DNA from: Verrucomicrobiota bacterium
Lineage (GTDB): Bacteria; Verrucomicrobiota; Verrucomicrobiia; Limisphaerales; AAA164-E04
Direction of reading: 5' to 3'
NCBI GenBank assembly: GCA_047947115.1
Contig: CP170459.1
Span: forward strand, 4,960,001 to 5,024,000
DNA: 64,000 nucleotides
Position numbers and translations under genes: made by a program. Below the pieces are notes generated by a model. That model ran no database searches. It worked only from the letters and a program-made list of their open reading frames with translations, and was not told the origin of the DNA. This document shows positions 1-64,000 of the stretch, in pieces. How positions within the stretch are numbered: the stretch's first letter is position 1; the number at the start of each line of letters is the position of its first letter.

Positions 1-2811
1 GTCTCCGAAATGCTCCAACAGGAACACCCCTTGCTTGCCATGGCCGGCATGCAAATGCAGGGTGCGCCGCTGGATCCCCAAGCTTTTGGACAACAGGTCG
101 GCCTGGACGTCGGGGCTCCAGTCACCGTTTCCGTTTACCCTGGAGACCCGATCAAATTCTTTATTCTGAGTCTCGGCATATCAAACGAGGAAGCGCTGAC
201 TCAGTTCCTAACCTCTGACCAAGGTCCGCTCAGGGGAACCCCCATATCCATCGGGGGCCAAGACATGGTTCAGCTCCGTGTCGGCAACGGACCATTGAAA
301 AGAGTGTTCGGACTTGTCCATGAAGACCGTATTTATTTGTCAGGCGAACCCTCCCTGCTGTTGCTTTTGAAAGATACCGGTGGATACACCCGATTGTTCG
401 AAGACCCACACATGGCGGACGTCATGACCAAGGTGAATGATCTGGATGTCTTTGTTTCCGTTCATCCGGGCTTGGCAAAACCTCTGTTCAGTCAGATCAG
501 CTTCTTCAAATACCTGCCCATCTCGATTCTCAGCCAGCAAAAGGAAGCGCTTCTCAAGCAGATTGGCGAAAATGAACGGCAAGTCATCGATGCCCAGATC
601 CGTATGCAACTTCCGGTCAGTGGACTGGACGAACTACTGGATTATGCGGAATGTGTCGTATCGGCGGTTTATCAATCAGCAGTCGACAGTTTACTGAGCG
701 GAGCGACTTCTTTTGAAGGCGTGACACTGGGGATTCGAGCCAAATCCGAGACACCTGGTCTGACCATGATGGTGCACCGGGGTGAGATGAACCAGGCCAA
801 GGTCACCCGCCCCATTCCGAAGGATGAACTCCAAGACGCCCTCGCCCATTTTCCGGGAGATGTCAATCAATGGTCGGCCACCGGCCGTCACCCGGCAAAT
901 CTGCCTTCGGTATGGATCAAGGGCGTCATGGACAAAATGCATCACTTAATGGAAGCAAAAGGTCTTCGAACCGAGTGGCTGGAAAAAATCCAGCAGATCC
1001 ACACCAACCAGGCCAGGCTCCAGCCCATGGAATCTCAATCCGACTGGACTCTGAATGTCGGGGCAAAGATCAAGGAACTGCCCGCTCCGGGACAATATGA
1101 TTCGTTGCAGGACTTTTTCATGGATTGGGTTGAACAGCAATACCAACCGGCCTACCGTCAAGTCACCGCCATCCCAAACCAAGGCCCTCACCTCCTTTCA
1201 GAACACCTTGTTCAGCAGAAACATGTGTTGAAACAAAACCATGAACAAATAAAAGAATTGCTTCAACCCATGCAACGACAAGGTGGATGGATTGAGCAAC
1301 TGTATCGAGTGGATGCCAACCGTCGCGGTCCGAACGTTTCCGAATTCACCTGGGAAAACATCTGGAAGACCAAAAGCGGATTGTTCGGTTTTAACGAACA
1401 CGAACTCATCCATCGCAAAATCTATCTCGCCCGAAAGGTGGACCCGTTTTTGGTGTATCATCAGGACAGTGGAGACCACGCTTGGTTGCAAGATTTCGAA
1501 TGGAAAACAGAAGGTCACCTTCCCGAAAGCACCCAAACCTTACTGAACATGGTTCCGGGAGGTTCTCATGACATTCAGTTCGTGAAACTTAATGGGGCCC
1601 TGGCGACTCTGGTACATGGTCTGGCGGATTTTGAATCCCTGGCGCATCGGGATATACAAAACTATCTGGACCAGGTCGCGGAACAATTGTCCAGCGTCGA
1701 CAAATCAGACCAAGATGCGGTGAAAACGGCCTTGTACAGGGTTCCATTCTCCCCCATGCTGGCAAGTGTCAACCAAAACCCTGAATCGGGAGATGTTTAT
1801 GGATTACTGCCTGGCAACATTGCCTTTCCTCGTCCCAAACTGGCTCCGATATTACAAGAATTGATCAAGGATTACGAAGCTCAGGCAAACGATGTCGGCG
1901 GTATCATCACCTATGCAAAGCACCACGATACCACCTGTGAATTCGGCATCATTCACCATACCGGAGGATTGACTTCACTCCTCAAAATTGTCGGCAACAC
2001 CCTGGCGAACCAGTATCTCAAAAACCCGGAAGGCATGCAGAGGTTGATGCAACGCGCCATGTCTCCGCTGGACATGTCTCCTGATAAAAACAACCAGATA
2101 CTGGCAAAAAACCCACGTTGGCTCTTTCTGGACAACATCCAGCGCGGCAGGCAGACGATGTCCACACAATCGGCGGGGCCCAAGGTGAAGGCATCGCCTC
2201 AACAATCCATCCCGGACCGTGATGCCACTACTCCGGAGGAATGTATTGACCTGGGCTCCTACTATAATGCAGCTCTGAATGACGCCTTTCACCTGGGCGG
2301 ACTGGACGGCAACAACCTGGCTGGCTTCCCGCGCGGAACGCAATCGTTTGAGGGAATTACCTTCGATGCCCGTGGCTTGATCCATCTGAGCGGCAAACAA
2401 GTTCGGGCCATCTCGAGCTTGGATTACCCTGCTGCAGTCACCGACATCCTTGTCGGAAAGAAAGCCTCGCAACTGCATTTTCTCCACGGAGCAGGATGGC
2501 AGGCCGACCAGGGGAAAACCATTGGTCAATGGATAATTTATTACAACGACGGCACGGAATCGGTCGTTCCGATTCGTTATGGTATTGAGGTATCTGATTG
2601 GTGGACATTACCCGATGCCGCACCATTGGAAGGTTCCGATATTGCATGGGAAGGCGACAACGATGCGAGTCGGAATTCAAACATGAAACTTCGTGTCTAT
2701 AAAACCACCTGGAACAATCCTCACCCTGAAAAAACCATCAGTGCCCTGGATTTCCGATCCACCATGACCGACAGTTCCCCATATCTGATCGCGATCACAA
2801 CGGAACCTTGA
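1..2811 (+). CDS. Large hypothetical protein, 5'-partial; N-terminal region resembles DUF3352-like proteins, C-terminal ~190 aa beta-sandwich (galactose-binding-like) domain
   Basis: Frame is open from base 1 (gtc tcc gaa atg), so the true start may lie upstream. 933-aa ORF. The C-terminal segment IDL..YYNA..NNL..P.G...F.GI.F..RG...LHFLHG..W...Y.DG...PI.YG....DWW...W.NP.P...I..LDF.S is recognisable as a module seen in PVC proteins. Confidence 0.7.
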   Translation, partial: VSEMLQQEHPLLAMAGMQMQGAPLDPQAFGQQVGLDVGAPVTVSVYPGDPIKFFILSLGISNEEALTQFLTSDQGPLRGTPISIGGQDMVQLRVGNGPLKRVFGLVHEDRIYLSGEPSLLLLLKDTGGYTRLFEDPHMADVMTKVNDLDVFVSVHPGLAKPLFSQISFFKYLPISILSQQKEALLKQIGENERQVIDAQIRMQLPVSGLDELLDYAECVVSAVYQSAVDSLLSGATSFEGVTLGIRAKSETPGLTMMVHRGEMNQAKVTRPIPKDELQDALAHFPGDVNQWSATGRHPANLPSVWIKGVMDKMHHLMEAKGLRTEWLEKIQQIHTNQARLQPMESQSDWTLNVGAKIKELPAPGQYDSLQDFFMDWVEQQYQPAYRQVTAIPNQGPHLLSEHLVQQKHVLKQNHEQIKELLQPMQRQGGWIEQLYRVDANRRGPNVSEFTWENIWKTKSGLFGFNEHELIHRKIYLARKVDPFLVYHQDSGDHAWLQDFEWKTEGHLPESTQTLLNMVPGGSHDIQFVKLNGALATLVHGLADFESLAHRDIQNYLDQVAEQLSSVDKSDQDAVKTALYRVPFSPMLASVNQNPESGDVYGLLPGNIAFPRPKLAPILQELIKDYEAQANDVGGIITYAKHHDTTCEFGIIHHTGGLTSLLKIVGNTLANQYLKNPEGMQRLMQRAMSPLDMSPDKNNQILAKNPRWLFLDNIQRGRQTMSTQSAGPKVKASPQQSIPDRDATTPEECIDLGSYYNAALNDAFHLGGLDGNNLAGFPRGTQSFEGITFDARGLIHLSGKQVRAISSLDYPAAVTDILVGKKASQLHFLHGAGWQADQGKTIGQWIIYYNDGTESVVPIRYGIEVSDWWTLPDAAPLEGSDIAWEGDNDASRNSNMKLRVYKTTWNNPHPEKTISALDFRSTMTDSSPYLIAITTEP

Positions 2812-2929
2812 TTCCATCCCGCACAGACTCTCAGTATTGAGTTATCGGGCGGCGGATGTGATCAACCTCGTCTTATCGACAGAGTTGGTTGCAATCCGCC
2901 GCTTTCTTTCGTTAGACTGGAATCGAAGC

Positions 2930-3253
2930 ATGGATTTGACCATTGAACATTTCAGAAACGAAATCGAGACCGCACTGGCCGTGTACGACAAGTATGTGGT
3001 GTGTCTGGAAAAAACGCCTGATGAATGCAGAGAATCCCTCGAAAGCCTGACCAAAAGAGCCATCAACGTATTTGAAAACAGAGGCCCGAACCTTCGCCAT
3101 GGGATTGCACTGGACAAGCATGTCACCGTCATGCTGAGCCAGACCAACCGGGAAATCCCGCTTTGTGCCATCTACTTCAACCTCTGCTCCCCTTACCACA
3201 GAGAAAAAGAGAAAGCAGAAAAAAACAGTCCAGCCCCCCCAACGGACGACTAA
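2930..3253 (+). CDS. Small hypothetical protein (107 aa)
   Basis: ATG at 2930 is preceded by a TTGCAA-N18-TAGACT promoter-like pair. Protein-like composition; fills the gap between neighbours. Confidence 0.65.
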   Translation: MDLTIEHFRNEIETALAVYDKYVVCLEKTPDECRESLESLTKRAINVFENRGPNLRHGIALDKHVTVMLSQTNREIPLCAIYFNLCSPYHREKEKAEKNSPAPPTDD

Positions 3254-3316
3254 TAGCGTCCTTACCTACTGTGCCTTCCGCTGCTCATCAACTGAAACAA
3301 ACCGGACAGTCCATGC

Positions 3317-3976
3317 CTAGCGAGATGCTTCCCTGATATCGTCGCCCTTGTTCACGCTTTTACCATCTCGTAGCTGCTTCAATTTCTCCCAATAATTCAG
3401 CGCTGTTTTGACGGAATCAGGCAACATTTGCATGGCCGCATCGCGTTTAGTCAAATTCAAGCCGGACCAATCGATCGCCTTGGCTTCCTTTCCGCAAGCA
3501 GGACATACCGGAGGGGCATGTTGGGAATCGAGCCCTGAAGCAAGACACGCATGGCAGAACAAGTGAAAACAATGTTCACATTCGTAAACGGCACGTTGAT
3601 CCTGATGGTTCAGGCAACTGTAACTACCATCAGAAAGAGGAACGGATTCCAGATGCGGTGCCGGACTCGATGATTCGGGGGTATCTTCAGCCAAGACTTT
3701 GATCATGAATGTGCCCAGATGAATCATTTGCCCGGGAGCCACCACACACGTGTCCACCGGGGCCCCCTCCACAAACACTCCCGAAACCGTTCCGACATCT
3801 TGAATCCGCATCACGCCACCCGCGTCAACCGTCAACAAACAGTGTTCGCCGGAGACTGCAAGTTCATCGATAACAATATCATTGTCATCGTTACGCCCCA
3901 CTCGATAGCGTCCCGGCTTCAGATCAACAGACACCTTGCGGTCATCCCAGGTATGGTATTGCAATTTTAACATCAT
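3317..3976 (-). CDS. FHA-domain protein with C-terminal Cys/His zinc finger (B-box/RING-like)
   Basis: FHA motifs VGR..DND, VSGEHC, IQDVGT.SG.FV. Zinc-finger pattern CLNH...CEHC...FCHAC...CPAC. Confidence 0.85.
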   Translation of the reverse strand: MMLKLQYHTWDDRKVSVDLKPGRYRVGRNDDNDIVIDELAVSGEHCLLTVDAGGVMRIQDVGTVSGVFVEGAPVDTCVVAPGQMIHLGTFMIKVLAEDTPESSSPAPHLESVPLSDGSYSCLNHQDQRAVYECEHCFHLFCHACLASGLDSQHAPPVCPACGKEAKAIDWSGLNLTKRDAAMQMLPDSVKTALNYWEKLKQLRDGKSVNKGDDIREASR

Positions 3977-4065
3977 CCAGAATTCCTTTGTAAACGAATG
4001 TCAGCCACAATGAAATATGAAAAAGATTGTGAGAAACAACATCATGCGATATGGATAGGTGGTTC

Positions 4066-4419
4066 ATGCAATATTTGATATTCAGCATCATAGGAGTCAT
4101 CAGCGGCATCACGAGCGGATTGTTCGGTGTCGGCGGCGGCATTATCATTGTGCCCGCTTTGACCTATTTTCTGGATATCCCGATCAAAACCGCCATTGGC
4201 ACCTCCCTGGCAGTCATTGTACCAACCGCCATCATGGGAGCCAGCAAGCACTATCATCAGGGCAATATCGATTGGAAGATCATGGCCGCCATTGCTCCGC
4301 TTGCCATCGCCGGAGGTTACCTTGGCGCTTGGATGACCCAACACCTGAAGCCTGGTCAAATCCAGAAGGGTTTTGCCGTGCTCATGGTCTACGTTGGCAT
4401 ACGATTATTTTTCAAATGA
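4066..4419 (+). CDS. Half-size TauE/SafE (TSUP) family membrane protein
   Basis: SGLFGVGGG and AIGTSL motifs, about 4 hydrophobic helices. SD-like GGATAGGTGG before ATG 4066. Confidence 0.85.
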   Translation: MQYLIFSIIGVISGITSGLFGVGGGIIIVPALTYFLDIPIKTAIGTSLAVIVPTAIMGASKHYHQGNIDWKIMAAIAPLAIAGGYLGAWMTQHLKPGQIQKGFAVLMVYVGIRLFFK

Positions 4420-5474
4420 AGATGCACGCCATTCAATTTCCGAAACTTTCTGCAACAACAGGATTTTTAGTATGGATCGCGTGCCTCATGGCATCGCATT
4501 GTCAAACAACCTTTGCCGGGAAAGTCACCTTGTTTCTCAAGGGAAATTCTGTGCTTGAGGGCGATTTGCTGGCCGAAAAACGCGACCAATTGGTCATGGA
4601 CATGGGTTACACGGTCATGTTGATCCCCAGGTCGCAAGTGGCACGCATCGACAAGGAAACCAACGAGCCTGCGCAGGGTTCAGCAAAGACGGATGAGCCC
4701 GGAAAACACTCGATTGAGCAGTCCGGCCTCTACTCCATCTCAAGAGACAAGCTGCCCGATCAATCGGTTCCTGAGTTGACGCGAACTTTGGGAGGCGCTG
4801 TGGTTCAAGTGCGGACCCCTTCCGGCCTTGGCTCCGGTTTCATCATCCATCCTGAAGGTTACCTTATCACCAACTACCATGTGATCGAAGGTGAAACAGA
4901 AATCATCATTGAGGTGTATCAGGAGGAAAAAGGAGCACTGAAGCGAGTCGCATTTGAAGACACACGCATTGTTGCTCTGGACAAATTTGCCGATCTGGCA
5001 CTACTGAAAATGGAAACCGACACCGAACCATCCTTCGAGTTCCCGACCGTTCTGCTGGGAGATATCCGGTCGGTGCATGTTGGCCAACCTGCTTTCGCCA
5101 TCGGCAGTCCTCTTGGTTTGGAACGAACGGTCACCGAAGGCATAGTCAGCACCAAGACGAGGGCATTTGAAGGTCGCCTTTTTCTGCAGACAACAACCCA
5201 GATCAATCCGGGAAACAGTGGAGGCCCCCTCTTCAACCATCGAGGTGAAGTGATCGGGGTCACCAACATGAAACTCAATTTCAGTGAAGGTCTCGGATTT
5301 GCGATTCCAGTGGACCGTTTAAGATATTTTTTGGACAACAGGGAGGCATTTGCCTATGACCAGCACAATCCGAGTAGCCCCTACCGGTACCTGCCCGCAC
5401 CCGGTATAGTCAACGTTCACCAGTCCGAAAAAAGCAAACAGCCTGAGGGTGGATCCCACAACAACAACAAATAA
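4416..5474 (+). CDS. Secreted trypsin-like (S1C/HtrA-type, no PDZ) serine protease
   Basis: GSGFII, TNYHV (His), DLALLK (Asp), INPGNSGGPL (Ser). Signal-like N-terminus. ATGA overlap with the upstream stop fixes the start at 4416 rather than 4059. Confidence 0.92.
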   Translation: MKMHAIQFPKLSATTGFLVWIACLMASHCQTTFAGKVTLFLKGNSVLEGDLLAEKRDQLVMDMGYTVMLIPRSQVARIDKETNEPAQGSAKTDEPGKHSIEQSGLYSISRDKLPDQSVPELTRTLGGAVVQVRTPSGLGSGFIIHPEGYLITNYHVIEGETEIIIEVYQEEKGALKRVAFEDTRIVALDKFADLALLKMETDTEPSFEFPTVLLGDIRSVHVGQPAFAIGSPLGLERTVTEGIVSTKTRAFEGRLFLQTTTQINPGNSGGPLFNHRGEVIGVTNMKLNFSEGLGFAIPVDRLRYFLDNREAFAYDQHNPSSPYRYLPAPGIVNVHQSEKSKQPEGGSHNNNK

Positions 5475-5492
5475 AATCAAACAAAGACTGAT

Positions 5493-7415
5493 ATGTTAAA
5501 AATGAAACAAAACGCCAAGGTCATGCTCCACCTGACGTGGGCACTATTCTTGGGCAATCAACAGTTCACCCTCCTTCAGGCGGAGACACCAGCACCGCAA
5601 CAACTGGTTCCTGAGAACGCATGGGCTGTCCTGACCATTCCCAGTTATGACGGAGCCAGGAAGGCATGGAATGAAACCTTGTACATGCAATTCTGGAACG
5701 ATCCTGCCATGTCCGAATTTCGCGAACATGCGGAAAAATCTTTCGACACCAAGGTCTCTCAAGAATTCGAAAACAAGACCGGTTTTTCGCTCAGTTCGCT
5801 GAGTCAACTCATCAAAGGTCAGGCCACACTGGCCCTGTTTCCATCTCAGCAAGAAAAGCAACAAGGCATGGATATACTTGCCATCATGGACTCGGGAGAC
5901 CAGGCTGCCAGAATTAAAGAACTGATCGAACTTGCCCGCAACAAATCGTCTGAAGCAGGTCACCCGCTCAAACCTTTAACCATTCAGAACCTGCCATTTT
6001 ACTCCGCGGAAATCGATGCCGACTTACCCCAATTCGGATCATCCAAGGGAACCGACACGAAAAGTAAAAAATTGACATTCACCTTTGGTCAGGTCGATTC
6101 CGTGCTCCTGGCAAGCAGCTCAACAGTTCATTTGGAACAAACCATCCAACGCATCCGGGGCGGAGGAGGAAAGGCCATCGCTTCGCAGGCCACTTTCAAT
6201 CAGTTCTATCAAAAGAAATTCCGAAACGCCGCGGCCTACGGGTTCATACAATTCCAGCCGATCTACGCTTTGATCAAACAGTTCATCTCTGAGAACGCCC
6301 CCAACCCGAGTTCATCCCAAGATCCTATCGCAGCACTGATGCCAAAGCCGGAGACAATTCTGAAAGCACTTGGGCTGGAAGGCATCCAGGGCCTCGGATT
6401 CTCATGGGCATCCGACAAGGAAGGTTCCATCTGGGATTTCGCGGTTCAAGTCCCCACCAGTCAACGCACGGGGTTGCTCGGTTTGGTTGAATTTGAAAGC
6501 AAAGACGCCTCCCCTCCCACATTTGTCACAGAGGACGTGTCCACCTTTCAGCGCATTCGCTTCGATGCACGTAAAAGCTGGCAGAAGCTGGAAGCCATGC
6601 TCGGACAAATTTCCCCTCAAATTGCCGGGGTGCTCCAGATGACGATGAATCTCATCGGAAAGGACCGCGACCCCAACTTTGATTTTCGCAGGAATTTCAT
6701 TGAAAACCTCGGTGATGATTTCATCGTGGCGCAATGGTCTCCGGCTACCACCGAGTTGACCGATGTGATGAACCCACCTGAGATCATCCTCATCGGAAGT
6801 CCAAACCCGGAACCTCTTGTCAAAGCCTTCATCGCTGCCAGCGGATTATTACCGGGAGGCAACAGTGTCCTGAAAGAAAGATCATTTCTGGGCCGGACCA
6901 TCTACTCCATCAACATCCCTACCGGTGCGCCGGCCCCCGGGGCGAATCCAAACGAAATGACCACCATGGGCATTCATTTTGTTGCCAGCGGCACGTATGT
7001 GGCCTTTTCGACTGACGAAGACATGATCGAATCCTATTTGAGATCAGGAAACAGATCCGGTCGCCCACTGAAAAACAACCCTGAATTCCAACAGGCCGCA
7101 CAGTCTGTCGGCGGATTCAACTCGGGCTATATCAATTACCAGAGTTTCGCCTCCGTGATTCAGCTTTATTATGAATCTTTCCGCACCAATCCCGACTCGG
7201 CTCTGAGCGGCATGCTGGGAGCTTTTATTGGAGAGGCCATACCGGAATCGACAGATTCCAAGGACGGCGGGAATGCGCTGGTCGACTTCAAAAAGCTCCC
7301 CCCTTATGATCAGGTTAAAAAATACTTTCACTTCAATGTCACTGGAAACAATAGTGATGAAACCATGTTAAACATGATTTCAGTATCCCCAATCCCTTCT
7401 CAGTTAAAACGTTAA
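5493..7415 (+). CDS. Exported DUF3352-like hypothetical protein
   Basis: 640-aa ORF with signal-peptide-like N-terminus; overall pattern resembles PVC DUF3352-type proteins (by eye). Confidence 0.65.
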   Translation: MLKMKQNAKVMLHLTWALFLGNQQFTLLQAETPAPQQLVPENAWAVLTIPSYDGARKAWNETLYMQFWNDPAMSEFREHAEKSFDTKVSQEFENKTGFSLSSLSQLIKGQATLALFPSQQEKQQGMDILAIMDSGDQAARIKELIELARNKSSEAGHPLKPLTIQNLPFYSAEIDADLPQFGSSKGTDTKSKKLTFTFGQVDSVLLASSSTVHLEQTIQRIRGGGGKAIASQATFNQFYQKKFRNAAAYGFIQFQPIYALIKQFISENAPNPSSSQDPIAALMPKPETILKALGLEGIQGLGFSWASDKEGSIWDFAVQVPTSQRTGLLGLVEFESKDASPPTFVTEDVSTFQRIRFDARKSWQKLEAMLGQISPQIAGVLQMTMNLIGKDRDPNFDFRRNFIENLGDDFIVAQWSPATTELTDVMNPPEIILIGSPNPEPLVKAFIAASGLLPGGNSVLKERSFLGRTIYSINIPTGAPAPGANPNEMTTMGIHFVASGTYVAFSTDEDMIESYLRSGNRSGRPLKNNPEFQQAAQSVGGFNSGYINYQSFASVIQLYYESFRTNPDSALSGMLGAFIGEAIPESTDSKDGGNALVDFKKLPPYDQVKKYFHFNVTGNNSDETMLNMISVSPIPSQLKR

Positions 7416-7512
7416 TTCACATTGACCCGCAATGCGGGCAATGATATTCCAAGTTCATTACGGAAGCCTTCATTCTGAAGGTTTGCGTATGTATTTGTGT
7501 AGGTGAACGATC

Positions 7513-8583
7513 GTGAACTCTTCGTGCAATCAGGTTGAAACAGGATCTGGGTACAGGGCATTATGTCGCTGGATATCTCAACGTTCCCCTGAATCATCCT
7601 ATATATCCACCCCAGACGATGCCGCACCGGCGTCTCCACACCCTTACCCACCATTTCCTGGATCCATTGGCGTGTATTCTTCCGGATCCACCGGAAAACC
7701 AAAGTTGATCTGGAAGGATATAAACCGCTTGGAGAATGATTGCAGCCGACACACCAGCCATAAAGCATGCACGTGGGCCACTTGTTTTGCTCCGTCAAGC
7801 TTCGCCGGGGTGCAGGTGGCCGCCCAGGCGATGGTTTCCGGTGGAAACATTCTGCCTTTGGGGAAGAAGTGGACAAACAACCGTCAGTTGCTCTTTCAGT
7901 CCCAACCGGAAATACTGGCGGCAACACCGACATTTTTGCATTTGCTTCAGCAAGCATTGAACCATTCCCTGTCCGAACGATGGCAACCACGGCAAATCAC
8001 TCTGGGTGGGGAACCCATTCGCCCAACGACGGAACATATCCTCCAAAATCAATTTCCAACAAGCCGGGTCACCCTCATTTATGCTTCGGCGGAAATGGGA
8101 ATCATCGCAAAATCCCACCGTAAGGACGGATGGTATCCTATCCGATTTTTGAGACAAAGATTTGATGGATGGCGTCAGGAGAATGGTGAACTACAATTGC
8201 TCAGGAACAATGACTGGATAAAGACTGGCGATCATTGTGAAGTCAATGATGACCATTTCCGCATTGTGGGAAGGATGGATCGGGTGATCCATGTTGGAGG
8301 ATTCAAAGTGTGCCTGGACGACATTGAAACCATGGCGGAATCATTCTCCGAAGTCAGTCGAGCCCTTGCCTTCGCAAAAGAGAATCCGGTGACAGGTCAT
8401 GTCGTCGCTCTGGTCCTGGAATCTTCCAAACCGTTTCGGAATCAGGTCATGTTGGATAATATTTTGGAAAACTTGCGCAAACGCCTTCCCAAACCAGCAT
8501 GGCCACGCTGGACTGCCTGGGGAAAAGTCCGGGCATTGAAAAACGGAAAACGCATACTCCTCCCCGATTCTAACATCACATGA
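7513..8583 (+). CDS. Short AMP-binding (ANL superfamily) acyl-CoA/acyl-carrier ligase
   Basis: P-loop YSSGSTGKPK, GGEP, YASAE, TGD, GRMD..I.VGG.KV. N-terminus is short relative to typical ANL enzymes. Confidence 0.85.
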   Translation: MNSSCNQVETGSGYRALCRWISQRSPESSYISTPDDAAPASPHPYPPFPGSIGVYSSGSTGKPKLIWKDINRLENDCSRHTSHKACTWATCFAPSSFAGVQVAAQAMVSGGNILPLGKKWTNNRQLLFQSQPEILAATPTFLHLLQQALNHSLSERWQPRQITLGGEPIRPTTEHILQNQFPTSRVTLIYASAEMGIIAKSHRKDGWYPIRFLRQRFDGWRQENGELQLLRNNDWIKTGDHCEVNDDHFRIVGRMDRVIHVGGFKVCLDDIETMAESFSEVSRALAFAKENPVTGHVVALVLESSKPFRNQVMLDNILENLRKRLPKPAWPRWTAWGKVRALKNGKRILLPDSNIT

Positions 8584-9320
8584 AATCATTGGACGGAAAA
8601 CGCATCCTTGTGACAGGAGGTTCCCGAGGTCTTGGACTCGACATCTGTGAGACGCTGCTGAAATCAAAAGCTTCGGTCATCACCACGGCAAGACAATCCA
8701 CAGCTGATGTGGAAGATCTGAATCAACGTTTTGAGAATCACTTTGAATTCTTTTCATGTGACTTTTCCGACAACAAACAACTTGGATCTTTTGTGGAAAA
8801 AGCCCGGTTGATGAACAAACCGGTCCATGGTCTGGTTGCCAACGCGGCTGTTGGGACGGAGGGGCTGCTCACCTTGCTGTCCCACGACCAAATCCATCGT
8901 TCGCTGCAGATAAACCTCCATGCAACCATACTGATCACACAGGCAGTGCTCAAAAGCATGCTGGCCCATCAACAATCGGGGAGTCTGGTGTTCATTTCAT
9001 CAGCATGCGCCCACCGGGGATTCAAGGGATTGAGTGTCTATGCGGCAGCCAAAGCGGGGCTGTGCGGATTTTCCAAGGCAGTTGCCCGGGAATACGGTCC
9101 CCGGGGCGTTCGCAGCAATGCAGTGCTGCCCGGGTTTTTACAAACCGAGATGACGCGGAACTTAAGTGGTTCCCAAACCGAATCCATCCGTAAAAGGACA
9201 TCTCTCAAACGTCTCGGCAAGCCCTGCGACGTTACCCAAACCGTGCTGCACCTTTTGTCGGATGAATCACATTACATCACCGGCTCCGAAATTGTGGTGG
9301 ATGGAGGTTTGACAAACTAA
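8580..9320 (+). CDS. SDR family oxidoreductase, FabG-like
   Basis: TGGSRGLG, ANAA, YAAAK catalytic motif, PGFLQTEM. ATGA overlap with the upstream gene. Confidence 0.92.
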   Translation: MKSLDGKRILVTGGSRGLGLDICETLLKSKASVITTARQSTADVEDLNQRFENHFEFFSCDFSDNKQLGSFVEKARLMNKPVHGLVANAAVGTEGLLTLLSHDQIHRSLQINLHATILITQAVLKSMLAHQQSGSLVFISSACAHRGFKGLSVYAAAKAGLCGFSKAVAREYGPRGVRSNAVLPGFLQTEMTRNLSGSQTESIRKRTSLKRLGKPCDVTQTVLHLLSDESHYITGSEIVVDGGLTN

Positions 9321-9333
9321 ATCAGGAAAGAAC

Positions 9334-9903
9334 ATGCAGAGGCTCCCAAAAACTTTCGGCCCGGGCAAACTCATCGATGCAGACATTCTGAACGACCTGT
9401 TCAAACTGGCTGGTCAACAAGTGCGCATCTTTGAAAACGCCCGCATCGACCAACCAAATAAGATTAGTATCGGAGATTTCTCACAGATCGACGAAGGCGT
9501 TCACTTGTTCGCCGGAGAAGGCATTCAAATCGGTCGCCATGTTCACTTCGCGTTTGGATCCTCGGTATCAGGGGGAGGATGGTGTGCAATCGGTGATTAT
9601 GTCAGCATTGGAGCAGCTGTCCGCATTGTCACCGGAACTGAAAATATTGAGTCCGGATTAACCAATCCAACGGTACCATCAGCATCACGCTCTCCGCTTC
9701 GCGCCTCGATCAACATTGGAGATCATGCAGTCGTATTTACCGGCGCCATCCTGTTTCCGGGAGTCCACATCGGAGAAGGCGCTGTTGTCTCTGCCGGATC
9801 TTTGGTGCACCATGATTTGAAACCCTGGACGATATACGGCGGTCATCCACTGGTCCCGATCAAGAAGAGGGAAATGAATAAAGTAGCAGGCCTCGCGACG
9901 TGA
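9334..9903 (+). CDS. Hexapeptide-repeat (left-handed beta-helix) acyltransferase
   Basis: Repeated I-G-x-x-x-x hexapeptides; PGVHIGEGAVVSAGSLV...GGHP. Confidence 0.88.
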   Translation: MQRLPKTFGPGKLIDADILNDLFKLAGQQVRIFENARIDQPNKISIGDFSQIDEGVHLFAGEGIQIGRHVHFAFGSSVSGGGWCAIGDYVSIGAAVRIVTGTENIESGLTNPTVPSASRSPLRASINIGDHAVVFTGAILFPGVHIGEGAVVSAGSLVHHDLKPWTIYGGHPLVPIKKREMNKVAGLAT

Positions 9904-9932
9904 TTTCCTCGCTGGCCGCCCTTGACATAGAA

Positions 9933-11402
9933 TCAATCTTTCCTGGCGCCCAACACCTTGACACGCAGTCGATCTGACAGGGCTTGAATCATCTCAGGGG
10001 CATCTGAAATGGAAGTCGTTTCACCGGGATCCTGTTCAACATGAGAGAGCACGGCATCCACCACTTTGTCCGCCCCCCTCTCCCACCATTCGGTGTAACG
10101 GTATAAGGGGGTTCGAATAGAATGCCCCACGACCCCTTTTTGTCCAGTCCCGCGCCCATGGGGGTAGGAAGAATATGCGACCTCGCGGTGACTGCTGTGC
10201 GGGTTTTTCAAGACTGGAACCAATGACTTGCCTTGCAGATGATCCGGTCGATCCAACCCACACAGATCACAAAGGGTCGGATACAAATCCAGCAATTCCA
10301 CCAGCGACTGAGTGCGACCTTTCGCCGACGCCATGCTTGGATGACGGATCATCAGCGGCACGCGCGTATCGCATTCAAAGTTGGTATGTTTGCACCAACT
10401 GGAATGATCCCCCAGCTTCCAGCCATGATCAGCCCAAAGCACAACAATAGTGTTTTCGGCAACACCGTGTTCCTCCAATGCATCCAGCAGCACTCCAATA
10501 TTCCGATCTGTATAACTGATGCTGGCGTGATATCCATGAAGGAGTGTTTGGTTCAATTCATCCGAAAACTGCTCTGGAGAACCTTCCTGCGGAACATCAC
10601 TGTAGGCTCGAAGCTCACCTGCATTCTTGTTTCGAGCGTATTCAGGATAACCGGGTGGAACAGACAGATTGTCTGGAAGTTTGAAGGTTTCTGATTGGTA
10701 AAGATCCCAATACTTTTTGGGAGCAATGAATGGCAAATGAGGTTTGGTAAAACCAACAGCCAGGAAAAATGGTTTCGCATCTCTGGCCAACCGAGCAATT
10801 TGCTCCGCCCCCGTACGAGCTCTTACTCCGTCAAAATGGGTCTCATCCCCCGTCTCAAACGATTCAGTGGATGGACCGCGTCGTTTCCCATCGGTTTTAC
10901 TCTGGTTTTCCAGCCTTAAGGCTGTGTTGGCCGGATTGGCATATTCGGTCCCCCCATCGGGAATGATCCAGCGGGTCCAATGATCCGGATCCACTCCTGG
11001 GCCCCGATTGCCATGATAAATCTTACCCAACCCGATGGTCACGTATCCATTGGACTTGAAATGCTGGTTCATGGTGACTATATGCGCCCACCGGTCTCGC
11101 CATCCGGTCACGTGATATGTGCGTTCCTCCAGATACTCGGGATAGAGTCCCGTCATCAAAGAAACGCGACTCGCACCACAAACGGCCTGATTGCAGTAAG
11201 CACGGTCAAAAACAAGCCCCGTAGCCGCCAACCGATCCATGTTGGGTGTTATCGCCTTGCCGCCGTAGCACCCCATTTCGGGCCGCATATCATCAACAGC
11301 GATGAACAGCACATTGAAGGGCCTTTTATCAGCCGCCAAATGCAGCACACCCAGTCCCAGCATCAAGACGGATAAAACCATTCTACGGCAAAGGGGAATC
11401 AT
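9933..11402 (-). CDS. Secreted formylglycine-dependent sulfatase (iduronate-2-sulfatase-like)
   Basis: NVLFIAVDD, CGASR active-site motif, GKIYH, KPHLP, ADHG; signal peptide. Confidence 0.93.
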   Translation of the reverse strand: MIPLCRRMVLSVLMLGLGVLHLAADKRPFNVLFIAVDDMRPEMGCYGGKAITPNMDRLAATGLVFDRAYCNQAVCGASRVSLMTGLYPEYLEERTYHVTGWRDRWAHIVTMNQHFKSNGYVTIGLGKIYHGNRGPGVDPDHWTRWIIPDGGTEYANPANTALRLENQSKTDGKRRGPSTESFETGDETHFDGVRARTGAEQIARLARDAKPFFLAVGFTKPHLPFIAPKKYWDLYQSETFKLPDNLSVPPGYPEYARNKNAGELRAYSDVPQEGSPEQFSDELNQTLLHGYHASISYTDRNIGVLLDALEEHGVAENTIVVLWADHGWKLGDHSSWCKHTNFECDTRVPLMIRHPSMASAKGRTQSLVELLDLYPTLCDLCGLDRPDHLQGKSLVPVLKNPHSSHREVAYSSYPHGRGTGQKGVVGHSIRTPLYRYTEWWERGADKVVDAVLSHVEQDPGETTSISDAPEMIQALSDRLRVKVLGARKD

Positions 11403-11408
11403 GACGAA

Positions 11409-11437
11409 AAACTAGTCAAAGGCGGTCCAATGGTCAA
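11409..11437 (-). promoter_or_regulatory. Sigma70-type promoter, probably leaderless, for the sulfatase
   Basis: Minus strand TTGACC-N17-TAGTTT-N6-ATG (11402). Confidence 0.55.
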
Positions 11438-11668
11438 TGACTCCTTCGAGTGATCCAAAATCCAGTACACTCCGGCAGTTCCCTTTTTGCAAGGCCTTGC
11501 AACCACCCCAAAGGGAGAATTCGACAGGTAATTTCATTTGGTCACAACGCGGATAGATGTTATATAAACCCCAAGGATTCTTGTAATGGCGGAAAACTTT
11601 AAGGCACCTATACTGCTAACGGTTTTTCACAATACGATTCGCAAAATAACAACAAAACAACTCCCAGA

Positions 11669-13543
11669 ATGAAATCTTCGGAATTACGGTATTCAAACCA
11701 TCGAACCAACCTGTTTTTCATGTGCCTGGCTACCATGATGGCTTGCCTCATCGGTTACCAATCTCTTCACGGACAGGGAGCCGACTTCAAAGCTGCAGTT
11801 GGCAACCCACAGATTGGTTCGGTCAACTCATCCGGTTCGCTGCAACTCCCCTACATCACCTGGGGCGGCGATGTGGCCACCTTTCACGCCAACGGAGGAC
11901 TTCAAACCGCCACTGGTTCCATTTTCGACAAGCAGGGATTGAAGTTCAATATGAAGGCTGGTGACGATTTCGCACAGCAGGTCAAGGATTACATGACGGG
12001 CAAATCCCCCTTCCTGCGAGGCACGTTCCGCATGATGGGGATGGCTTCCGAGATCATTGGCTCGGATCCAAGGACCAAAGGGGTTGTCATACTGCAAATG
12101 ACCTGGTCTGCCGGAGATCACATGGTAGCGCGGGAAGGATTGAAAACAATATCAGACCTGAAGGGCAAAAGCATCGCTATCCAGCAAGGCGGACCTCACG
12201 TGGGCATGCTGGACGACATCCTAAAAACCGCCCAGCTCTCCTGGGCGGATGTCAACATTGTCTGGGCCAAGGATTTGACCGGCACTCCGGATTCACCCGC
12301 GGAAATGATGCGTAAAAACCCGCAGATCAGCGCTTGCTTCGCCATCACACCGGACATGTTGGGTTTGTGTGGCGGACTGGAAAGCACCGGATCAGGCGCA
12401 GAAGGCACGATCAAAGGGGCTCATGTACTGGTCTCGACCGCGGAACTCTCCCGGTCCATCGCAGATGTTTATGTGTGCCGTAAAGATTTCTACGACGCTC
12501 ATCGTGACAAGGTCACAAAGTTTGTGACAGGTTACTTGAGAGGATGTGAAGAACTTGTGGACATGAAACGCCAATACGAAGCCGGCGGATCAGCCAATTA
12601 CGAAAAAGTGCTGAAAATGACCCAGCAGATTTACGGCACTGATGTTGTTCCTGTTCCAGAGGAAGCACACGGACTGATATCGGATTGCACCTTTGTTTTG
12701 TATCCGGGCAACGTGACCTTCTTCACGCAAAACAATAATCTGACCAGTTTCAATAAGTTCCAGCAGTCGGCACTGGACCTGGCCGTCAGTCAGGGATATG
12801 CCAAAGAAAAAATGGGGCTCTTTCCATCTGGTTTAAATTATCAATCCGATGACTTCCTGAAGTATCTCTCCAAAACCACCATGGAACAGGGCGGACGATT
12901 CAGAGCCGAGGCCGTTCGGGAGGAAATCGAGCTATTGAGCCAGGGGGGCGAGTTGGACGACAAGACCATCATGAGCTTCACCATCCAGTTCGAACCCAAT
13001 CAGACTGAATTCAGCGCGGTTCAATATGGAGCCGAATTTCAGAGAGTGGTGGAATCTTCCCAACGCTTCGGCAACGCTGTCATTGCCATTCGCGGGCACG
13101 CGGATCCCACCAAGACATTGCTGGATCTGGTGAAAGCAGGCATGCAGAAAGGTGTACTCAAACGCTCCGGAGCCAGCGGCAATTATAACTACTCGCTGCA
13201 AGGCCGCCCTCTGGATCTGGAAGCAACCAAAGATCTGGTCCAATTGATCGAGTCAGGATCCTTTGACGGGGCACAGACATTCAATCCCCGCGAAACCATG
13301 CAAGCCGCCCTCAATCTCTCCAGACTAAGGGCAGAGCAGGTACTCGACGCGATCAGCCAATACGCGAGTTCCAAGGGCGTCACCATCGACACCAGCCAGA
13401 TTCAGCCGGTGGGAGTGGGCATTCGTGAACCATTCATTGCCAAACCAAGTAATTTGAACGAGGCCAAGCAAAACATGCGGGTTGAATTCCGCATCGTACG
13501 TGTTCCGGCTGAGGCAACCACTTCATCCGATTTTGATTTCTGA
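11669..13543 (+). CDS. NMT1/THI5-like solute-binding protein fused to a C-terminal OmpA-like domain
   Basis: Signal peptide. SBP motifs WSAGD, LKGKSIA, IADV. OmpA-like IQFE...GHAD...LSRLRA...VGVG...NMRVEF. Confidence 0.82.
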   Translation: MKSSELRYSNHRTNLFFMCLATMMACLIGYQSLHGQGADFKAAVGNPQIGSVNSSGSLQLPYITWGGDVATFHANGGLQTATGSIFDKQGLKFNMKAGDDFAQQVKDYMTGKSPFLRGTFRMMGMASEIIGSDPRTKGVVILQMTWSAGDHMVAREGLKTISDLKGKSIAIQQGGPHVGMLDDILKTAQLSWADVNIVWAKDLTGTPDSPAEMMRKNPQISACFAITPDMLGLCGGLESTGSGAEGTIKGAHVLVSTAELSRSIADVYVCRKDFYDAHRDKVTKFVTGYLRGCEELVDMKRQYEAGGSANYEKVLKMTQQIYGTDVVPVPEEAHGLISDCTFVLYPGNVTFFTQNNNLTSFNKFQQSALDLAVSQGYAKEKMGLFPSGLNYQSDDFLKYLSKTTMEQGGRFRAEAVREEIELLSQGGELDDKTIMSFTIQFEPNQTEFSAVQYGAEFQRVVESSQRFGNAVIAIRGHADPTKTLLDLVKAGMQKGVLKRSGASGNYNYSLQGRPLDLEATKDLVQLIESGSFDGAQTFNPRETMQAALNLSRLRAEQVLDAISQYASSKGVTIDTSQIQPVGVGIREPFIAKPSNLNEAKQNMRVEFRIVRVPAEATTSSDFDF

Positions 13544-13661
13544 TCCGACCAATACGCACCATACAAGGGAAACCCCAATACACAACCCTCGACGACACGA
13601 CCAGGCAGGTGACACTCGGGTTGCCCCCTTCGTATCCATCCATTGAAGATATAGACAACCG

Positions 13662-14591
13662 ATGAAACGAATATTCATGAGACCGCTGTTGGCAGGCACG
13701 GCCCTGACCTTTCTCCTGGGCGCTTTTTCCAGCCTGATGGGACAATCCTCCATCGATCATGTGGTCATTGTCCTGGATGCTTCCGGATCCATGAAACAAA
13801 AGATGCCGAGTTCGAATCAGCCCAAAATGGAGGCCGCGAAGGAGGCTTTGATCGAAGTTCTGAGCAACATACCTCAAACTACGCACATCGGGCTGCTGGT
13901 ATTCAGCGCGGCAGATGTCAAGGATCACTGGGTGTATCCCCTCGCCTTCCGCAAGGATGACGAACTTCTCCCCGCCATTCGAAACATTCGCCCCAACCGC
14001 GGAACACCATTGGGCCGATACATTAAAATCGGCGCTGATCGGTTACTCGAAGAACGCGCCAAACAATTTGGCTACGGCACCTATCGACTGTTGATCGTCA
14101 CGGATGGAGAAGCAAACGATCGCAACCTGGTCGAACAATATACCCCCGAGGTGCTGTCCCGTGGTTTGAGAATGGATGTGATCGGTGTAGCCATGGATAG
14201 AGATCACACACTTGCCACCAAAGTGCACACCTATCGCCGCGCCAACGACGCCAACACTCTCAAACAAGCCATCGCGGAAGTCTTCGCGGAAGTCGGAGGC
14301 AATCAGGCCGGGAATGTGGCTGACAACGACGCTTTCGAACTGTTGGCCCCCATTCCTGTCGAAGTAGCTTCTGCCGCAATCAATGCCCTTTCCCAATCTG
14401 GAAACAACCCCATTGGCGAAAGCCGAACCAACAGCCCAGATGTCGAGCAAGCCGCTTCAAACACCACGGCACAGCATACCATCACACACACGCGAACAGT
14501 TCAACCCGAGGGGATGGGAAGTGTTTTGAAACTGGTCATTTTGGGAGGTCTTGTGCTACTGGTCCTCCTGAAAGCAATCACGAAAAGATAA
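13662..14591 (+). CDS. Exported von Willebrand factor A domain protein with C-terminal membrane anchor
   Basis: Signal peptide. MIDAS DASGS, GTPL, VTDG. S/T-rich linker followed by VLKLVILGGLVLLVLL-KAITKR. Confidence 0.9.
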   Translation: MKRIFMRPLLAGTALTFLLGAFSSLMGQSSIDHVVIVLDASGSMKQKMPSSNQPKMEAAKEALIEVLSNIPQTTHIGLLVFSAADVKDHWVYPLAFRKDDELLPAIRNIRPNRGTPLGRYIKIGADRLLEERAKQFGYGTYRLLIVTDGEANDRNLVEQYTPEVLSRGLRMDVIGVAMDRDHTLATKVHTYRRANDANTLKQAIAEVFAEVGGNQAGNVADNDAFELLAPIPVEVASAAINALSQSGNNPIGESRTNSPDVEQAASNTTAQHTITHTRTVQPEGMGSVLKLVILGGLVLLVLLKAITKR

Positions 14592-16162
14592 TGAGCGAAC
14601 GTAAGGCGAAGGGATGTTTGGTTGCCACGATGGCGTGGTGTATCATTTTTCTATTGTTGGCAGTGGCGTACAAATACCTGGTGCACCCATATTTCAGCCA
14701 ACGCCTGACAGAGGAAACAGGAACCGTCAGCCGTTACGATCACGAAATCACCATTGCGACCGATTCCTTCAGCGGCTATGCCATTCTTCGTTCTAATGCC
14801 ATGAAACAATGGATGTCGGAACATCAGATCAAACTGAATGTGATCGACGACGGAGCCAATTACTCGGAACGACTCGACAATCTCCGGCGCGGCACAACCC
14901 AGTTGGCTGTGTTCACCATCGATTCCTACTTGAAAGCAGGAGCCAAAGCCGGGGCATTTCCCGGTTCGATCGTTCTGGTGATGGACGAAACACAGGGTGG
15001 AGACGCACTGGTGGCACATGAGTCATCCTTCAAATCCATCCAGGAACTCAATGCGCCATCCACTCGGATCGTTTTGACACCTGATTCTCCAAGTGAATTT
15101 CTTGCACGCGTCATCCTTGCCCACTTCAGCCTGCCGAAAATATCGCCGGACTGGATGACAGGTGAAGACGGCTCGGACAAAGTCCTGAACCATCTCAGGC
15201 AATCAAGTCCCGGAAGCCAAAAAGCATTCGTTCTTTGGCAACCCTATGTGGCCCAAGCTATCAAACTACCGGGTTACAAGGTGTTGCTGGACAGTTCCCA
15301 ACTCAAGGGCTACATCGTGGATGTACTGGTGGCCGAGCGAACGTTTTTGAAAAACAATCAGGAACTCATTCAAACTTTTGCCGAAGGTTACTTCCGCGCT
15401 CTGTATCAGTATCAAAACAAGGAAAACGGACTTCAAAATCTGGTCATCACGGACGCCAACCGGCTCAACCCAGAGAAATTGGACGCGGATCTGGCAGATG
15501 CCGTGGTGAAAGGGATTCATTGGAAAAACACCATGGACAACTATGCCCACTTTGGAATTGCCCGGGAAACTCGCCCGAATTCCCCCCCCCACCTAGAAGA
15601 CATGATCGGAAACATCGTCGAAGTGTTGCTAAAAACGAAGAGCATTGGCACCGATCCATTAAACGGACAGTATAACACGCTCTTTTACGACCAAATCATG
15701 GCCTCCCTGCAGACAAACAACTTTCACCCTGGCCAGGAGCTCCATTTGATATCGGACCTGAGCTCCGAACAACGACCAAGCGCGCCCCCAGACCAACCCC
15801 AACCCTTGACCGAAACGGAGTGGAGTCGATTGATACCCGTCGGGGTGCTTCAAGCCGATGCCATTGGGTTCGTCAGAGGGTCTTCCAGTGTGAGTCGTTC
15901 CAGCGAACGGGCCCTTCAGGCCCTTTCCAAAAAGCTGCAGTCCTTTCCAAATTTCTATCTAAAAGTGATCGGGCAAACCCGGGCTGAAGGCGATGCGGCA
16001 GCCAACCAGCGATTAGCTGCGGCCCGGGCCGAGGCGGTGGCGCAGATGTTGAAACAACATGGAGTGCCCGATTGGCGGATCCGAACCGAAGCATCTCCTT
16101 CCACCAGCGAAAACGGTCAATTTCAATCGGTTGTTTTTGAATTGGGACAGCGTCCTTATTGA
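14591..16162 (+). CDS. Membrane-anchored solute-binding protein fused to a degenerate OmpA-like domain
   Basis: N-terminal TM. DSFSGY, DETQGGDA, SPSEF, IVDVLVA SBP motifs. C-terminal IGF..GS...GQT....NQRLA..RAEAV. TAATG overlap with the vWA gene. Confidence 0.82.
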   Translation: MSERKAKGCLVATMAWCIIFLLLAVAYKYLVHPYFSQRLTEETGTVSRYDHEITIATDSFSGYAILRSNAMKQWMSEHQIKLNVIDDGANYSERLDNLRRGTTQLAVFTIDSYLKAGAKAGAFPGSIVLVMDETQGGDALVAHESSFKSIQELNAPSTRIVLTPDSPSEFLARVILAHFSLPKISPDWMTGEDGSDKVLNHLRQSSPGSQKAFVLWQPYVAQAIKLPGYKVLLDSSQLKGYIVDVLVAERTFLKNNQELIQTFAEGYFRALYQYQNKENGLQNLVITDANRLNPEKLDADLADAVVKGIHWKNTMDNYAHFGIARETRPNSPPHLEDMIGNIVEVLLKTKSIGTDPLNGQYNTLFYDQIMASLQTNNFHPGQELHLISDLSSEQRPSAPPDQPQPLTETEWSRLIPVGVLQADAIGFVRGSSSVSRSSERALQALSKKLQSFPNFYLKVIGQTRAEGDAAANQRLAAARAEAVAQMLKQHGVPDWRIRTEASPSTSENGQFQSVVFELGQRPY

Positions 16163-16231
16163 ACATGTATTCATCCTGCGCCCATTTTAGGACCGACCAA
16201 GTTCACCTGCTGAATGCCCTGATCCAAGCCT

Positions 16232-16259
16232 TTGCAGGGGTAACCGTTTGTGATACATT
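16232..16259 (+). promoter_or_regulatory. Possible internal promoter
   Basis: TTGCAG-N16-TACATT with TG extended -10, 10 nt before ATG 16270. Confidence 0.4.
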
Positions 16260-16269
16260 TGGAATCTCG

Positions 16270-17067
16270 ATGATTCAGGAACCATCCCAGGCATCGCCAA
16301 GCTCGGCGAAAGAAGTCGGCAAGGTAGACATCCGCAAACGGGTGTTGCTTCGCCTGACATCCAGTCCCTTGGTTCTCGGTCCGGTCATGCTCGGGTTTAC
16401 CAGCATGGTTTCCGCATGGGCTTTTGCCCCGCGTCAGGCGGGATTGCTCCTGTTTGGAGGCATCGCGGGATTGCTCATTGGGACAGGCTGCTTTGTTTCC
16501 AAATTATTACTTTCAGGCAACAAGGTGGCTCACAAGGTGCTGTCTGAAATCGAAGAACAACAATTCAATGCCCGACAAAAGGCACTGGACGATCTAAGGA
16601 AAGCTCTGGAACGTTCAGACAACGATCCCCGTCCGGAAGAAGCCCTGGGGGATCTGAGAGCATTGGTGGACACTTTCCGTTCCATTGAGACGTCTGAGGC
16701 ATCGGCACAATGGGCCATCATGGTGGATGTCCGACTCCAGGTGGAATCTCTCTTTGCCCACTGCCTACGCCTGATCGAACAAACCCATCACCTCCGGCTC
16801 ACAGCAGACAAACTCAACACGGAAGCCGCTCGCCACCCCGTTTTGGAGCAACGTGAAGGCATCATTCATGAAATACAGGCTTGCGTGAAACAATTGAGTC
16901 ATTCGCTTGTTTCACTTCAGAAGTTGAGGCATGTCCAATCAGGCACCCATGATCTTCAGCAGATGCGTAAAGAACTCGATGCCAGCCTGGAAGTCGCTCG
17001 CAAAGTGGAAGAAAGAATGCAGGAATGGTCTCTGGGATCCCATGTTCGATCAGTTGATAACATTTGA
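16270..17067 (+). CDS. Two-TM membrane protein with cytoplasmic helical/coiled-coil domain
   Basis: Two hydrophobic helices followed by heptad-rich helices. ATG 16270 preferred over TTG 16159. Confidence 0.75.
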   Translation: MIQEPSQASPSSAKEVGKVDIRKRVLLRLTSSPLVLGPVMLGFTSMVSAWAFAPRQAGLLLFGGIAGLLIGTGCFVSKLLLSGNKVAHKVLSEIEEQQFNARQKALDDLRKALERSDNDPRPEEALGDLRALVDTFRSIETSEASAQWAIMVDVRLQVESLFAHCLRLIEQTHHLRLTADKLNTEAARHPVLEQREGIIHEIQACVKQLSHSLVSLQKLRHVQSGTHDLQQMRKELDASLEVARKVEERMQEWSLGSHVRSVDNI

Positions 17068-17098
17068 TTTGTAAAGCACAGCAACTAAAACAAATATC

Positions 17099-17929
17099 AT
17101 GTTCAAAGCAATCACAAGATGGTTTAAAGCGGTGGGATATCTCCTAACCGGGCAAATTGATTCGGCACGTAAAGTGATCGACACCAATCCACATGTCATC
17201 AAAGCCAAATACGATGAAATTGTCCGGGACAAGATATCCCGCATTCATCAATACAAGCAGGCGGTCGCCGGCCTGATCGCTCAGGAGGAGAAAAAAATCG
17301 CAAAGGTCAAGACCCTCTCCGAGGACGTGGCCAATCTGGAACGACTCAAAGCCGGAGCCCTGGCCAAGGCAAAACAAACCGTTGAGTCATTAAAAAACTC
17401 CGGAAAAACACAAGAGCAGATCCATGCGGACGAGGATTACAAACGCTGTCTGGCTGCTTTCAACGACTTTTCCTCGACGTTGGCTGAAAAACAGGATCGC
17501 ATCACGGAATTGGAACAGGACATTGCCGATTACCGCAAGAACATCAGTGACCACAAGGTTCAGTTGCAGCAGTTGCTGAGAGATGTCGAAAAAGTCAAAT
17601 CCGAAGCCGCCGACACAGTGGCGGATGTCATCACCTCCAAACAGGAAAAAGAATTGGCCGAAACATTGGCGGGCATCGCTCAGGATGGAACAGCTGAAGA
17701 ATTGCAGAACCTGCGCGACATGCGCCAGGAGTTGAAAGCCGAAGCCAAAGTCACCCGTGAACTGGCAGGTACCGACACAAAGGCACAGGAAGCCGAATTT
17801 CTGGAATACGCCCGACAAAGTCAATCCACCTCCGAATTCGATGCCCTCATCGGCCTGGCGTCCGAAACGGAAGAAAAATCAAAACCCTCCGGCGAGACCG
17901 GGAAAAAGGACACTTCGCTGCCGGAATGA
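17099..17929 (+). CDS. PspA/IM30 (Vipp1/ESCRT-III)-like coiled-coil protein
   Basis: Amphipathic N-terminal helix MFKAITRWFKAVGYLL, then D-T-N-P at the position of the PspA 'EDP' hinge, long coiled coils, C-terminal EFDAL. 276 aa. Confidence 0.72.
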   Translation: MFKAITRWFKAVGYLLTGQIDSARKVIDTNPHVIKAKYDEIVRDKISRIHQYKQAVAGLIAQEEKKIAKVKTLSEDVANLERLKAGALAKAKQTVESLKNSGKTQEQIHADEDYKRCLAAFNDFSSTLAEKQDRITELEQDIADYRKNISDHKVQLQQLLRDVEKVKSEAADTVADVITSKQEKELAETLAGIAQDGTAEELQNLRDMRQELKAEAKVTRELAGTDTKAQEAEFLEYARQSQSTSEFDALIGLASETEEKSKPSGETGKKDTSLPE

Positions 17930-17976
17930 CGTCCGAGGCAGCGTCACACCATTTATTTTGATCTGTAAAACCAATC

Positions 17977-19149
17977 ATGAAAGAAAACAAATTCCTATAC
18001 ACACAGTCACTCGCAGCCCTATGCCTTGCCATGGGACTGACCGCCTGCGGTCCACAAAGTGCCACCACCGACTCAGAAACATCCAATGGGAACGCATCCG
18101 GTGGAGTCAGCAACATGGAAGCAACCAACCCCTCACCGGCTGAGGAAAAAAAGGATTCGGGATTACCCACCTTCTCGCTGGCTTGGAGCGAATACCCCTC
18201 ATGGAGCACATTCGGTGTGGCGCATGTCGACAAATTCATCAACGGAAAAAAAGGCGAGCTGGGTTCGCTGGAAGAAAAATGGCAGGTCGATATTGTCCTG
18301 CACGAGGCAGAATATGACGCCTGCATTACCATGTATGGCGCCGGCACCGTCGATGCAGCCTGTCTCACCAACATGGACGCATTGAACCCGGCCATCGCAC
18401 GTCCTTCCACCATGATTCTCCCTACCTCCACAAGCCATGGAGCGGACGCCTGCATCGTGGTGGATTCCATCAATTCCATTCAGGATCTCAAAGGCAAAAA
18501 AGTCTACGGTCTCGAAAAAACGGTTTCTGAATATTGTTTTGTTCGAAACCTGGAAATGGCCGGGGAAAAAGAAAAGGACTATCAGTTCAGCAACATGGAC
18601 CCCGCCGCAGCCGCCGCAGCCATGCAACAAAAGCAGGACGGTGTGGATGGCATCATGGTCTGGAATCCATTCGTCATGGAAACCCTCTCAAAACGTGACG
18701 ACGTGAAAATACTCTTTGATTCCACCAAAACCCCAGGCGAAATCATCGATTCGGTAATCATGGCCCAGGATTCCCTGGCCAAAGAAGGCGGCGAAGCCTT
18801 TGCCTGTGCGATCATCGACGCCTTTTACACTATCGCAAACCGCATGAACCAACCCGAAACCCGCAACGACACATTGATCGCCCTTGGTGAGAAATTTTCC
18901 AACCTCGGACTGGAAGCCATGAACACTGTCGTGCGTCAAACCAAATTCATCAGCACGCCAGGGGAAGCCATCACCTTGTTCAACTCACAGGAACTCCCGC
19001 AAATCATGAAGCGGGTCATCGACTTCTGTGTCGACCACGAAATCACCGGACGCTCCCCTGCCCTCAGCTATGGGACCCCCAAAGACGGGGACAAGGCCGA
19101 ACTTCGTTTCGACCCCAGTTACATCCAAAAAGTCACTATGAAACAGTAG
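17977..19149 (+). CDS. Lipoprotein ABC-type solute-binding protein (NMT1/SsuA/urea-binding-like)
   Basis: Lipobox LTAC; WSEYPSW, TNMDAL, STSHGADA, LKGKKV, VWNPF, PGEIID. Confidence 0.87.
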   Translation: MKENKFLYTQSLAALCLAMGLTACGPQSATTDSETSNGNASGGVSNMEATNPSPAEEKKDSGLPTFSLAWSEYPSWSTFGVAHVDKFINGKKGELGSLEEKWQVDIVLHEAEYDACITMYGAGTVDAACLTNMDALNPAIARPSTMILPTSTSHGADACIVVDSINSIQDLKGKKVYGLEKTVSEYCFVRNLEMAGEKEKDYQFSNMDPAAAAAAMQQKQDGVDGIMVWNPFVMETLSKRDDVKILFDSTKTPGEIIDSVIMAQDSLAKEGGEAFACAIIDAFYTIANRMNQPETRNDTLIALGEKFSNLGLEAMNTVVRQTKFISTPGEAITLFNSQELPQIMKRVIDFCVDHEITGRSPALSYGTPKDGDKAELRFDPSYIQKVTMKQ

Positions 19150-19477
19150 CCTTGAATGAGGCGACTTCATTTCAGTTCCAACGAGAACGAATGCAACGGG
19201 CACACGTCAACCAGTGTGCCCGTTTATTTTTATCCCATTCATGATTCCCGTTAAAAACAATCAACTTCGAGTCAGGGATACAGGAACAATAGCTACCATT
19301 TCATACAAACCATGCTTAATATGGACGCTGGTTCCGGTTCATCGGCATGGCCGTAACAATCAAAAGTCCCGTCAACTTCGTAGCATCAATCCCTGCCCCC
19401 CATTTGGTGAGCATCCGAAAAGCATAGATTAAGCTGGCGATTTTTTAATTTTCCCTATTGAATCTCTTCATTATTCG

Positions 19478-22114
19478 ATGCTCAGGATTGTTTTCACAGG
19501 AATATTTTGCGCTGGGCTGATCCCTTTTTTAACAAAGGGTGAAGACGCCTCGTTGTATTTCGAACAAATCAAACCCGTCCTACAGGAGCGTTGCTACGCA
19601 TGTCATGGCGCATTGAAGCAAAAGGCCGACCTGCGCCTGGATACGGCGTCACTGATTCAAAAGGGCGGTGAGAGCGGAAAAGTAATCCTTGTTTCATCGC
19701 CTGATGAAAGCGAACTGATCAAACGGTTGACCACCAGAGAGGCATCCGACCGCATGCCTCCCGAAGGAAAACCTGTCGATGCACATACCATTCAGGCGAT
19801 TCGCAAATGGATCGCGGCAGGTGCGCCCACGCCCGAACATGAATTACCAGAACAAAATCCCCTGGACCACTGGGCTTTCAAACTTCCTACCCTTGCAAAA
19901 CCAGGCATTCAACACTCCGCAGATCATCCCATCGATGCCATGCTTTCGGAGGCTCTGGAAAGGATGAACCTCATCCCACAACATGAAGCGGAACCGACTT
20001 TATTGATGCGCCGCCTTTTTCTCGACCTGACAGGACTCCCTCCAAGTCCGGAACAAATTGAGCACTATATCCAAAACCCATCGGATACCGAATACGAAAA
20101 AATCGTCGATCAACTGCTTGCTTCACCACAGTATGGCGAGCGTTGGGGAAGACATTGGATGGATGTATGGCGCTACTCGGACTGGTTCGGTCTGGGCGCT
20201 CAACTGCGTTACAGCGCAAAACACATTTGGCATTGGCGCGATTGGATCATTGAATCATTGAACGAGGACAAGGGTTACAATCAGATGATCCGTGAAATGC
20301 TGGCGGCGGATGAACTATATCCAACGGATAATAACCGACTCAGGGCAACCGGGTTCCTTGTTCGCAATTATTTTCTGTTCAACCGCACCACCTGGTTGGA
20401 CAAAACAATCGAGCATACATCCAAGGCATTTCTGGGACTGACCATGCAGTGCGGGAAATGTCATGATCATAAATATGACCCGATCACAGCCCAGGATTAT
20501 TACCGATTCCGAGCCATCCTCGAGCCACATCAGATTCGCACCGATGCGCTCCCCGGAAAATCCGATCTGGAAAAGAATGGGCTACCAAGAGCATTTGACA
20601 TGCACCCGGATGAACTCACTTATGTGCATGTGCGAGGCGACGAGAAGAATCCGGACAAAAGCAATACTATGGTACCGTCGCCTCCGGCATTCCTGAGGGA
20701 TATTCCTTTCAACATCACTCCCGTTTTGCTTCCCCACGAAGCGTCCAGTCCCGCATTGAGGCCTTATGTATTGAACACGCTTCTCGAAGAAGCGAATGAC
20801 CAGATCCGTTCACTGTCAACCAATCCCCCGTCTGAAGTTTCCGAAGCTGGCAACCAGGCATCGCCGTCCTCAAAACCATCTCTTTTGGAACTCGAATTAA
20901 GATCAGCCAGAATGCAACCGGCCGCACTCGTCACAGCGCACCGCGCTATGCGCGCCAAGGTGTATCAACCGGATTCTCCAGATCTGGAAAGCCTGGAACT
21001 TCAAGCTGGTCAAGCAGCTTTCGAACATGAAAAGGCAAAGCTGGAAGTGGAGTTGGCAAGAGCTCGGCAAGCCCTTCAGGATGGAAAGGAAGAGAAAAAG
21101 GATGCTTTGCGCAAGGAGCTGGAAAAAGTGCAGGACCGGTTGGAGAAGCGCATCCGGTCGTTTCAAGAAAACCCCCGAAGTTTCACTCCCATCAGGGCCT
21201 CACTGAAAGCGCTCGAATCGCCCGCCGAAACCGGAGAAGATCGCGGCAAACCCTACCCGAGCCGAAGCACCGGACGTCGTACAGCGCTGGCAAATTGGAT
21301 AGTTCATCCCAACAACCCCCTGACCGCACGTGTTGCCATCAACCATATTTGGATGAGGCATTTTGGTGCTCCGTTGGTAGATCCCGTCACTGATTTCGGA
21401 CGCAGAACACCAGCCCCCAAACTTCAGTCCATACTGGACGATCTGGCAGTGAGATTCATGAACAACAATTGGCGCATGAAGCCCATCCACAGACTGATTG
21501 TCACCAGCAAGGCATACCGCAGATCAAGCTCCGACCTGAATGCTGCGCCGGCCAACTTGACATCCGACTCCGACAACCAATACTTATGGCGACAGAATCC
21601 CAAGCGAATGGAATCTCAAGTCGTAAGGGATAGTCTGCTTTCTTTGGCCAATCGATTGGATTCACAAATGGGTGGCCCCGATATTGATCCAAGCTCCGGC
21701 GCGATTCAGCATCGTCGAAGTTTGTACTTCACCCATTCACGCGACGATCAACACAGATTTCTGAACCTGTTCGATGATGCGTCAATCCTGGCTTGTTACC
21801 GCCGCCCGGAAAGCATCATCCCCCAGCAAGCGCTGGCACTTTCCAACAGCCTGCTATCTACCGAAGCGGCAGAAGCCATTGCTGAAACATTGGAGAAAGA
21901 TCTTGGCGAGGAAGCAACCAACTCCTCGGCCTTCATCAATGCGGCCTTCATACGATTGGTGGGTTGGCGGCCTTCCGAAGAGGAGTTGGAGATTTGTCTG
22001 TCCGCGTTGAATCAATGGCAGGCCGAACCTGCGGATTCCAGGAAAAATCCCAGCCCAAAGGCGAGTCTTGTTCATGCACTCTTGAATCACAACGATTTTA
22101 TCACCATCCGTTAA
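19478..22114 (+). CDS. Planctomycete cytochrome c / DUF1549 (PSCyt2) / DUF1553 (PSD1) protein
   Basis: CYACH and CGKCH haem motifs, [31 protein letters not shown]. Confidence 0.92.
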
Positions 22115-22118
22115 AGGC

Positions 22119-23579
22119 ATGAAAACCCAGCTCAACCGTTCATTGGATCCACATGACATCGTGATCAATCGTCGCTCTTTTCTTTCCCGCTCTGCACTTG
22201 GGTTCGGAAGCATCGCTCTTCAGTCTTTGTTGACCCGCGAGGTTCAGGCGGTTCCAGGACCGGGTTTTGGCATGCCGCATCATCCAGCCAAGGCGAAAAA
22301 CGTGATCTGGTTGTTCATGCGAGGTGGAGTCAGTCACATGGAGAGTTTCGATCCCAAACCCGAGCTCAACCAGTACGCTGGCAAAAGCATAGCGGAAACA
22401 CCTTACCAGGGGGTTCAGAATCCTGAACTGCTCAAGAAAGTCCGGGTGGTAGTGATCAACGATGCCAATGGCCAACAGCGCAACAAAATCTATCCCTTAC
22501 AGACCGAGTTCAAGCGATACGGACAATCGGGAATGGAAGTGAGCAATTGGTTTCCTCATATCGGATCCTGCGCCGACGACATTGCGGTCATTCGTTCCAT
22601 GTGGACAACTGATGACAATCATGGTGCCCAAGTGCAGTTTCATTCAGGGCGACACATGCTGGACGGCAGGTTTCCTACCATCGGCGCCTGGGTCACTTAT
22701 GGGTTGGGATCGCTCAATGAAAACCTTCCGCAGTTTGTCACAATGGGCCCTCGTTTCTTTGACACGCGGGATGGACATTATTTGGGCCCGGCTTATGATG
22801 CTGTACCTCTCAAAATCGATCCCAAAAACCCTTTGGATTACGCCAAACCCGAACGCTCCATCGGACCTCATCGACAAAGGCAGGAGTTCGAACTGGTCAA
22901 ACGACTCAGTAGGATGCGCTCCAAACATTTCCCAAACGACGACAAACTGGAAGCCCGCATTCAGTCTTACGAACTCGCATTCCGCATGCAGACCTCGGTC
23001 CCTGACCTCTTGAATTTCGACCAGGAACCTTCCCACATACACGAAATGTATGGCATGGATCAGGATGTCACCCGACCATTCGGGCAGCAACTTCTGTCGG
23101 CCAGACGTATGGTTGAAAAAGGGGTGCGTTTTGTTCAGATCATGCACGGAGACGGCGCCGCAGGAGCCTGGGACGCACATAGCGGACTCAAAAAGAATCA
23201 CGAACAACTGTCGGCACAGGTGGACAAACCGATTGCCGGGCTCCTGAAAGATTTGAAACAAAGGGGTCTGTTGGATGACACCATCGTTGTTTTTGCCACG
23301 GAGTTCGGACGCACACCCGGTTCACAAAGCAGTGATGGCCGAGATCACCATCCCTATGGATTTTCGGTCTGGATGGCTGGCGGTGGTTTGAAAGGAGGCA
23401 TCGTTCATGGGGCGACCGATGAAATAGGGTTCCATGCGGTGGAACATCCGCACTACGTCACGGATGTGCATGCCACGATTCTGAATCAACTGGGATTGAA
23501 TCCACATCGCATGGAAATTCCTGAACACAAACGATTGGAACAGGATTTCGGCCATATCATCCATGACATCATTGCCTGA
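22119..23579 (+). CDS. DUF1501 family Tat-exported protein
   Basis: NRRSFL Tat motif, GG.SH.ESFDPKP, WDAH, EFGRTP, GRDHH. Confidence 0.93.
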
Positions 23580-23596
23580 ACCCGGGCATCCTTCTT

Positions 23597-25063
23597 ATGA
23601 GAAGCAGCATCCAACTTCTACCTGGTTGTGCATCCGTCGAGGCGCTGTTGATGAATCTGGCTGACACGCCGGACGTGGTCCTGCTGCATTCCGCCATGCG
23701 TGGTCGCTCGGACTCACGTTATTCCTTTTTTGCTGCGAACCCCATGATGACCATCAAAGCCTACGGCACCGATTGTCGTTTACACTACCCTTCCTCCGGC
23801 CGAGGCCACACACTTTACGGAAATCCCTGGGCCATCACCGAACACTTCATGCAGCCATTCGAAGTGCTGGAAGAACTGGATTCCCCCTTCCCCTTGGGGG
23901 GATGCTTCGGTTATTGGGGCTATGACCTGAAGCAGTTTGTGGAACCGAAGCTGGAACGAAGGGCCATACGCAAAAGTGGTCTGCCAGATGCCTACCTGGG
24001 ACTCTATGCAAGCTTGCTGATCATTGATCATCATGACAAAAACACCTGGATTGTTTCAACCGGTTTCCGCCCTGATGGATCCAGATCTCAGACAGAAGCC
24101 ACCAGGCAGACTGATCAATGGAAGCAAATTCTGGATCAATCCCCGGACGTCACACCAAGTCAAATACCTCATGCTTCAACCAAGACCCAACTGACCTGGA
24201 GCAGCAATCCCAATCGGGATACTTACATTCAATCCGTCATCAAAGCTCAGGAGTGGATCGGTCAGGGAGACATCTATCAGGTCAACCTGGCGCGGGAACT
24301 TTGCGCGACGATGCATTGGGACGCTGTTACCTGTTACCGCCAATTACAAGCCATGTCCCCTGCCCCCTTCTCAGGTTTTATCAACGAAGGCAGCTTTCAA
24401 ATTCTGGGAGCTTCACCCGAATCGTTTCTGCGAATGGATGGACGCCACATCCAAACCTGTCCCATCAAGGGAACGCGTCCGCGAGGCACGGATGCTCAAA
24501 CAGATGCGCAACTGGCCTATGAGCTTCAATCCAGTGAAAAGGAACGAGCAGAGCTGTTGATGATCACTGACCTGCTTCGGAACGACCTCGGACGTGTCAG
24601 TGAATTTGGAAGTGTCACAACACCGGACTTGATGCGACTGGAGCGGTATCCACAAGTCCATCATCTGGTCTCAACGGTAGAAGGCACCTTGAAAAAGGAA
24701 ATATCACATTTGAAGGCTCTCTACCATTGTTTCCCGGGAGGGAGCATTACGGGAGCTCCCAAATTTCGGGCCATGGAGATCATCGAAGCACTGGAGCCGG
24801 AAACGAGGGGACCCTACACGGGTTCCATGGGTTATCTGGGGTTCAATCAAACCAGTCAACTCAATATCATCATACGCACTGCGATCAAACACCGTGAAAA
24901 CATTTCATTGCATGTGGGTGCCGGTATTGTAGCAGACTCGGATCCGGAAGCTGAATTTCAGGAAACAGAGGACAAAGCGGCAGGTTTTTTTGCTTCCTTT
25001 GCCTCGCTTGCTGAACAGCAGCCTGTAACAAAAGAGTATCAAGGAAACTCTCATTCAAATTGA
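23597..25063 (+). CDS. pabB: Aminodeoxychorismate synthase component I
   Basis: Chorismate-binding domain GDIYQVNL, SPESF, PabB-type PIKGT (not TrpE PIAGT), DLLRNDL, PGGSITGAPK. Confidence 0.87.
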   Translation: MRSSIQLLPGCASVEALLMNLADTPDVVLLHSAMRGRSDSRYSFFAANPMMTIKAYGTDCRLHYPSSGRGHTLYGNPWAITEHFMQPFEVLEELDSPFPLGGCFGYWGYDLKQFVEPKLERRAIRKSGLPDAYLGLYASLLIIDHHDKNTWIVSTGFRPDGSRSQTEATRQTDQWKQILDQSPDVTPSQIPHASTKTQLTWSSNPNRDTYIQSVIKAQEWIGQGDIYQVNLARELCATMHWDAVTCYRQLQAMSPAPFSGFINEGSFQILGASPESFLRMDGRHIQTCPIKGTRPRGTDAQTDAQLAYELQSSEKERAELLMITDLLRNDLGRVSEFGSVTTPDLMRLERYPQVHHLVSTVEGTLKKEISHLKALYHCFPGGSITGAPKFRAMEIIEALEPETRGPYTGSMGYLGFNQTSQLNIIIRTAIKHRENISLHVGAGIVADSDPEAEFQETEDKAAGFFASFASLAEQQPVTKEYQGNSHSN

Positions 25064-25229
25064 ATCACATTTGAACAAGTGCATTCAGTCCGTCAAAGAC
25101 AGACCTGATGAAAAAAGGAGTTGGTCAAGGTTCTCTTCTCTACAGACAGGATTTGGATTGGGCGCAGGCAGACGATCAATGGCATTCAGATCCATCATGA
25201 CACAGAAATCAAAAACCTTCAGCCAGGGC

Positions 25230-26399
25230 TCATTCTTCCAGCTTCCACCTCGCCTGTCTCAGAACCGCTTTTGAAGAGCCTCTCGGCAATTCATACCAGA
25301 TCGAAACCAACGTTCCATCCGAAAGCTGAACCGTACTCGGATACCCCAGATCACCCGACGCACCGTCGTCCGACACAGTTAAAGGATCCGACCAATGACG
25401 TCCATCGGTGCTCAATCGCACTTGATTGCCATAAGGAGGTTTTCGGTAGCCATAAGTCATCAAAACCCGACCATCGCGTAAACGCAACAAGTGGGAAGGC
25501 AACCCCCAGACCCCGATCGACACCGGCTTCGTCCAAGTACGGCCGCCGTCGGTCGATTCACATTGCAGGGTTTCCCTCGAATTCCGGGTATTATGATTCC
25601 TGATCTGAACAATGATTCGCTTGTCGATCCATTCGACCGCATGAAGTTCATGATACTCTGAGGGATCATCTCCATCGCGTGCTGGAATTTCTGCCAGCCA
25701 TGTCCAAGTCCTTCCATCATCGCGCGATTCACTCACCCCGATGCGGCGTTGACCGGTCCACAGTTCTTTTCCGGCATAGATCAATCGACCGTCCGCCAGT
25801 TGAATGGGGCCGTGTGGGCTATTGACAATGGTGGGATATTTACCCGACCAGGTTTTGCCTCCGTCCTCAGACCGTATCATCCATTGCCCGAGTTCCGCCA
25901 TACGCTCATCATCGGTCAAACGATGATGAGCAGCCTGCCATCGTTTCAACTTGTCCGTATGCCATCCACCCTTCTCCAAAGCTTTCTTCAAAATCGGTTC
26001 ATAGGCCAAGGAAGTAAAAGTGGTCGCCAGCAGGGTTCCTGCCTGAGTTTGCAAAATCCCCGAATCCCGGTCATCCAGCCCACTATCCAGAATCACTCTA
26101 GGCCAGCACCAGGAATCCCCGCCGTCCCGGGATTTCATGAATACTACTTGGCCAAACGGGCATACATGTCCTTCCCTTCCCCCGGACCATGAGGCGACCA
26201 GGTCACCGTTTTGCGACAGAGCCAAGGTCGGCCAGCCGTGGTAAAACTCGGACTGATGGCTGATGGTTTTCAGATCGATCCTCTTAATGGATGGGGTGGC
26301 AGCGCGTGTTCGCACATGCGGGAAACCAGCCAAAGCCACCCCCACCAGAGTGCTTTGCCCCAAAAATTGACGGCGCGTGAAAGTTCGGGAAATATGCAT
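25230..26399 (-). CDS. Tat-exported sialidase-like BNR/Asp-box beta-propeller
   Basis: TRRQFL Tat motif; multiple S.DGG.TW Asp boxes; GDLGYP. Confidence 0.88.
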   Translation of the reverse strand: MHISRTFTRRQFLGQSTLVGVALAGFPHVRTRAATPSIKRIDLKTISHQSEFYHGWPTLALSQNGDLVASWSGGREGHVCPFGQVVFMKSRDGGDSWCWPRVILDSGLDDRDSGILQTQAGTLLATTFTSLAYEPILKKALEKGGWHTDKLKRWQAAHHRLTDDERMAELGQWMIRSEDGGKTWSGKYPTIVNSPHGPIQLADGRLIYAGKELWTGQRRIGVSESRDDGRTWTWLAEIPARDGDDPSEYHELHAVEWIDKRIIVQIRNHNTRNSRETLQCESTDGGRTWTKPVSIGVWGLPSHLLRLRDGRVLMTYGYRKPPYGNQVRLSTDGRHWSDPLTVSDDGASGDLGYPSTVQLSDGTLVSIWYELPRGSSKAVLRQARWKLEE

Positions 26400-26405
26400 G
26401 ACAAC

Positions 26406-26433
26406 ATCATGGTGACTCTGAGCGCTCAGTCAA
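26406..26433 (-). promoter_or_regulatory. Probable leaderless promoter
   Basis: Minus strand TTGACT-N16-CATGAT-N6-ATG (26399). Confidence 0.45.
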
Positions 26434-26537
26434 TGGCGAAAAGACTTCCCGATCCGATCCGACAGAAAGCGTGCGTCTGCAAAGAAATCCTTTCCCCGAT
26501 CTCCTCAAACAAGTAGGCTTCGTTCCGTATTTGACAC

Positions 26538-27422
26538 ATGAAGGCCATTAGAATCGTAGCATATGTCATCCTGTCCGTTCTGGTATTTTACTTCGGATCG
26601 GCGTTTTTGAAGGAATACAATAGTATCACCGAGCGGAGCGCCGCCCGGGGAAACTACGATATTGATGACATCGAAACACCCATCTATGACGTGGATCGAG
26701 GCACCGATTCCTCATCTTCGGAAATCGAAACACCTGCTGAAGAAAAACCGGCCCCTGATCCAGCATTGAATGGCAGTGATCTACTGGAGCACGGGGATGT
26801 TTCGGCGGCAAATGCCAGTTCAGACGATTCCAACCCGGCCGAAACCAACACAGTTGACACCGCAACACAAACTGCGGCCAACGAAACCGCGTCAACTCCC
26901 GACAATTCAAATCGCATTGGCTTTTTTACGGGAGGATTTGTGCTGTCTCTTTTGGCTCTTGGTTTGCTGGCCGGATATGATCTCACACGTTACTCAGCCA
27001 ACCGCACACTGGATTCCATTTATAATGATGACGGAGTGGGAACGGATGGACATGATCTCTACGAAGCAGCAGAGCAAGAATGGGCGCGCGGAGACTTTCT
27101 CGAAGCGATCCGCATTTTGCGTGAATACCTGGAAGTAAATCCCAAGCAACAGCATGCCGCCATCCGCATCGCTGAAATCTACGAGAAAGACCTGAAGAGC
27201 CCACTTGCGGCGGCCTTGGAATACGAGGAAATCCTGCAGCAAAAACTGGCCCCGGAACGCTGGGGCTGGGCGGCTATCCATCTTGCCAACCTCTACTCAG
27301 GCCCAATGGGCAAACCGGAAAAAGCCATCGATCTACTCAGGCAGTTGGTCGAAAAATATCCCGATACACCGGCAGGTGAAAAAGCGAGTCAGCGCCTGGC
27401 TATGATTGATGGGGCTGAGTGA
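26538..27422 (+). CDS. Two-TM protein with acidic low-complexity loop and C-terminal TPR-like domain
   Basis: N-terminal TM, D/E/S/T-rich linker, second TM, TPR-like helices ending ...LVEKYPDTPAG. Confidence 0.78.
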   Translation: MKAIRIVAYVILSVLVFYFGSAFLKEYNSITERSAARGNYDIDDIETPIYDVDRGTDSSSSEIETPAEEKPAPDPALNGSDLLEHGDVSAANASSDDSNPAETNTVDTATQTAANETASTPDNSNRIGFFTGGFVLSLLALGLLAGYDLTRYSANRTLDSIYNDDGVGTDGHDLYEAAEQEWARGDFLEAIRILREYLEVNPKQQHAAIRIAEIYEKDLKSPLAAALEYEEILQQKLAPERWGWAAIHLANLYSGPMGKPEKAIDLLRQLVEKYPDTPAGEKASQRLAMIDGAE

Positions 27423-27583
27423 GTCAACCATAGTTTCCTCGGTCAACTAAATCTTTGGTCCGCCTTGCGCGTTTGACCAGACAATCCAATCGGTATTCCG
27501 TTTCAATGTCCAGTTGCCTGGCGAGCGTGATGTAAAATTGCCATGGTTTAGAATGAATGGCAAAACGCCACCAATACTCCTGC

Positions 27584-29350
27584 TCAAACAACCAGTTCAG
27601 GCTCTTTCCACTTACCGTGATCACGGATCAAATCCACCAAACGATCTACGGCCTCTGCTTCAGGAATATTGAATTTGACAGGTTGCTTGCCAACGTAAAG
27701 GTTGATCTTCCCCGGTGCCCCTCCCACGTATCCGAAATCGGCATCCGCCATTTCCCCAGGCCCGTTCACAATACACCCCATGATGGCGATCTTGACTCCG
27801 GTCAAGTGCCCGGTCCGTTCCTTGATGCGGGCGGTCACCGATTGCAAATTGAACAAAGTCCGCCCACAGGAAGGACAGGCAACGTAATCGGTCTTGAATG
27901 AACGACAACCAGCCGCCTGTAAAATTGTGTAAGCCAACTCAACTGCCTTCTTGGAAGCAGTTTCGTTGCGAACCAGAATCGCGTCCCCGATACCATCGGC
28001 CAGCAATGACCCCAGGCTCACCGAGGAACGAAGCAGCGCAATGTCGGAAGATAGCGTTACCGACGGATCCAGTGTATCCTTAAGCAATATCGGATACTCA
28101 CATCCCTCGGCTTTCAAACGCGAAGCAAGCAATCGAAAAGCGGTGATCACCGGCAGTGCCACTCCATCTTTAACTGTAATCAATGCTGGCTCACCAGGGC
28201 TTTCGAATGTTGAGGTCGGATCGATTTCGTGAACGGTCAGTGTGTCATAGTTGGCTTCAGCCTGGATAACTTCCGGTTTATCGGGGCGAGGAGGCATCGC
28301 CTCATACTGATCAGTCGTCCCGAGCACACGAATCGTTTGATCGCCTCCACATGAAATGTCTCCGGATAATTTCAGCTCACCACTTTTTCTCCGTGAAAAC
28401 TCAAAGGGATCAAAGGATAGTGGAGCTTCGTCAAATTCCTTCGCCGACTGGGTTAAAAGAGGGATTTGGTCGAGTAAATCACGGCAGACGGGAATCTCAT
28501 TCGGAGCATCCTCGGTCAAGGAAACCCGGATTGTATCCCCCAACCCGTCGCAGAGCAAAGCACCGATGCCGATAGCGCTCTTGACACGACCATCCTCCCC
28601 ATCGCCTGCCTCGGTCACTCCAAGATGAATTGGATAATTCCAGTCCGCCCCCAACTCATTCAAACGAGCCACCAGCAGTCGGTAGCATTCGATCATGACT
28701 TTGGGATTGCTGGATTTCATGGAAAACTTGAAGTTGTGAAAATCCAATCTTCGAGCGATGCGGGCAAACTCCAGGGCGCTTTCCACCATCCCCAAAGGGG
28801 TGTCTCCGTATCGATTCATGATCCGGTCACTCAGGGAACCATGGTTGGTCCCGATCCGGAGCGCACGTTTCAGCTTTTTACATTGCTCAACGAGGGGAGC
28901 AAACTTCTCTTCGATACGAGTTAGTTCTTCTTGATACTCCTCGTCGGTGTATTCGCGGGTTTTGAATTTTTTTGAATCCGCATAATTCCCGGGGTTCACA
29001 CGGACAACTTCCACCCACTTGACCGCTTCCATTGCGGCTTCCGGCTTGAAATGAATATCGGCCACCAACGGAACATGGCAGCCTCTGGATCGCAACTCGC
29101 GCGCAATGTGTTCCAGGTTCGAGGCGTGACGAACCGTTTGCGCGGTAATGCGCACCAGCTGACAACCCACAGCCGCCAGATCAAGGGTCTGTTGAACGCA
29201 TGCCTCGGTGTCCAGCGTATCGCTGGTGATCATGCTTTGATAGACGATCGGATGTTCCGCTCCCAGCGAAACGGTCTGCTCGGGATTGGATATCACTATC
29301 TCGCGCGTAAGCCTGCGCGCATATCGGTAGCCGGACTCGTTGTAACGCAT
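27584..29350 (-). CDS. ispG: HMBPP synthase IspG/GcpE, long form
   Basis: QSM, PLVADIHF, RVNPGN, RIGTNHGSL, HLGVTEAG, GDTIRVSLT; [4Fe-4S] CPSCGR and MGCIVNGPGE. Confidence 0.97.
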   Translation of the reverse strand: MRYNESGYRYARRLTREIVISNPEQTVSLGAEHPIVYQSMITSDTLDTEACVQQTLDLAAVGCQLVRITAQTVRHASNLEHIARELRSRGCHVPLVADIHFKPEAAMEAVKWVEVVRVNPGNYADSKKFKTREYTDEEYQEELTRIEEKFAPLVEQCKKLKRALRIGTNHGSLSDRIMNRYGDTPLGMVESALEFARIARRLDFHNFKFSMKSSNPKVMIECYRLLVARLNELGADWNYPIHLGVTEAGDGEDGRVKSAIGIGALLCDGLGDTIRVSLTEDAPNEIPVCRDLLDQIPLLTQSAKEFDEAPLSFDPFEFSRRKSGELKLSGDISCGGDQTIRVLGTTDQYEAMPPRPDKPEVIQAEANYDTLTVHEIDPTSTFESPGEPALITVKDGVALPVITAFRLLASRLKAEGCEYPILLKDTLDPSVTLSSDIALLRSSVSLGSLLADGIGDAILVRNETASKKAVELAYTILQAAGCRSFKTDYVACPSCGRTLFNLQSVTARIKERTGHLTGVKIAIMGCIVNGPGEMADADFGYVGGAPGKINLYVGKQPVKFNIPEAEAVDRLVDLIRDHGKWKEPELVV

Positions 29351-29355
29351 GCGAA

Positions 29356-30795
29356 TTACTGATCGACAGTCACCGTGCTTTCCACGGGTTCAAATTTGAT
29401 TTTATAGGTCTTTTCCTTGGCACCGCTTCCCAGATCCTGAACATCAAAGAAGCTCACATAAAGCATGTAGCCAATGACCAGCAAGGCGAAACCTGTCTGA
29501 ACATAGTTCAAAATGAAGAAAGGAATGGGACGCCGAATGATCCCTTCGATGCAGGCCATCACAATATGCCCCCCATCCAGAACAGGGACCGGAAGCAGGT
29601 TCAACAAGGCAAGATTGACGTTCAGAATGACGCTGAACCACAGCGCCAATCTCCATCCGTAATCACTTTGGAACAACATGTAGTAAATCCGCATGATCCC
29701 AACCGGACCGCTCAGATGTTGAGCGCCGATATCGGATCCTTTGGTGAACAAAGCTTTAAACGTGTTGACCATCGCCATGACGCTGGCTTTGATCTGATCG
29801 TTTGGCCCAGGATGACTGATTGTCATGCTGCCGTTGAGATCCCATTTGATTCCCAACATGGGTCGTTGATCTTCCTCCGGAGGAGCTTCTCCTTCGTAGG
29901 ATGGTATCACTGCCTTGACCGCAAATTCCTTCAGTTCCCCTTTTCGTTCCACCTTGATGACCAGTTCAGAGTCAGGATTATCATCGATCACCTGACTCAA
30001 AGCACGAGGATGGAAAATTGGAACACCATTCACTTCCTTGATGATGTCATTGGATTGCATCCCGGCCAAAGCGGCGGGGCTGTTCTTTTCAACACCTGCA
30101 ACCAAAGGAGTTTGAAAGGGTGCTATCTGGATCTGGCGAAGATTACCACGCTTGTACCACTCTGCGTCCTGCTTCTCGGGCACAGCCTCAAAAGTCATGG
30201 CCTGTCCGTCGCGTTGAACCGTGACAGGAATGCTTTCGCCAGTACTACTAACGATCTGCCAGGTAACCGCATCACCGATGCCGGACCAACGGGTCACATC
30301 GGAACCATTGACATTCTGAATGACATCCCCAGCCAACAAGCCGGCTTTTTCAGCCGGAGAATCCGGGAAGACATATCCAATGGTTGTGGTCGTATCCGTC
30401 TCGCTGACCGGTTTACCAATTCCCCAGATCAGCACAGCAAACAAATATGCCAAGCCAAAACTGAACAGAGGACCGGCAAATGCCACGATGATCTTGTCCA
30501 CCACACCAATAGAGGGGAGATTTTTGTGTTCTGTTTCCCCCTTGCCTTCAATGGCTTCCATGGGAGCCATCTGAGGGAGGGCGACAAAACCACCTGCGGG
30601 TATGCTCCCAAGGCTGTATTTGACGCCTTTGAATTCACGCTCCCACAACGGCTTACCAAACCATATCCCAAACCGTTCAACGACCAGACCGCGCCACTTG
30701 GCAGCCAGAAAATGTCCTAGTTCGTGGACGATGATCAGGATGTTGAACAACACGATCACTTCCAACAAAATGAATAAAAAATTCAAAACTTCCAT
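29356..30795 (-). CDS. rseP: RIP metalloprotease RseP with two PDZ domains
   Basis: HELGH, AGP, two SPA..AG PDZ repeats, NLLP.P.LDGG. Start ATG 30795 (alternative 30825). Confidence 0.95.
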   Translation of the reverse strand: MEVLNFLFILLEVIVLFNILIIVHELGHFLAAKWRGLVVERFGIWFGKPLWEREFKGVKYSLGSIPAGGFVALPQMAPMEAIEGKGETEHKNLPSIGVVDKIIVAFAGPLFSFGLAYLFAVLIWGIGKPVSETDTTTTIGYVFPDSPAEKAGLLAGDVIQNVNGSDVTRWSGIGDAVTWQIVSSTGESIPVTVQRDGQAMTFEAVPEKQDAEWYKRGNLRQIQIAPFQTPLVAGVEKNSPAALAGMQSNDIIKEVNGVPIFHPRALSQVIDDNPDSELVIKVERKGELKEFAVKAVIPSYEGEAPPEEDQRPMLGIKWDLNGSMTISHPGPNDQIKASVMAMVNTFKALFTKGSDIGAQHLSGPVGIMRIYYMLFQSDYGWRLALWFSVILNVNLALLNLLPVPVLDGGHIVMACIEGIIRRPIPFFILNYVQTGFALLVIGYMLYVSFFDVQDLGSGAKEKTYKIKFEPVESTVTVDQ

Positions 30796-30894
30796 AGAGT
30801 TCTTAAAAGCATCAGACCATTTCAATCAGGTCCATGTTCACAAATGAGGATGAAACATAGCGGGTTGGTCGGGATAATCAATGGCTGATTTCCC

Positions 30895-31920
30895 TTAGTT
30901 ACCCCCCAGCTTACGAGCCATTTCCAAAGCAAAATAAGTTAAAATCAAGTCCGCCCCCGCTCGTTTGATAGCCAATAATGATTCATCACGGGTTCGTTCC
31001 AGATCCAACCAGCCCTTCTGAGCAGCTGCGTGAATCTGGGCATATTCACCGGAAACCTGATAAGCAGCCAGAGGCAAATCCGACGCACGACGCAATTCAG
31101 CAATGATGTCCAGATAAGGCCCGGCGGGTTTAACCATCAACAAATCCGCTCCTTCTTCTTCATCCAAAAGAGCATCCCTGATCGCTTCCCGGGGATTTGC
31201 AGGGTTCAATTGATAGGTCCCTTTATCCAAATAAGCCTTTCCAGCAGCCGATTGACTCCCCACTGCATCTCTGAAAGGCCCGTAATAGGCTGAGTTAAAC
31301 TTCGCGCTATAAGCCAAAATACTCACATGAGACAGTCCGGCATCATCCAGTGTCGATCGAATCGCGCCCACCCGTCCATCCATCATGTCAGACGGAGCCA
31401 CCCAATCCGCCCCCGCCTCAGCCAACACTCTGGCCATCTGAGTGAGCATGTTCAAGGTGGCATCGTTGTCCACGTCGGTTTGGCTGGAATTAAGCACCCC
31501 GTCATGACCGTGACTCGTGAAAGGATCCAGAGCCACATCGGTGATCACCGCGATTTCGGGCACGGATTTCTTGAGGGCTTGGACAGCACGCGGCGTTAAC
31601 CCCCCCGGATCCACAGCTCCACTGCCAAAAGGATCTTTGATGTCAGGAGGATTGCATGGAAATAAAGCTACCGCCTGCACCCCTGCATCGATCAGTTTGC
31701 GGCATTCCTCAACAATACCGTCGATGGACAACCGAAACACTCCAGGCATGGAATCCACCGGTTCCGGTTCCGAAAGATTTTCTTTGACGAACAACGGCGC
31801 GATCAGGTTCTCGGGACGCAGATGCGTCTCCTGCACCATGGATCTCACGCGTGGATTACTGCGCAAACGACGCATTCGCACAGGTAAATCGTAATATGTC
31901 GATGAATGACTCTCTGACAT
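30895..31920 (-). CDS. hemB: Porphobilinogen synthase
   Basis: RMRRLR, DVALDPFTSHGHDG, APSDMMDGR, YGPFRDA, MVKPA, YQVSGEY. Confidence 0.97.
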   Translation of the reverse strand: MSESHSSTYYDLPVRMRRLRSNPRVRSMVQETHLRPENLIAPLFVKENLSEPEPVDSMPGVFRLSIDGIVEECRKLIDAGVQAVALFPCNPPDIKDPFGSGAVDPGGLTPRAVQALKKSVPEIAVITDVALDPFTSHGHDGVLNSSQTDVDNDATLNMLTQMARVLAEAGADWVAPSDMMDGRVGAIRSTLDDAGLSHVSILAYSAKFNSAYYGPFRDAVGSQSAAGKAYLDKGTYQLNPANPREAIRDALLDEEEGADLLMVKPAGPYLDIIAELRRASDLPLAAYQVSGEYAQIHAAAQKGWLDLERTRDESLLAIKRAGADLILTYFALEMARKLGGN

Positions 31921-31967
31921 GACCTTGAAAGAATGAGAAAATTTCTACCCGACTTATTCCATGCGCA

Positions 31968-32843
31968 TCAAATCAACCCGTGCGCCGCCAGCACCGCTTT
32001 CAACTTGTCACGATTGGCATCCGACATTGGCACCAGGGGCAGGCGCATTTCCTGGCCGATCAACCCCATGAGATACAGTGCCTCCTTGACCGGAACCGGG
32101 TTCGTTTCGATGAACAACGCTTTAAACAAGTCGTAATACTTGGCGTGGGTGGCAAGGGCATCGGAAGTCCGCCCGCCGGCAAAATCACGCACCATGGAAG
32201 CGATCGGTCCCGGAATGATATTGGAAGCCACACTGATGACTCCCTGGGCACCCACCGACATGAAGGGAAGTGTCAATCCATCATCACCACTGAGGATCGT
32301 AAAATCATTCCCCAAGGCATATCTCAATTGACTCACCCTATCGGCATCACCACCGGCTTCCTTGATCCCGATCACATTGGAGCAGGAATCCGAAAGCCGT
32401 TTGACCGTGCCGATGTCGATCGCAACCCCGCATCGTCCGGGAATACTGTAAAGAATGATTGGCAAATCGACCGCTTCCGCGATCGCTTTAAAATGCTGAT
32501 AAAGGCCCTCCTGTGAAGGTTTATTGTAGTAAGGAGCCACCTGCAAGGAACCATCGGCTCCGCGTTTTTTGGCTTCACGCGTCAGGTAAATGGCTTCCTC
32601 TGTGGCATTACCACCGGTTCCGGCCAGGATTTTCACCTTTCCGGCGGCGCTTTCTACCGCCAACTCGATCACTCTCAGGTGTTCCTCGCAATTAAGCGTG
32701 GGCGATTCTCCGGTGGTTCCGACGGGCACAATGCCGTCCACACCGGCGTCTATCTGCTTCCGGAGCAAGGAACGCAGTGCTTCCTCGTCAAGTTTCCCCG
32801 ATTTAAAAGGTGTTACAATCGCCGTAAAAGTGCCTGTAAACAT
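31968..32843 (-). CDS. dapA: 4-hydroxy-tetrahydrodipicolinate synthase
   Basis: GTTGES, PYYNKP, LYSIPGR, GIKEA, SGDD, NPVPVK. Confidence 0.97.
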   Translation of the reverse strand: MFTGTFTAIVTPFKSGKLDEEALRSLLRKQIDAGVDGIVPVGTTGESPTLNCEEHLRVIELAVESAAGKVKILAGTGGNATEEAIYLTREAKKRGADGSLQVAPYYNKPSQEGLYQHFKAIAEAVDLPIILYSIPGRCGVAIDIGTVKRLSDSCSNVIGIKEAGGDADRVSQLRYALGNDFTILSGDDGLTLPFMSVGAQGVISVASNIIPGPIASMVRDFAGGRTSDALATHAKYYDLFKALFIETNPVPVKEALYLMGLIGQEMRLPLVPMSDANRDKLKAVLAAHGLI

Positions 32844-32854
32844 GTTGATAATCT

Positions 32855-33667
32855 CTAATCCAATTCAATTTCGCCGGTAAACACAAAATCGGCAGGCCCG
32901 GCAAGCCGCACGTCTGAAAATCGCCCATCTTGTTCCACAAAAGAAACCTGTAATTGATCACCGCTCTGCACCTGCACCGTCACGGGTGATTTGAATCCAT
33001 GCAGTCTGGCCGCAACCATCGCCGCGGCGGAAACGCCGGTCCCACAAGCAAGCGTCTCACCCTCCACTCCGCGTTCATAGGTACGAACGCGTATGTGTCC
33101 AGGCTCAAGGATCTGCACGAAATTGACGTTCGTTCCTCTGGGGGAAAAGTGTGCATGATACCGAACCCCCGCCCCAAGCTCCCTGACCATCGCCTGATCC
33201 GCATCCGGAACGAATACAACCGCGTGCGGCACCCCGGTATTGATGGAATGTACACTGAGCGTTTGCCCATCCACCTCCAATTTGGCATCCAGAGACATCG
33301 GGCCGGGAGGTGTCAAGTTGACGGTGACGCGTGCTTCATCGAAAGAAGCCGAAATAATGCCCGCCAAGGTCTCAAAACTCAAGCCACCGCCCCCCCCCGC
33401 AAGGCTCCGGGTAAAAGCGGCAAAACATCGGGCACCATTGCCGCACATTTCGGCATCGCTTCCGTCGCTATTATAAAATTTCCAGGACCAATCTGCATTC
33501 CCTTTCTTATTAATTTCCAGCAACATCAACCCATCCGCCCCCACTCCCGCATGACGATCGCACATACGCGCAATATGCCCCGGATTCAGGGTCAGGTTCT
33601 GGTGTCGATTATCGATGAGAATGAAATCATTCCCCGCACCGTTCATCTTGGTAAAAGAAATACGCAT
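32855..33667 (-). CDS. dapF: Diaminopimelate epimerase
   Basis: FTKM.GAGNDF, AEMCGNG, TGVPH, ERGVE.ETLACGTG. Confidence 0.97.
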   Translation of the reverse strand: MRISFTKMNGAGNDFILIDNRHQNLTLNPGHIARMCDRHAGVGADGLMLLEINKKGNADWSWKFYNSDGSDAEMCGNGARCFAAFTRSLAGGGGGLSFETLAGIISASFDEARVTVNLTPPGPMSLDAKLEVDGQTLSVHSINTGVPHAVVFVPDADQAMVRELGAGVRYHAHFSPRGTNVNFVQILEPGHIRVRTYERGVEGETLACGTGVSAAAMVAARLHGFKSPVTVQVQSGDQLQVSFVEQDGRFSDVRLAGPADFVFTGEIELD

Positions 33668-33746
33668 CAATCACCCACAACCTAACGAGCCCCTTTCACG
33701 TAGGAAAGCCCAAAGTCAAAAAGTTCAGCGCAAAATAAAATAAAGA

Positions 33747-33775
33747 TTGACTTTCCCGACTGTCCCTGACATGAA
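33747..33775 (+). promoter_or_regulatory. Possible promoter with A-rich UP element
   Basis: AAAATAAAATAAAG followed by TTGACT-N17-CATGAA; the -10 match is weak. Confidence 0.35.
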
Positions 33776-33953
33776 AATTGTAAGTTAGGGGTTGTTGCCT
33801 ACTGATTGCAGACGGGTTCCGTCTTCAGGTGACACAGCTTCCTGACATGGACGAACACTAGTAGTTCATGGACTTCCCATGAGCGGCTGGTGTTTTTTTT
33901 TACCCTGAACACGAAAACGAATTGTCCACAGGACAACTGACACAACACCCAAT

Positions 33954-34400
33954 ATGATCGCTACGGCAGAATTAATCCAAAAACCAACAGATGAAGATAT
34001 CGCACTCCAGGCATACCTTCTCTGGGAACAGCATGGCTACCCCCATGGAAGAGACAAAGAGTTCTGGTATAAGGCCGAGGAAAGGCTCTTCCATAGAATA
34101 GAAAAAGAAACGACCCGGATCGAATCCGAAGTGAGGGAAGTCAAAATCAAGGCAGGCCGACGTTCAAGCAGTGAAACTTCATCCAAAACCGGCGAAGTAG
34201 CGACTCTCACTGCCAAAAGCAAACCAGCCGCGACCCAAACCAAGGCTAAAAAGCAACCTGCAACGAAAAAAGCAGCCGCGAAAAAAACGGTGAGTCCAGT
34301 TGCGAAAGCAACGGAAAAACCGAAAGCCACCCCCAAGAAACCGGTCGCCGCCAAAGCAAAGGCAAAAACAGCCAAAGCAAAAACCAAAGCAACAAAGTAA
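33954..34400 (+). CDS. DUF2934-domain protein with Lys/Ala-rich histone H1-like tail
   Basis: I...AY.LWE..G.P.GRD.E.W..AE..L DUF2934 signature; C-terminal AKK/KPA/KAK repeats. Confidence 0.88.
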   Translation: MIATAELIQKPTDEDIALQAYLLWEQHGYPHGRDKEFWYKAEERLFHRIEKETTRIESEVREVKIKAGRRSSSETSSKTGEVATLTAKSKPAATQTKAKKQPATKKAAAKKTVSPVAKATEKPKATPKKPVAAKAKAKTAKAKTKATK

Positions 34401-34510
34401 CCAACTTTAAAAGTCCCGGTTGATCGTGTCGTTGACTGGTTGAACTCAATATTTGGGAAGCGTTTGCGCTTCTCAATTCCAGGACACCGCAGGCGGGTTT
34501 ACTCCCGAAT

Positions 34511-34546
34511 AAAGCCGAAGGATTGATTTCCTTCGGCTTTTGTTTT
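34511..34546. terminator. Intrinsic terminator, probably bidirectional
   Basis: AAAGCCGAAGGA-TTGATT-TCCTTCGGCTTT followed by TGTTTT, between convergent genes. Confidence 0.85.
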
Positions 34547-34565
34547 GTCACACTTCGCACCTGGC

Positions 34566-37202
34566 TTAATTCGAGTCAAAACGTGGCTCCACAGGTGGCT
34601 TTCCCGACCATTCGGAATAGGGCGGTTCATAAGGTTCGAAGGTTTCGTTCCCTAAAAGCACATCCGCAATATGCCTCGTCGGCACCGAGACACTACCATA
34701 CACATCTGAATAACCCGTCACCCTTTCCTCTGAGGAACTTTGTGGCTTAAAGATCATAATCGAGCCATCCTGCAATATGATGCGCACGCTTCCCCTGACA
34801 AACGGTTTTCCGGTCATCGGAGCACCCGATCCAACACCATCCCCTTCATACATTTCGCCTTGAATGTCGACAATACGCGCACAGAGATCTCTTGAAATGT
34901 GTCGTTCCTTTAGTTTGGATTCGAACCGTACATGTTGTCCCCCCACCCCTATCAAACGCCCCCGTATCATATCGCCATTGCGCGCCACCAGAATGTGCCG
35001 GTCCGGTTGTTTCCGCTTGAACCGAGGTGCGTGCAAGGCTCTTTCCCGTGATCTCAAGTCCGCCTGAACACCTTGCCCCTGCAGATTGTTCTGACGTGTC
35101 CCCTTGTTTGCAGGACGGTAAAGTTGTTCAACAGTCAGAAGATTACGGTCGGGATCAAAATCAATCGCCTTGATCAAGGTCGCTGAAATCTTGTTGGTCT
35201 CAAGAACGGGCGAAGAGAACTCCAATACATCCTGATCGTAGGCTATCACTCGACATGGAATCACCTCCCCTGTTTTCAGAAACACCATGCTCGAGGCATC
35301 AGCCAGGTACCCGGGAAACTCGTATGGAAGAGCTTCTTCATCACGAATGACCCTGGCTTTGCCCAAGTCTGACAACTTCAAGGGAGCCACTGCGCCGGCA
35401 GGGGTCCATCCCAAAGGAGCATCCGGAAGCCCAAATGAAAGTTTCCCCCGGATCTTACCTTCTGGCAGGATCAACTGATCCCGATACTCCGAAGGTGAAG
35501 TAGCCAAAGATGGGGACGCATTGAATCGAATCGCAGACGCGCCCGACAAATCACACGATACCGGTTGTCGGGTAAAGACCGTCTTAAACCCCATCTGATG
35601 ACGATCCACTGCCACCATCTCACCTCGAATCACACCTCCGTCCTGATAGGATAATTCCGTAGCATCTTGCACTGGATCCAGAACGGATTCGGGACGATCA
35701 ACTCTTCCCAACCGGTCAAGTTCGAACGTTAAAATTTCACCTTTTTCGTTTTGGACGGATATCTGCTGATCGCGAATATCCAGTCGCCCGTACAGGACGG
35801 TTCCATCGATCAGATAAACCCGATCCTGTGCGACATCCAGTTGTTCCTCATTTAAAACCTTGGGTGAACGCAACAGACTTAATCGCCGAACAATCAAATC
35901 CTCCCCCAGATTACGCACATATATTCCCGAAGCGCCAGCCTGCAGGTCCACATCATCAATCGACACCAGCAATCGCCCGCTCATTCCGAATACATCCACA
36001 TGACGACGGGGAACATCCAACAACATCCTTAGACGAACATCTCTTTGATCCTCTTCCGGAGTCAAAACGGTTTCGAAAATGTTGTTTTGAATGACAGCAA
36101 TTTCATTGCCCCAGCTTTCCAATCTCAAAGCGCTTTTTTCCTCGGCACTGTATTCGTCCCTTCCGAATGCAATGACGAACCTTGGATTCGATGAGGAAGC
36201 CAGTTCTACATTCATTTCAATCCGGCCCTGCATCTCAAAATCACGAAACAATGCGGACCGCACCAGTTGAGTCGTCGGATGAGCACCTAGCCCGGCATGC
36301 CATCCGGACTCACGATTGGTTCCGACCAAGGACCGGTTCTTGAACCCTGGACCGGTCCACCAGACGCGCAGTTCTCCCATCCCTTCACCATTCAGGTATT
36401 CAACCCGCATGGCATGCGAGCCGACTTCCAGAGAAATATGTTGACTGGCCACACCTTCTTCCAACGTTTCCACAAGCAATTCGCCGTCGATCCACAAACG
36501 CATTCGGTCATCCGCAGAAACATGAAATTCATGCACCGCCGCATCTTCAATCTGCAGGTGCCCTTCAAACACCATGGCAAAATCCTGTTTCGCATCGGAA
36601 ATGCCCAAATCAAAATAACTCGACGCCAAGCGCCCCTCTTGAACGGCCTCCAGACCGGATAAATCTGGAAACGGACCAACCAACCATTCCTTATCCGCCC
36701 GATAAACACGATAACTCAGGTTCTGAATGGGGCCACCCAGTGCCACTTCCCAATCACGAAATCTCGAACCGTCAAATATCAGGTTAGGCTGTTCAATCCT
36801 GTGAAGGGAATAAATCGCGTCCCTCAATACACTCAAGCGACCATGGCGTTTGCTTTCAAAGATCAAAGTCTGATCATCCGAACCGACCAAATCAGCCACC
36901 AGCAGATCTCCCCCGACGGTAGCGATCCGAAAAGCTCCCTCGGCTTCGTTTTTTTCCTTTGGAAATTGAATCGAAGCCAGCGATGACGCTTCGATGATCA
37001 TGTCGTCATCAAAGATCGAGGAGGCCCAACGAATCTGATTACCTACACTCGGAAGCAGCTCACCTGGAATTTCATCGCCATTCTTCCAGTGCAACACAAT
37101 GCCTTCCCCATGCTCAGCTCCCTGCAAATGAAGATAACACAGAGTCGCAGCACCAAATAAAAGGCGCCAAATCAAATATCGAATAACAGGATACATCCTC
37201 AT
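34566..37202 (-). CDS. Exported PA14-domain protein with repeated small beta modules
   Basis: Signal peptide. PA14 motifs F...FEG.L.I....HEF...ADD...LWIDG...G.H..RVEY...G...L.V.W.GPG. ATGA overlap with the upstream gene. Confidence 0.8.
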   Translation of the reverse strand: MRMYPVIRYLIWRLLFGAATLCYLHLQGAEHGEGIVLHWKNGDEIPGELLPSVGNQIRWASSIFDDDMIIEASSLASIQFPKEKNEAEGAFRIATVGGDLLVADLVGSDDQTLIFESKRHGRLSVLRDAIYSLHRIEQPNLIFDGSRFRDWEVALGGPIQNLSYRVYRADKEWLVGPFPDLSGLEAVQEGRLASSYFDLGISDAKQDFAMVFEGHLQIEDAAVHEFHVSADDRMRLWIDGELLVETLEEGVASQHISLEVGSHAMRVEYLNGEGMGELRVWWTGPGFKNRSLVGTNRESGWHAGLGAHPTTQLVRSALFRDFEMQGRIEMNVELASSSNPRFVIAFGRDEYSAEEKSALRLESWGNEIAVIQNNIFETVLTPEEDQRDVRLRMLLDVPRRHVDVFGMSGRLLVSIDDVDLQAGASGIYVRNLGEDLIVRRLSLLRSPKVLNEEQLDVAQDRVYLIDGTVLYGRLDIRDQQISVQNEKGEILTFELDRLGRVDRPESVLDPVQDATELSYQDGGVIRGEMVAVDRHQMGFKTVFTRQPVSCDLSGASAIRFNASPSLATSPSEYRDQLILPEGKIRGKLSFGLPDAPLGWTPAGAVAPLKLSDLGKARVIRDEEALPYEFPGYLADASSMVFLKTGEVIPCRVIAYDQDVLEFSSPVLETNKISATLIKAIDFDPDRNLLTVEQLYRPANKGTRQNNLQGQGVQADLRSRERALHAPRFKRKQPDRHILVARNGDMIRGRLIGVGGQHVRFESKLKERHISRDLCARIVDIQGEMYEGDGVGSGAPMTGKPFVRGSVRIILQDGSIMIFKPQSSSEERVTGYSDVYGSVSVPTRHIADVLLGNETFEPYEPPYSEWSGKPPVEPRFDSN

Positions 37203-38275
37203 CGCTCGTAAACAGGCAACAACCTATAATTCAAAGCAAGGGTCAACACGGCCATCCCGGTTCCAAAAGCGGGCCCATGATCGCTCGCAAAACTTCCATC
37301 ATCCGCCTGGGATTCCTGGAGTTGATCAATGATCCGCCGATTCCATACTTTCCAAGCCTCAAAATCACTCTGGAACAATGCCTGTGCCATGTAATAACGA
37401 TGGTACTCGGGATGCCGAACCACGTCCTGGTCCAGATTGCTTTTGATATAACCGGCAACGGCCAGATATTCCTGAGTCTGCTTTCGTTTTCCAATGGCAT
37501 AGACGAGAGTGGCAATGGCCGAACGGGTCAAACTTTCACCACTGCCCTGAGACAATTGATACGACACCGAACCGCTCCTCATGGTGCTTGCCCTAAAATA
37601 ATTCAAGGCGCCTTCGATGGCTTCGTTGGGAATTTCCACGCCGGCATTCCGGGCACCGAGTAATCCCATCAACACTGTCCCGGAAACCGTCGTGTCGGCG
37701 TCCTGAGACTCGGGTGAATATCGCCATGCCTTGTATGGGTTCTTCTGCTGAGCAGTCAAGGTGCACCGGACAGCCAACTCTAGGGCTTGAGCTATCGATC
37801 TTCGTTCATCAGCCGGCACCTCGGATCCTTTCCATAAAAGATCCTCGTTAACCACACCATAAGCCTCGGAAAGCGCCAGGGTTGCAAACCCATGATGATA
37901 CATGGGGCCGTGCCCCGGCCCGCTGGCCACCCCGGTCACCGGGCTTTGATTGGAAATGATGTAGCGCAAAGATCGGCGGATGGGTTCCGCATATGGCCCG
38001 TAGTCCGGATCCTCTCCACTGGCCATCATGGCCATGACGCATATCCCGACCACACCCGAACCATAACCATCTCCACCCGGCCAACTGCCATTTTCCGATT
38101 GATCGGACACCAGGAATTTCAAGGCCCTTTCATGGATGACCTTGACGGAGGCTGGAACACTTTCACCGTACTGAACGGTGGCAATTTGTGCAAACAGATC
38201 AGATGAAACGCCCAAAGGAGCAAGGAGCAACAAAGCAAGTCTGATCACGGGATATAATGAAGGCCGATTATTCAC
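37199..38275 (-). CDS. Prenyltransferase/squalene-oxidase-repeat ((alpha/alpha) barrel) protein
   Basis: Signal peptide; QW-like repeats QSENGSW, QKNPYKAWRY, QADDGSF; MYHHGFATLAL.E. Confidence 0.85.
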   Translation of the reverse strand: MNNRPSLYPVIRLALLLLAPLGVSSDLFAQIATVQYGESVPASVKVIHERALKFLVSDQSENGSWPGGDGYGSGVVGICVMAMMASGEDPDYGPYAEPIRRSLRYIISNQSPVTGVASGPGHGPMYHHGFATLALSEAYGVVNEDLLWKGSEVPADERRSIAQALELAVRCTLTAQQKNPYKAWRYSPESQDADTTVSGTVLMGLLGARNAGVEIPNEAIEGALNYFRASTMRSGSVSYQLSQGSGESLTRSAIATLVYAIGKRKQTQEYLAVAGYIKSNLDQDVVRHPEYHRYYMAQALFQSDFEAWKVWNRRIIDQLQESQADDGSFASDHGPAFGTGMAVLTLALNYRLLPVYER

Positions 38276-41200
38276 GAAGATTCCTTTCCAGTGCGCTTAA
38301 GTAAGCGTCCAATCCCTGACGGAATTCGACGGGCAGTTCGCGTCCGGAACGACCGGTCGCCTGCCCTGCCACACGTTCTTCTATGTAGGCATCCAGAGCG
38401 TCGTCCCCGACCCCCATCAGCAGAAGCGCAGGCGTCTGGGTGGGGTTCGCCTTGGTCACCGTGGTTGTATTGGGAACACGCCCCGTTTCCAGCAGAATCT
38501 CGATCACCTCTGAAATGGCGGCAATGGTGTCAGGGCCGGTTTCCTCATTGGCCAACCGGGTCACCACTTCGTCCATCACGCTGGCAGCTTCAGTCAGTTT
38601 CTGCATATGCTTTTGCATCATCGGGTGACCTGCTTTCGGCAACGCTTTAATATCCTCGCGCAGTCCGCGTGCATGAGTGGCCATGTCGCTTTGGGTCTGT
38701 TCGAGAGCCTTGGATCGTTGGGTGATTTCATCTGTGTGAAGTGCGTGACGCGCGTGATCCAGTTCACGCGTCTCCTCGCGAAGTTCAATTTCCTGATGAA
38801 TCAGGCGCACCACTTCCAGAATGATTTCCGGAGGCAGGTTTGGCAATTCGATGTCGTCGGATTCGCCGTCGGATGGCTCGGGAGGAGGCAAGGGATCCAC
38901 CAATTGCTCAGCCCACCGGTCCAGTGTATCCGCCCAATACTCACTGGCGATCGTGGCGTTCCCGACCGCATTGTTTTGGATGTAACTCTTGATGTCCTTG
39001 ATCTCCTCCACCACATCCGAGGTCTGCATTTCATCCAGCACCCGGGTAAACTTGTCCGAGGGGCGACGCTCGGCGTAGGCGTCCATATCTTCATGGATCG
39101 TGAGCACCTCCTCCGAAGCCGCCAATTGGAGATCGCCCAGGATGTTACGAGACGTCTCATCGTTAATCTCCCCGGCATCCAGACCGAACCCGTCCAAATC
39201 GTTCAATTCGGAAGCCAGTTCGAGTTGCTGCCTCGCGGCCGATTTGAGGCGCTTGACAAACGTGCTGTTTTCAAAACTAAGGAGTAATTGCTGCAACTCC
39301 TGCGCCACCTTTGCAAAACTCGCGATCAGGTCCGCTTGAACTTCCACCGCTTTGGAAACCAATTCCTTGTTGGATTCCTCGGGCTTGGACTCCATTTTTG
39401 CCTGTTCTTGTTCTTCCTGCGGAGGTCGGCCACTTCCACGCAGCGTGGTGGAAGGCAAGCCGAGGCCTCCCTGGACCTGTGGAGATTCTTCCGAGGAGGC
39501 CTGTGCCGGCTCGTTCGGATTAAAGCCTGATTCCGTGTCCCCGATACCAGGCGTGGGGTTGGGTGGGGCATTGCCGGATGAAGCCTCACCGGTTTCCGCT
39601 TTGCTCCGATCCACACTTGCGGTCTGGGTCGCCTGACTGCCGGATGTACCATCGGTACCAGCTTCAGGCAAATCCTTGTACGGTGGACCGGACCGAACAT
39701 GATCACCGGAAGGCATGTCCGGAGCGGAAGGAGATCCAGCGGGTTCGTTTTTTGTGGCGGAAGCCATTCCGGATGACGCCTCACTGGAAGCCATCGAACT
39801 TTCACTTCCCAGTTGCGAAGCTTCGGAAGGCCGAGTGTTCAATGAAGGGGATTCGGCGCCTTGAGCGAGCAAAGAGGCGACGGAAGGCATTTGCTGACCT
39901 GCAATCGATTCAAGTGCTCGAATGGTTTCCGCCCACATGCTGAGCTGGGCCGGATCAAAGGATGTGTTGCGCGCGGCATCCTGGACGAGCTCCTTGCCGA
40001 CACGGATCAAGGTTTCCAGTTTATCCGTATTCGAGCGCTCTGCTGCCGCCTGCGCTTGAACCTGTTGTCGACGTTCGGGCGTGTCCAGCTCCTCCCGGCT
40101 CAATTGACTCAGGGCTTCGTTCGTTTGATGAAGCTGCAATTCCCGTTCGTAAATTTCCTGCGAAACACCCGCCCAAAGTCTCATTTGTTCTGTCACCCAC
40201 TGATAATGATCCTCCGGTGCCATGACATGCACCACCATATAAGGCGAATAAGACCGTGGACGATCCGGGAAATAATCCGTGGCGTAGGCGCGCAATTGTA
40301 TACTCTGGGGCTTGAGCTTTTCACGTAATGCCGAGAAGGTCGCCGCCACCGACAAACGATCGTCCTTGGGTCCACCCGCCGCCACGGTTTTCTCTCCTTT
40401 GGTGGGGCTGGGATTCAAAACCGGATCTTCAATACCCGCCCATTCGATTCCCAGTTGTTGAATCCCAAAATCATCGCTGGCGACAATCTCGAATGAAATC
40501 AATTCGTTCGGCAACACCACCTGATTGTTCTGAAACCGGGCCAAACTCACACTCGGCGCCTGATCTCCCCTTACTTCAACGCGCATCACCTGTGGCTCTC
40601 TGGGTTCAAGTCCCAACACATCCTGCCAGTTCAAAGGATATTCACCCGATGCCTCTACCAGCACCGGTTCCGTGGACAAGGAGGCGCCCGAAACGGATTG
40701 AGGGTTGCCATTGAGCGTCGCCAATTGGAGTTCCCGGGTGGCTGAGGCTCGAAACGATAGTCGGCTCCCCTTCACGAGACTGACCATCCCTCCCCGAACG
40801 TCCTCAACGATCGGATCGTTTATTTGCAGATAGTCAGGCAAGGTCGACTCTGCAAACAGCTCGTTCAAAGCAGGGCGAATCCTGGGACGAACCGGGATCT
40901 GACGGCGGGCGTCGCCGACTTGAATATCCAACGATGCATCCAGGGTTTGAGGCGGCATCCCGAACAGAAAAACATCGCCATCGCGCTCGGCAGACACCGG
41001 CATCTGCGAACCATACTGCGCCTGCCCCACAGCAGGCTTCCAGGGAGCATCCGGCTTGAGCCGAACCTCATACTGGAACGGCTCGGCATAAGGAACGACA
41101 TGAGGGGTGGATTCACCTTGCAACTGCGCGAAGGTATAACGGTCAAGCTGTTTCCAGGGCATCATCCAACGCAATAGCGCGTTACTGCTGGCGGCGGGAG

Positions 41201-41741
41201 AAAACAAACAAAGCAACAAGGCGAGCCCGCAGGGCACCCCCGCAATCCAGCCCCATGTGACATGTCGTGGGAACGGGACGGCATCGCTGAGATCGCGTTT
41301 TCCCATTTCTTCGTCGACCTGCTTCATGGCGGCCTGAACCAGATCCTTGCTTTTGCCATGTTGCCGGACATTCAAGGCCAGTTCGACAATACCCAGCAAG
41401 TGATCGCCAAAACGCGGGTATTTGTAACGCACCAATCGGGCGGATTGATCCAGGGTCCGGTTCTTCCAGACCCAGGTCCTCAGCTTCAGAGGCAAACAAA
41501 CCAGACACCCCACACTCCCTGTTGTCACAATCAAGGCCCTAACCCATTTGGGTGTATCCCACCATCGATCGAGTCCGAACACCAACAGGTAGGAAATCAC
41601 CCATCCAAACAGGGCGATCAAAATCCCCTCAGCGATCTTGATCCTCCAAACTTTTTTTTGGAATTCAACCAACGATGACTCCAGCCTGGGCGGCAGTGCC
41701 ACCCGGTCGGTCTCGTTGTGTTGTGGTTGATTGTTTTGCAT
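38268..41741 (-). CDS. Large membrane-anchored coiled-coil protein (DUF4175-like)
   Basis: Three N-terminal TMs, Ig-like region with D.AP.V and A.DDFG, coiled coils, S/P/A/E low-complexity insert. Confidence 0.72.
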   Translation of the reverse strand: MQNNQPQHNETDRVALPPRLESSLVEFQKKVWRIKIAEGILIALFGWVISYLLVFGLDRWWDTPKWVRALIVTTGSVGCLVCLPLKLRTWVWKNRTLDQSARLVRYKYPRFGDHLLGIVELALNVRQHGKSKDLVQAAMKQVDEEMGKRDLSDAVPFPRHVTWGWIAGVPCGLALLLCLFSPAASSNALLRWMMPWKQLDRYTFAQLQGESTPHVVPYAEPFQYEVRLKPDAPWKPAVGQAQYGSQMPVSAERDGDVFLFGMPPQTLDASLDIQVGDARRQIPVRPRIRPALNELFAESTLPDYLQINDPIVEDVRGGMVSLVKGSRLSFRASATRELQLATLNGNPQSVSGASLSTEPVLVEASGEYPLNWQDVLGLEPREPQVMRVEVRGDQAPSVSLARFQNNQVVLPNELISFEIVASDDFGIQQLGIEWAGIEDPVLNPSPTKGEKTVAAGGPKDDRLSVAATFSALREKLKPQSIQLRAYATDYFPDRPRSYSPYMVVHVMAPEDHYQWVTEQMRLWAGVSQEIYERELQLHQTNEALSQLSREELDTPERRQQVQAQAAAERSNTDKLETLIRVGKELVQDAARNTSFDPAQLSMWAETIRALESIAGQQMPSVASLLAQGAESPSLNTRPSEASQLGSESSMASSEASSGMASATKNEPAGSPSAPDMPSGDHVRSGPPYKDLPEAGTDGTSGSQATQTASVDRSKAETGEASSGNAPPNPTPGIGDTESGFNPNEPAQASSEESPQVQGGLGLPSTTLRGSGRPPQEEQEQAKMESKPEESNKELVSKAVEVQADLIASFAKVAQELQQLLLSFENSTFVKRLKSAARQQLELASELNDLDGFGLDAGEINDETSRNILGDLQLAASEEVLTIHEDMDAYAERRPSDKFTRVLDEMQTSDVVEEIKDIKSYIQNNAVGNATIASEYWADTLDRWAEQLVDPLPPPEPSDGESDDIELPNLPPEIILEVVRLIHQEIELREETRELDHARHALHTDEITQRSKALEQTQSDMATHARGLREDIKALPKAGHPMMQKHMQKLTEAASVMDEVVTRLANEETGPDTIAAISEVIEILLETGRVPNTTTVTKANPTQTPALLLMGVGDDALDAYIEERVAGQATGRSGRELPVEFRQGLDAYLSALERNLRE

Positions 41742-41760
41742 GTTCGATTTGATCGCGTGC

Positions 41761-43974
41761 TTAAATAGTGCCAGTCATTTTCCGTCCGATCCAAAAGATT
41801 CCCATCATAAAAATCAGAAAACCACACCACACCGGATGCGCCCACAAACGGGTGCGATGCAACACCGGATCCGGTTCCGGCATTTCGCGCAGGTGTTGCA
41901 GCAAACGATCCACTTCGTGCATGTCCACCATTTGCCCGTGAGTGACCGACGCAATCTCTTCCAGCACATCGAAACGAGCCTGACGTCCCTGCCGTTCCCG
42001 ATGGGCTCCATAAACCGATAAATCCGTTTCAATGGAAGCGCCGGTTTCTTCACTCCTCGCTTTCAGTCGATAATTGCCGGGTTCTTTCGGAGCAAATGTT
42101 CCGCTGAACAATCCACGCGCGTCCCCTTCTCCGGGTTGCAAACGAATCGATTCCTTTTTCCCGGAAGGCGCCTGAGTTTCCACCACAACGGAACCTTCAT
42201 CCTGAAATCCGCCCAGTTCGTCCAGCACATTGGCGTTCAATGTCACCTGATCATCCACACGAGGCCGTTCGGGAGAAAAGAACAGGCGCATGGATTTTCC
42301 CTGGGTTTTTTGACGTTGATACGCCATCCAACGGGCCACTTGTCCCCAGAACCGATAATGGTACCGATCTTCCACCCCTTCACGCCATCGCCAGGCGCCG
42401 TCCGTCCCCATGAACAACACTTTTCCGGTTCCGAAGGTTTTGGTCACAATCAAGGGCACGCGTCCTGCCTCGGCCGAGGCTCGCTCGTGCACTGCCAGGA
42501 TCTCTGTTCCCACTTTGGCGCGCTGGATGCCCGCATACCAATTGAAACCGGGAAGCCGCCGCCAGATCTCAGCATTCTCATCGTCCGTGTCCGCCAGTTT
42601 GGTCAACAGGCTGCGACGTCCGGATTCGGTCAGTGAAAAATGGCCTTTGTCCGGAGACCCGATTCCTTTGGGTTGTTCGGGATCAGTGATCACCGGATAC
42701 AACTCTTCCAGCGGACTGGATGCCAACGATTCCTGCCATCCATATCGTCCGGGAATAAATACCAAACCAGAAGCCTGTGAACTGACCAGTTGTTTCAGAT
42801 CGAGCGTCTGTTCTTCCGTCATCTGCTTGGGCCCGATCCCGACATCCCCGAGGAACACCACATCAAATCGGCTCAACTCACTGGCCGTTGGAAATTCCTT
42901 GATATAGGATCGACCACCTCCAACTTGCGGCAGTTTGGGATGAAACAGCAAACAGGTGACCTCCACCCCCGGATCCCGCTCCAGCGCATTGCGCAGATAT
43001 CGATACTCCCAGCGCGGATAGGATTCGACCACCAACACCTTCAACTGTTCTTTGCGGACCGACATGGGAGCCGTGATACGGTTGTTTTCTTCAATCAGGT
43101 CCATGGAGTCTTGCGTCAACACCAGTTCCAACTCCACATCCCCGACCGCTCCTGGGGTCCAGGTAAGACTCTGTGTTTTCTTTCCCATCGCGGCAATCTG
43201 AACCAATTCTTCCGCCACTTGTTCGCCATCGACATACAAGCGCACAAACACATTCCGATCCTGACCAAGCGAACTCGACACATTGAACGGAATCCGCAAG
43301 GGTTTGTGGGCCACCGCAAACGTGGGAGCGTCCATCCCCACCAGTTCCACGTCGGGCAAAGGCGTCCTGCTGCCAACACCTACCGCAAACACCGGGACGC
43401 CTTTCATGCGATAACGGGTGGCGGCCTGAATGGGGGGCTGTCCAAAATTCCAATCACCGTCCGACAACAACACAACGCCTCGCAACTGGGAATGGTTTTC
43501 AAGGACCTGCATCAGTCCGGCATTCAAATCGGAAGCTTGTTGGGACGGTTCCAACTGAGATGAAAACGTTTCAAAAACCACTCGAGTCGACCGGGCATTT
43601 TCAGCCGACGAAAAGTCCCAATAAGCATCTTCCATGAATGGTACGATGGCCTTTTCCCGACTTCGGATCTGCCGGTCGGCCGAGGTATCATCGATAACAT
43701 CCTTGGTTTGCATGCTGTCGGACACATCCGTCAACACCACCAGCACATCACTCTGATACGATCTGCTGAAACTCACCCATTCGGGCTGCCACAAAGTCAC
43801 CACCACCAGCAACAGCAACACAAACCTCAGCAGTTCCATCCAGCCAATAGCCGGACGAAACCCGCTGCGACGCCATGCCGTCCAGCAAAAGTAAACCGCC
43901 GCGACCAGGATACCCAGTCCGAGAAACGTCGCCAGTCCACTGGGCAAAAACGATAATCCTTCTTGTCCCATCAT
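41761..43974 (-). CDS. Membrane protein with vWA, Ig-like and GATase1-like domains
   Basis: N-terminal TMs, DVSDSM MIDAS, LLSDG, ENN, PRWEYRYLRNAL.RD, WRWR, C-terminal TM. Confidence 0.82.
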   Translation of the reverse strand: MMGQEGLSFLPSGLATFLGLGILVAAVYFCWTAWRRSGFRPAIGWMELLRFVLLLLVVVTLWQPEWVSFSRSYQSDVLVVLTDVSDSMQTKDVIDDTSADRQIRSREKAIVPFMEDAYWDFSSAENARSTRVVFETFSSQLEPSQQASDLNAGLMQVLENHSQLRGVVLLSDGDWNFGQPPIQAATRYRMKGVPVFAVGVGSRTPLPDVELVGMDAPTFAVAHKPLRIPFNVSSSLGQDRNVFVRLYVDGEQVAEELVQIAAMGKKTQSLTWTPGAVGDVELELVLTQDSMDLIEENNRITAPMSVRKEQLKVLVVESYPRWEYRYLRNALERDPGVEVTCLLFHPKLPQVGGGRSYIKEFPTASELSRFDVVFLGDVGIGPKQMTEEQTLDLKQLVSSQASGLVFIPGRYGWQESLASSPLEELYPVITDPEQPKGIGSPDKGHFSLTESGRRSLLTKLADTDDENAEIWRRLPGFNWYAGIQRAKVGTEILAVHERASAEAGRVPLIVTKTFGTGKVLFMGTDGAWRWREGVEDRYHYRFWGQVARWMAYQRQKTQGKSMRLFFSPERPRVDDQVTLNANVLDELGGFQDEGSVVVETQAPSGKKESIRLQPGEGDARGLFSGTFAPKEPGNYRLKARSEETGASIETDLSVYGAHRERQGRQARFDVLEEIASVTHGQMVDMHEVDRLLQHLREMPEPDPVLHRTRLWAHPVWCGFLIFMMGIFWIGRKMTGTI

Positions 43975-46037
43975 CAGGCGACTGCCTCCTTTCGTGATGG
44001 AAAACCAGAGGTTCCCCCCACCTTACGGCCATCGAATGGTTGCGCCTTTTCCGGGAGGCACAAGCCGGCTTCTGCCAGCAACGCCAGCGCCATCAGGATC
44101 AAAAAGAATTTCCATACTTCACTCGCCAGGGAAGCCTGATCATCCACTGTATCCCGGATCTTCTGCAGAGTCATGCCTTCAAACAAAGGATCCACCAACC
44201 CCTCCGAAAGCAGTTCCACGTCATCCTCATCCGGGCTGCGGTTCAAAGCCACCCACTCGTCTCCCTTGCGAAAAACACCGGCGTGCATCCCCCGGTCGGA
44301 CAAGGTTGTTGGTTCGGCCACCAGGTTCATCACTTCATGATCAGCCAGATAAGCGGCCCACTCGCTGCCGGCATTCAAATGATTTGCCTTGGCAAGAGAT
44401 CGGCTTCCGAGTTCCAAAGAACGCTGAAGCATCACGTAAAAGGAAACCGCGTCTCTTTCCATCGAGGAAAACTCATCGGAGGGCAAGGTGGCACAAAAAT
44501 AAGCAGCGCCCTTTTGAAGATTGGCCCGCACCAGAAACGGATCGTCCTTTCCGATGCGCGCAAGGGTTGTTCCGGCGGTCCCCTGATCGGAAAAAGAAAT
44601 GGCGCAACGTTTATGCGCACGCAATTCATCCAGGGGAAGAGCCTGTCCGCTGTCCACTCTCCCCAACAAATCCGCATCATCCCGCCACCAGCTGAGTGAT
44701 CGGTCGACGTCATCTTCAAGAACATGCCATCCCGCCCACTGCATTCCAAATATCTCACCGTTGTCGGGCGATTCTGGGGGAAAAAAGAAAACGACCCGCC
44801 CGGAGGCCACAAACCGTTCGATTTCCTCCGCAACCACACCGGAAGGCAAAGGCGCTTGCCAAACCAGCAAGGAGGTTTGGTCCCAATCGATGTTACCCGT
44901 TTGCAGACTGGTCACCACCTCGGCCTCATGTTCCAACCCGGTTTCGACCGGAATGGACAGGTTCAGCTTAAAGGATTCCCCCATCGCTTTGTCGTCCGTC
45001 ACAATGACCGCTTTGCGTTGGGGTGGTTCGGAAAACACGAAATACCAGGTATTGTCCATGGCATTGGAATCACCCGGCAAGGATACGGTTCCCCACCCGG
45101 ATCGTTGTGAGCGATCCAGTGGAATGCGATAACCGGTCAGCAACCCGCTCCCTTCACTCAATTCCACTTCGACCACCGTACGCACCTGGTTCAACGTCAC
45201 CTGCACCGGCGCTTTCCTGGGCGCCGGACGGGTTCGATTTGTTTCGGCCTGCACGTTCACCTGGATATCCAGAATCAATTCAGCACCATCCCGGGTCTGC
45301 CTTCGTTTCACATTGGATGCCCGGATCGAAAGGTTTCCGGACGGGGGTTCCGGATAGGATAACAAAAAGTGATGCACCCCCTCCATTTCAGCAAATTGAT
45401 TACGGATCACTTCCCAGCGACCGCTCCCGGCATCCCAATCATGTCCACTCAAATCAGACAACACCCAAACATCCGCCCTTCCGGATTCATTGGCATTCAG
45501 ATAAGCCAGGGCTTTTTCCAGCATTCCGGGTATATCGGCACTGACATCGGAAGCCTTTGTCATCGGCAAATCACGCAGACTTTCCGGGGATTCAAGAACC
45601 TGCGACTGCCCACTCGCGCTATCAATCAAGACCAACTGACTGCCATAACCTTTCTGCTGTAAAAGATCGGACAACTTGTTCAGAGCGGTCGAACGTTTGG
45701 ATTGGCCGGACTGCAGATCCTGCGCCTCCATACTGGGCGACCGGTCCAGCAGCACGAGCGTTGCGTCCGGTTTTCCCCAACCAAGCATCCCCATTTTGCC
45801 GCTGACCAATGGTCGGCTCACGGCAAACAAAACCGCCGCCACAGCCGCCATACGAGCGGCCATAATCAGCAGGTAACGCAATCGGGCCATGCCCTTGTTC
45901 ATGCGATTGGCCTTGGCCAGGAACATGGTGGCCGCCCAACGGATGGATCGATGCCGGTTGCGATGAATCAAATGGATGATCACCGGCAAAGCCATCAACG
46001 GCAGGGCAAACAAGATCCATGGCTGAAGGAAGCTCAT
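43974..46037 (-). CDS. BatA N-terminal domain / vWA protein
   Basis: MSFLQP...LPVIIHL...WAA..FL BatA motif, LLDRSPSM, LSDL, C-terminal TM. Confidence 0.87.
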   Translation of the reverse strand: MSFLQPWILFALPLMALPVIIHLIHRNRHRSIRWAATMFLAKANRMNKGMARLRYLLIMAARMAAVAAVLFAVSRPLVSGKMGMLGWGKPDATLVLLDRSPSMEAQDLQSGQSKRSTALNKLSDLLQQKGYGSQLVLIDSASGQSQVLESPESLRDLPMTKASDVSADIPGMLEKALAYLNANESGRADVWVLSDLSGHDWDAGSGRWEVIRNQFAEMEGVHHFLLSYPEPPSGNLSIRASNVKRRQTRDGAELILDIQVNVQAETNRTRPAPRKAPVQVTLNQVRTVVEVELSEGSGLLTGYRIPLDRSQRSGWGTVSLPGDSNAMDNTWYFVFSEPPQRKAVIVTDDKAMGESFKLNLSIPVETGLEHEAEVVTSLQTGNIDWDQTSLLVWQAPLPSGVVAEEIERFVASGRVVFFFPPESPDNGEIFGMQWAGWHVLEDDVDRSLSWWRDDADLLGRVDSGQALPLDELRAHKRCAISFSDQGTAGTTLARIGKDDPFLVRANLQKGAAYFCATLPSDEFSSMERDAVSFYVMLQRSLELGSRSLAKANHLNAGSEWAAYLADHEVMNLVAEPTTLSDRGMHAGVFRKGDEWVALNRSPDEDDVELLSEGLVDPLFEGMTLQKIRDTVDDQASLASEVWKFFLILMALALLAEAGLCLPEKAQPFDGRKVGGTSGFPSRKEAVA

Positions 46038-46957
46038 GCGGAGGCCGCGCCTTTCTGTTTGGGTTTGCGTCGGATAAGGAAGTCAGACAACACTTCCCCC
46101 ACCGTATCCTTGAGATTCACCCGATGGTAATCCACACCGGCTTCCCGCATGACCACGCTGATGGATTGAAGATATTCCTGCATGGCGGTGCGATATTGAC
46201 GCGCCATCAAACTCGGATCCGCCATAATGGGATCGCCTCCCTCCATGTCCAGGAAGCGCATGGGCCGGTCAAAATCAAAATCGACCTCCGATTGATCCAG
46301 CAAATGAAAGACCGCCACATCATGTTTCCGGAATCGCAAATGCTGAAAACAATGCCGCAGTATGTCCGGTTCGATGTAAAGATCGGAAAACACAGCCACC
46401 AGGGCACGCTGCTGGATATTTTCCGCCGCTTCATGCAAAGCGTCGGCCAAGCCCGTTTCGCCTTCGGCTTTCATTTCGGAAAGTTTATCGAGAATCAATC
46501 GAAGGTGGCTGGCATTTCTTCTGGGCCGTATTTCGGTATGGAACCCTTTACCCGCGCAATACAAGCCCACGGCATCCCCCTGCTTGGTCGCCATATAAGC
46601 CATGGTGCCTGCCAGGGATTTCATCATCTGCAGTTTCGAAAGACCATCGACATCGAAATCCATGGAACCGCTGGTGTCAGTGATCAGGCAAAGTCGAAGA
46701 TTGGTATCGGCCTCGAACTCACGAATGTAAAACCGGTCCGAACGCCCCCAGGCCCGCCAGTCCATGCGACGCGGATCATCCCCCGGGACATATTTACGAT
46801 ACTCGGCAAATTCCAGGCTGGCTCCCTTGATGGGACTGCGGTGGCGACCGGACACACTGCCCAGCATGGGGACACGCGCATTGAGCCCCTGTCCGGTCAG
46901 TTTTGCCACGACTTTCGGATCGATGAAGTCGTGTTTGCTTTTCCCTGTATCCGCCAC
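46034..46957 (-). CDS. DUF58 protein (MoxR partner)
   Basis: GRHRS..G.S.EFAEYR.Y.PGDD.R..DW, DTSGSM, FSD. Confidence 0.93.
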   Translation of the reverse strand: MADTGKSKHDFIDPKVVAKLTGQGLNARVPMLGSVSGRHRSPIKGASLEFAEYRKYVPGDDPRRMDWRAWGRSDRFYIREFEADTNLRLCLITDTSGSMDFDVDGLSKLQMMKSLAGTMAYMATKQGDAVGLYCAGKGFHTEIRPRRNASHLRLILDKLSEMKAEGETGLADALHEAAENIQQRALVAVFSDLYIEPDILRHCFQHLRFRKHDVAVFHLLDQSEVDFDFDRPMRFLDMEGGDPIMADPSLMARQYRTAMQEYLQSISVVMREAGVDYHRVNLKDTVGEVLSDFLIRRKPKQKGAASA

Positions 46958-46963
46958 GGATGT

Positions 46964-47983
46964 TTATTCCTCCTGTTCAAGTTCGATCACCAGGCGATGA
47001 ACAATTTGACGGCTGTCAATCCCCTCGGACTCAGCCCCGAATGAAGTCAACACACGATGCATGAGCACCGGTTCCGCGACCGCAACAATATCCTCCAAAC
47101 GAACCATGTAACTTCCAAGCAAAGCGGCGCGTGATTTGGCCCCGAGAATGAGGTATTGCATGGCTCGGGGTCCCGCGCCCCAACTCACCAGGGGTTTGAG
47201 CCAATCGGGAGAATCCGTGTCACCGGGGCGTGTGCGCCGCACCAGATGGGCGGCAAATTTGTAAATATGATCCGGCACCGGAACACGACGCACCAGTTCC
47301 TGATATTTTTTAACCCGCTCTCCATCGATGACGTGTTTCAATTCAGGCATGGGATCCCCCGTCGTCAGGCGACCGATCTCGATTTCTTCCTCCAAACTCG
47401 GATACCCCACATCAATCATGAACATGAACCGGTCCAATTGGGCCTCGGGTAAAGGATAAGTCCCTTCCTGTTCGATGGGATTCTGTGTGGCCAAGACAAA
47501 GAATGGTTCTTCCATCGGATAAGAATGACCCGCCGCGGTGACACGATGTTCCTGCATGGCTTCCAGCATGGCCGCCTGAGTCTTGGAGGGAGCCCGGTTG
47601 ATTTCGTCCGCCAGAACAATGCTGGCAAACACCGGCCCTTTGACGAACTCAAACTCACGTCGTCCGGTGTCGGATTCGTGAAGAATCTCGGTCCCGGTAA
47701 TGTCCATGGGCATGAGATCCGGCGTAAACTGAATCCGGCTGAAGCTCAGATCCATCGTTTCCGCCAACCGCTTGACCAGCATCGTCTTTGCCAAGCCTGG
47801 CACCCCGATCAACAAGGCGTGTCCCTGAGCAAAAAGACATATGGCAAGGCGCTCGACCACGGACTTCTGCCCGACGATGACCTTGCCGAGTTCATCGCAC
47901 ATGAGTGCGTAATCCTGACGCAAGGCATCAATAGCGGCGACATCCTGCGCCTGGATCTGTTCATTGGCATCTGTATTCGACAT
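46964..47983 (-). CDS. moxR: MoxR family AAA+ ATPase
   Basis: GVPGLAKT, RIQFTPDLMP.D, LADEINRA, ATQNPIEQEGTYPLPEAQLDRF. Confidence 0.96.
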   Translation of the reverse strand: MSNTDANEQIQAQDVAAIDALRQDYALMCDELGKVIVGQKSVVERLAICLFAQGHALLIGVPGLAKTMLVKRLAETMDLSFSRIQFTPDLMPMDITGTEILHESDTGRREFEFVKGPVFASIVLADEINRAPSKTQAAMLEAMQEHRVTAAGHSYPMEEPFFVLATQNPIEQEGTYPLPEAQLDRFMFMIDVGYPSLEEEIEIGRLTTGDPMPELKHVIDGERVKKYQELVRRVPVPDHIYKFAAHLVRRTRPGDTDSPDWLKPLVSWGAGPRAMQYLILGAKSRAALLGSYMVRLEDIVAVAEPVLMHRVLTSFGAESEGIDSRQIVHRLVIELEQEE

Positions 47984-48222
47984 GATGTAAACGATAACTT
48001 CGTATAAATTCAGATTAACGGGTTGAGGTCCATTTCAGATGGATTAACGAAAATGATCAATCGTAATCGTAAGGGAGAAGAATGATTTTCATACGGTCTT
48101 GCGGATAACGCAGACATTCTTTATTTTTCCTTGGCAAGGCTCAGGCCAACAACATGGTTCGCACCGAAAACAACCCATGCCACAAAGCTACATCAAAACG
48201 ACAACGAAATTGAACAACGTTC

Positions 48223-48254
48223 TCTGGAATGCGGTGGCTCGACACCGCTCTGGA
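48223..48254. repeat. REP-like palindrome
   Basis: TGGAAT-GCGGTG-GCTCGA-CACCGC-TCTGGA, intergenic. Confidence 0.5.
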
Positions 48255-48558
48255 TACCATCCGACCACGTAATGGCATTCTACTCCCCAACAACACCATT
48301 CTTGACTGCAAAAACTAAGAAGGTCCCGGTTGAAGAATGTATATGGCGTTTCCGAAAGTTAACCAGAACGGCGATAACTCGCACGCACTCAAAAATGAAC
48401 CCAACATTCACCAATGGTTTTCTGAAGTATGGCATGCTTCCCTGAATCCCTGATGGCAATCATGGAACTTAAAGAAACATTCAAAACCAGTGTAGGACCC
48501 ATTTATTGTCCCATGATTGTTGGAAGCATTCCCAAGTCTTTATAATCCTGAATCAACG

Positions 48559-49713
48559 ATGAACAACACAGCACTACTTCTGGCCGGCATTCCGGCTGTC
48601 CAAAAAAACCTCTACCACCGCATCCAGTTCATGGTGGGCGACCCTGTTGGATGGATCCAATTTCCCAACCAAAGCGAAGCGAACGGAACCTTACTGATCT
48701 GCCGGGACATCGAAATGGACCGTGCCAAAAAGCATTCCACCGCTCAAAGGGTGGCATGCCCCGCCGATTTCGCCCCGGATTCCGGATTATCCGGGGACCG
48801 CGAAACCGCCACCGCACAAGCCATTGCCGAGTGCCTGTGTCGCCAAAACATCACATCGGTCACTTCAGATCGGTCCCTTTCACTGATTTATATCAACGCG
48901 CTTAAGGAACGAGGCATCCACATTGCGTACAACCCGGACATGGGGGTCCTGGAACGACGCGCAAAATCACCTCAGGAACTGGAAGCTCTGCAAAAAGCCC
49001 AGGAAGCCACCGAATCCGTCATGATCAAGGCCTGTCAATTGGTGAGCCATGGCAAAGCACGCACAGACGGCACGCTGGAATTGGAAGGCATTCCATTGAC
49101 CTCCGAAGTGATCCGATCACGGATTGATCGCTGGTTATTGGATATTGGATACGAAAACCCCGGAAGCATTGTGGCCTGCGGTCCGGATGCGGCGGATTGT
49201 CATTTCTTCGGGGCAGGTCCTTTGCGGACCGAAACCCCGGTCATCATCGACATCTTTCCGAAAGACAAAACCAGTCAATACAACGGTGACTGCACGCGCA
49301 CCGTCGTACACGGCAAGGTGCCCTCAGATATCGAACGAGCCTACAACACCGTGGTTCAGGCCAAACTGGCTGGAATGAAAGCCGCCAAAGCCGGCGTGAC
49401 CGGCGAATCGGTCCATCGTGCCACCATCGGCGTCATCCACGAGAATGGATACGAGACCGGTCTCCCCTCAGAGACCTCACCGGCAACCCGCTGCGCCATG
49501 GTGCATGGCACCGGACATGGAGTGGGACTGGAAGTGCACGAGCCGCCCTTGTTGGATTTCAAAGGACCCCGGTTGGTGGTCGGAGATGTACTGACGATCG
49601 AACCCGGCCTCTATAGCCCCGCCTGGGGCGGCGTCCGAAGCGAGGACATGGTAGCCGTGGAAACCGACGGATGCAAAAATTTCAACAAGCTCCCGGATAC
49701 CCTGACCTGGTAG
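48559..49713 (+). CDS. Xaa-Pro aminopeptidase (M24B family)
   Basis: IDIFP, GDCTRT, HGTGHGVGLEVHE, TIEPGLY, GVRSED. TATAAT at 48541 supports ATG 48559. Confidence 0.93.
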   Translation: MNNTALLLAGIPAVQKNLYHRIQFMVGDPVGWIQFPNQSEANGTLLICRDIEMDRAKKHSTAQRVACPADFAPDSGLSGDRETATAQAIAECLCRQNITSVTSDRSLSLIYINALKERGIHIAYNPDMGVLERRAKSPQELEALQKAQEATESVMIKACQLVSHGKARTDGTLELEGIPLTSEVIRSRIDRWLLDIGYENPGSIVACGPDAADCHFFGAGPLRTETPVIIDIFPKDKTSQYNGDCTRTVVHGKVPSDIERAYNTVVQAKLAGMKAAKAGVTGESVHRATIGVIHENGYETGLPSETSPATRCAMVHGTGHGVGLEVHEPPLLDFKGPRLVVGDVLTIEPGLYSPAWGGVRSEDMVAVETDGCKNFNKLPDTLTW

Positions 49714-49801
49714 ACGGGATATCCACGACGTGTCGGGACTGCGCGTCCGCCAACGTGTCGGCACAACGCAACGGTCTTTCCTACACCCCGACGCGCCACG
49801 C

Positions 49802-49826
49802 GGCTCTGCGGCAGCAGAGCCCTACC
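49802..49826 (-). repeat. GTAG-type REP-like palindrome between convergent genes
   Basis: GGCTCTGC-GGCA-GCAGAGCC-CTACC; the minus strand begins GGTAG followed by the hairpin. Confidence 0.6.
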
Positions 49827-49830
49827 GGTG

Positions 49831-50748
49831 TCACCTTGAATAGATCGGACCGTTGAACAATTCGTTCGGAATGGGATCCTTGTTGATGATCTTGTAGGTC
49901 GTCACCCAACGCACCATTTCGGCGCTACCACCAAAACTCCCGACCACTGCGCCGCCCGGAAGGTTGTCAATGGTGCTTTGCCCGTTCTTGTTGTCAAGCT
50001 GCCACCATGTGGCCACACCCGCGTGGCGAATCGAAACACCGTTACCAGTGTTGCCCGGGGGCGGCACATTGGAAGCATCGTTGAAATTCAGTGGGTCCAA
50101 TTCATTTTGCTCCCAAAGCTGCCAACTGGTGGGTCTGAAGTTGGTCATTTTGTAAGTTCTACCACTGGGTAATGGAGCTTTACCTATGTTGTTGTACCCA
50201 CCGATCGTGCCGTTCCAACAATACGAAGTGAGCTTGACGGGACGGGCGAGCCACAGGTCCTTCAAGGGGCCTCTGCTTCGTGTGGATATATCCTTGGGAC
50301 ACCACAGGACCTTATGGTCAGAAATATAATTGCCTAACTGACTGATCCTGAAAAAAGCCAACTGGTTTTCAAACTCAGGCGAGTCGACATCCTTGCCCGC
50401 CGCCGATCCGGGTGTGTTGGGGCGTCCCGGCAAACGTCCTTTGTTCTCAGTTGCATACAACCAGTTTTCGGGACCACTCAGATTGCCTCCCCAGGACGGG
50501 TGTGCCAGATAATCCTCGTTGTCACCGGCATACATATGACTCGCCAAGAGCACCTGTTTGACGTTGTTTAAATCAAGTGTCAGTTGGGCCTTGTCCTTGG
50601 CCCGCCCCAAAGCTGGCAGAAGCATCCCCGCCAAAATGGCAATGATCGCAATAACGACCAGAAGTTCAATCAAGGTAAAAGCACGCATCCAGCGGAAGCG
50701 GCCCATCGATCTTTTTGATACCGAGGCATCTTTATTTGGATCTTTCAT
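49831..50748 (-). CDS. Prepilin-type N-terminal cleavage/methylation protein (DUF1559-like)
   Basis: [40 protein letters not shown]. Confidence 0.9.
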
Positions 50749-50817
50749 AATGTGCAGCTGACTGTGGGAATGTTAGCTTCAGAAATGACATTGAAAAGGA
50801 GATTTTTAGAAGAATAA

Positions 50818-51264
50818 CTATGCTTCTTTAAGAGGAATCCAAACGCGTCGGAATCCCAATTGTTGAAAGTCCTTCACATTAGCAGTGGCCAGTTCGGTGA
50901 CTCCTTGATCAATCATGGTAAGTGCCGTCCGGACATCATATAATCGTCGAAATGCAAAGGATTTTTGCTTGGAAAACTCCCACATCCGATCATGTAAAGT
51001 ACGACTTTCAAGAGGAAAACCAATCAATCGCCAACAGGGATGATTTCGGTAAGCGTCAATCACACCACTGGCTTCGGATGCAGATAGTGGAGAAGGTAAA
51101 ACAGCGGAATTTCGAAGCAGGCAGTAAAGTTCCGCAAGGACAAATTCGGAAATAGCTATGTCTTCATCCATCTGGATGGAAGTCAACCAATCATAGGCTT
51201 CGTTGTGGCTTGGAGAATCAAGATTTAACGAATGAAGAAGGAGATTCGTATCAATCGAAAGCAT
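50818..51264 (-). CDS. vapC: VapC-family PIN-domain toxin
   Basis: IDTNLL, conserved E (VLAELY), YD..TA, TAN.KDF. Confidence 0.88.
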   Translation of the reverse strand: MLSIDTNLLLHSLNLDSPSHNEAYDWLTSIQMDEDIAISEFVLAELYCLLRNSAVLPSPLSASEASGVIDAYRNHPCWRLIGFPLESRTLHDRMWEFSKQKSFAFRRLYDVRTALTMIDQGVTELATANVKDFQQLGFRRVWIPLKEA

Positions 51265-51267
51265 GAT

Positions 51268-51528
51268 TCAAGCCTTTCCATTTTTCGAAACTTCGACTTC
51301 CAACAAACTTTTCTGAGCGGCTTCTTTAAGTTCAGACTCACTCAATCCCTTCCACCCCAAAGACCGTGGTTTGGGAGGTGTCCAGTCCTTTTGCCCATCT
51401 CCATAAACACTAAGCATGTACTCAATTCCCCGCCTTGCCAATTCTGCCATCGAGATTTCCTTCTTCTGACATAACATTCTTGCACGCATGTGAATGTCGT
51501 CAGGGAGCTGAATCTGAGTCCGCGTCAT
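51268..51528 (-). CDS. Ribbon-helix-helix antitoxin (VapB-like)
   Basis: MTRTQIQLPD...ISMAELARRG RHH pattern; lies 3 nt upstream of the PIN gene. Confidence 0.85.
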   Translation of the reverse strand: MTRTQIQLPDDIHMRARMLCQKKEISMAELARRGIEYMLSVYGDGQKDWTPPKPRSLGWKGLSESELKEAAQKSLLEVEVSKNGKA

Positions 51529-51534
51529 GCCATA

Positions 51535-51572
51535 ATTTTAACATCAGGTAATTTGATGTCAATTTAACATCA
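51535..51572 (-). promoter_or_regulatory. TA promoter with overlapping inverted-repeat operator
   Basis: Minus strand TTGACA-N16-TAAAAT-N6-ATG. Plus strand ACATCA-N7-TGATGT-N7-ACATCA. Confidence 0.8.
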
Positions 51573-51607
51573 CCGCGTCTTGGTTACTCAAAAAAATATT
51601 CACCAAA

Positions 51608-51632
51608 CGTAGCAGCGCTTGCCAAAGCGTGG
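51608..51632 (+). repeat. GTAG-type REP-like palindrome
   Basis: CGTAGCAG-CGCTT-GCCA-AAGCG-TGG. Confidence 0.45.
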
Positions 51633-52174
51633 ATACCTTTTGGTAAAGGCGCCTACTTTTTATGGGGACTCGACGACTACCATCTCCCTGCCGCTCGCCC
51701 AGTAAATGTCAGGGTGGCGTCGGAGTTCTTGTGCGTCAGTGCTGCTGTTCCTTTTGATCAGCCAATGAGGCCTTGCAGTTTCTCCAGTGGGCAATGTCTC
51801 CTCTTGTTTAAGGCGCAAAAACCATCGAGGTTCCTGATCCTTAAAAAAACGGATGCCAGGGCTATTTCAAAATCCTGAAATTGGAGCCCCTGCTGTTTCA
51901 TGTGGGTTTCGCAGATACTATTTGTAGTCAAGATTTGATCATAAATGGAGCCATCTGTATATGAGGCTCTCTCCATACGCCCAATTATCAAATGTCATCA
52001 CATCCTTCATATCTGCGTTCATCCGCGATCTGCGGATATAACGTGTCCCAGCTTCGGGTTGCATACCTGTGATTCAACCTCCAAAATCTTTCGGGAGTGT
52101 CTCCATCAAGCGAAAACGGCACTACCGGACTAAGCCAGGCAGCGCCGTTTTATGACGAATTGAGCCAAATTAGA

Positions 52175-53551
52175 TCAACCCACCGAAGGAGGTGCGAATC
52201 CGTCGCGGTAACTGCGGGACAGAATTTGCTTATTGGCTTCTTCGTGGTTGGTGAAAGTATGTGTTTTGGCGTCCCACAGCAGTTCTTGACCTGGGAATCG
52301 GGTAGCCTTGACCGCGAGAAGAGCGGGTTCGGTGATGCGCACGCCGATTTGGAAAGGCGTCCAAATAAACTTTTTGGCTCCCAGACAGTTATCTGCCCAG
52401 TCTTCCCAGTGATGACGTGGTTCCACTCTCGCGAGGGGTTCGTTTTCAACCACTTTGCCCTTGCGGAAGATCGTGATACCTCCATTGGCTTCCAGAAGAA
52501 GCGTTCCTTCTTCACAAACAACCATGGTACGATTGGCTCCCACCTTCATTGGAGGCAAGCCAAGGGCTGAAAATGATGGTAGTAATCCTGTGTCATTGTA
52601 GTGCACCACAAACTTCTCACGAGCAAAATTACTGCCTCCCGGGAAGGTAATAGTGCTCTGATTGTGGGACGTATGACCATCGTTTGACGGACGTGGCGTG
52701 TGGGTCAACACGGACTCAGGAGAAGGCAGATCATAGGCAAAAAACAACAGATCCAGCAAATGACATCCCCAATCCGCCAGTTGACCACCTCCGGTTTCCC
52801 AGAACCCCCGCCAACGACGCGGTGCCAAATCATCGCTGTAAGCGATATCTCGAGTGATCGGCCCACGCCACAGGTCCCAGTTCAGATTCGACGGAACCGG
52901 CTTGGCGGCAGGCAGATCGCTCCAAGGATCCGGGAAGTAATGTCCACGTGAAACACCACCGGTCCAGACATAGGCTTCCACCGGACGTCCCAGTTGGTTG
53001 CGTTTCAAGAGTTCAACAGACTGCATGCGACCTTCGTGGCAAGCGCGCTGGTTGCCCATCTGGGTTACCAGATCAGGGCGGGCGGCCAATCCTTCGCGGA
53101 TCATGCGCAGCTCATCCAGCTGGTGAACGAGCGGTTTTTGACCAAAAATATGTTTCCCGTGCTTAATGGCAGTCATCATCATGGGCGCGTGATGGAAATC
53201 CGGCGTATCCACGATCACGGCATCGAACTGATCGGAGCGATCGGCAAAGGCCTGACGATAATCCGAAACCTTCCAGGCTCGATGCTCATCAGCCACCTTG
53301 TTCATGACGTCACTGTCCACATCACAGAATCCGACGAACTTGGACCGCTCGTGGTTCTTGAGTCCATTGCGCTGCAAGCCGCCAATGCCGCCTACACCGA
53401 TCTGGAAGATCTGAAGCCTGCTGTTCTTGTTGGTTTGCGCACGAGTTGAGAAGGAAGGAGCGGCCATCAGTGTGGTCACAATGGCCCCATTTCGAAGAAA
53501 AGTGCGCCGCGTCACGCGTGCCGCCAGTTTATTGGACTTGGTAGTTTTCAT
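52175..53551 (-). CDS. Tat-exported Gfo/Idh/MocA oxidoreductase
   Basis: TRRTFL Tat motif, IGVGGIG, TPDFHH, QKPL, QMGNQ, DWGCH. Start ATG 53551, downstream of TTGTGG-N17-TAAGAT. Confidence 0.9.
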   Translation of the reverse strand: MKTTKSNKLAARVTRRTFLRNGAIVTTLMAAPSFSTRAQTNKNSRLQIFQIGVGGIGGLQRNGLKNHERSKFVGFCDVDSDVMNKVADEHRAWKVSDYRQAFADRSDQFDAVIVDTPDFHHAPMMMTAIKHGKHIFGQKPLVHQLDELRMIREGLAARPDLVTQMGNQRACHEGRMQSVELLKRNQLGRPVEAYVWTGGVSRGHYFPDPWSDLPAAKPVPSNLNWDLWRGPITRDIAYSDDLAPRRWRGFWETGGGQLADWGCHLLDLLFFAYDLPSPESVLTHTPRPSNDGHTSHNQSTITFPGGSNFAREKFVVHYNDTGLLPSFSALGLPPMKVGANRTMVVCEEGTLLLEANGGITIFRKGKVVENEPLARVEPRHHWEDWADNCLGAKKFIWTPFQIGVRITEPALLAVKATRFPGQELLWDAKTHTFTNHEEANKQILSRSYRDGFAPPSVG

Positions 53552-53730
53552 AGGAATCCCGCACATCTTAGCCGGCAAAACGACATCCCACAAGCGCAAG
53601 AATGAATCCGAAAACGCAAAAGAACAATATAGGTTGAAGGGAAAGCAATATGGCTGCATGGAAGGATTTTCAAGACAGCAACCCCAGTCTGTCATTGAAA
53701 CGCTGTGGGCAAAGCTATATACATGACCTG

Positions 53731-54798
53731 ATGATGTTTCATGTTGTAAAAAAAGTAATGACGTACGGCTGGCTGATGCTTTTCCTGGCGGCCTCCCAGC
53801 CGGTTCAAGGAGCAACCATCAGTTCACGCGTTCTGGATCTGCCCTTTGCCTACAGTGACACCCCCAACATCATCGAAACATCCGAGGGACTTTTGATGGT
53901 CTGGGCAAGTGGCACGCGGGAAGGTTATTCAGATGTCAAACTCTATCGTGCACATTGGAGCGGTCATGCCTGGACCACCCCCAAAGAAGTTGCCGCCTTC
54001 GAACGCGAAGGGTCAGGTATCCAGGAAGCCTGCTGGAATCCTGTTCTGGTCCAGGGCCCGGAACGTCAACTGGCCTTGTTTTACCAAGTTGGCTCAAGTC
54101 GCGCTTCCTGGGAAGGACGGATGAAGTTTTCCTATGACGGCGGTCATTCATGGACCCCTGCGCAGGATTTACCCAATGGCTACCACGGCCCTGTCAAAAA
54201 CAAATCAGTCGAATTGCCCAACGGCAAGTTTCTTTGCCCCTCGAGTCTGGCCGTCGCAGGCTGGCAGATCCAAATGGAATTTGCCACCCCCTTCAGGGAA
54301 AACTGGGGTTGGCGCAAATCCAAACCTCTGAATTCTCCAACAGAATATCGAGCCACCGATCCCGTCATCCTGATGCATGATGCCGAACATATCCAGGTGT
54401 TGTGCCGATCCAAACAAGGATATATGACAGAACTCTGGACCCACAACGGCACCAAGACCTGGACGAATATGAAACGCGGCCCCCTTCCCAACCCCAACAG
54501 CGCCTTTGACGTGATCAAAATTCATGATGGAAGATTTGTCCTCGTTTACAACCACAGCTCCCGGTTTACCGACAGGATCAATCTGGCGGTCAGCAAGGAT
54601 GGTAAAAACTGGGAAGCCGTCAGTGTGCTGGACCAGTCTCCATCCACCCGAATTGAAAACCCGTCCATCATCCAATACCTCAACGGTCATTTGCATTTGG
54701 TATACGTCATCAATCAAAACCGGTTCAAACACGTCCGACTTGATCCCATGGTCTTCAACGGGAAACCGATCATCGATGGCGTTTGGCCGATCCAGTAA
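53731..54798 (+). CDS. BNR_2/sialidase-family beta-propeller protein
   Basis: GTREG..DV, CWNPVL, SYDGGHSW, GPVKNK, LPNPNS, SKDGKNW. Start uncertain (53731 or 53758). Confidence 0.85.
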   Translation: MMFHVVKKVMTYGWLMLFLAASQPVQGATISSRVLDLPFAYSDTPNIIETSEGLLMVWASGTREGYSDVKLYRAHWSGHAWTTPKEVAAFEREGSGIQEACWNPVLVQGPERQLALFYQVGSSRASWEGRMKFSYDGGHSWTPAQDLPNGYHGPVKNKSVELPNGKFLCPSSLAVAGWQIQMEFATPFRENWGWRKSKPLNSPTEYRATDPVILMHDAEHIQVLCRSKQGYMTELWTHNGTKTWTNMKRGPLPNPNSAFDVIKIHDGRFVLVYNHSSRFTDRINLAVSKDGKNWEAVSVLDQSPSTRIENPSIIQYLNGHLHLVYVINQNRFKHVRLDPMVFNGKPIIDGVWPIQ

Positions 54799-54898
54799 GA
54801 AACAACTTGGAACAAGTTACTCCCTGAACTGCGGAGGAAGCTTGCGGAAGCCGTTCAATCATGTTTGGATGCTTCCAGACTGATACAACGCATTCCAT

Positions 54899-55366
54899 AT
54901 GAGCGCAGAAGCAAACATTACAAAACTGAATCTCACCCTTCCTCCTGCCCCAGCACCGGCAGGCGTATACAAACCGGTCGTCCTGCAGGGAAGCCTTGCC
55001 TATGTTTCTGGACAAGGCCCTGTCACGCAGGATGGATCGCTTTTGACAGGCAGGGTTGGAGCGGACGTGGACAAAGAACAGGGCAAACTCGCCGCCCGTC
55101 AAGTGGGATTAACCATGTTGTCCACCCTGAAGAGCCAGATTGGCAGCCTCGACCGTATCGCCCGAGTGATCAAACTTCTCGGCATGGTGAACTCCACACC
55201 TGATTTCGGAGAGCACCCCTATGTAATCAACGGATGCAGCGAACTCTTCGCGGAAGTTTTCGGCAGCGACAATGGCATCGGCGCACGCAGCGCTGTCGGC
55301 ATGGGATCACTGCCCGGTAACATCACCGTGGAAATCGAGGCCATTTTCGAATTAAAACCGGAATAG
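54899..55366 (+). CDS. Rid (YjgF/YER057c/UK114) family protein
   Basis: P.PAGVY, YVSGQGP, VINGCSEL, ARSAVG..SLP...VEIE. Confidence 0.92.
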   Translation: MSAEANITKLNLTLPPAPAPAGVYKPVVLQGSLAYVSGQGPVTQDGSLLTGRVGADVDKEQGKLAARQVGLTMLSTLKSQIGSLDRIARVIKLLGMVNSTPDFGEHPYVINGCSELFAEVFGSDNGIGARSAVGMGSLPGNITVEIEAIFELKPE

Positions 55367-55397
55367 CCCCCAACCTCTCAGCCGAACCAATACGCCC

Positions 55398-56519
55398 ATG
55401 GAAGATCCTTCAACCGATTGGTTCAGTATTCAGAATGCGGACAAACTGAGTTCTCCGGCACTTCTGGTCTATCCGGACCGGGTCCAAAACAATATCAAAC
55501 GCATGCTGCAAAGGGTCGACAACGACCCCGCGCGCCTGTGCCCGCACGTCAAGACCATCAAAACGGAAGCATTGATCCGCATGATGGTGAACGAAGGGAT
55601 CACCCAGTTCAAATGCGCCACGATTGCCGAAGGGGAAACAGCGCTCAAAGCCGGTGCCCTATCCGTTCTCCTCGCTGTCCAACCCTCAAAGCCTGTGGCG
55701 GAACGATGGATCACACTGGCTAAAGCCTATCCGGATCGATCCCTTTCGACTGTGGTGGATTGTCTGGAATCCCTGCAAATGCTCGGACAATTGGCCGGGG
55801 ATCAACAGGCAGCGTTTAATCTTTATCTGGACCTGAATGTGGGGATGAACCGAACGGGCATAACTCCCGGACCGGCAGCTTTGGAACTTGTGGACTCCAT
55901 CCAATCTACGAAAGGTCTCAACTTCAACGGTCTTCACGCCTACGACGGACACTTGCATCAACCCGATATCAAAGAACGTCAAGAAGCTTGTGATGACTGG
56001 CACCGCTCACTGCGCGCATTTGCAGATCAAGTAAAGCAACATACAGGGACGCCCCCTCGTATCATAGCGGGAGGCACACCAACCTTTCCCATGCATGCGG
56101 CGACCAGTGATCTGATCTGCAGCCCCGGCACATGTGTTTTGTGGGATGCCGGCTATGCCCATCATTTCAAGGATCTTGATTTTCTCTGGGCGCTGGTTGT
56201 GATGTGTCGAGTGATATCCAAGCCCACTCCGAACACCCTTTGTCTGGATCTGGGCCACAAGGCTATCGCCTCGGAAATGTCACCTCCGCGCATCGCCTTC
56301 TTCAATCTTGAAGCAGGGTCATTTGTGTCCCACAGCGAAGAACATCTCGTGGTCTCCTCCCCACAAGCCTCTAGACTCAAAGTCGGATCCATCCTGTATG
56401 GAGTCCCCTGGCATGTCTGCCCTACCGTGGCGCTGCACCAGCAACTCCATGTCGTCGAGAACCATCAGGCCACCTCAACCTGGGAAGTCGTGGCAAGAAA
56501 CCGCACGATCAATTACTGA
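55398..56519 (+). CDS. Fold-type III PLP enzyme, D-threonine aldolase/D-serine dehydratase family
   Basis: SPAL, PHVKT (PLP Lys), KCATIAE, GMNRTG, YDGH, GGTPT, SEEH, PWHVCPTV. Confidence 0.9.
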   Translation: MEDPSTDWFSIQNADKLSSPALLVYPDRVQNNIKRMLQRVDNDPARLCPHVKTIKTEALIRMMVNEGITQFKCATIAEGETALKAGALSVLLAVQPSKPVAERWITLAKAYPDRSLSTVVDCLESLQMLGQLAGDQQAAFNLYLDLNVGMNRTGITPGPAALELVDSIQSTKGLNFNGLHAYDGHLHQPDIKERQEACDDWHRSLRAFADQVKQHTGTPPRIIAGGTPTFPMHAATSDLICSPGTCVLWDAGYAHHFKDLDFLWALVVMCRVISKPTPNTLCLDLGHKAIASEMSPPRIAFFNLEAGSFVSHSEEHLVVSSPQASRLKVGSILYGVPWHVCPTVALHQQLHVVENHQATSTWEVVARNRTINY

Positions 56520-56579
56520 TCGCAAACGGCGCCGTCACACTATCCTACAACCTTGAGATTGAGTAGCTGCGAACACAAC

Positions 56580-57938
56580 CTAGATACCAGCCAATCGCGT
56601 GTCGGAATCTCCGAAATGCTCGAGTTTGACGTCCATGCGATCCATGATGGAGAGGTAGAAACTGCAAAGCTTGCGGTCTTCGTCTGATTTGTCCAGGTAG
56701 TTGAGGACACGTCCTGTTTCCAACGTACCATCCAGACCGCCCAGGGTCAGCAAAGGCACTTTGGTGGAGTCGTGTTTACTGCCGGACCACATATTGGAAA
56801 TCCAAATCAGGCAGGAATGATCCAACACCGTCCCCTCCCCTTCCGGCATGGCGTCAAGGCGCCGGGCAAGGTGAGCCATCTGGCTGACGTAATAGCGGGT
56901 GATGCGTTCGAACTCATCAGACTCGTCATGGTGGGATGCGGAGTGATGTGCATTGCGGGCATCCAGAAACGGGTAAAACAAACCGGAAATATCCCGACAC
57001 AACAACAGGGTCGCCACGCGGGTTTTGTCGGTTTGAAATGCCAACGCAATGATGTCGCACATCAGGCGCATGTGTTCCCGGATGTCTTCGGGTAAACCGT
57101 TCTCCGGTCGTTCCATGGTGAACAGTTTGGCCGGTTTATCCAGCACCACGTCATCGGCTTTGTCCTTGAGCTGTCGTAGTGATTCAATGCGTTTTTCCAC
57201 TTCTCGCACACTGGTCAGGTATTCGTCCAATTTGGCCTTGTCGGCGCTGCTGACCTGGCGACTCAAATCGCCTGCCTGCTCCATCACACGATCCAGGATA
57301 CTCAGGTTGCGCATGTTCCCCTTGTTTTCGTACAGGCTGTCGAAAGCCAGTGATGGATAGACTTCCATGGGCACGGGCGAGGATTCGTTTTGCCATGAAA
57401 TGTGTGAACCGTAAGCCATGGAAAAATTGGTTTCGTGGTATCCGGTCACCGGCTGTTCACAACCCAGTACCATGCTCGGTTGAACCGTTTGCAGCCCGAT
57501 ATGATTGGCCAGCACCTGGTCCATGCTGATGTCGCCGCGAAGCTCGGAACCCTTTTTCAGGGCGGCGCCGGAAAGGAGGTTACCGGTCTGACCGGGGTGA
57601 ATCCCCACTCCGGTGGCGTTTTTATTGAATAGTCCGGAGATGTAATTCAGTTTCTTTTTAAAGGGCACCAGGGGCTCAAGGCTCTTCCCCAGTGTGAGCC
57701 CCTGCTCGCCTTGCTTGGCCCAGAAATGATGTTTATTGACCCCGTTGGCCATGAAAAGTGCGGCGAATCGTTTGGGGTATGGGTGCACTTTGGAGGTGGA
57801 TCCCGGCTCATTGCCCCAGACGGAAACCGATTCCAGCCAGGGTAGTGCCATCACCACGCCTGTTCCCCGAAGGAACCGGCGCCGTGAAAAGGCGTTCTCA
57901 CGAATGTTCCGTTGCTTGCGTGCGTTCATCTTGTTCAT
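56580..57938 (-). CDS. DUF1552 Tat-exported protein
   Basis: SRRRFLRG.G..MALPWLES, SMDQ, ISW, LDEYL.SVRE.E.R, AFQTD.TRV, HH.ASH. TGATG overlap with the upstream gene. Confidence 0.92.
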   Translation of the reverse strand: MNKMNARKQRNIRENAFSRRRFLRGTGVVMALPWLESVSVWGNEPGSTSKVHPYPKRFAALFMANGVNKHHFWAKQGEQGLTLGKSLEPLVPFKKKLNYISGLFNKNATGVGIHPGQTGNLLSGAALKKGSELRGDISMDQVLANHIGLQTVQPSMVLGCEQPVTGYHETNFSMAYGSHISWQNESSPVPMEVYPSLAFDSLYENKGNMRNLSILDRVMEQAGDLSRQVSSADKAKLDEYLTSVREVEKRIESLRQLKDKADDVVLDKPAKLFTMERPENGLPEDIREHMRLMCDIIALAFQTDKTRVATLLLCRDISGLFYPFLDARNAHHSASHHDESDEFERITRYYVSQMAHLARRLDAMPEGEGTVLDHSCLIWISNMWSGSKHDSTKVPLLTLGGLDGTLETGRVLNYLDKSDEDRKLCSFYLSIMDRMDVKLEHFGDSDTRLAGI

Positions 57939-60900
57939 CACTCGTTGTTCTGCGCCAAGGTCTCCATACCTCGTCGATTCAAAAACTGCGGACTTGTCAC
58001 AATGCTTTCCAGTAAAATCTGGAAACGATATCCATGCTTTGCTAGACGGGTCTGCATGGTTTCCAATATCGGTTCATCCGATGGAACCAAACTTCGTCCC
58101 AAGGCATAAGCAAACAATTTCCGACAAAGCTGATTCACGAACTCGGGCTGGCGATGTTGGGCAAGATACTCTCTCAGACCATCAAGTCCAGTTCCTTCTT
58201 CACCCTTCGGGAAGACCGTCCGGTTCTCAATGGGACGTCCGGCCAGGTCAATTGCGCGCCGTTCCCCCACAGGACCGTAACCTTCAAAGGCGAGGCCAAT
58301 GGAATCAAATTTTTCATGACACGTGGCGCAATCCCGCACTTCACGATGACGTGCCAACATCTTTGCCAAAGAGAGTTCCATGGCACTTTCGTCCGGCGGC
58401 AACTCCGGCACATTAGGTGGAGGCGGAGGGATGTGCTCCCCCAACACCTGCCGCACAATCCAATAACCTCGCTTCACCGGACTGGTGCGGAGTCCTGGGG
58501 CATTGACGGTCTGGAACACGGCCATGGGCAACAATCCTCCGCGTCCATACTCTTTCACATGGATCCGTTCCCAACCGATGGCATCACGTCCTGATTGCAC
58601 TGGAATCCCATAATGCTCAGCCAATACAGGATTCACCCAGGTATGGTCGCTGTAAAGAAAGTCCAGAATGGAACGATCTGCCCGAGCCACATCCAAGAAG
58701 AATTGAAGTGGCTCCTCAAACATGGAAAGTCGCAGTGCATCCGTGAACTGGGGGAACCGTTGTCGATCGACGCTGTTGTGTGTTTGAAAACGACGAAACC
58801 CCAACCAATTGCCGGCAAACTCCACCGCCAGCCCCCGAAAACGTTGATCCTGTGTCATGCGTCGGACGTGAGCAAGAAGAACACTCTGCTCATGGAGCTG
58901 CCCGTTTTGGGCATCCCGGAGCAATGCTTCATCCGGCATGCTCGACCATAGGAAGTAACTCAAGCGACTGGCCAGGGAGAGATCCGGAACAGGATGGATC
59001 CCGGGTTGTGTTGAAGGGATGTCAAAGCGATACCAAAAATGAGGTGAAACCAGAAGGCTCGTTACACAATCACGAATGGCATCCTCATGGCTCAGATTCC
59101 CCTCCGCCATGAGTTGACTGTAGAAGGCGATCAGGTCCTGCGTTTCCGCTTGGCTCAAAGAACGACGATAAGCACGGCTTGCAAAGTCGAGTAACGCTCT
59201 TAAATGCGATGGGCGTGCCAGGAGTCGGTTTTTTTCAACCCAGCGAACACTTTTATTGATCAAGTCGAAATGCTCCTTAATTGCCTGTGCAGCCAAAGCA
59301 TCGGCCCCCATCTCCAGGGCTTTGGCAAGATATACCTCAGCCAAACGTTTGATTTTTTCTTCGGAAGTCACGTCCTTGTCTTCCGCGCGCGCGAAATCAA
59401 ATTCCTCGCCACGCATGAATCTGGAATCGGTTCGCTCGAACCAGACCAAGCCCTGATGTTGGCGCATGGGTGCATAGGCGATGAAATCCAGTTCCTGCCA
59501 AAGGGCGTCGAGTTCGATTTGTTGAACCGGGGTGAGGATCAATTGGTAGAGTGGTTGATCATCACGGAAGTAACCCATCATGCTGTGAAAACCAGCACTC
59601 AACAACCGGCCTTGTTCAACATTCTGACGGTTCTCATCGGGATCCAGGAACTCACGTCCACGTTCGGATATATAGAAAGCATCGGGGATGATCGCACAGA
59701 AGCGTTCGAGGGCGGCTTTGGCTTGGGCAACGCTGACGTTTACATCATCAGGCAAATGATCCATCTCGCGCGCATCGCGGCCCCGCGGCAGCGGGGCCCT
59801 ACCGGTAGGTGGCAATTTCAATCCCAATGCTTCATCGGATTCTTTTGGTTGGTCGATCAATCGTTGAATATCTCCCAACATTCGGTGTCTGGCTTTTTCC
59901 CGATTGCGCCAAAGCACGAAAGCCTGACACCCATTGTGAATCCCCTGGACACGAATGTGCGGAATTTCAAAGGTCAACGCAGCTCGCGCTTCTTTTGCAT
60001 AATCAACCATGGCCTGAATCTTTTCTGACACAAGCTCGGCGTCCTCTTCCTTACATGCCTCCTTCCATAACAACCTCAATCGAGCGACAGGCCCCCAATT
60101 CTGTTGTCCGTCTTCAAGCATGTCCCAGATGATCTTCAAATACTTGGTGCTTACCTGATGAGTGGATGCCGCTTCTTCTAGTGAAGCATCGGACAATGGA
60201 ATCCTACTCTTGTTCTTAATATGCCAAGCCGCACTGAAGTAATCCCCCAAATCTGTGTTTTGTTGTTGATAGAACTCGATAATACGATTGACGCAATACT
60301 TGTCCCGATCCGTTTCGGTCAAAACCGGATGGGGTGCAAATTCAAACCCATCCGGCTTCACCACCAGGTGCTCGGAAACTTGCCTGGCTGCCTCCAGATA
60401 CTTTTTCAACAAAGCGGGTGAAAGGGTCAGGGATTCGCCAGTGTTGTCAAATCCCTCTTCGTTGGCCGGATCCACCGGAAACTCGCGCGTGGGTTGGATA
60501 TCCACACCGGTTAAATCACGAATGGTGTAATTGTATTCGGCGTTGCTCAAGCGGCGGGCAAGGATGATCCCGGGATCGCCCGCGTTTTTCTCGGCTTCTT
60601 CTCGTTTTACGGCAAGAATCCAGTCGATCACTTGTTTGCGATCTTCATCACTGGGTTGAAGTTCTTCGTCCTCGGGCGGCATCTCTCTGTTTTGGAGCAT
60701 GTCCAGAATCAGTTCCCAATGACCAAAATCAGCGATCACATCACCCGTTTGCTGGTAAGGACTGACATCAAACTTGGCCTTGGGTTTGTCTCCGCTGTGG
60801 CAATCCAAACAATAACGATTCAGAAAGGGAAGAACATGCTCATCATAACTCGAAGCTAAGCGATCTCCTTCTACCGCAGCATCCATGTCCCCCAAAAGCG

Positions 60901-60970
60901 TCAACCACAATACCGACAAGACACCTTTGTAAGACAAATTCAATCGAAGATGGCATAATGAAACAATCAT
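57938..60970 (-). CDS. Cytochrome c / DUF1587-DUF1595-DUF1592-DUF1588-DUF1585 protein
   Basis: CLDCH and CATCH haem motifs, RRLSNAEYNYTIRDL, LASRLSYFLWSSMPD, TSPVKRG.W, YALGR. Start uncertain. Confidence 0.9.
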   Translation of the reverse strand: MIVSLCHLRLNLSYKGVLSVLWLTLLGDMDAAVEGDRLASSYDEHVLPFLNRYCLDCHSGDKPKAKFDVSPYQQTGDVIADFGHWELILDMLQNREMPPEDEELQPSDEDRKQVIDWILAVKREEAEKNAGDPGIILARRLSNAEYNYTIRDLTGVDIQPTREFPVDPANEEGFDNTGESLTLSPALLKKYLEAARQVSEHLVVKPDGFEFAPHPVLTETDRDKYCVNRIIEFYQQQNTDLGDYFSAAWHIKNKSRIPLSDASLEEAASTHQVSTKYLKIIWDMLEDGQQNWGPVARLRLLWKEACKEEDAELVSEKIQAMVDYAKEARAALTFEIPHIRVQGIHNGCQAFVLWRNREKARHRMLGDIQRLIDQPKESDEALGLKLPPTGRAPLPRGRDAREMDHLPDDVNVSVAQAKAALERFCAIIPDAFYISERGREFLDPDENRQNVEQGRLLSAGFHSMMGYFRDDQPLYQLILTPVQQIELDALWQELDFIAYAPMRQHQGLVWFERTDSRFMRGEEFDFARAEDKDVTSEEKIKRLAEVYLAKALEMGADALAAQAIKEHFDLINKSVRWVEKNRLLARPSHLRALLDFASRAYRRSLSQAETQDLIAFYSQLMAEGNLSHEDAIRDCVTSLLVSPHFWYRFDIPSTQPGIHPVPDLSLASRLSYFLWSSMPDEALLRDAQNGQLHEQSVLLAHVRRMTQDQRFRGLAVEFAGNWLGFRRFQTHNSVDRQRFPQFTDALRLSMFEEPLQFFLDVARADRSILDFLYSDHTWVNPVLAEHYGIPVQSGRDAIGWERIHVKEYGRGGLLPMAVFQTVNAPGLRTSPVKRGYWIVRQVLGEHIPPPPPNVPELPPDESAMELSLAKMLARHREVRDCATCHEKFDSIGLAFEGYGPVGERRAIDLAGRPIENRTVFPKGEEGTGLDGLREYLAQHRQPEFVNQLCRKLFAYALGRSLVPSDEPILETMQTRLAKHGYRFQILLESIVTSPQFLNRRGMETLAQNNE

Positions 60971-61050
60971 TGGCAAAGGACATATTTTACGCGATTCAAA
61001 CAGCCCAATCAATCCCGCAAGTAAACGAACAGGAATGGAGACTTAAACGT

Positions 61051-62493
61051 TCACTTTGGTTCGGATCCTGGCACATAGGTATCGTAGATCTTGGCACTTT
61101 GCCCCATCCAATGAGGTGAAGATCCCCAGAGAGGAACCGTTGGCAACATGCTTTCCCACTTGCTTAACTCCTCAAACAAAGATTGCAACGTGTCGGGTTC
61201 CAGGCCGGAAAGATCATGGGCTTCGCCACGATCCGACGCAGGCCGAAAGAGTTGTGCCGGACGATGTGAGAGACGGATCAGTTTTTCGGTTCCTTGCAAT
61301 ACACTCGCCTGCCCCTGCAATCGCCAAAACAATTTCCTTGGAGGCGCGGTTTGTTCCCCTTTCAGATAGGGCAACAGATTAATGCCGTCGTAGGGGCCGT
61401 AGTGTTGAACCCCTTTTTTAAAATTGCTTTTATCCTCATGAGACATTGGTTCTCTGAGTGGAAGCGGATTCGCCTGGGCGGCGGCCATAAACGTTGGCAG
61501 AAGATCCAAACTGGACGCAGGTTGCTCATAGCCCGTGCCAGCAGGCAAGACGCCCGGCCAACTATAAACCATCGGCACACGCACTCCTCCTTCTCGCAAA
61601 CATCCCTTTGCTCCCGACAAATCGGCGTTCCAACTGGCATTGTTGGTGGCGCCTCCGTTGTCGGAAAAGAACACGATCAGGGTATCTTGTGAGGCCCCTT
61701 GCACTTTCAGGTATTGCCGCAGACGACCGACCGAACGATCCAAGGCATACATCATCGCGGCATAAGTTCGCCGTCTCGGATTTTCAATATGCTCAAACAA
61801 TGCAAGATCGTCACCTGTAGCTTCCATCGGCCCATGAGGCGCGTTATAACTCAGGAATAAAAACCAGGGTTGCTTTTTGTCCTGATGCTGATCAAGCCAA
61901 CTCAATGCTTCGTCGGTAAAAAAATCGGTAAGGTAAGGATTTGAGAACTCCTGAACCGGTTGACCGTTTCGTTCAATCCGGTGTTGATTTGCTTTCGGAA
62001 AGTAAGTGTGACTCCCGGTCAGCATTCCGCAATAATAATCAAACCCCCGTTTTAAAGGATGAAAGGCCTCGCCCATCCCCATGTGCCACTTGCCGATGAG
62101 CGCGGTGGCATAACCGGCAGAACGCAGATGATCGCCCAATGTATGTTCTCCGGGGGGAAGCCCCAGAAGCTCCGGACGTGTATCGTAGGCGGCCGCTCCC
62201 TGATTGAGGTTGGCCTGATAACCGAAACGCCTCGGATCGCGCCCGGTAAACAATCCCGCCCGCGATGGAGAACAAACAGGACTGCAAACATAACCCTGAC
62301 GACAGAAAACGCCCGACTTCACCAGGGAATCCAAGTGCGGTGTTCTCAAGCGGACACTTCCGGTCACACCCAGATCACCATAACCCATATCGTCGGCCAG
62401 GATAACCAGGATATTTGGTTGTCTACCCTCAGCCCATGTGTAGTGCACGGATATGAAACATGTCACCACCAGCAACCATCTCATTCTTGTCAT
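61051..62493 (-). CDS. Secreted arylsulfatase-like sulfatase
   Basis: PNILVILADDMGYGD, CSPSR, GKWH, APH, SDNG, EGG.RVP. Confidence 0.94.
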   Translation of the reverse strand: MTRMRWLLVVTCFISVHYTWAEGRQPNILVILADDMGYGDLGVTGSVRLRTPHLDSLVKSGVFCRQGYVCSPVCSPSRAGLFTGRDPRRFGYQANLNQGAAAYDTRPELLGLPPGEHTLGDHLRSAGYATALIGKWHMGMGEAFHPLKRGFDYYCGMLTGSHTYFPKANQHRIERNGQPVQEFSNPYLTDFFTDEALSWLDQHQDKKQPWFLFLSYNAPHGPMEATGDDLALFEHIENPRRRTYAAMMYALDRSVGRLRQYLKVQGASQDTLIVFFSDNGGATNNASWNADLSGAKGCLREGGVRVPMVYSWPGVLPAGTGYEQPASSLDLLPTFMAAAQANPLPLREPMSHEDKSNFKKGVQHYGPYDGINLLPYLKGEQTAPPRKLFWRLQGQASVLQGTEKLIRLSHRPAQLFRPASDRGEAHDLSGLEPDTLQSLFEELSKWESMLPTVPLWGSSPHWMGQSAKIYDTYVPGSEPK

Positions 62494-62537
62494 GGCGCCA
62501 AAATAACCCGATCTGCCCTCCCCGGGAAAGCTTCCAA

Positions 62538-63974
62538 TTAAAGCAGAATATCCCGCACCGTGTCGTGCCCCTCCACACCTGTCAACCTCAGATCCAATCC
62601 CTGAAACGGAACAGAAAGAGCCTTATGATTGATTCCAAGTGTGGTGAGAATGGTGGCATTGAGGTCGTTCACGTGGACTGGATTCTCAACGATGTTGTAG
62701 CTGAATTCATCTGTCTTACCATAACTGATGCCTGGTTTGATACCGCCTCCCGCCAGCCAAAGGGTGAAACACCTTGGATGATGATCACGCCCGTAATTCT
62801 CGCGTGTCAGGGTCCCCTGACAATAGACGGTTCTGCCGAACTCACCCGCCCAGATGACCAGCGTATCGTCCAGCATCCCGCGCTGTTTGAGATCTCGCAG
62901 CAATGCGGTGGTGGGCTGATCCGTATCCCGGCATTGACCGCTGATCTGTTTTGGCAAGGTGAAATGCTGATCCCATCCCATGTGGTAAAGTTGAATGAAT
63001 CGCACATCTCGTTCAGCCAGACGCCGGGCCAACAAACAGTTGTTCGCATAGGTTCCGCGGGTGTGCACATCCGGACCATACATATCCAGGACGGATTTGG
63101 GTTCATTCGAAGTGTCGGTCAGGTCAGGCACGGACATTTGCATACGATACGCCAGTTCGTACTGGGCAATGCGGGTGGAGATTTCCGGATCACCCATTTG
63201 CTCATGGCGATGTTGATTGAGCACGGCAAGGTCATCCAGTTGACGACGACGGGTCTTGCGGTCGATTCCATTCGGATTCGACAAATACAACACCGGATCA
63301 CCAACCGATAAAAACTTCACCCCCTGATAACGGGAAGGCAACATGCCCGCCCCCCAGAGTCGATCATAAAGCGGCTGGCAACTGGGACGTCCGGTGCCGC
63401 GGGACACCATCACGACAAAACCCGGCAGGTCTTTGTTCGCTGATCCCAAACCATAACTCACCCAAGATCCCATGCTGGGCCGGCCGGCCAACTGAAATCC
63501 GGTCTGAAAAAAGGTGATGGCCGGATCGTGATTGATCTGCTCGGTGTGCATGGATTTGATGAAGCACAAATCGTCCGCCACCTGAGGCAGGTGTGGCATC
63601 AACTCACTGATCCATGCGCCGCTGTCGCCATGGCGTTTGAAGGCGTACTTCGACGGCGCGAGCGGAAACCGATCCTGTCCCGAGGTCATGGTGGTCAAAC
63701 GCTGGCCTTGTCGCACCGATTCGGGGAGATCCTGATCAAACAACTTATCCAGTCCCGGCTTGGGATCAAACAAATCCAGTTGAGACGGAGCGCCACTCTG
63801 GAAAAGATAGATGACTCGCTTGGCTTTGGGAGTGAAATGTGGAAGCCCGTGCAATCCTCCCTGCGGGTTCCTCGACTCACTGCCTTGCAGATCGGATTTC
63901 AACAAGGAACCTAATGCGGCCGAACCGATACCCAACCCGGCGCGATGGAAGAAATACCGACGCGTCATGTCCAT
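62538..63974 (-). CDS. DUF1501 family Tat-exported protein (start may lie just beyond the window)
   Basis: [35 protein letters not shown]. Frame stays open to base 64000. Confidence 0.92.
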
Positions 63975-64000
63975 GCGGGATTCGTAGTGTTGATTTGGAT

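Follow-up and report, generated by a model that had tools for sequence, protein, structure and literature searches.

The six genes at positions 11669-19149 of the window, the 64,000-nucleotide stretch of a Verrucomicrobiota genome analysed here, form two-thirds of a conserved nine-gene envelope operon that is completed elsewhere in the same genome by an ABC permease (G), an ABC ATPase (H) and a tandem AAA+ ATPase (I). The gene set, its order, the split arrangement and the domains and motifs of the products can be read directly from the genomes. As to their role, the sequences incline us, if only slightly, towards a bacterial unit of the ESCRT-III type that remodels membranes, brings its own motor for recycling and is likely tied to the uptake or sensing of solutes. 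The features are as follows.

9933-11402, minus strand: divergent sulfatase, one border of the six-gene unit
11669-13543, plus strand: gene A, 624 amino acids
13662-14591, plus strand: gene B, 309 amino acids
14591-16162, plus strand: gene C, 523 amino acids
16159-17067, plus strand: gene D, 302 amino acids; start uncertain (TTG at 16159, or ATG at 16270, giving 265 amino acids)
17099-17929, plus strand: gene E, 276 amino acids
17977-19149, plus strand: gene F, 390 amino acids
19195-19224, plus strand: intrinsic-terminator-like hairpin (11-bp stem, then a T run) closing the six-gene unit
19478: PSCyt/PSD1 gene, the other border of the six-gene unit
C1:4204752-4208326: genes G-H-I, 78-83% identical to the in-operon copies of a close relative
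C1:4204752-4206484: G and H within this set, motifs intact

All six open reading frames lie on the plus strand, with spacings of 118, -1, -4, 31 and 47 bp, and their coordinates confirm the compact, co-oriented unit between sulfatase and PSD1 genes that an earlier note on this DNA had described. Terminator-like sites number 14 in the whole region, no more than in shuffled sequences (mean 12), and promoter-like sites are rarer than in shuffles. Contigs from RNA libraries span the locus and its flanks; they cannot show transcription or its level.

The full order ABCDEFGHI is found in 25 of 44 fully spanned loci, and the operon occurs across about ten phyla. Among envelope-type loci with at least 6 kb of upstream sequence, 41 of 42 carry all four upstream genes, so that their co-occurrence with gene E is far beyond chance, and the co-conservation of the six genes, on which the earlier note had staked its proposal, is upheld. 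The ABC permease follows downstream in 36 of these 42 loci and the ABC ATPase in 38. The six genes and their order therefore stand as described, but not the completeness of the unit, as G, H and I lie outside the window, together, about 770 kb from the six-gene locus. Only the six genes are adjacent in the source genome and in four others, each of which carries G-H-I elsewhere; in genomes with I missing from the locus, it was found elsewhere in five of five tested, in four of them as G-H-I. The operon is split at two different places, in the source genome and in a further one (G013), which implies that co-transcription is not required.

The system, which the earlier note had regarded as undescribed, was already predicted from genomes in 2024 in a shorter form. 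Ravi et al. (PMC11237479; example OGG56892.1) list a sister operon of the type PspA / PBPB+OmpA / permease / ABC-ATPase / TM-'Snf7' / inactive-AAA+AAA, and propose for it ATP-dependent remodelling linked to transport. Both operons encode the same classes of parts: a PspA, an OmpA-fused binding protein (here A and C), the permease and the ATPase of an ABC transporter, a helical protein anchored in the membrane, and a tandem AAA+ protein whose N-terminal ring is dead. The sister operon is shorter and differently ordered: it lacks the vWA protein, the second of the OmpA-fused binding proteins and the lipoprotein that binds solute; the term 'vWA' is absent from the supplement to Ravi et al. Two loci with the exact Ravi order (L119 and L121), assigned to that type by gene order, score 195 and 143 bits with the present AAA profile and 119 and 92 bits with that of the binding protein. 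Our search of the open literature found only Ravi et al. and no bench test of the operon.

Judging by its profile and its predicted structure, gene E is a divergent PspA/Vipp1 protein of the ESCRT-III superfamily. It falls below the cut-off of PspA_IM30 (PF04012; 14.4 versus 33.9 bits) and is not among the matches in a family search of its own genome, and PF04012 is the commonest family among its relatives (17 of 131 at E ≤ 0.001). When its profile is compared with the PDB, the top four matches are all Vipp1/PspA, with E values of 2.5e-8 to 3.1e-8 over two collinear stretches. The model shows the architecture of H0, long hairpin, H4 and H5 (helices at residues 3-28, 31-100, 112-195, 198-222 and 225-240), and ranks 1-7 of a Foldseek search are all Vipp1 (best E 1.5e-3, TM about 0.4-0.5), with no match at E 0.001 or better. 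The profile and Foldseek results support the PspA/ESCRT-III fold that the earlier note had proposed for the protein starting at 17099. In a wide structural search with VIA-align, 214 of 215 residues could be aligned with Vipp1 (Z 11.3, rmsd 7.7), but Vipp1 did not rank above generic coiled coils. Its N-terminal helix is amphipathic, with a hydrophobic moment of 1.65 at residues 1-18 that is the highest of 14 windows (next, 1.53), in a segment modelled at a pLDDT of only about 60. Helix pattern, amphipathic first helix, profile and Foldseek all liken gene E to Vipp1/IM30 and PspA, which lack the approximately 25 extra residues at the tip of its hairpin. Furthermore, it forms a PspA subfamily apart: the sister PspAs pass the Pfam cut-off yet reach at most 18 bits on the gene E profile. 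The protein ends in an LPE tail. A classical proteobacterial Psp system was looked for through PspF, PspB and PspC, none of which has a match among the nine operon proteins.

Gene D is modelled with two transmembrane helices, a three-helix bundle and a C-terminal helix (AlphaFold2 pLDDT 86.9); the bundle and the last helix are likely cytoplasmic, and the protein is probably the membrane anchor of the PspA-like gene E. By language-model features its nearest named family is Rv2743c/PspM (0.88, 186 of 256 features), as is that of the sister-operon 2-TM protein (0.87, 184 features), two likenesses that count as one source of evidence. The mycobacterial ClgR-PspA-PspM system likewise has a 2-TM helical protein of similar size beside pspA, and PspM is reported to keep a PspA form at the membrane. 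Unlike that system, there is no ClgR here, and gene D goes unseen by the PF25587 HMM, which gives no match at its place even at E ≤ 5 and matches none of its 54 homologues at E ≤ 0.01. Compared with 30 sister 2-TM proteins by hhalign, gene D gives a weak signal (local 30%, E 6e-4; global 67%, E 6.5e-6) that comes from the 30-row profile only, the probability against single sister proteins being below 1%. Kinship with PspM may serve as a lead only; Ravi et al. (PMC11237479) found no PspM outside Actinobacteria. Structure searches with the model returned generic bundle matches, among which Snf7 is matched over a 75-residue hairpin only. A Snf7/ESCRT-III fold for gene D gains little from these matches or from a profile comparison with gene E (1.8%), results that leave room for kinship; XpaC was set aside (probability 1%, against a three-row alignment).

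The steadiest neighbour of gene E is the AAA+ ATPase I, which the earlier note had missed. Bare E-I pairs account for 19 of 80 loci, with I adjoining E in all 19, and on the gene E tree this state needs five changes, at least three of them forced by strong branches. Gene E stands without an adjacent I in five of 20 further loci, four of these being distant relatives. The E-I distance correlation (0.67) was discarded as evidence of co-evolution because it is not above those of E with other partners (0.59-0.80) and kin share history. All 54 of 54 gene I homologues show the Walker A, DEAD and RRPGR motifs as well as an aromatic pattern in the pore loop; the N-terminal half retains the Walker A pattern in one of 54, marking it as an inactive copy. 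Its best PDB matches are VAT/p97/Cdc48, with E 2e-25 for VAT/p97 versus 3e-11 for Vps4. The pairing of an ESCRT-III-fold protein with a classic-clade pore-loop AAA+ protein thus resembles ESCRT-III with Vps4/CdvC as a functional analogy, whereas gene I differs from Vps4/CdvC in its two AAA-like halves, its greater closeness to VAT/p97 and the lack of a MIT domain in Pfam at E ≤ 0.05, and scores 37 bits on the CdvC model, under the 650 of that model. A complex prediction of gene E (residues 1-255) with the AAA+ protein scored 0.00 with controls that were not folded, and counts neither way.

Gene A is, by its predicted domains, an exported binding protein fused to a peptidoglycan-binding OmpA-like domain: it has an N-terminal hydrophobic segment (residues 15-33), an NMT1/SsuA-type periplasmic binding domain (Pfam NMT1, E 6e-8) and an OmpA-like domain with a weak NCBIfam match (E 1e-4) and an insert of about 55 residues. 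Its homologues conserve RGH[AST]D (44 of 44) and LSxxRA (41 of 44), which we take to be OmpA motifs. Gene C, anchored at its N terminus (TM 8-26), combines a periplasmic binding domain (TIGR03427, E 2e-11) with an OmpA domain above the Pfam cut-off (E 4e-12), in which motif counts over 47 homologues show G[QH][TA]R in place of a GHTD-type motif. Gene B has a signal peptide and a vWA domain (Pfam VWA, E 1e-12) and is anchored in the membrane at its C terminus, where 42 of 45 homologues have a TM segment. Its MIDAS is intact (D39-x-S41-x-S43, T115, D148), each of the five residues being kept in 95% or more of the 46 aligned rows. Gene F, with an NMT1-type binding domain as in gene A, is a predicted lipoprotein solute-binding protein of the SsuA/TauA/TIGR03427 type: SsuA and TauA structures match it at E 4e-6 to 1e-4, it scores 163 bits on TIGR03427, under the cut-off of 334, and its lipobox is LTAC at residues 21-24 (lipobox-like pattern in 27 of 45 homologues). 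C1:4204752-4206484 encodes the ABC importer for which F is the likely binding protein, and in which BPD_transp_1 and ABC_tran are above the Pfam cut-off. The topology that the earlier note had drawn for wall-tethered binding proteins, vWA protein and 2-TM protein is supported; its further statement that the system is something other than a transporter is not supported, as an ABC permease and ATPase follow in most loci and are present in the source genome.

In the remodelling model that we lean towards, gene E would attach to the inner membrane through the amphipathic helix at its N terminus and polymerize like PspA/Vipp1, and gene D would hold or nucleate it there, as PspM does for mycobacterial PspA. 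Gene I, whose N-terminal ring is dead and whose C-terminal ring is active, p97/VAT-like and equipped with an aromatic pore loop, would pull E out of the polymer, doing the job of Vps4 without being Vps4. F may feed a small polar solute to the ABC importer. A and C may hold on to peptidoglycan and, together with B as a vWA adaptor that depends on metal, keep the unit in place where wall and membrane are in contact. The weakest part is the link of the solute and wall step (A, B, C, F and the ABC proteins) to the steps of E, D and I. Against the model, gene order alone does not show the substrate; moreover, PspA rods are reported to possess an ATPase activity of their own, and PspF to be missing from some organisms that carry PspA, so that a motor may be dispensable. 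A bolder version, which is possible but which we doubt, would have a bacterial ESCRT-III with an independently recruited p97-like tandem AAA+ motor threading a PspA-type subunit, a PspM-superfamily anchor outside Actinobacteria, a switch made up of solute receptors tethered to the wall and of an ABC ATPase, and jumbo phages that carry the complete set to gain control over the membrane of their host.

It is unlikely that transport comes first. On that reading the unit would be an ABC importer that takes up a small nitrogen or sulfur compound with the help of three binding proteins, and the part of E, D and I would be to assist it, by guarding the membrane or by putting the transporter together. 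The closest types are indeed SsuA/TauA/TIGR03427 for F, TauC for G and NtrCD/TauB for H, ABC motifs are intact in 24 of 24, and G and H are retained even in split operons. However, all three score far under the cut-offs of the named families and, unlike SsuABC/TauABC/TIGR03427-type importers, are joined to membrane-remodelling genes; in 19 of 80 loci the E-I pair stands with no transport gene beside it, and no match to gene A was found in 14 of these 19 genomes, which may be incomplete. Rfam searches of five sources gave nothing at gathering scores, riboswitches included. The transporter-free sensor of the earlier note, in which binding proteins signal through the vWA protein and the 2-TM protein to a PspA polymer, fits the topologies, the six-gene-only genomes and a few loci in which F, or the set F-G-H, is missing from the stretch between E and I (L052; L116). 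It is nevertheless highly improbable, being contradicted as a stand-alone unit because G-H-I is encoded elsewhere in the source genome and all four other six-gene-only genomes.

A conflict system, which would detect phages, toxins or antibiotics attacking the envelope and respond by sealing or shedding membrane, with large phages carrying the operon to keep the host intact or exclude competitors, seems to us unlikely; this reading overlaps the remodelling model and differs mainly in the trigger. It would account for the patchy spread (6 of 301, 15 of 301 and 6 of 301 genomes in three phyla), for E-I pairs that elsewhere stand behind XpaC-like or YqiJ/DUF3686 stress genes, and for the phage copies: of eight viral contigs with the AAA gene, seven have E as well, together with further genes of the operon, and genes A-H are present in a 595-kb phage, with no gene I match at E 1e-20. 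Yet PADLOC 2023 gave only generic ATPase and coiled-coil matches for the nine proteins and no system-specific one, the flanking genes are of sulfatase, PSD1 and DUF1501 types with no defence island, and sequence conservation is strong (53-93% for E over 80 loci). Viral scans with the close alignment of E and with A returned nothing, which reflects sensitivity, as the AAA alignment did find phage copies; scanning metagenomes with a distant relative of E gave no match. A quick gene E tree with the phage copies has long branches and is unreliable on phage origin.

What is new here is the split arrangement, the vWA protein and three binding proteins, the hairpin insert of about 25 residues, the weak PspM-like signal of the 2-TM protein and the near-complete copies in phage contigs, which suggest that the machine matters during infection. 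A 2025 review states that a Vps4-like ATPase 'appears absent in bacteria' (PMC7619361), and a 2024 paper leaves the turnover of PspA rods to chaperones or PspF (PMC11746142). As the prediction itself has already been published, what counts here is less discovery than the chance of a test: E and I are two soluble proteins with which a PspA disassembly motor in bacteria can be directly examined.

All six co-oriented open reading frames that the earlier note had proposed for this locus are present as described, in a region whose GC content matches that of its flanks; the closest relatives of the genome are uncultured Verrucomicrobiota. In A, the OmpA HMM match is weak, with the motifs conserved on both sides of an insert. 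Part of the stretch is present as contigs in 20 RNA-library runs, mostly estuarine or aquatic, that come from about 17 studies; such contigs are uninformative on expression.

The six genes, in window positions, with the evidence for their features in brackets
A, 11669-13543: NMT1/SsuA-type binding domain, signal peptide (Pfam/NCBIfam, hydropathy)
B, 13662-14591: vWA, signal peptide, C-terminal anchor (Pfam/NCBIfam, hydropathy)
C, 14591-16162: NMT1/SsuA-type binding domain, OmpA, N-terminal anchor (Pfam/NCBIfam, hydropathy)
D, 16159 or 16270 (two possible starts) to 17067: two membrane helices (hydropathy)
E, 17099-17929: divergent PspA
F, 17977-19149: NMT1/SsuA-type binding domain, lipobox (Pfam/NCBIfam)

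The operon extends past these genes. A scan of species genomes confirmed 123 relatives of E, and of the best 80 of these 123 loci, 61 carry envelope genes and 19 have only E and the gene for a 600-residue AAA+ protein. Forty-four loci have 6 kb or more of DNA upstream and 6.5 kb or more downstream, and 25 of them show the order A-B-C-D-E-F-G-H-I (G, ABC permease; H, ABC ATPase; I, tandem AAA+ ATPase); the others comprise 10 E-I pairs, 3 loci ending at F, 2 ending at H and 4 other variants. In the 42 envelope loci whose downstream DNA is long enough, F is present in 40, H in 38, I in 36 and G in at least 36, since the merging of hits concealed at least one G. The six genes are not the whole unit: G-H-I belong to it too.

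The remaining genes in the window's own genome
G-H-I, C1:4204752-4208326 (L083:6753-10327): permease, ABC ATPase and tandem AAA+ together, about 770 kb from A-F

This split is no assembly slip, because contigs from independent runs cross both junctions, joining the end of F to the PSD1 gene and G-H-I to their own flanks. Five of six envelope loci lacking I were examined, and I lies elsewhere in all five genomes, in four of them as G-H-I; one genome of the pair type (G013) is split at another place, with A-B-C-D-F-G-H away from E-I. Two close relatives (L005 and L006:12107-13534) carry an opposite-strand sulfatase between F and G, the junction at which the operon splits here. In G005 (C14:43357-45166; L088/L089) the AAA+ gene is in two overlapping pieces and is probably frameshifted. 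Downstream of G-H-I come a TAXI/NMT1_3-type membrane protein (L083:10333-11856) that looks unrelated and, at L083 ~11940-12220, a segment where many RNA-library contigs end loosely and summed depth is high, which suggests a repeated intergenic element; nothing in Rfam matched it at gathering scores.

The system is uncommon: with eight candidates scored per genome and the centre genome included in each count, E relatives occur in 6 of 301 genomes of Verrucomicrobiota, 15 of 301 of Planctomycetota and 6 of 301 of the desulfobacterial phylum, 5 of the last 6 being distant. In one Planctomycetota genome a distant relative lies directly 3' of mur/ddl/ftsQ cell-wall genes (L099:9531-10301).

E is a divergent PspA, as profile searches and the predicted fold indicate. 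Alone it falls below the Pfam cut-off, and it was missing from the results when its own genome was searched for the family. When 131 relatives were combined into a profile, the top matches were Vipp1/PspA structures (E-value 2.5e-8), in two matching stretches between which the hairpin tip carries about 25 extra residues. The helices follow one another as expected in the AlphaFold2 model (pLDDT 79.5), and Foldseek ranked Vipp1 at positions 1-7 (best E-value 1.5e-3); VIA-align covered Vipp1 over 214 of 215 residues, but at tenth rank among coiled coils. The PspA/ESCRT-III-like assignment in the earlier note is supported, profile and Foldseek both favouring Vipp1. Residues 1-18 form the most amphipathic window, and the corresponding first helix of PspA is membrane-binding according to the available text of PMC12358876.

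D, whose predicted fold pairs two membrane helices with a three-helix bundle, is a plausible candidate for a membrane anchor, because PspM (Rv2743c) is the named family nearest to it in language-model features, and in the available text of a preprint PspM holds one PspA form at the membrane of M. smegmatis (bioRxiv 10.64898/2026.09.09.750162). Across 54 homologues no Pfam family fitted consistently, and the PF25587 HMM did not detect D. The counterpart of D in the shorter sister operon also has PspM as its nearest named family, and the two profiles align weakly from end to end.

That sister operon was predicted by Ravi et al. 2024 (PMC11237479), whose available text describes PspA with a tandem AAA+ protein in which the first copy is inactive. 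Longer operons there also encode a TM-'Snf7' protein, ABC ATPase, permease and PBPB+OmpA protein, and the role proposed is ATP-dependent membrane remodelling tied to transport. Two loci (L119, L121) have exactly that gene order, with parts distantly related to those of the operon found here. Compared with the operon as that text describes it, the variant found here also encodes vWA and two further binding proteins, and its PspA is of a different subfamily. It is a variant of a predicted operon kind; a literature search found no experimental test of the operon.

The steadiest partner of E is I, which adjoins it in 19 of 19 pair loci; on a quick tree of E the pair state has several origins (5 changes, of which at least 3 are forced). 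Twenty further loci included five where E has no nearby I: four are distant relatives, one of them at a contig edge, and the fifth is a second copy in a genome that also has a full operon. All 54 homologues of I retain Walker A, DEAD, an aromatic pore loop and RRPGR in the C-terminal ring; in the N-terminal half, 1 of the 54 shows a Walker A pattern. The solved structures closest to I are VAT, p97 and Cdc48, with Vps4 scoring far lower, and an MIT domain was not found in it. AAA+ rings of the VAT/p97/Cdc48 type thread substrates, and we infer that E is the substrate of this ring.

An XpaC-family (PF10112) 2-TM gene takes the place of D directly 5' of E-I in three Acidobacteriota loci (L028:2177-2833, L050:2212-2907, L063:4619-5326), and genes for a YqiJ-like protein and a DUF3686 ATPase precede E-I in two scanned loci. 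Because E-I also lies behind genes of either sort, it may be a portable core. In Planctomycetota (L106, L109, L110) the genes 5' of E or E-I are the YqiJ-like gene, a 700-aa ORF with no Pfam match and the DUF3686 ATPase, of 1,850 aa. In five loci (L035:15574-16596, L052, L053, L117, L118) there is, 3' of the AAA+ gene, a conserved ORF about 340 aa long that has a CxxxxCxxC-like cluster and matches radical-SAM proteins faintly; possibly it is an optional tenth gene.

I is also encoded on eight contigs that are viral by IMG/VR membership, seven of which carry E as well.

Operon genes on the IMG/VR contigs
L156, L157 (near-duplicates), L159, L161: A to H and I, A being cut by the flank
L158: B to H and I
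L160: C to H and I
L155: D, E, F, I
L154: I alone

At five scanned IMG/VR loci a PseT-like kinase-phosphatase gene lies directly 5' of I, in two with CinA too, and gp32-like genes lie near two; such neighbours fit a phage setting. Within L155-L161 the CinA/PseT-like insertion falls between H and I. The 595-kb phage LR756511.1 (L162) has A to H, A and E at about 47-50% identity, and no match to I was found there. Distant matches to the A binding domain (24-28% over about 240 residues) occur in 17 large-phage records, including Bacillus phage G and Lak phages. A 2026 preprint (10.64898/2026.10.24.761521) reports, in its available text, that 15 of 189 huge-phage pspA genes have a complete ABC system next to them, and our phage loci may be among them.

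Taken together, we lean towards a reading in which E would polymerise on the inner membrane, anchored by D and recycled by I, while an F-G-H importer, wall-bound A and C and the adaptor B would couple E, D and I to small-solute uptake or sensing. That the operon is a transport-first unit seems unlikely to us, and a conflict-triggered system slightly less likely again; the transporter-free sensor of the earlier note is improbable. The operon finding is real and readily testable.
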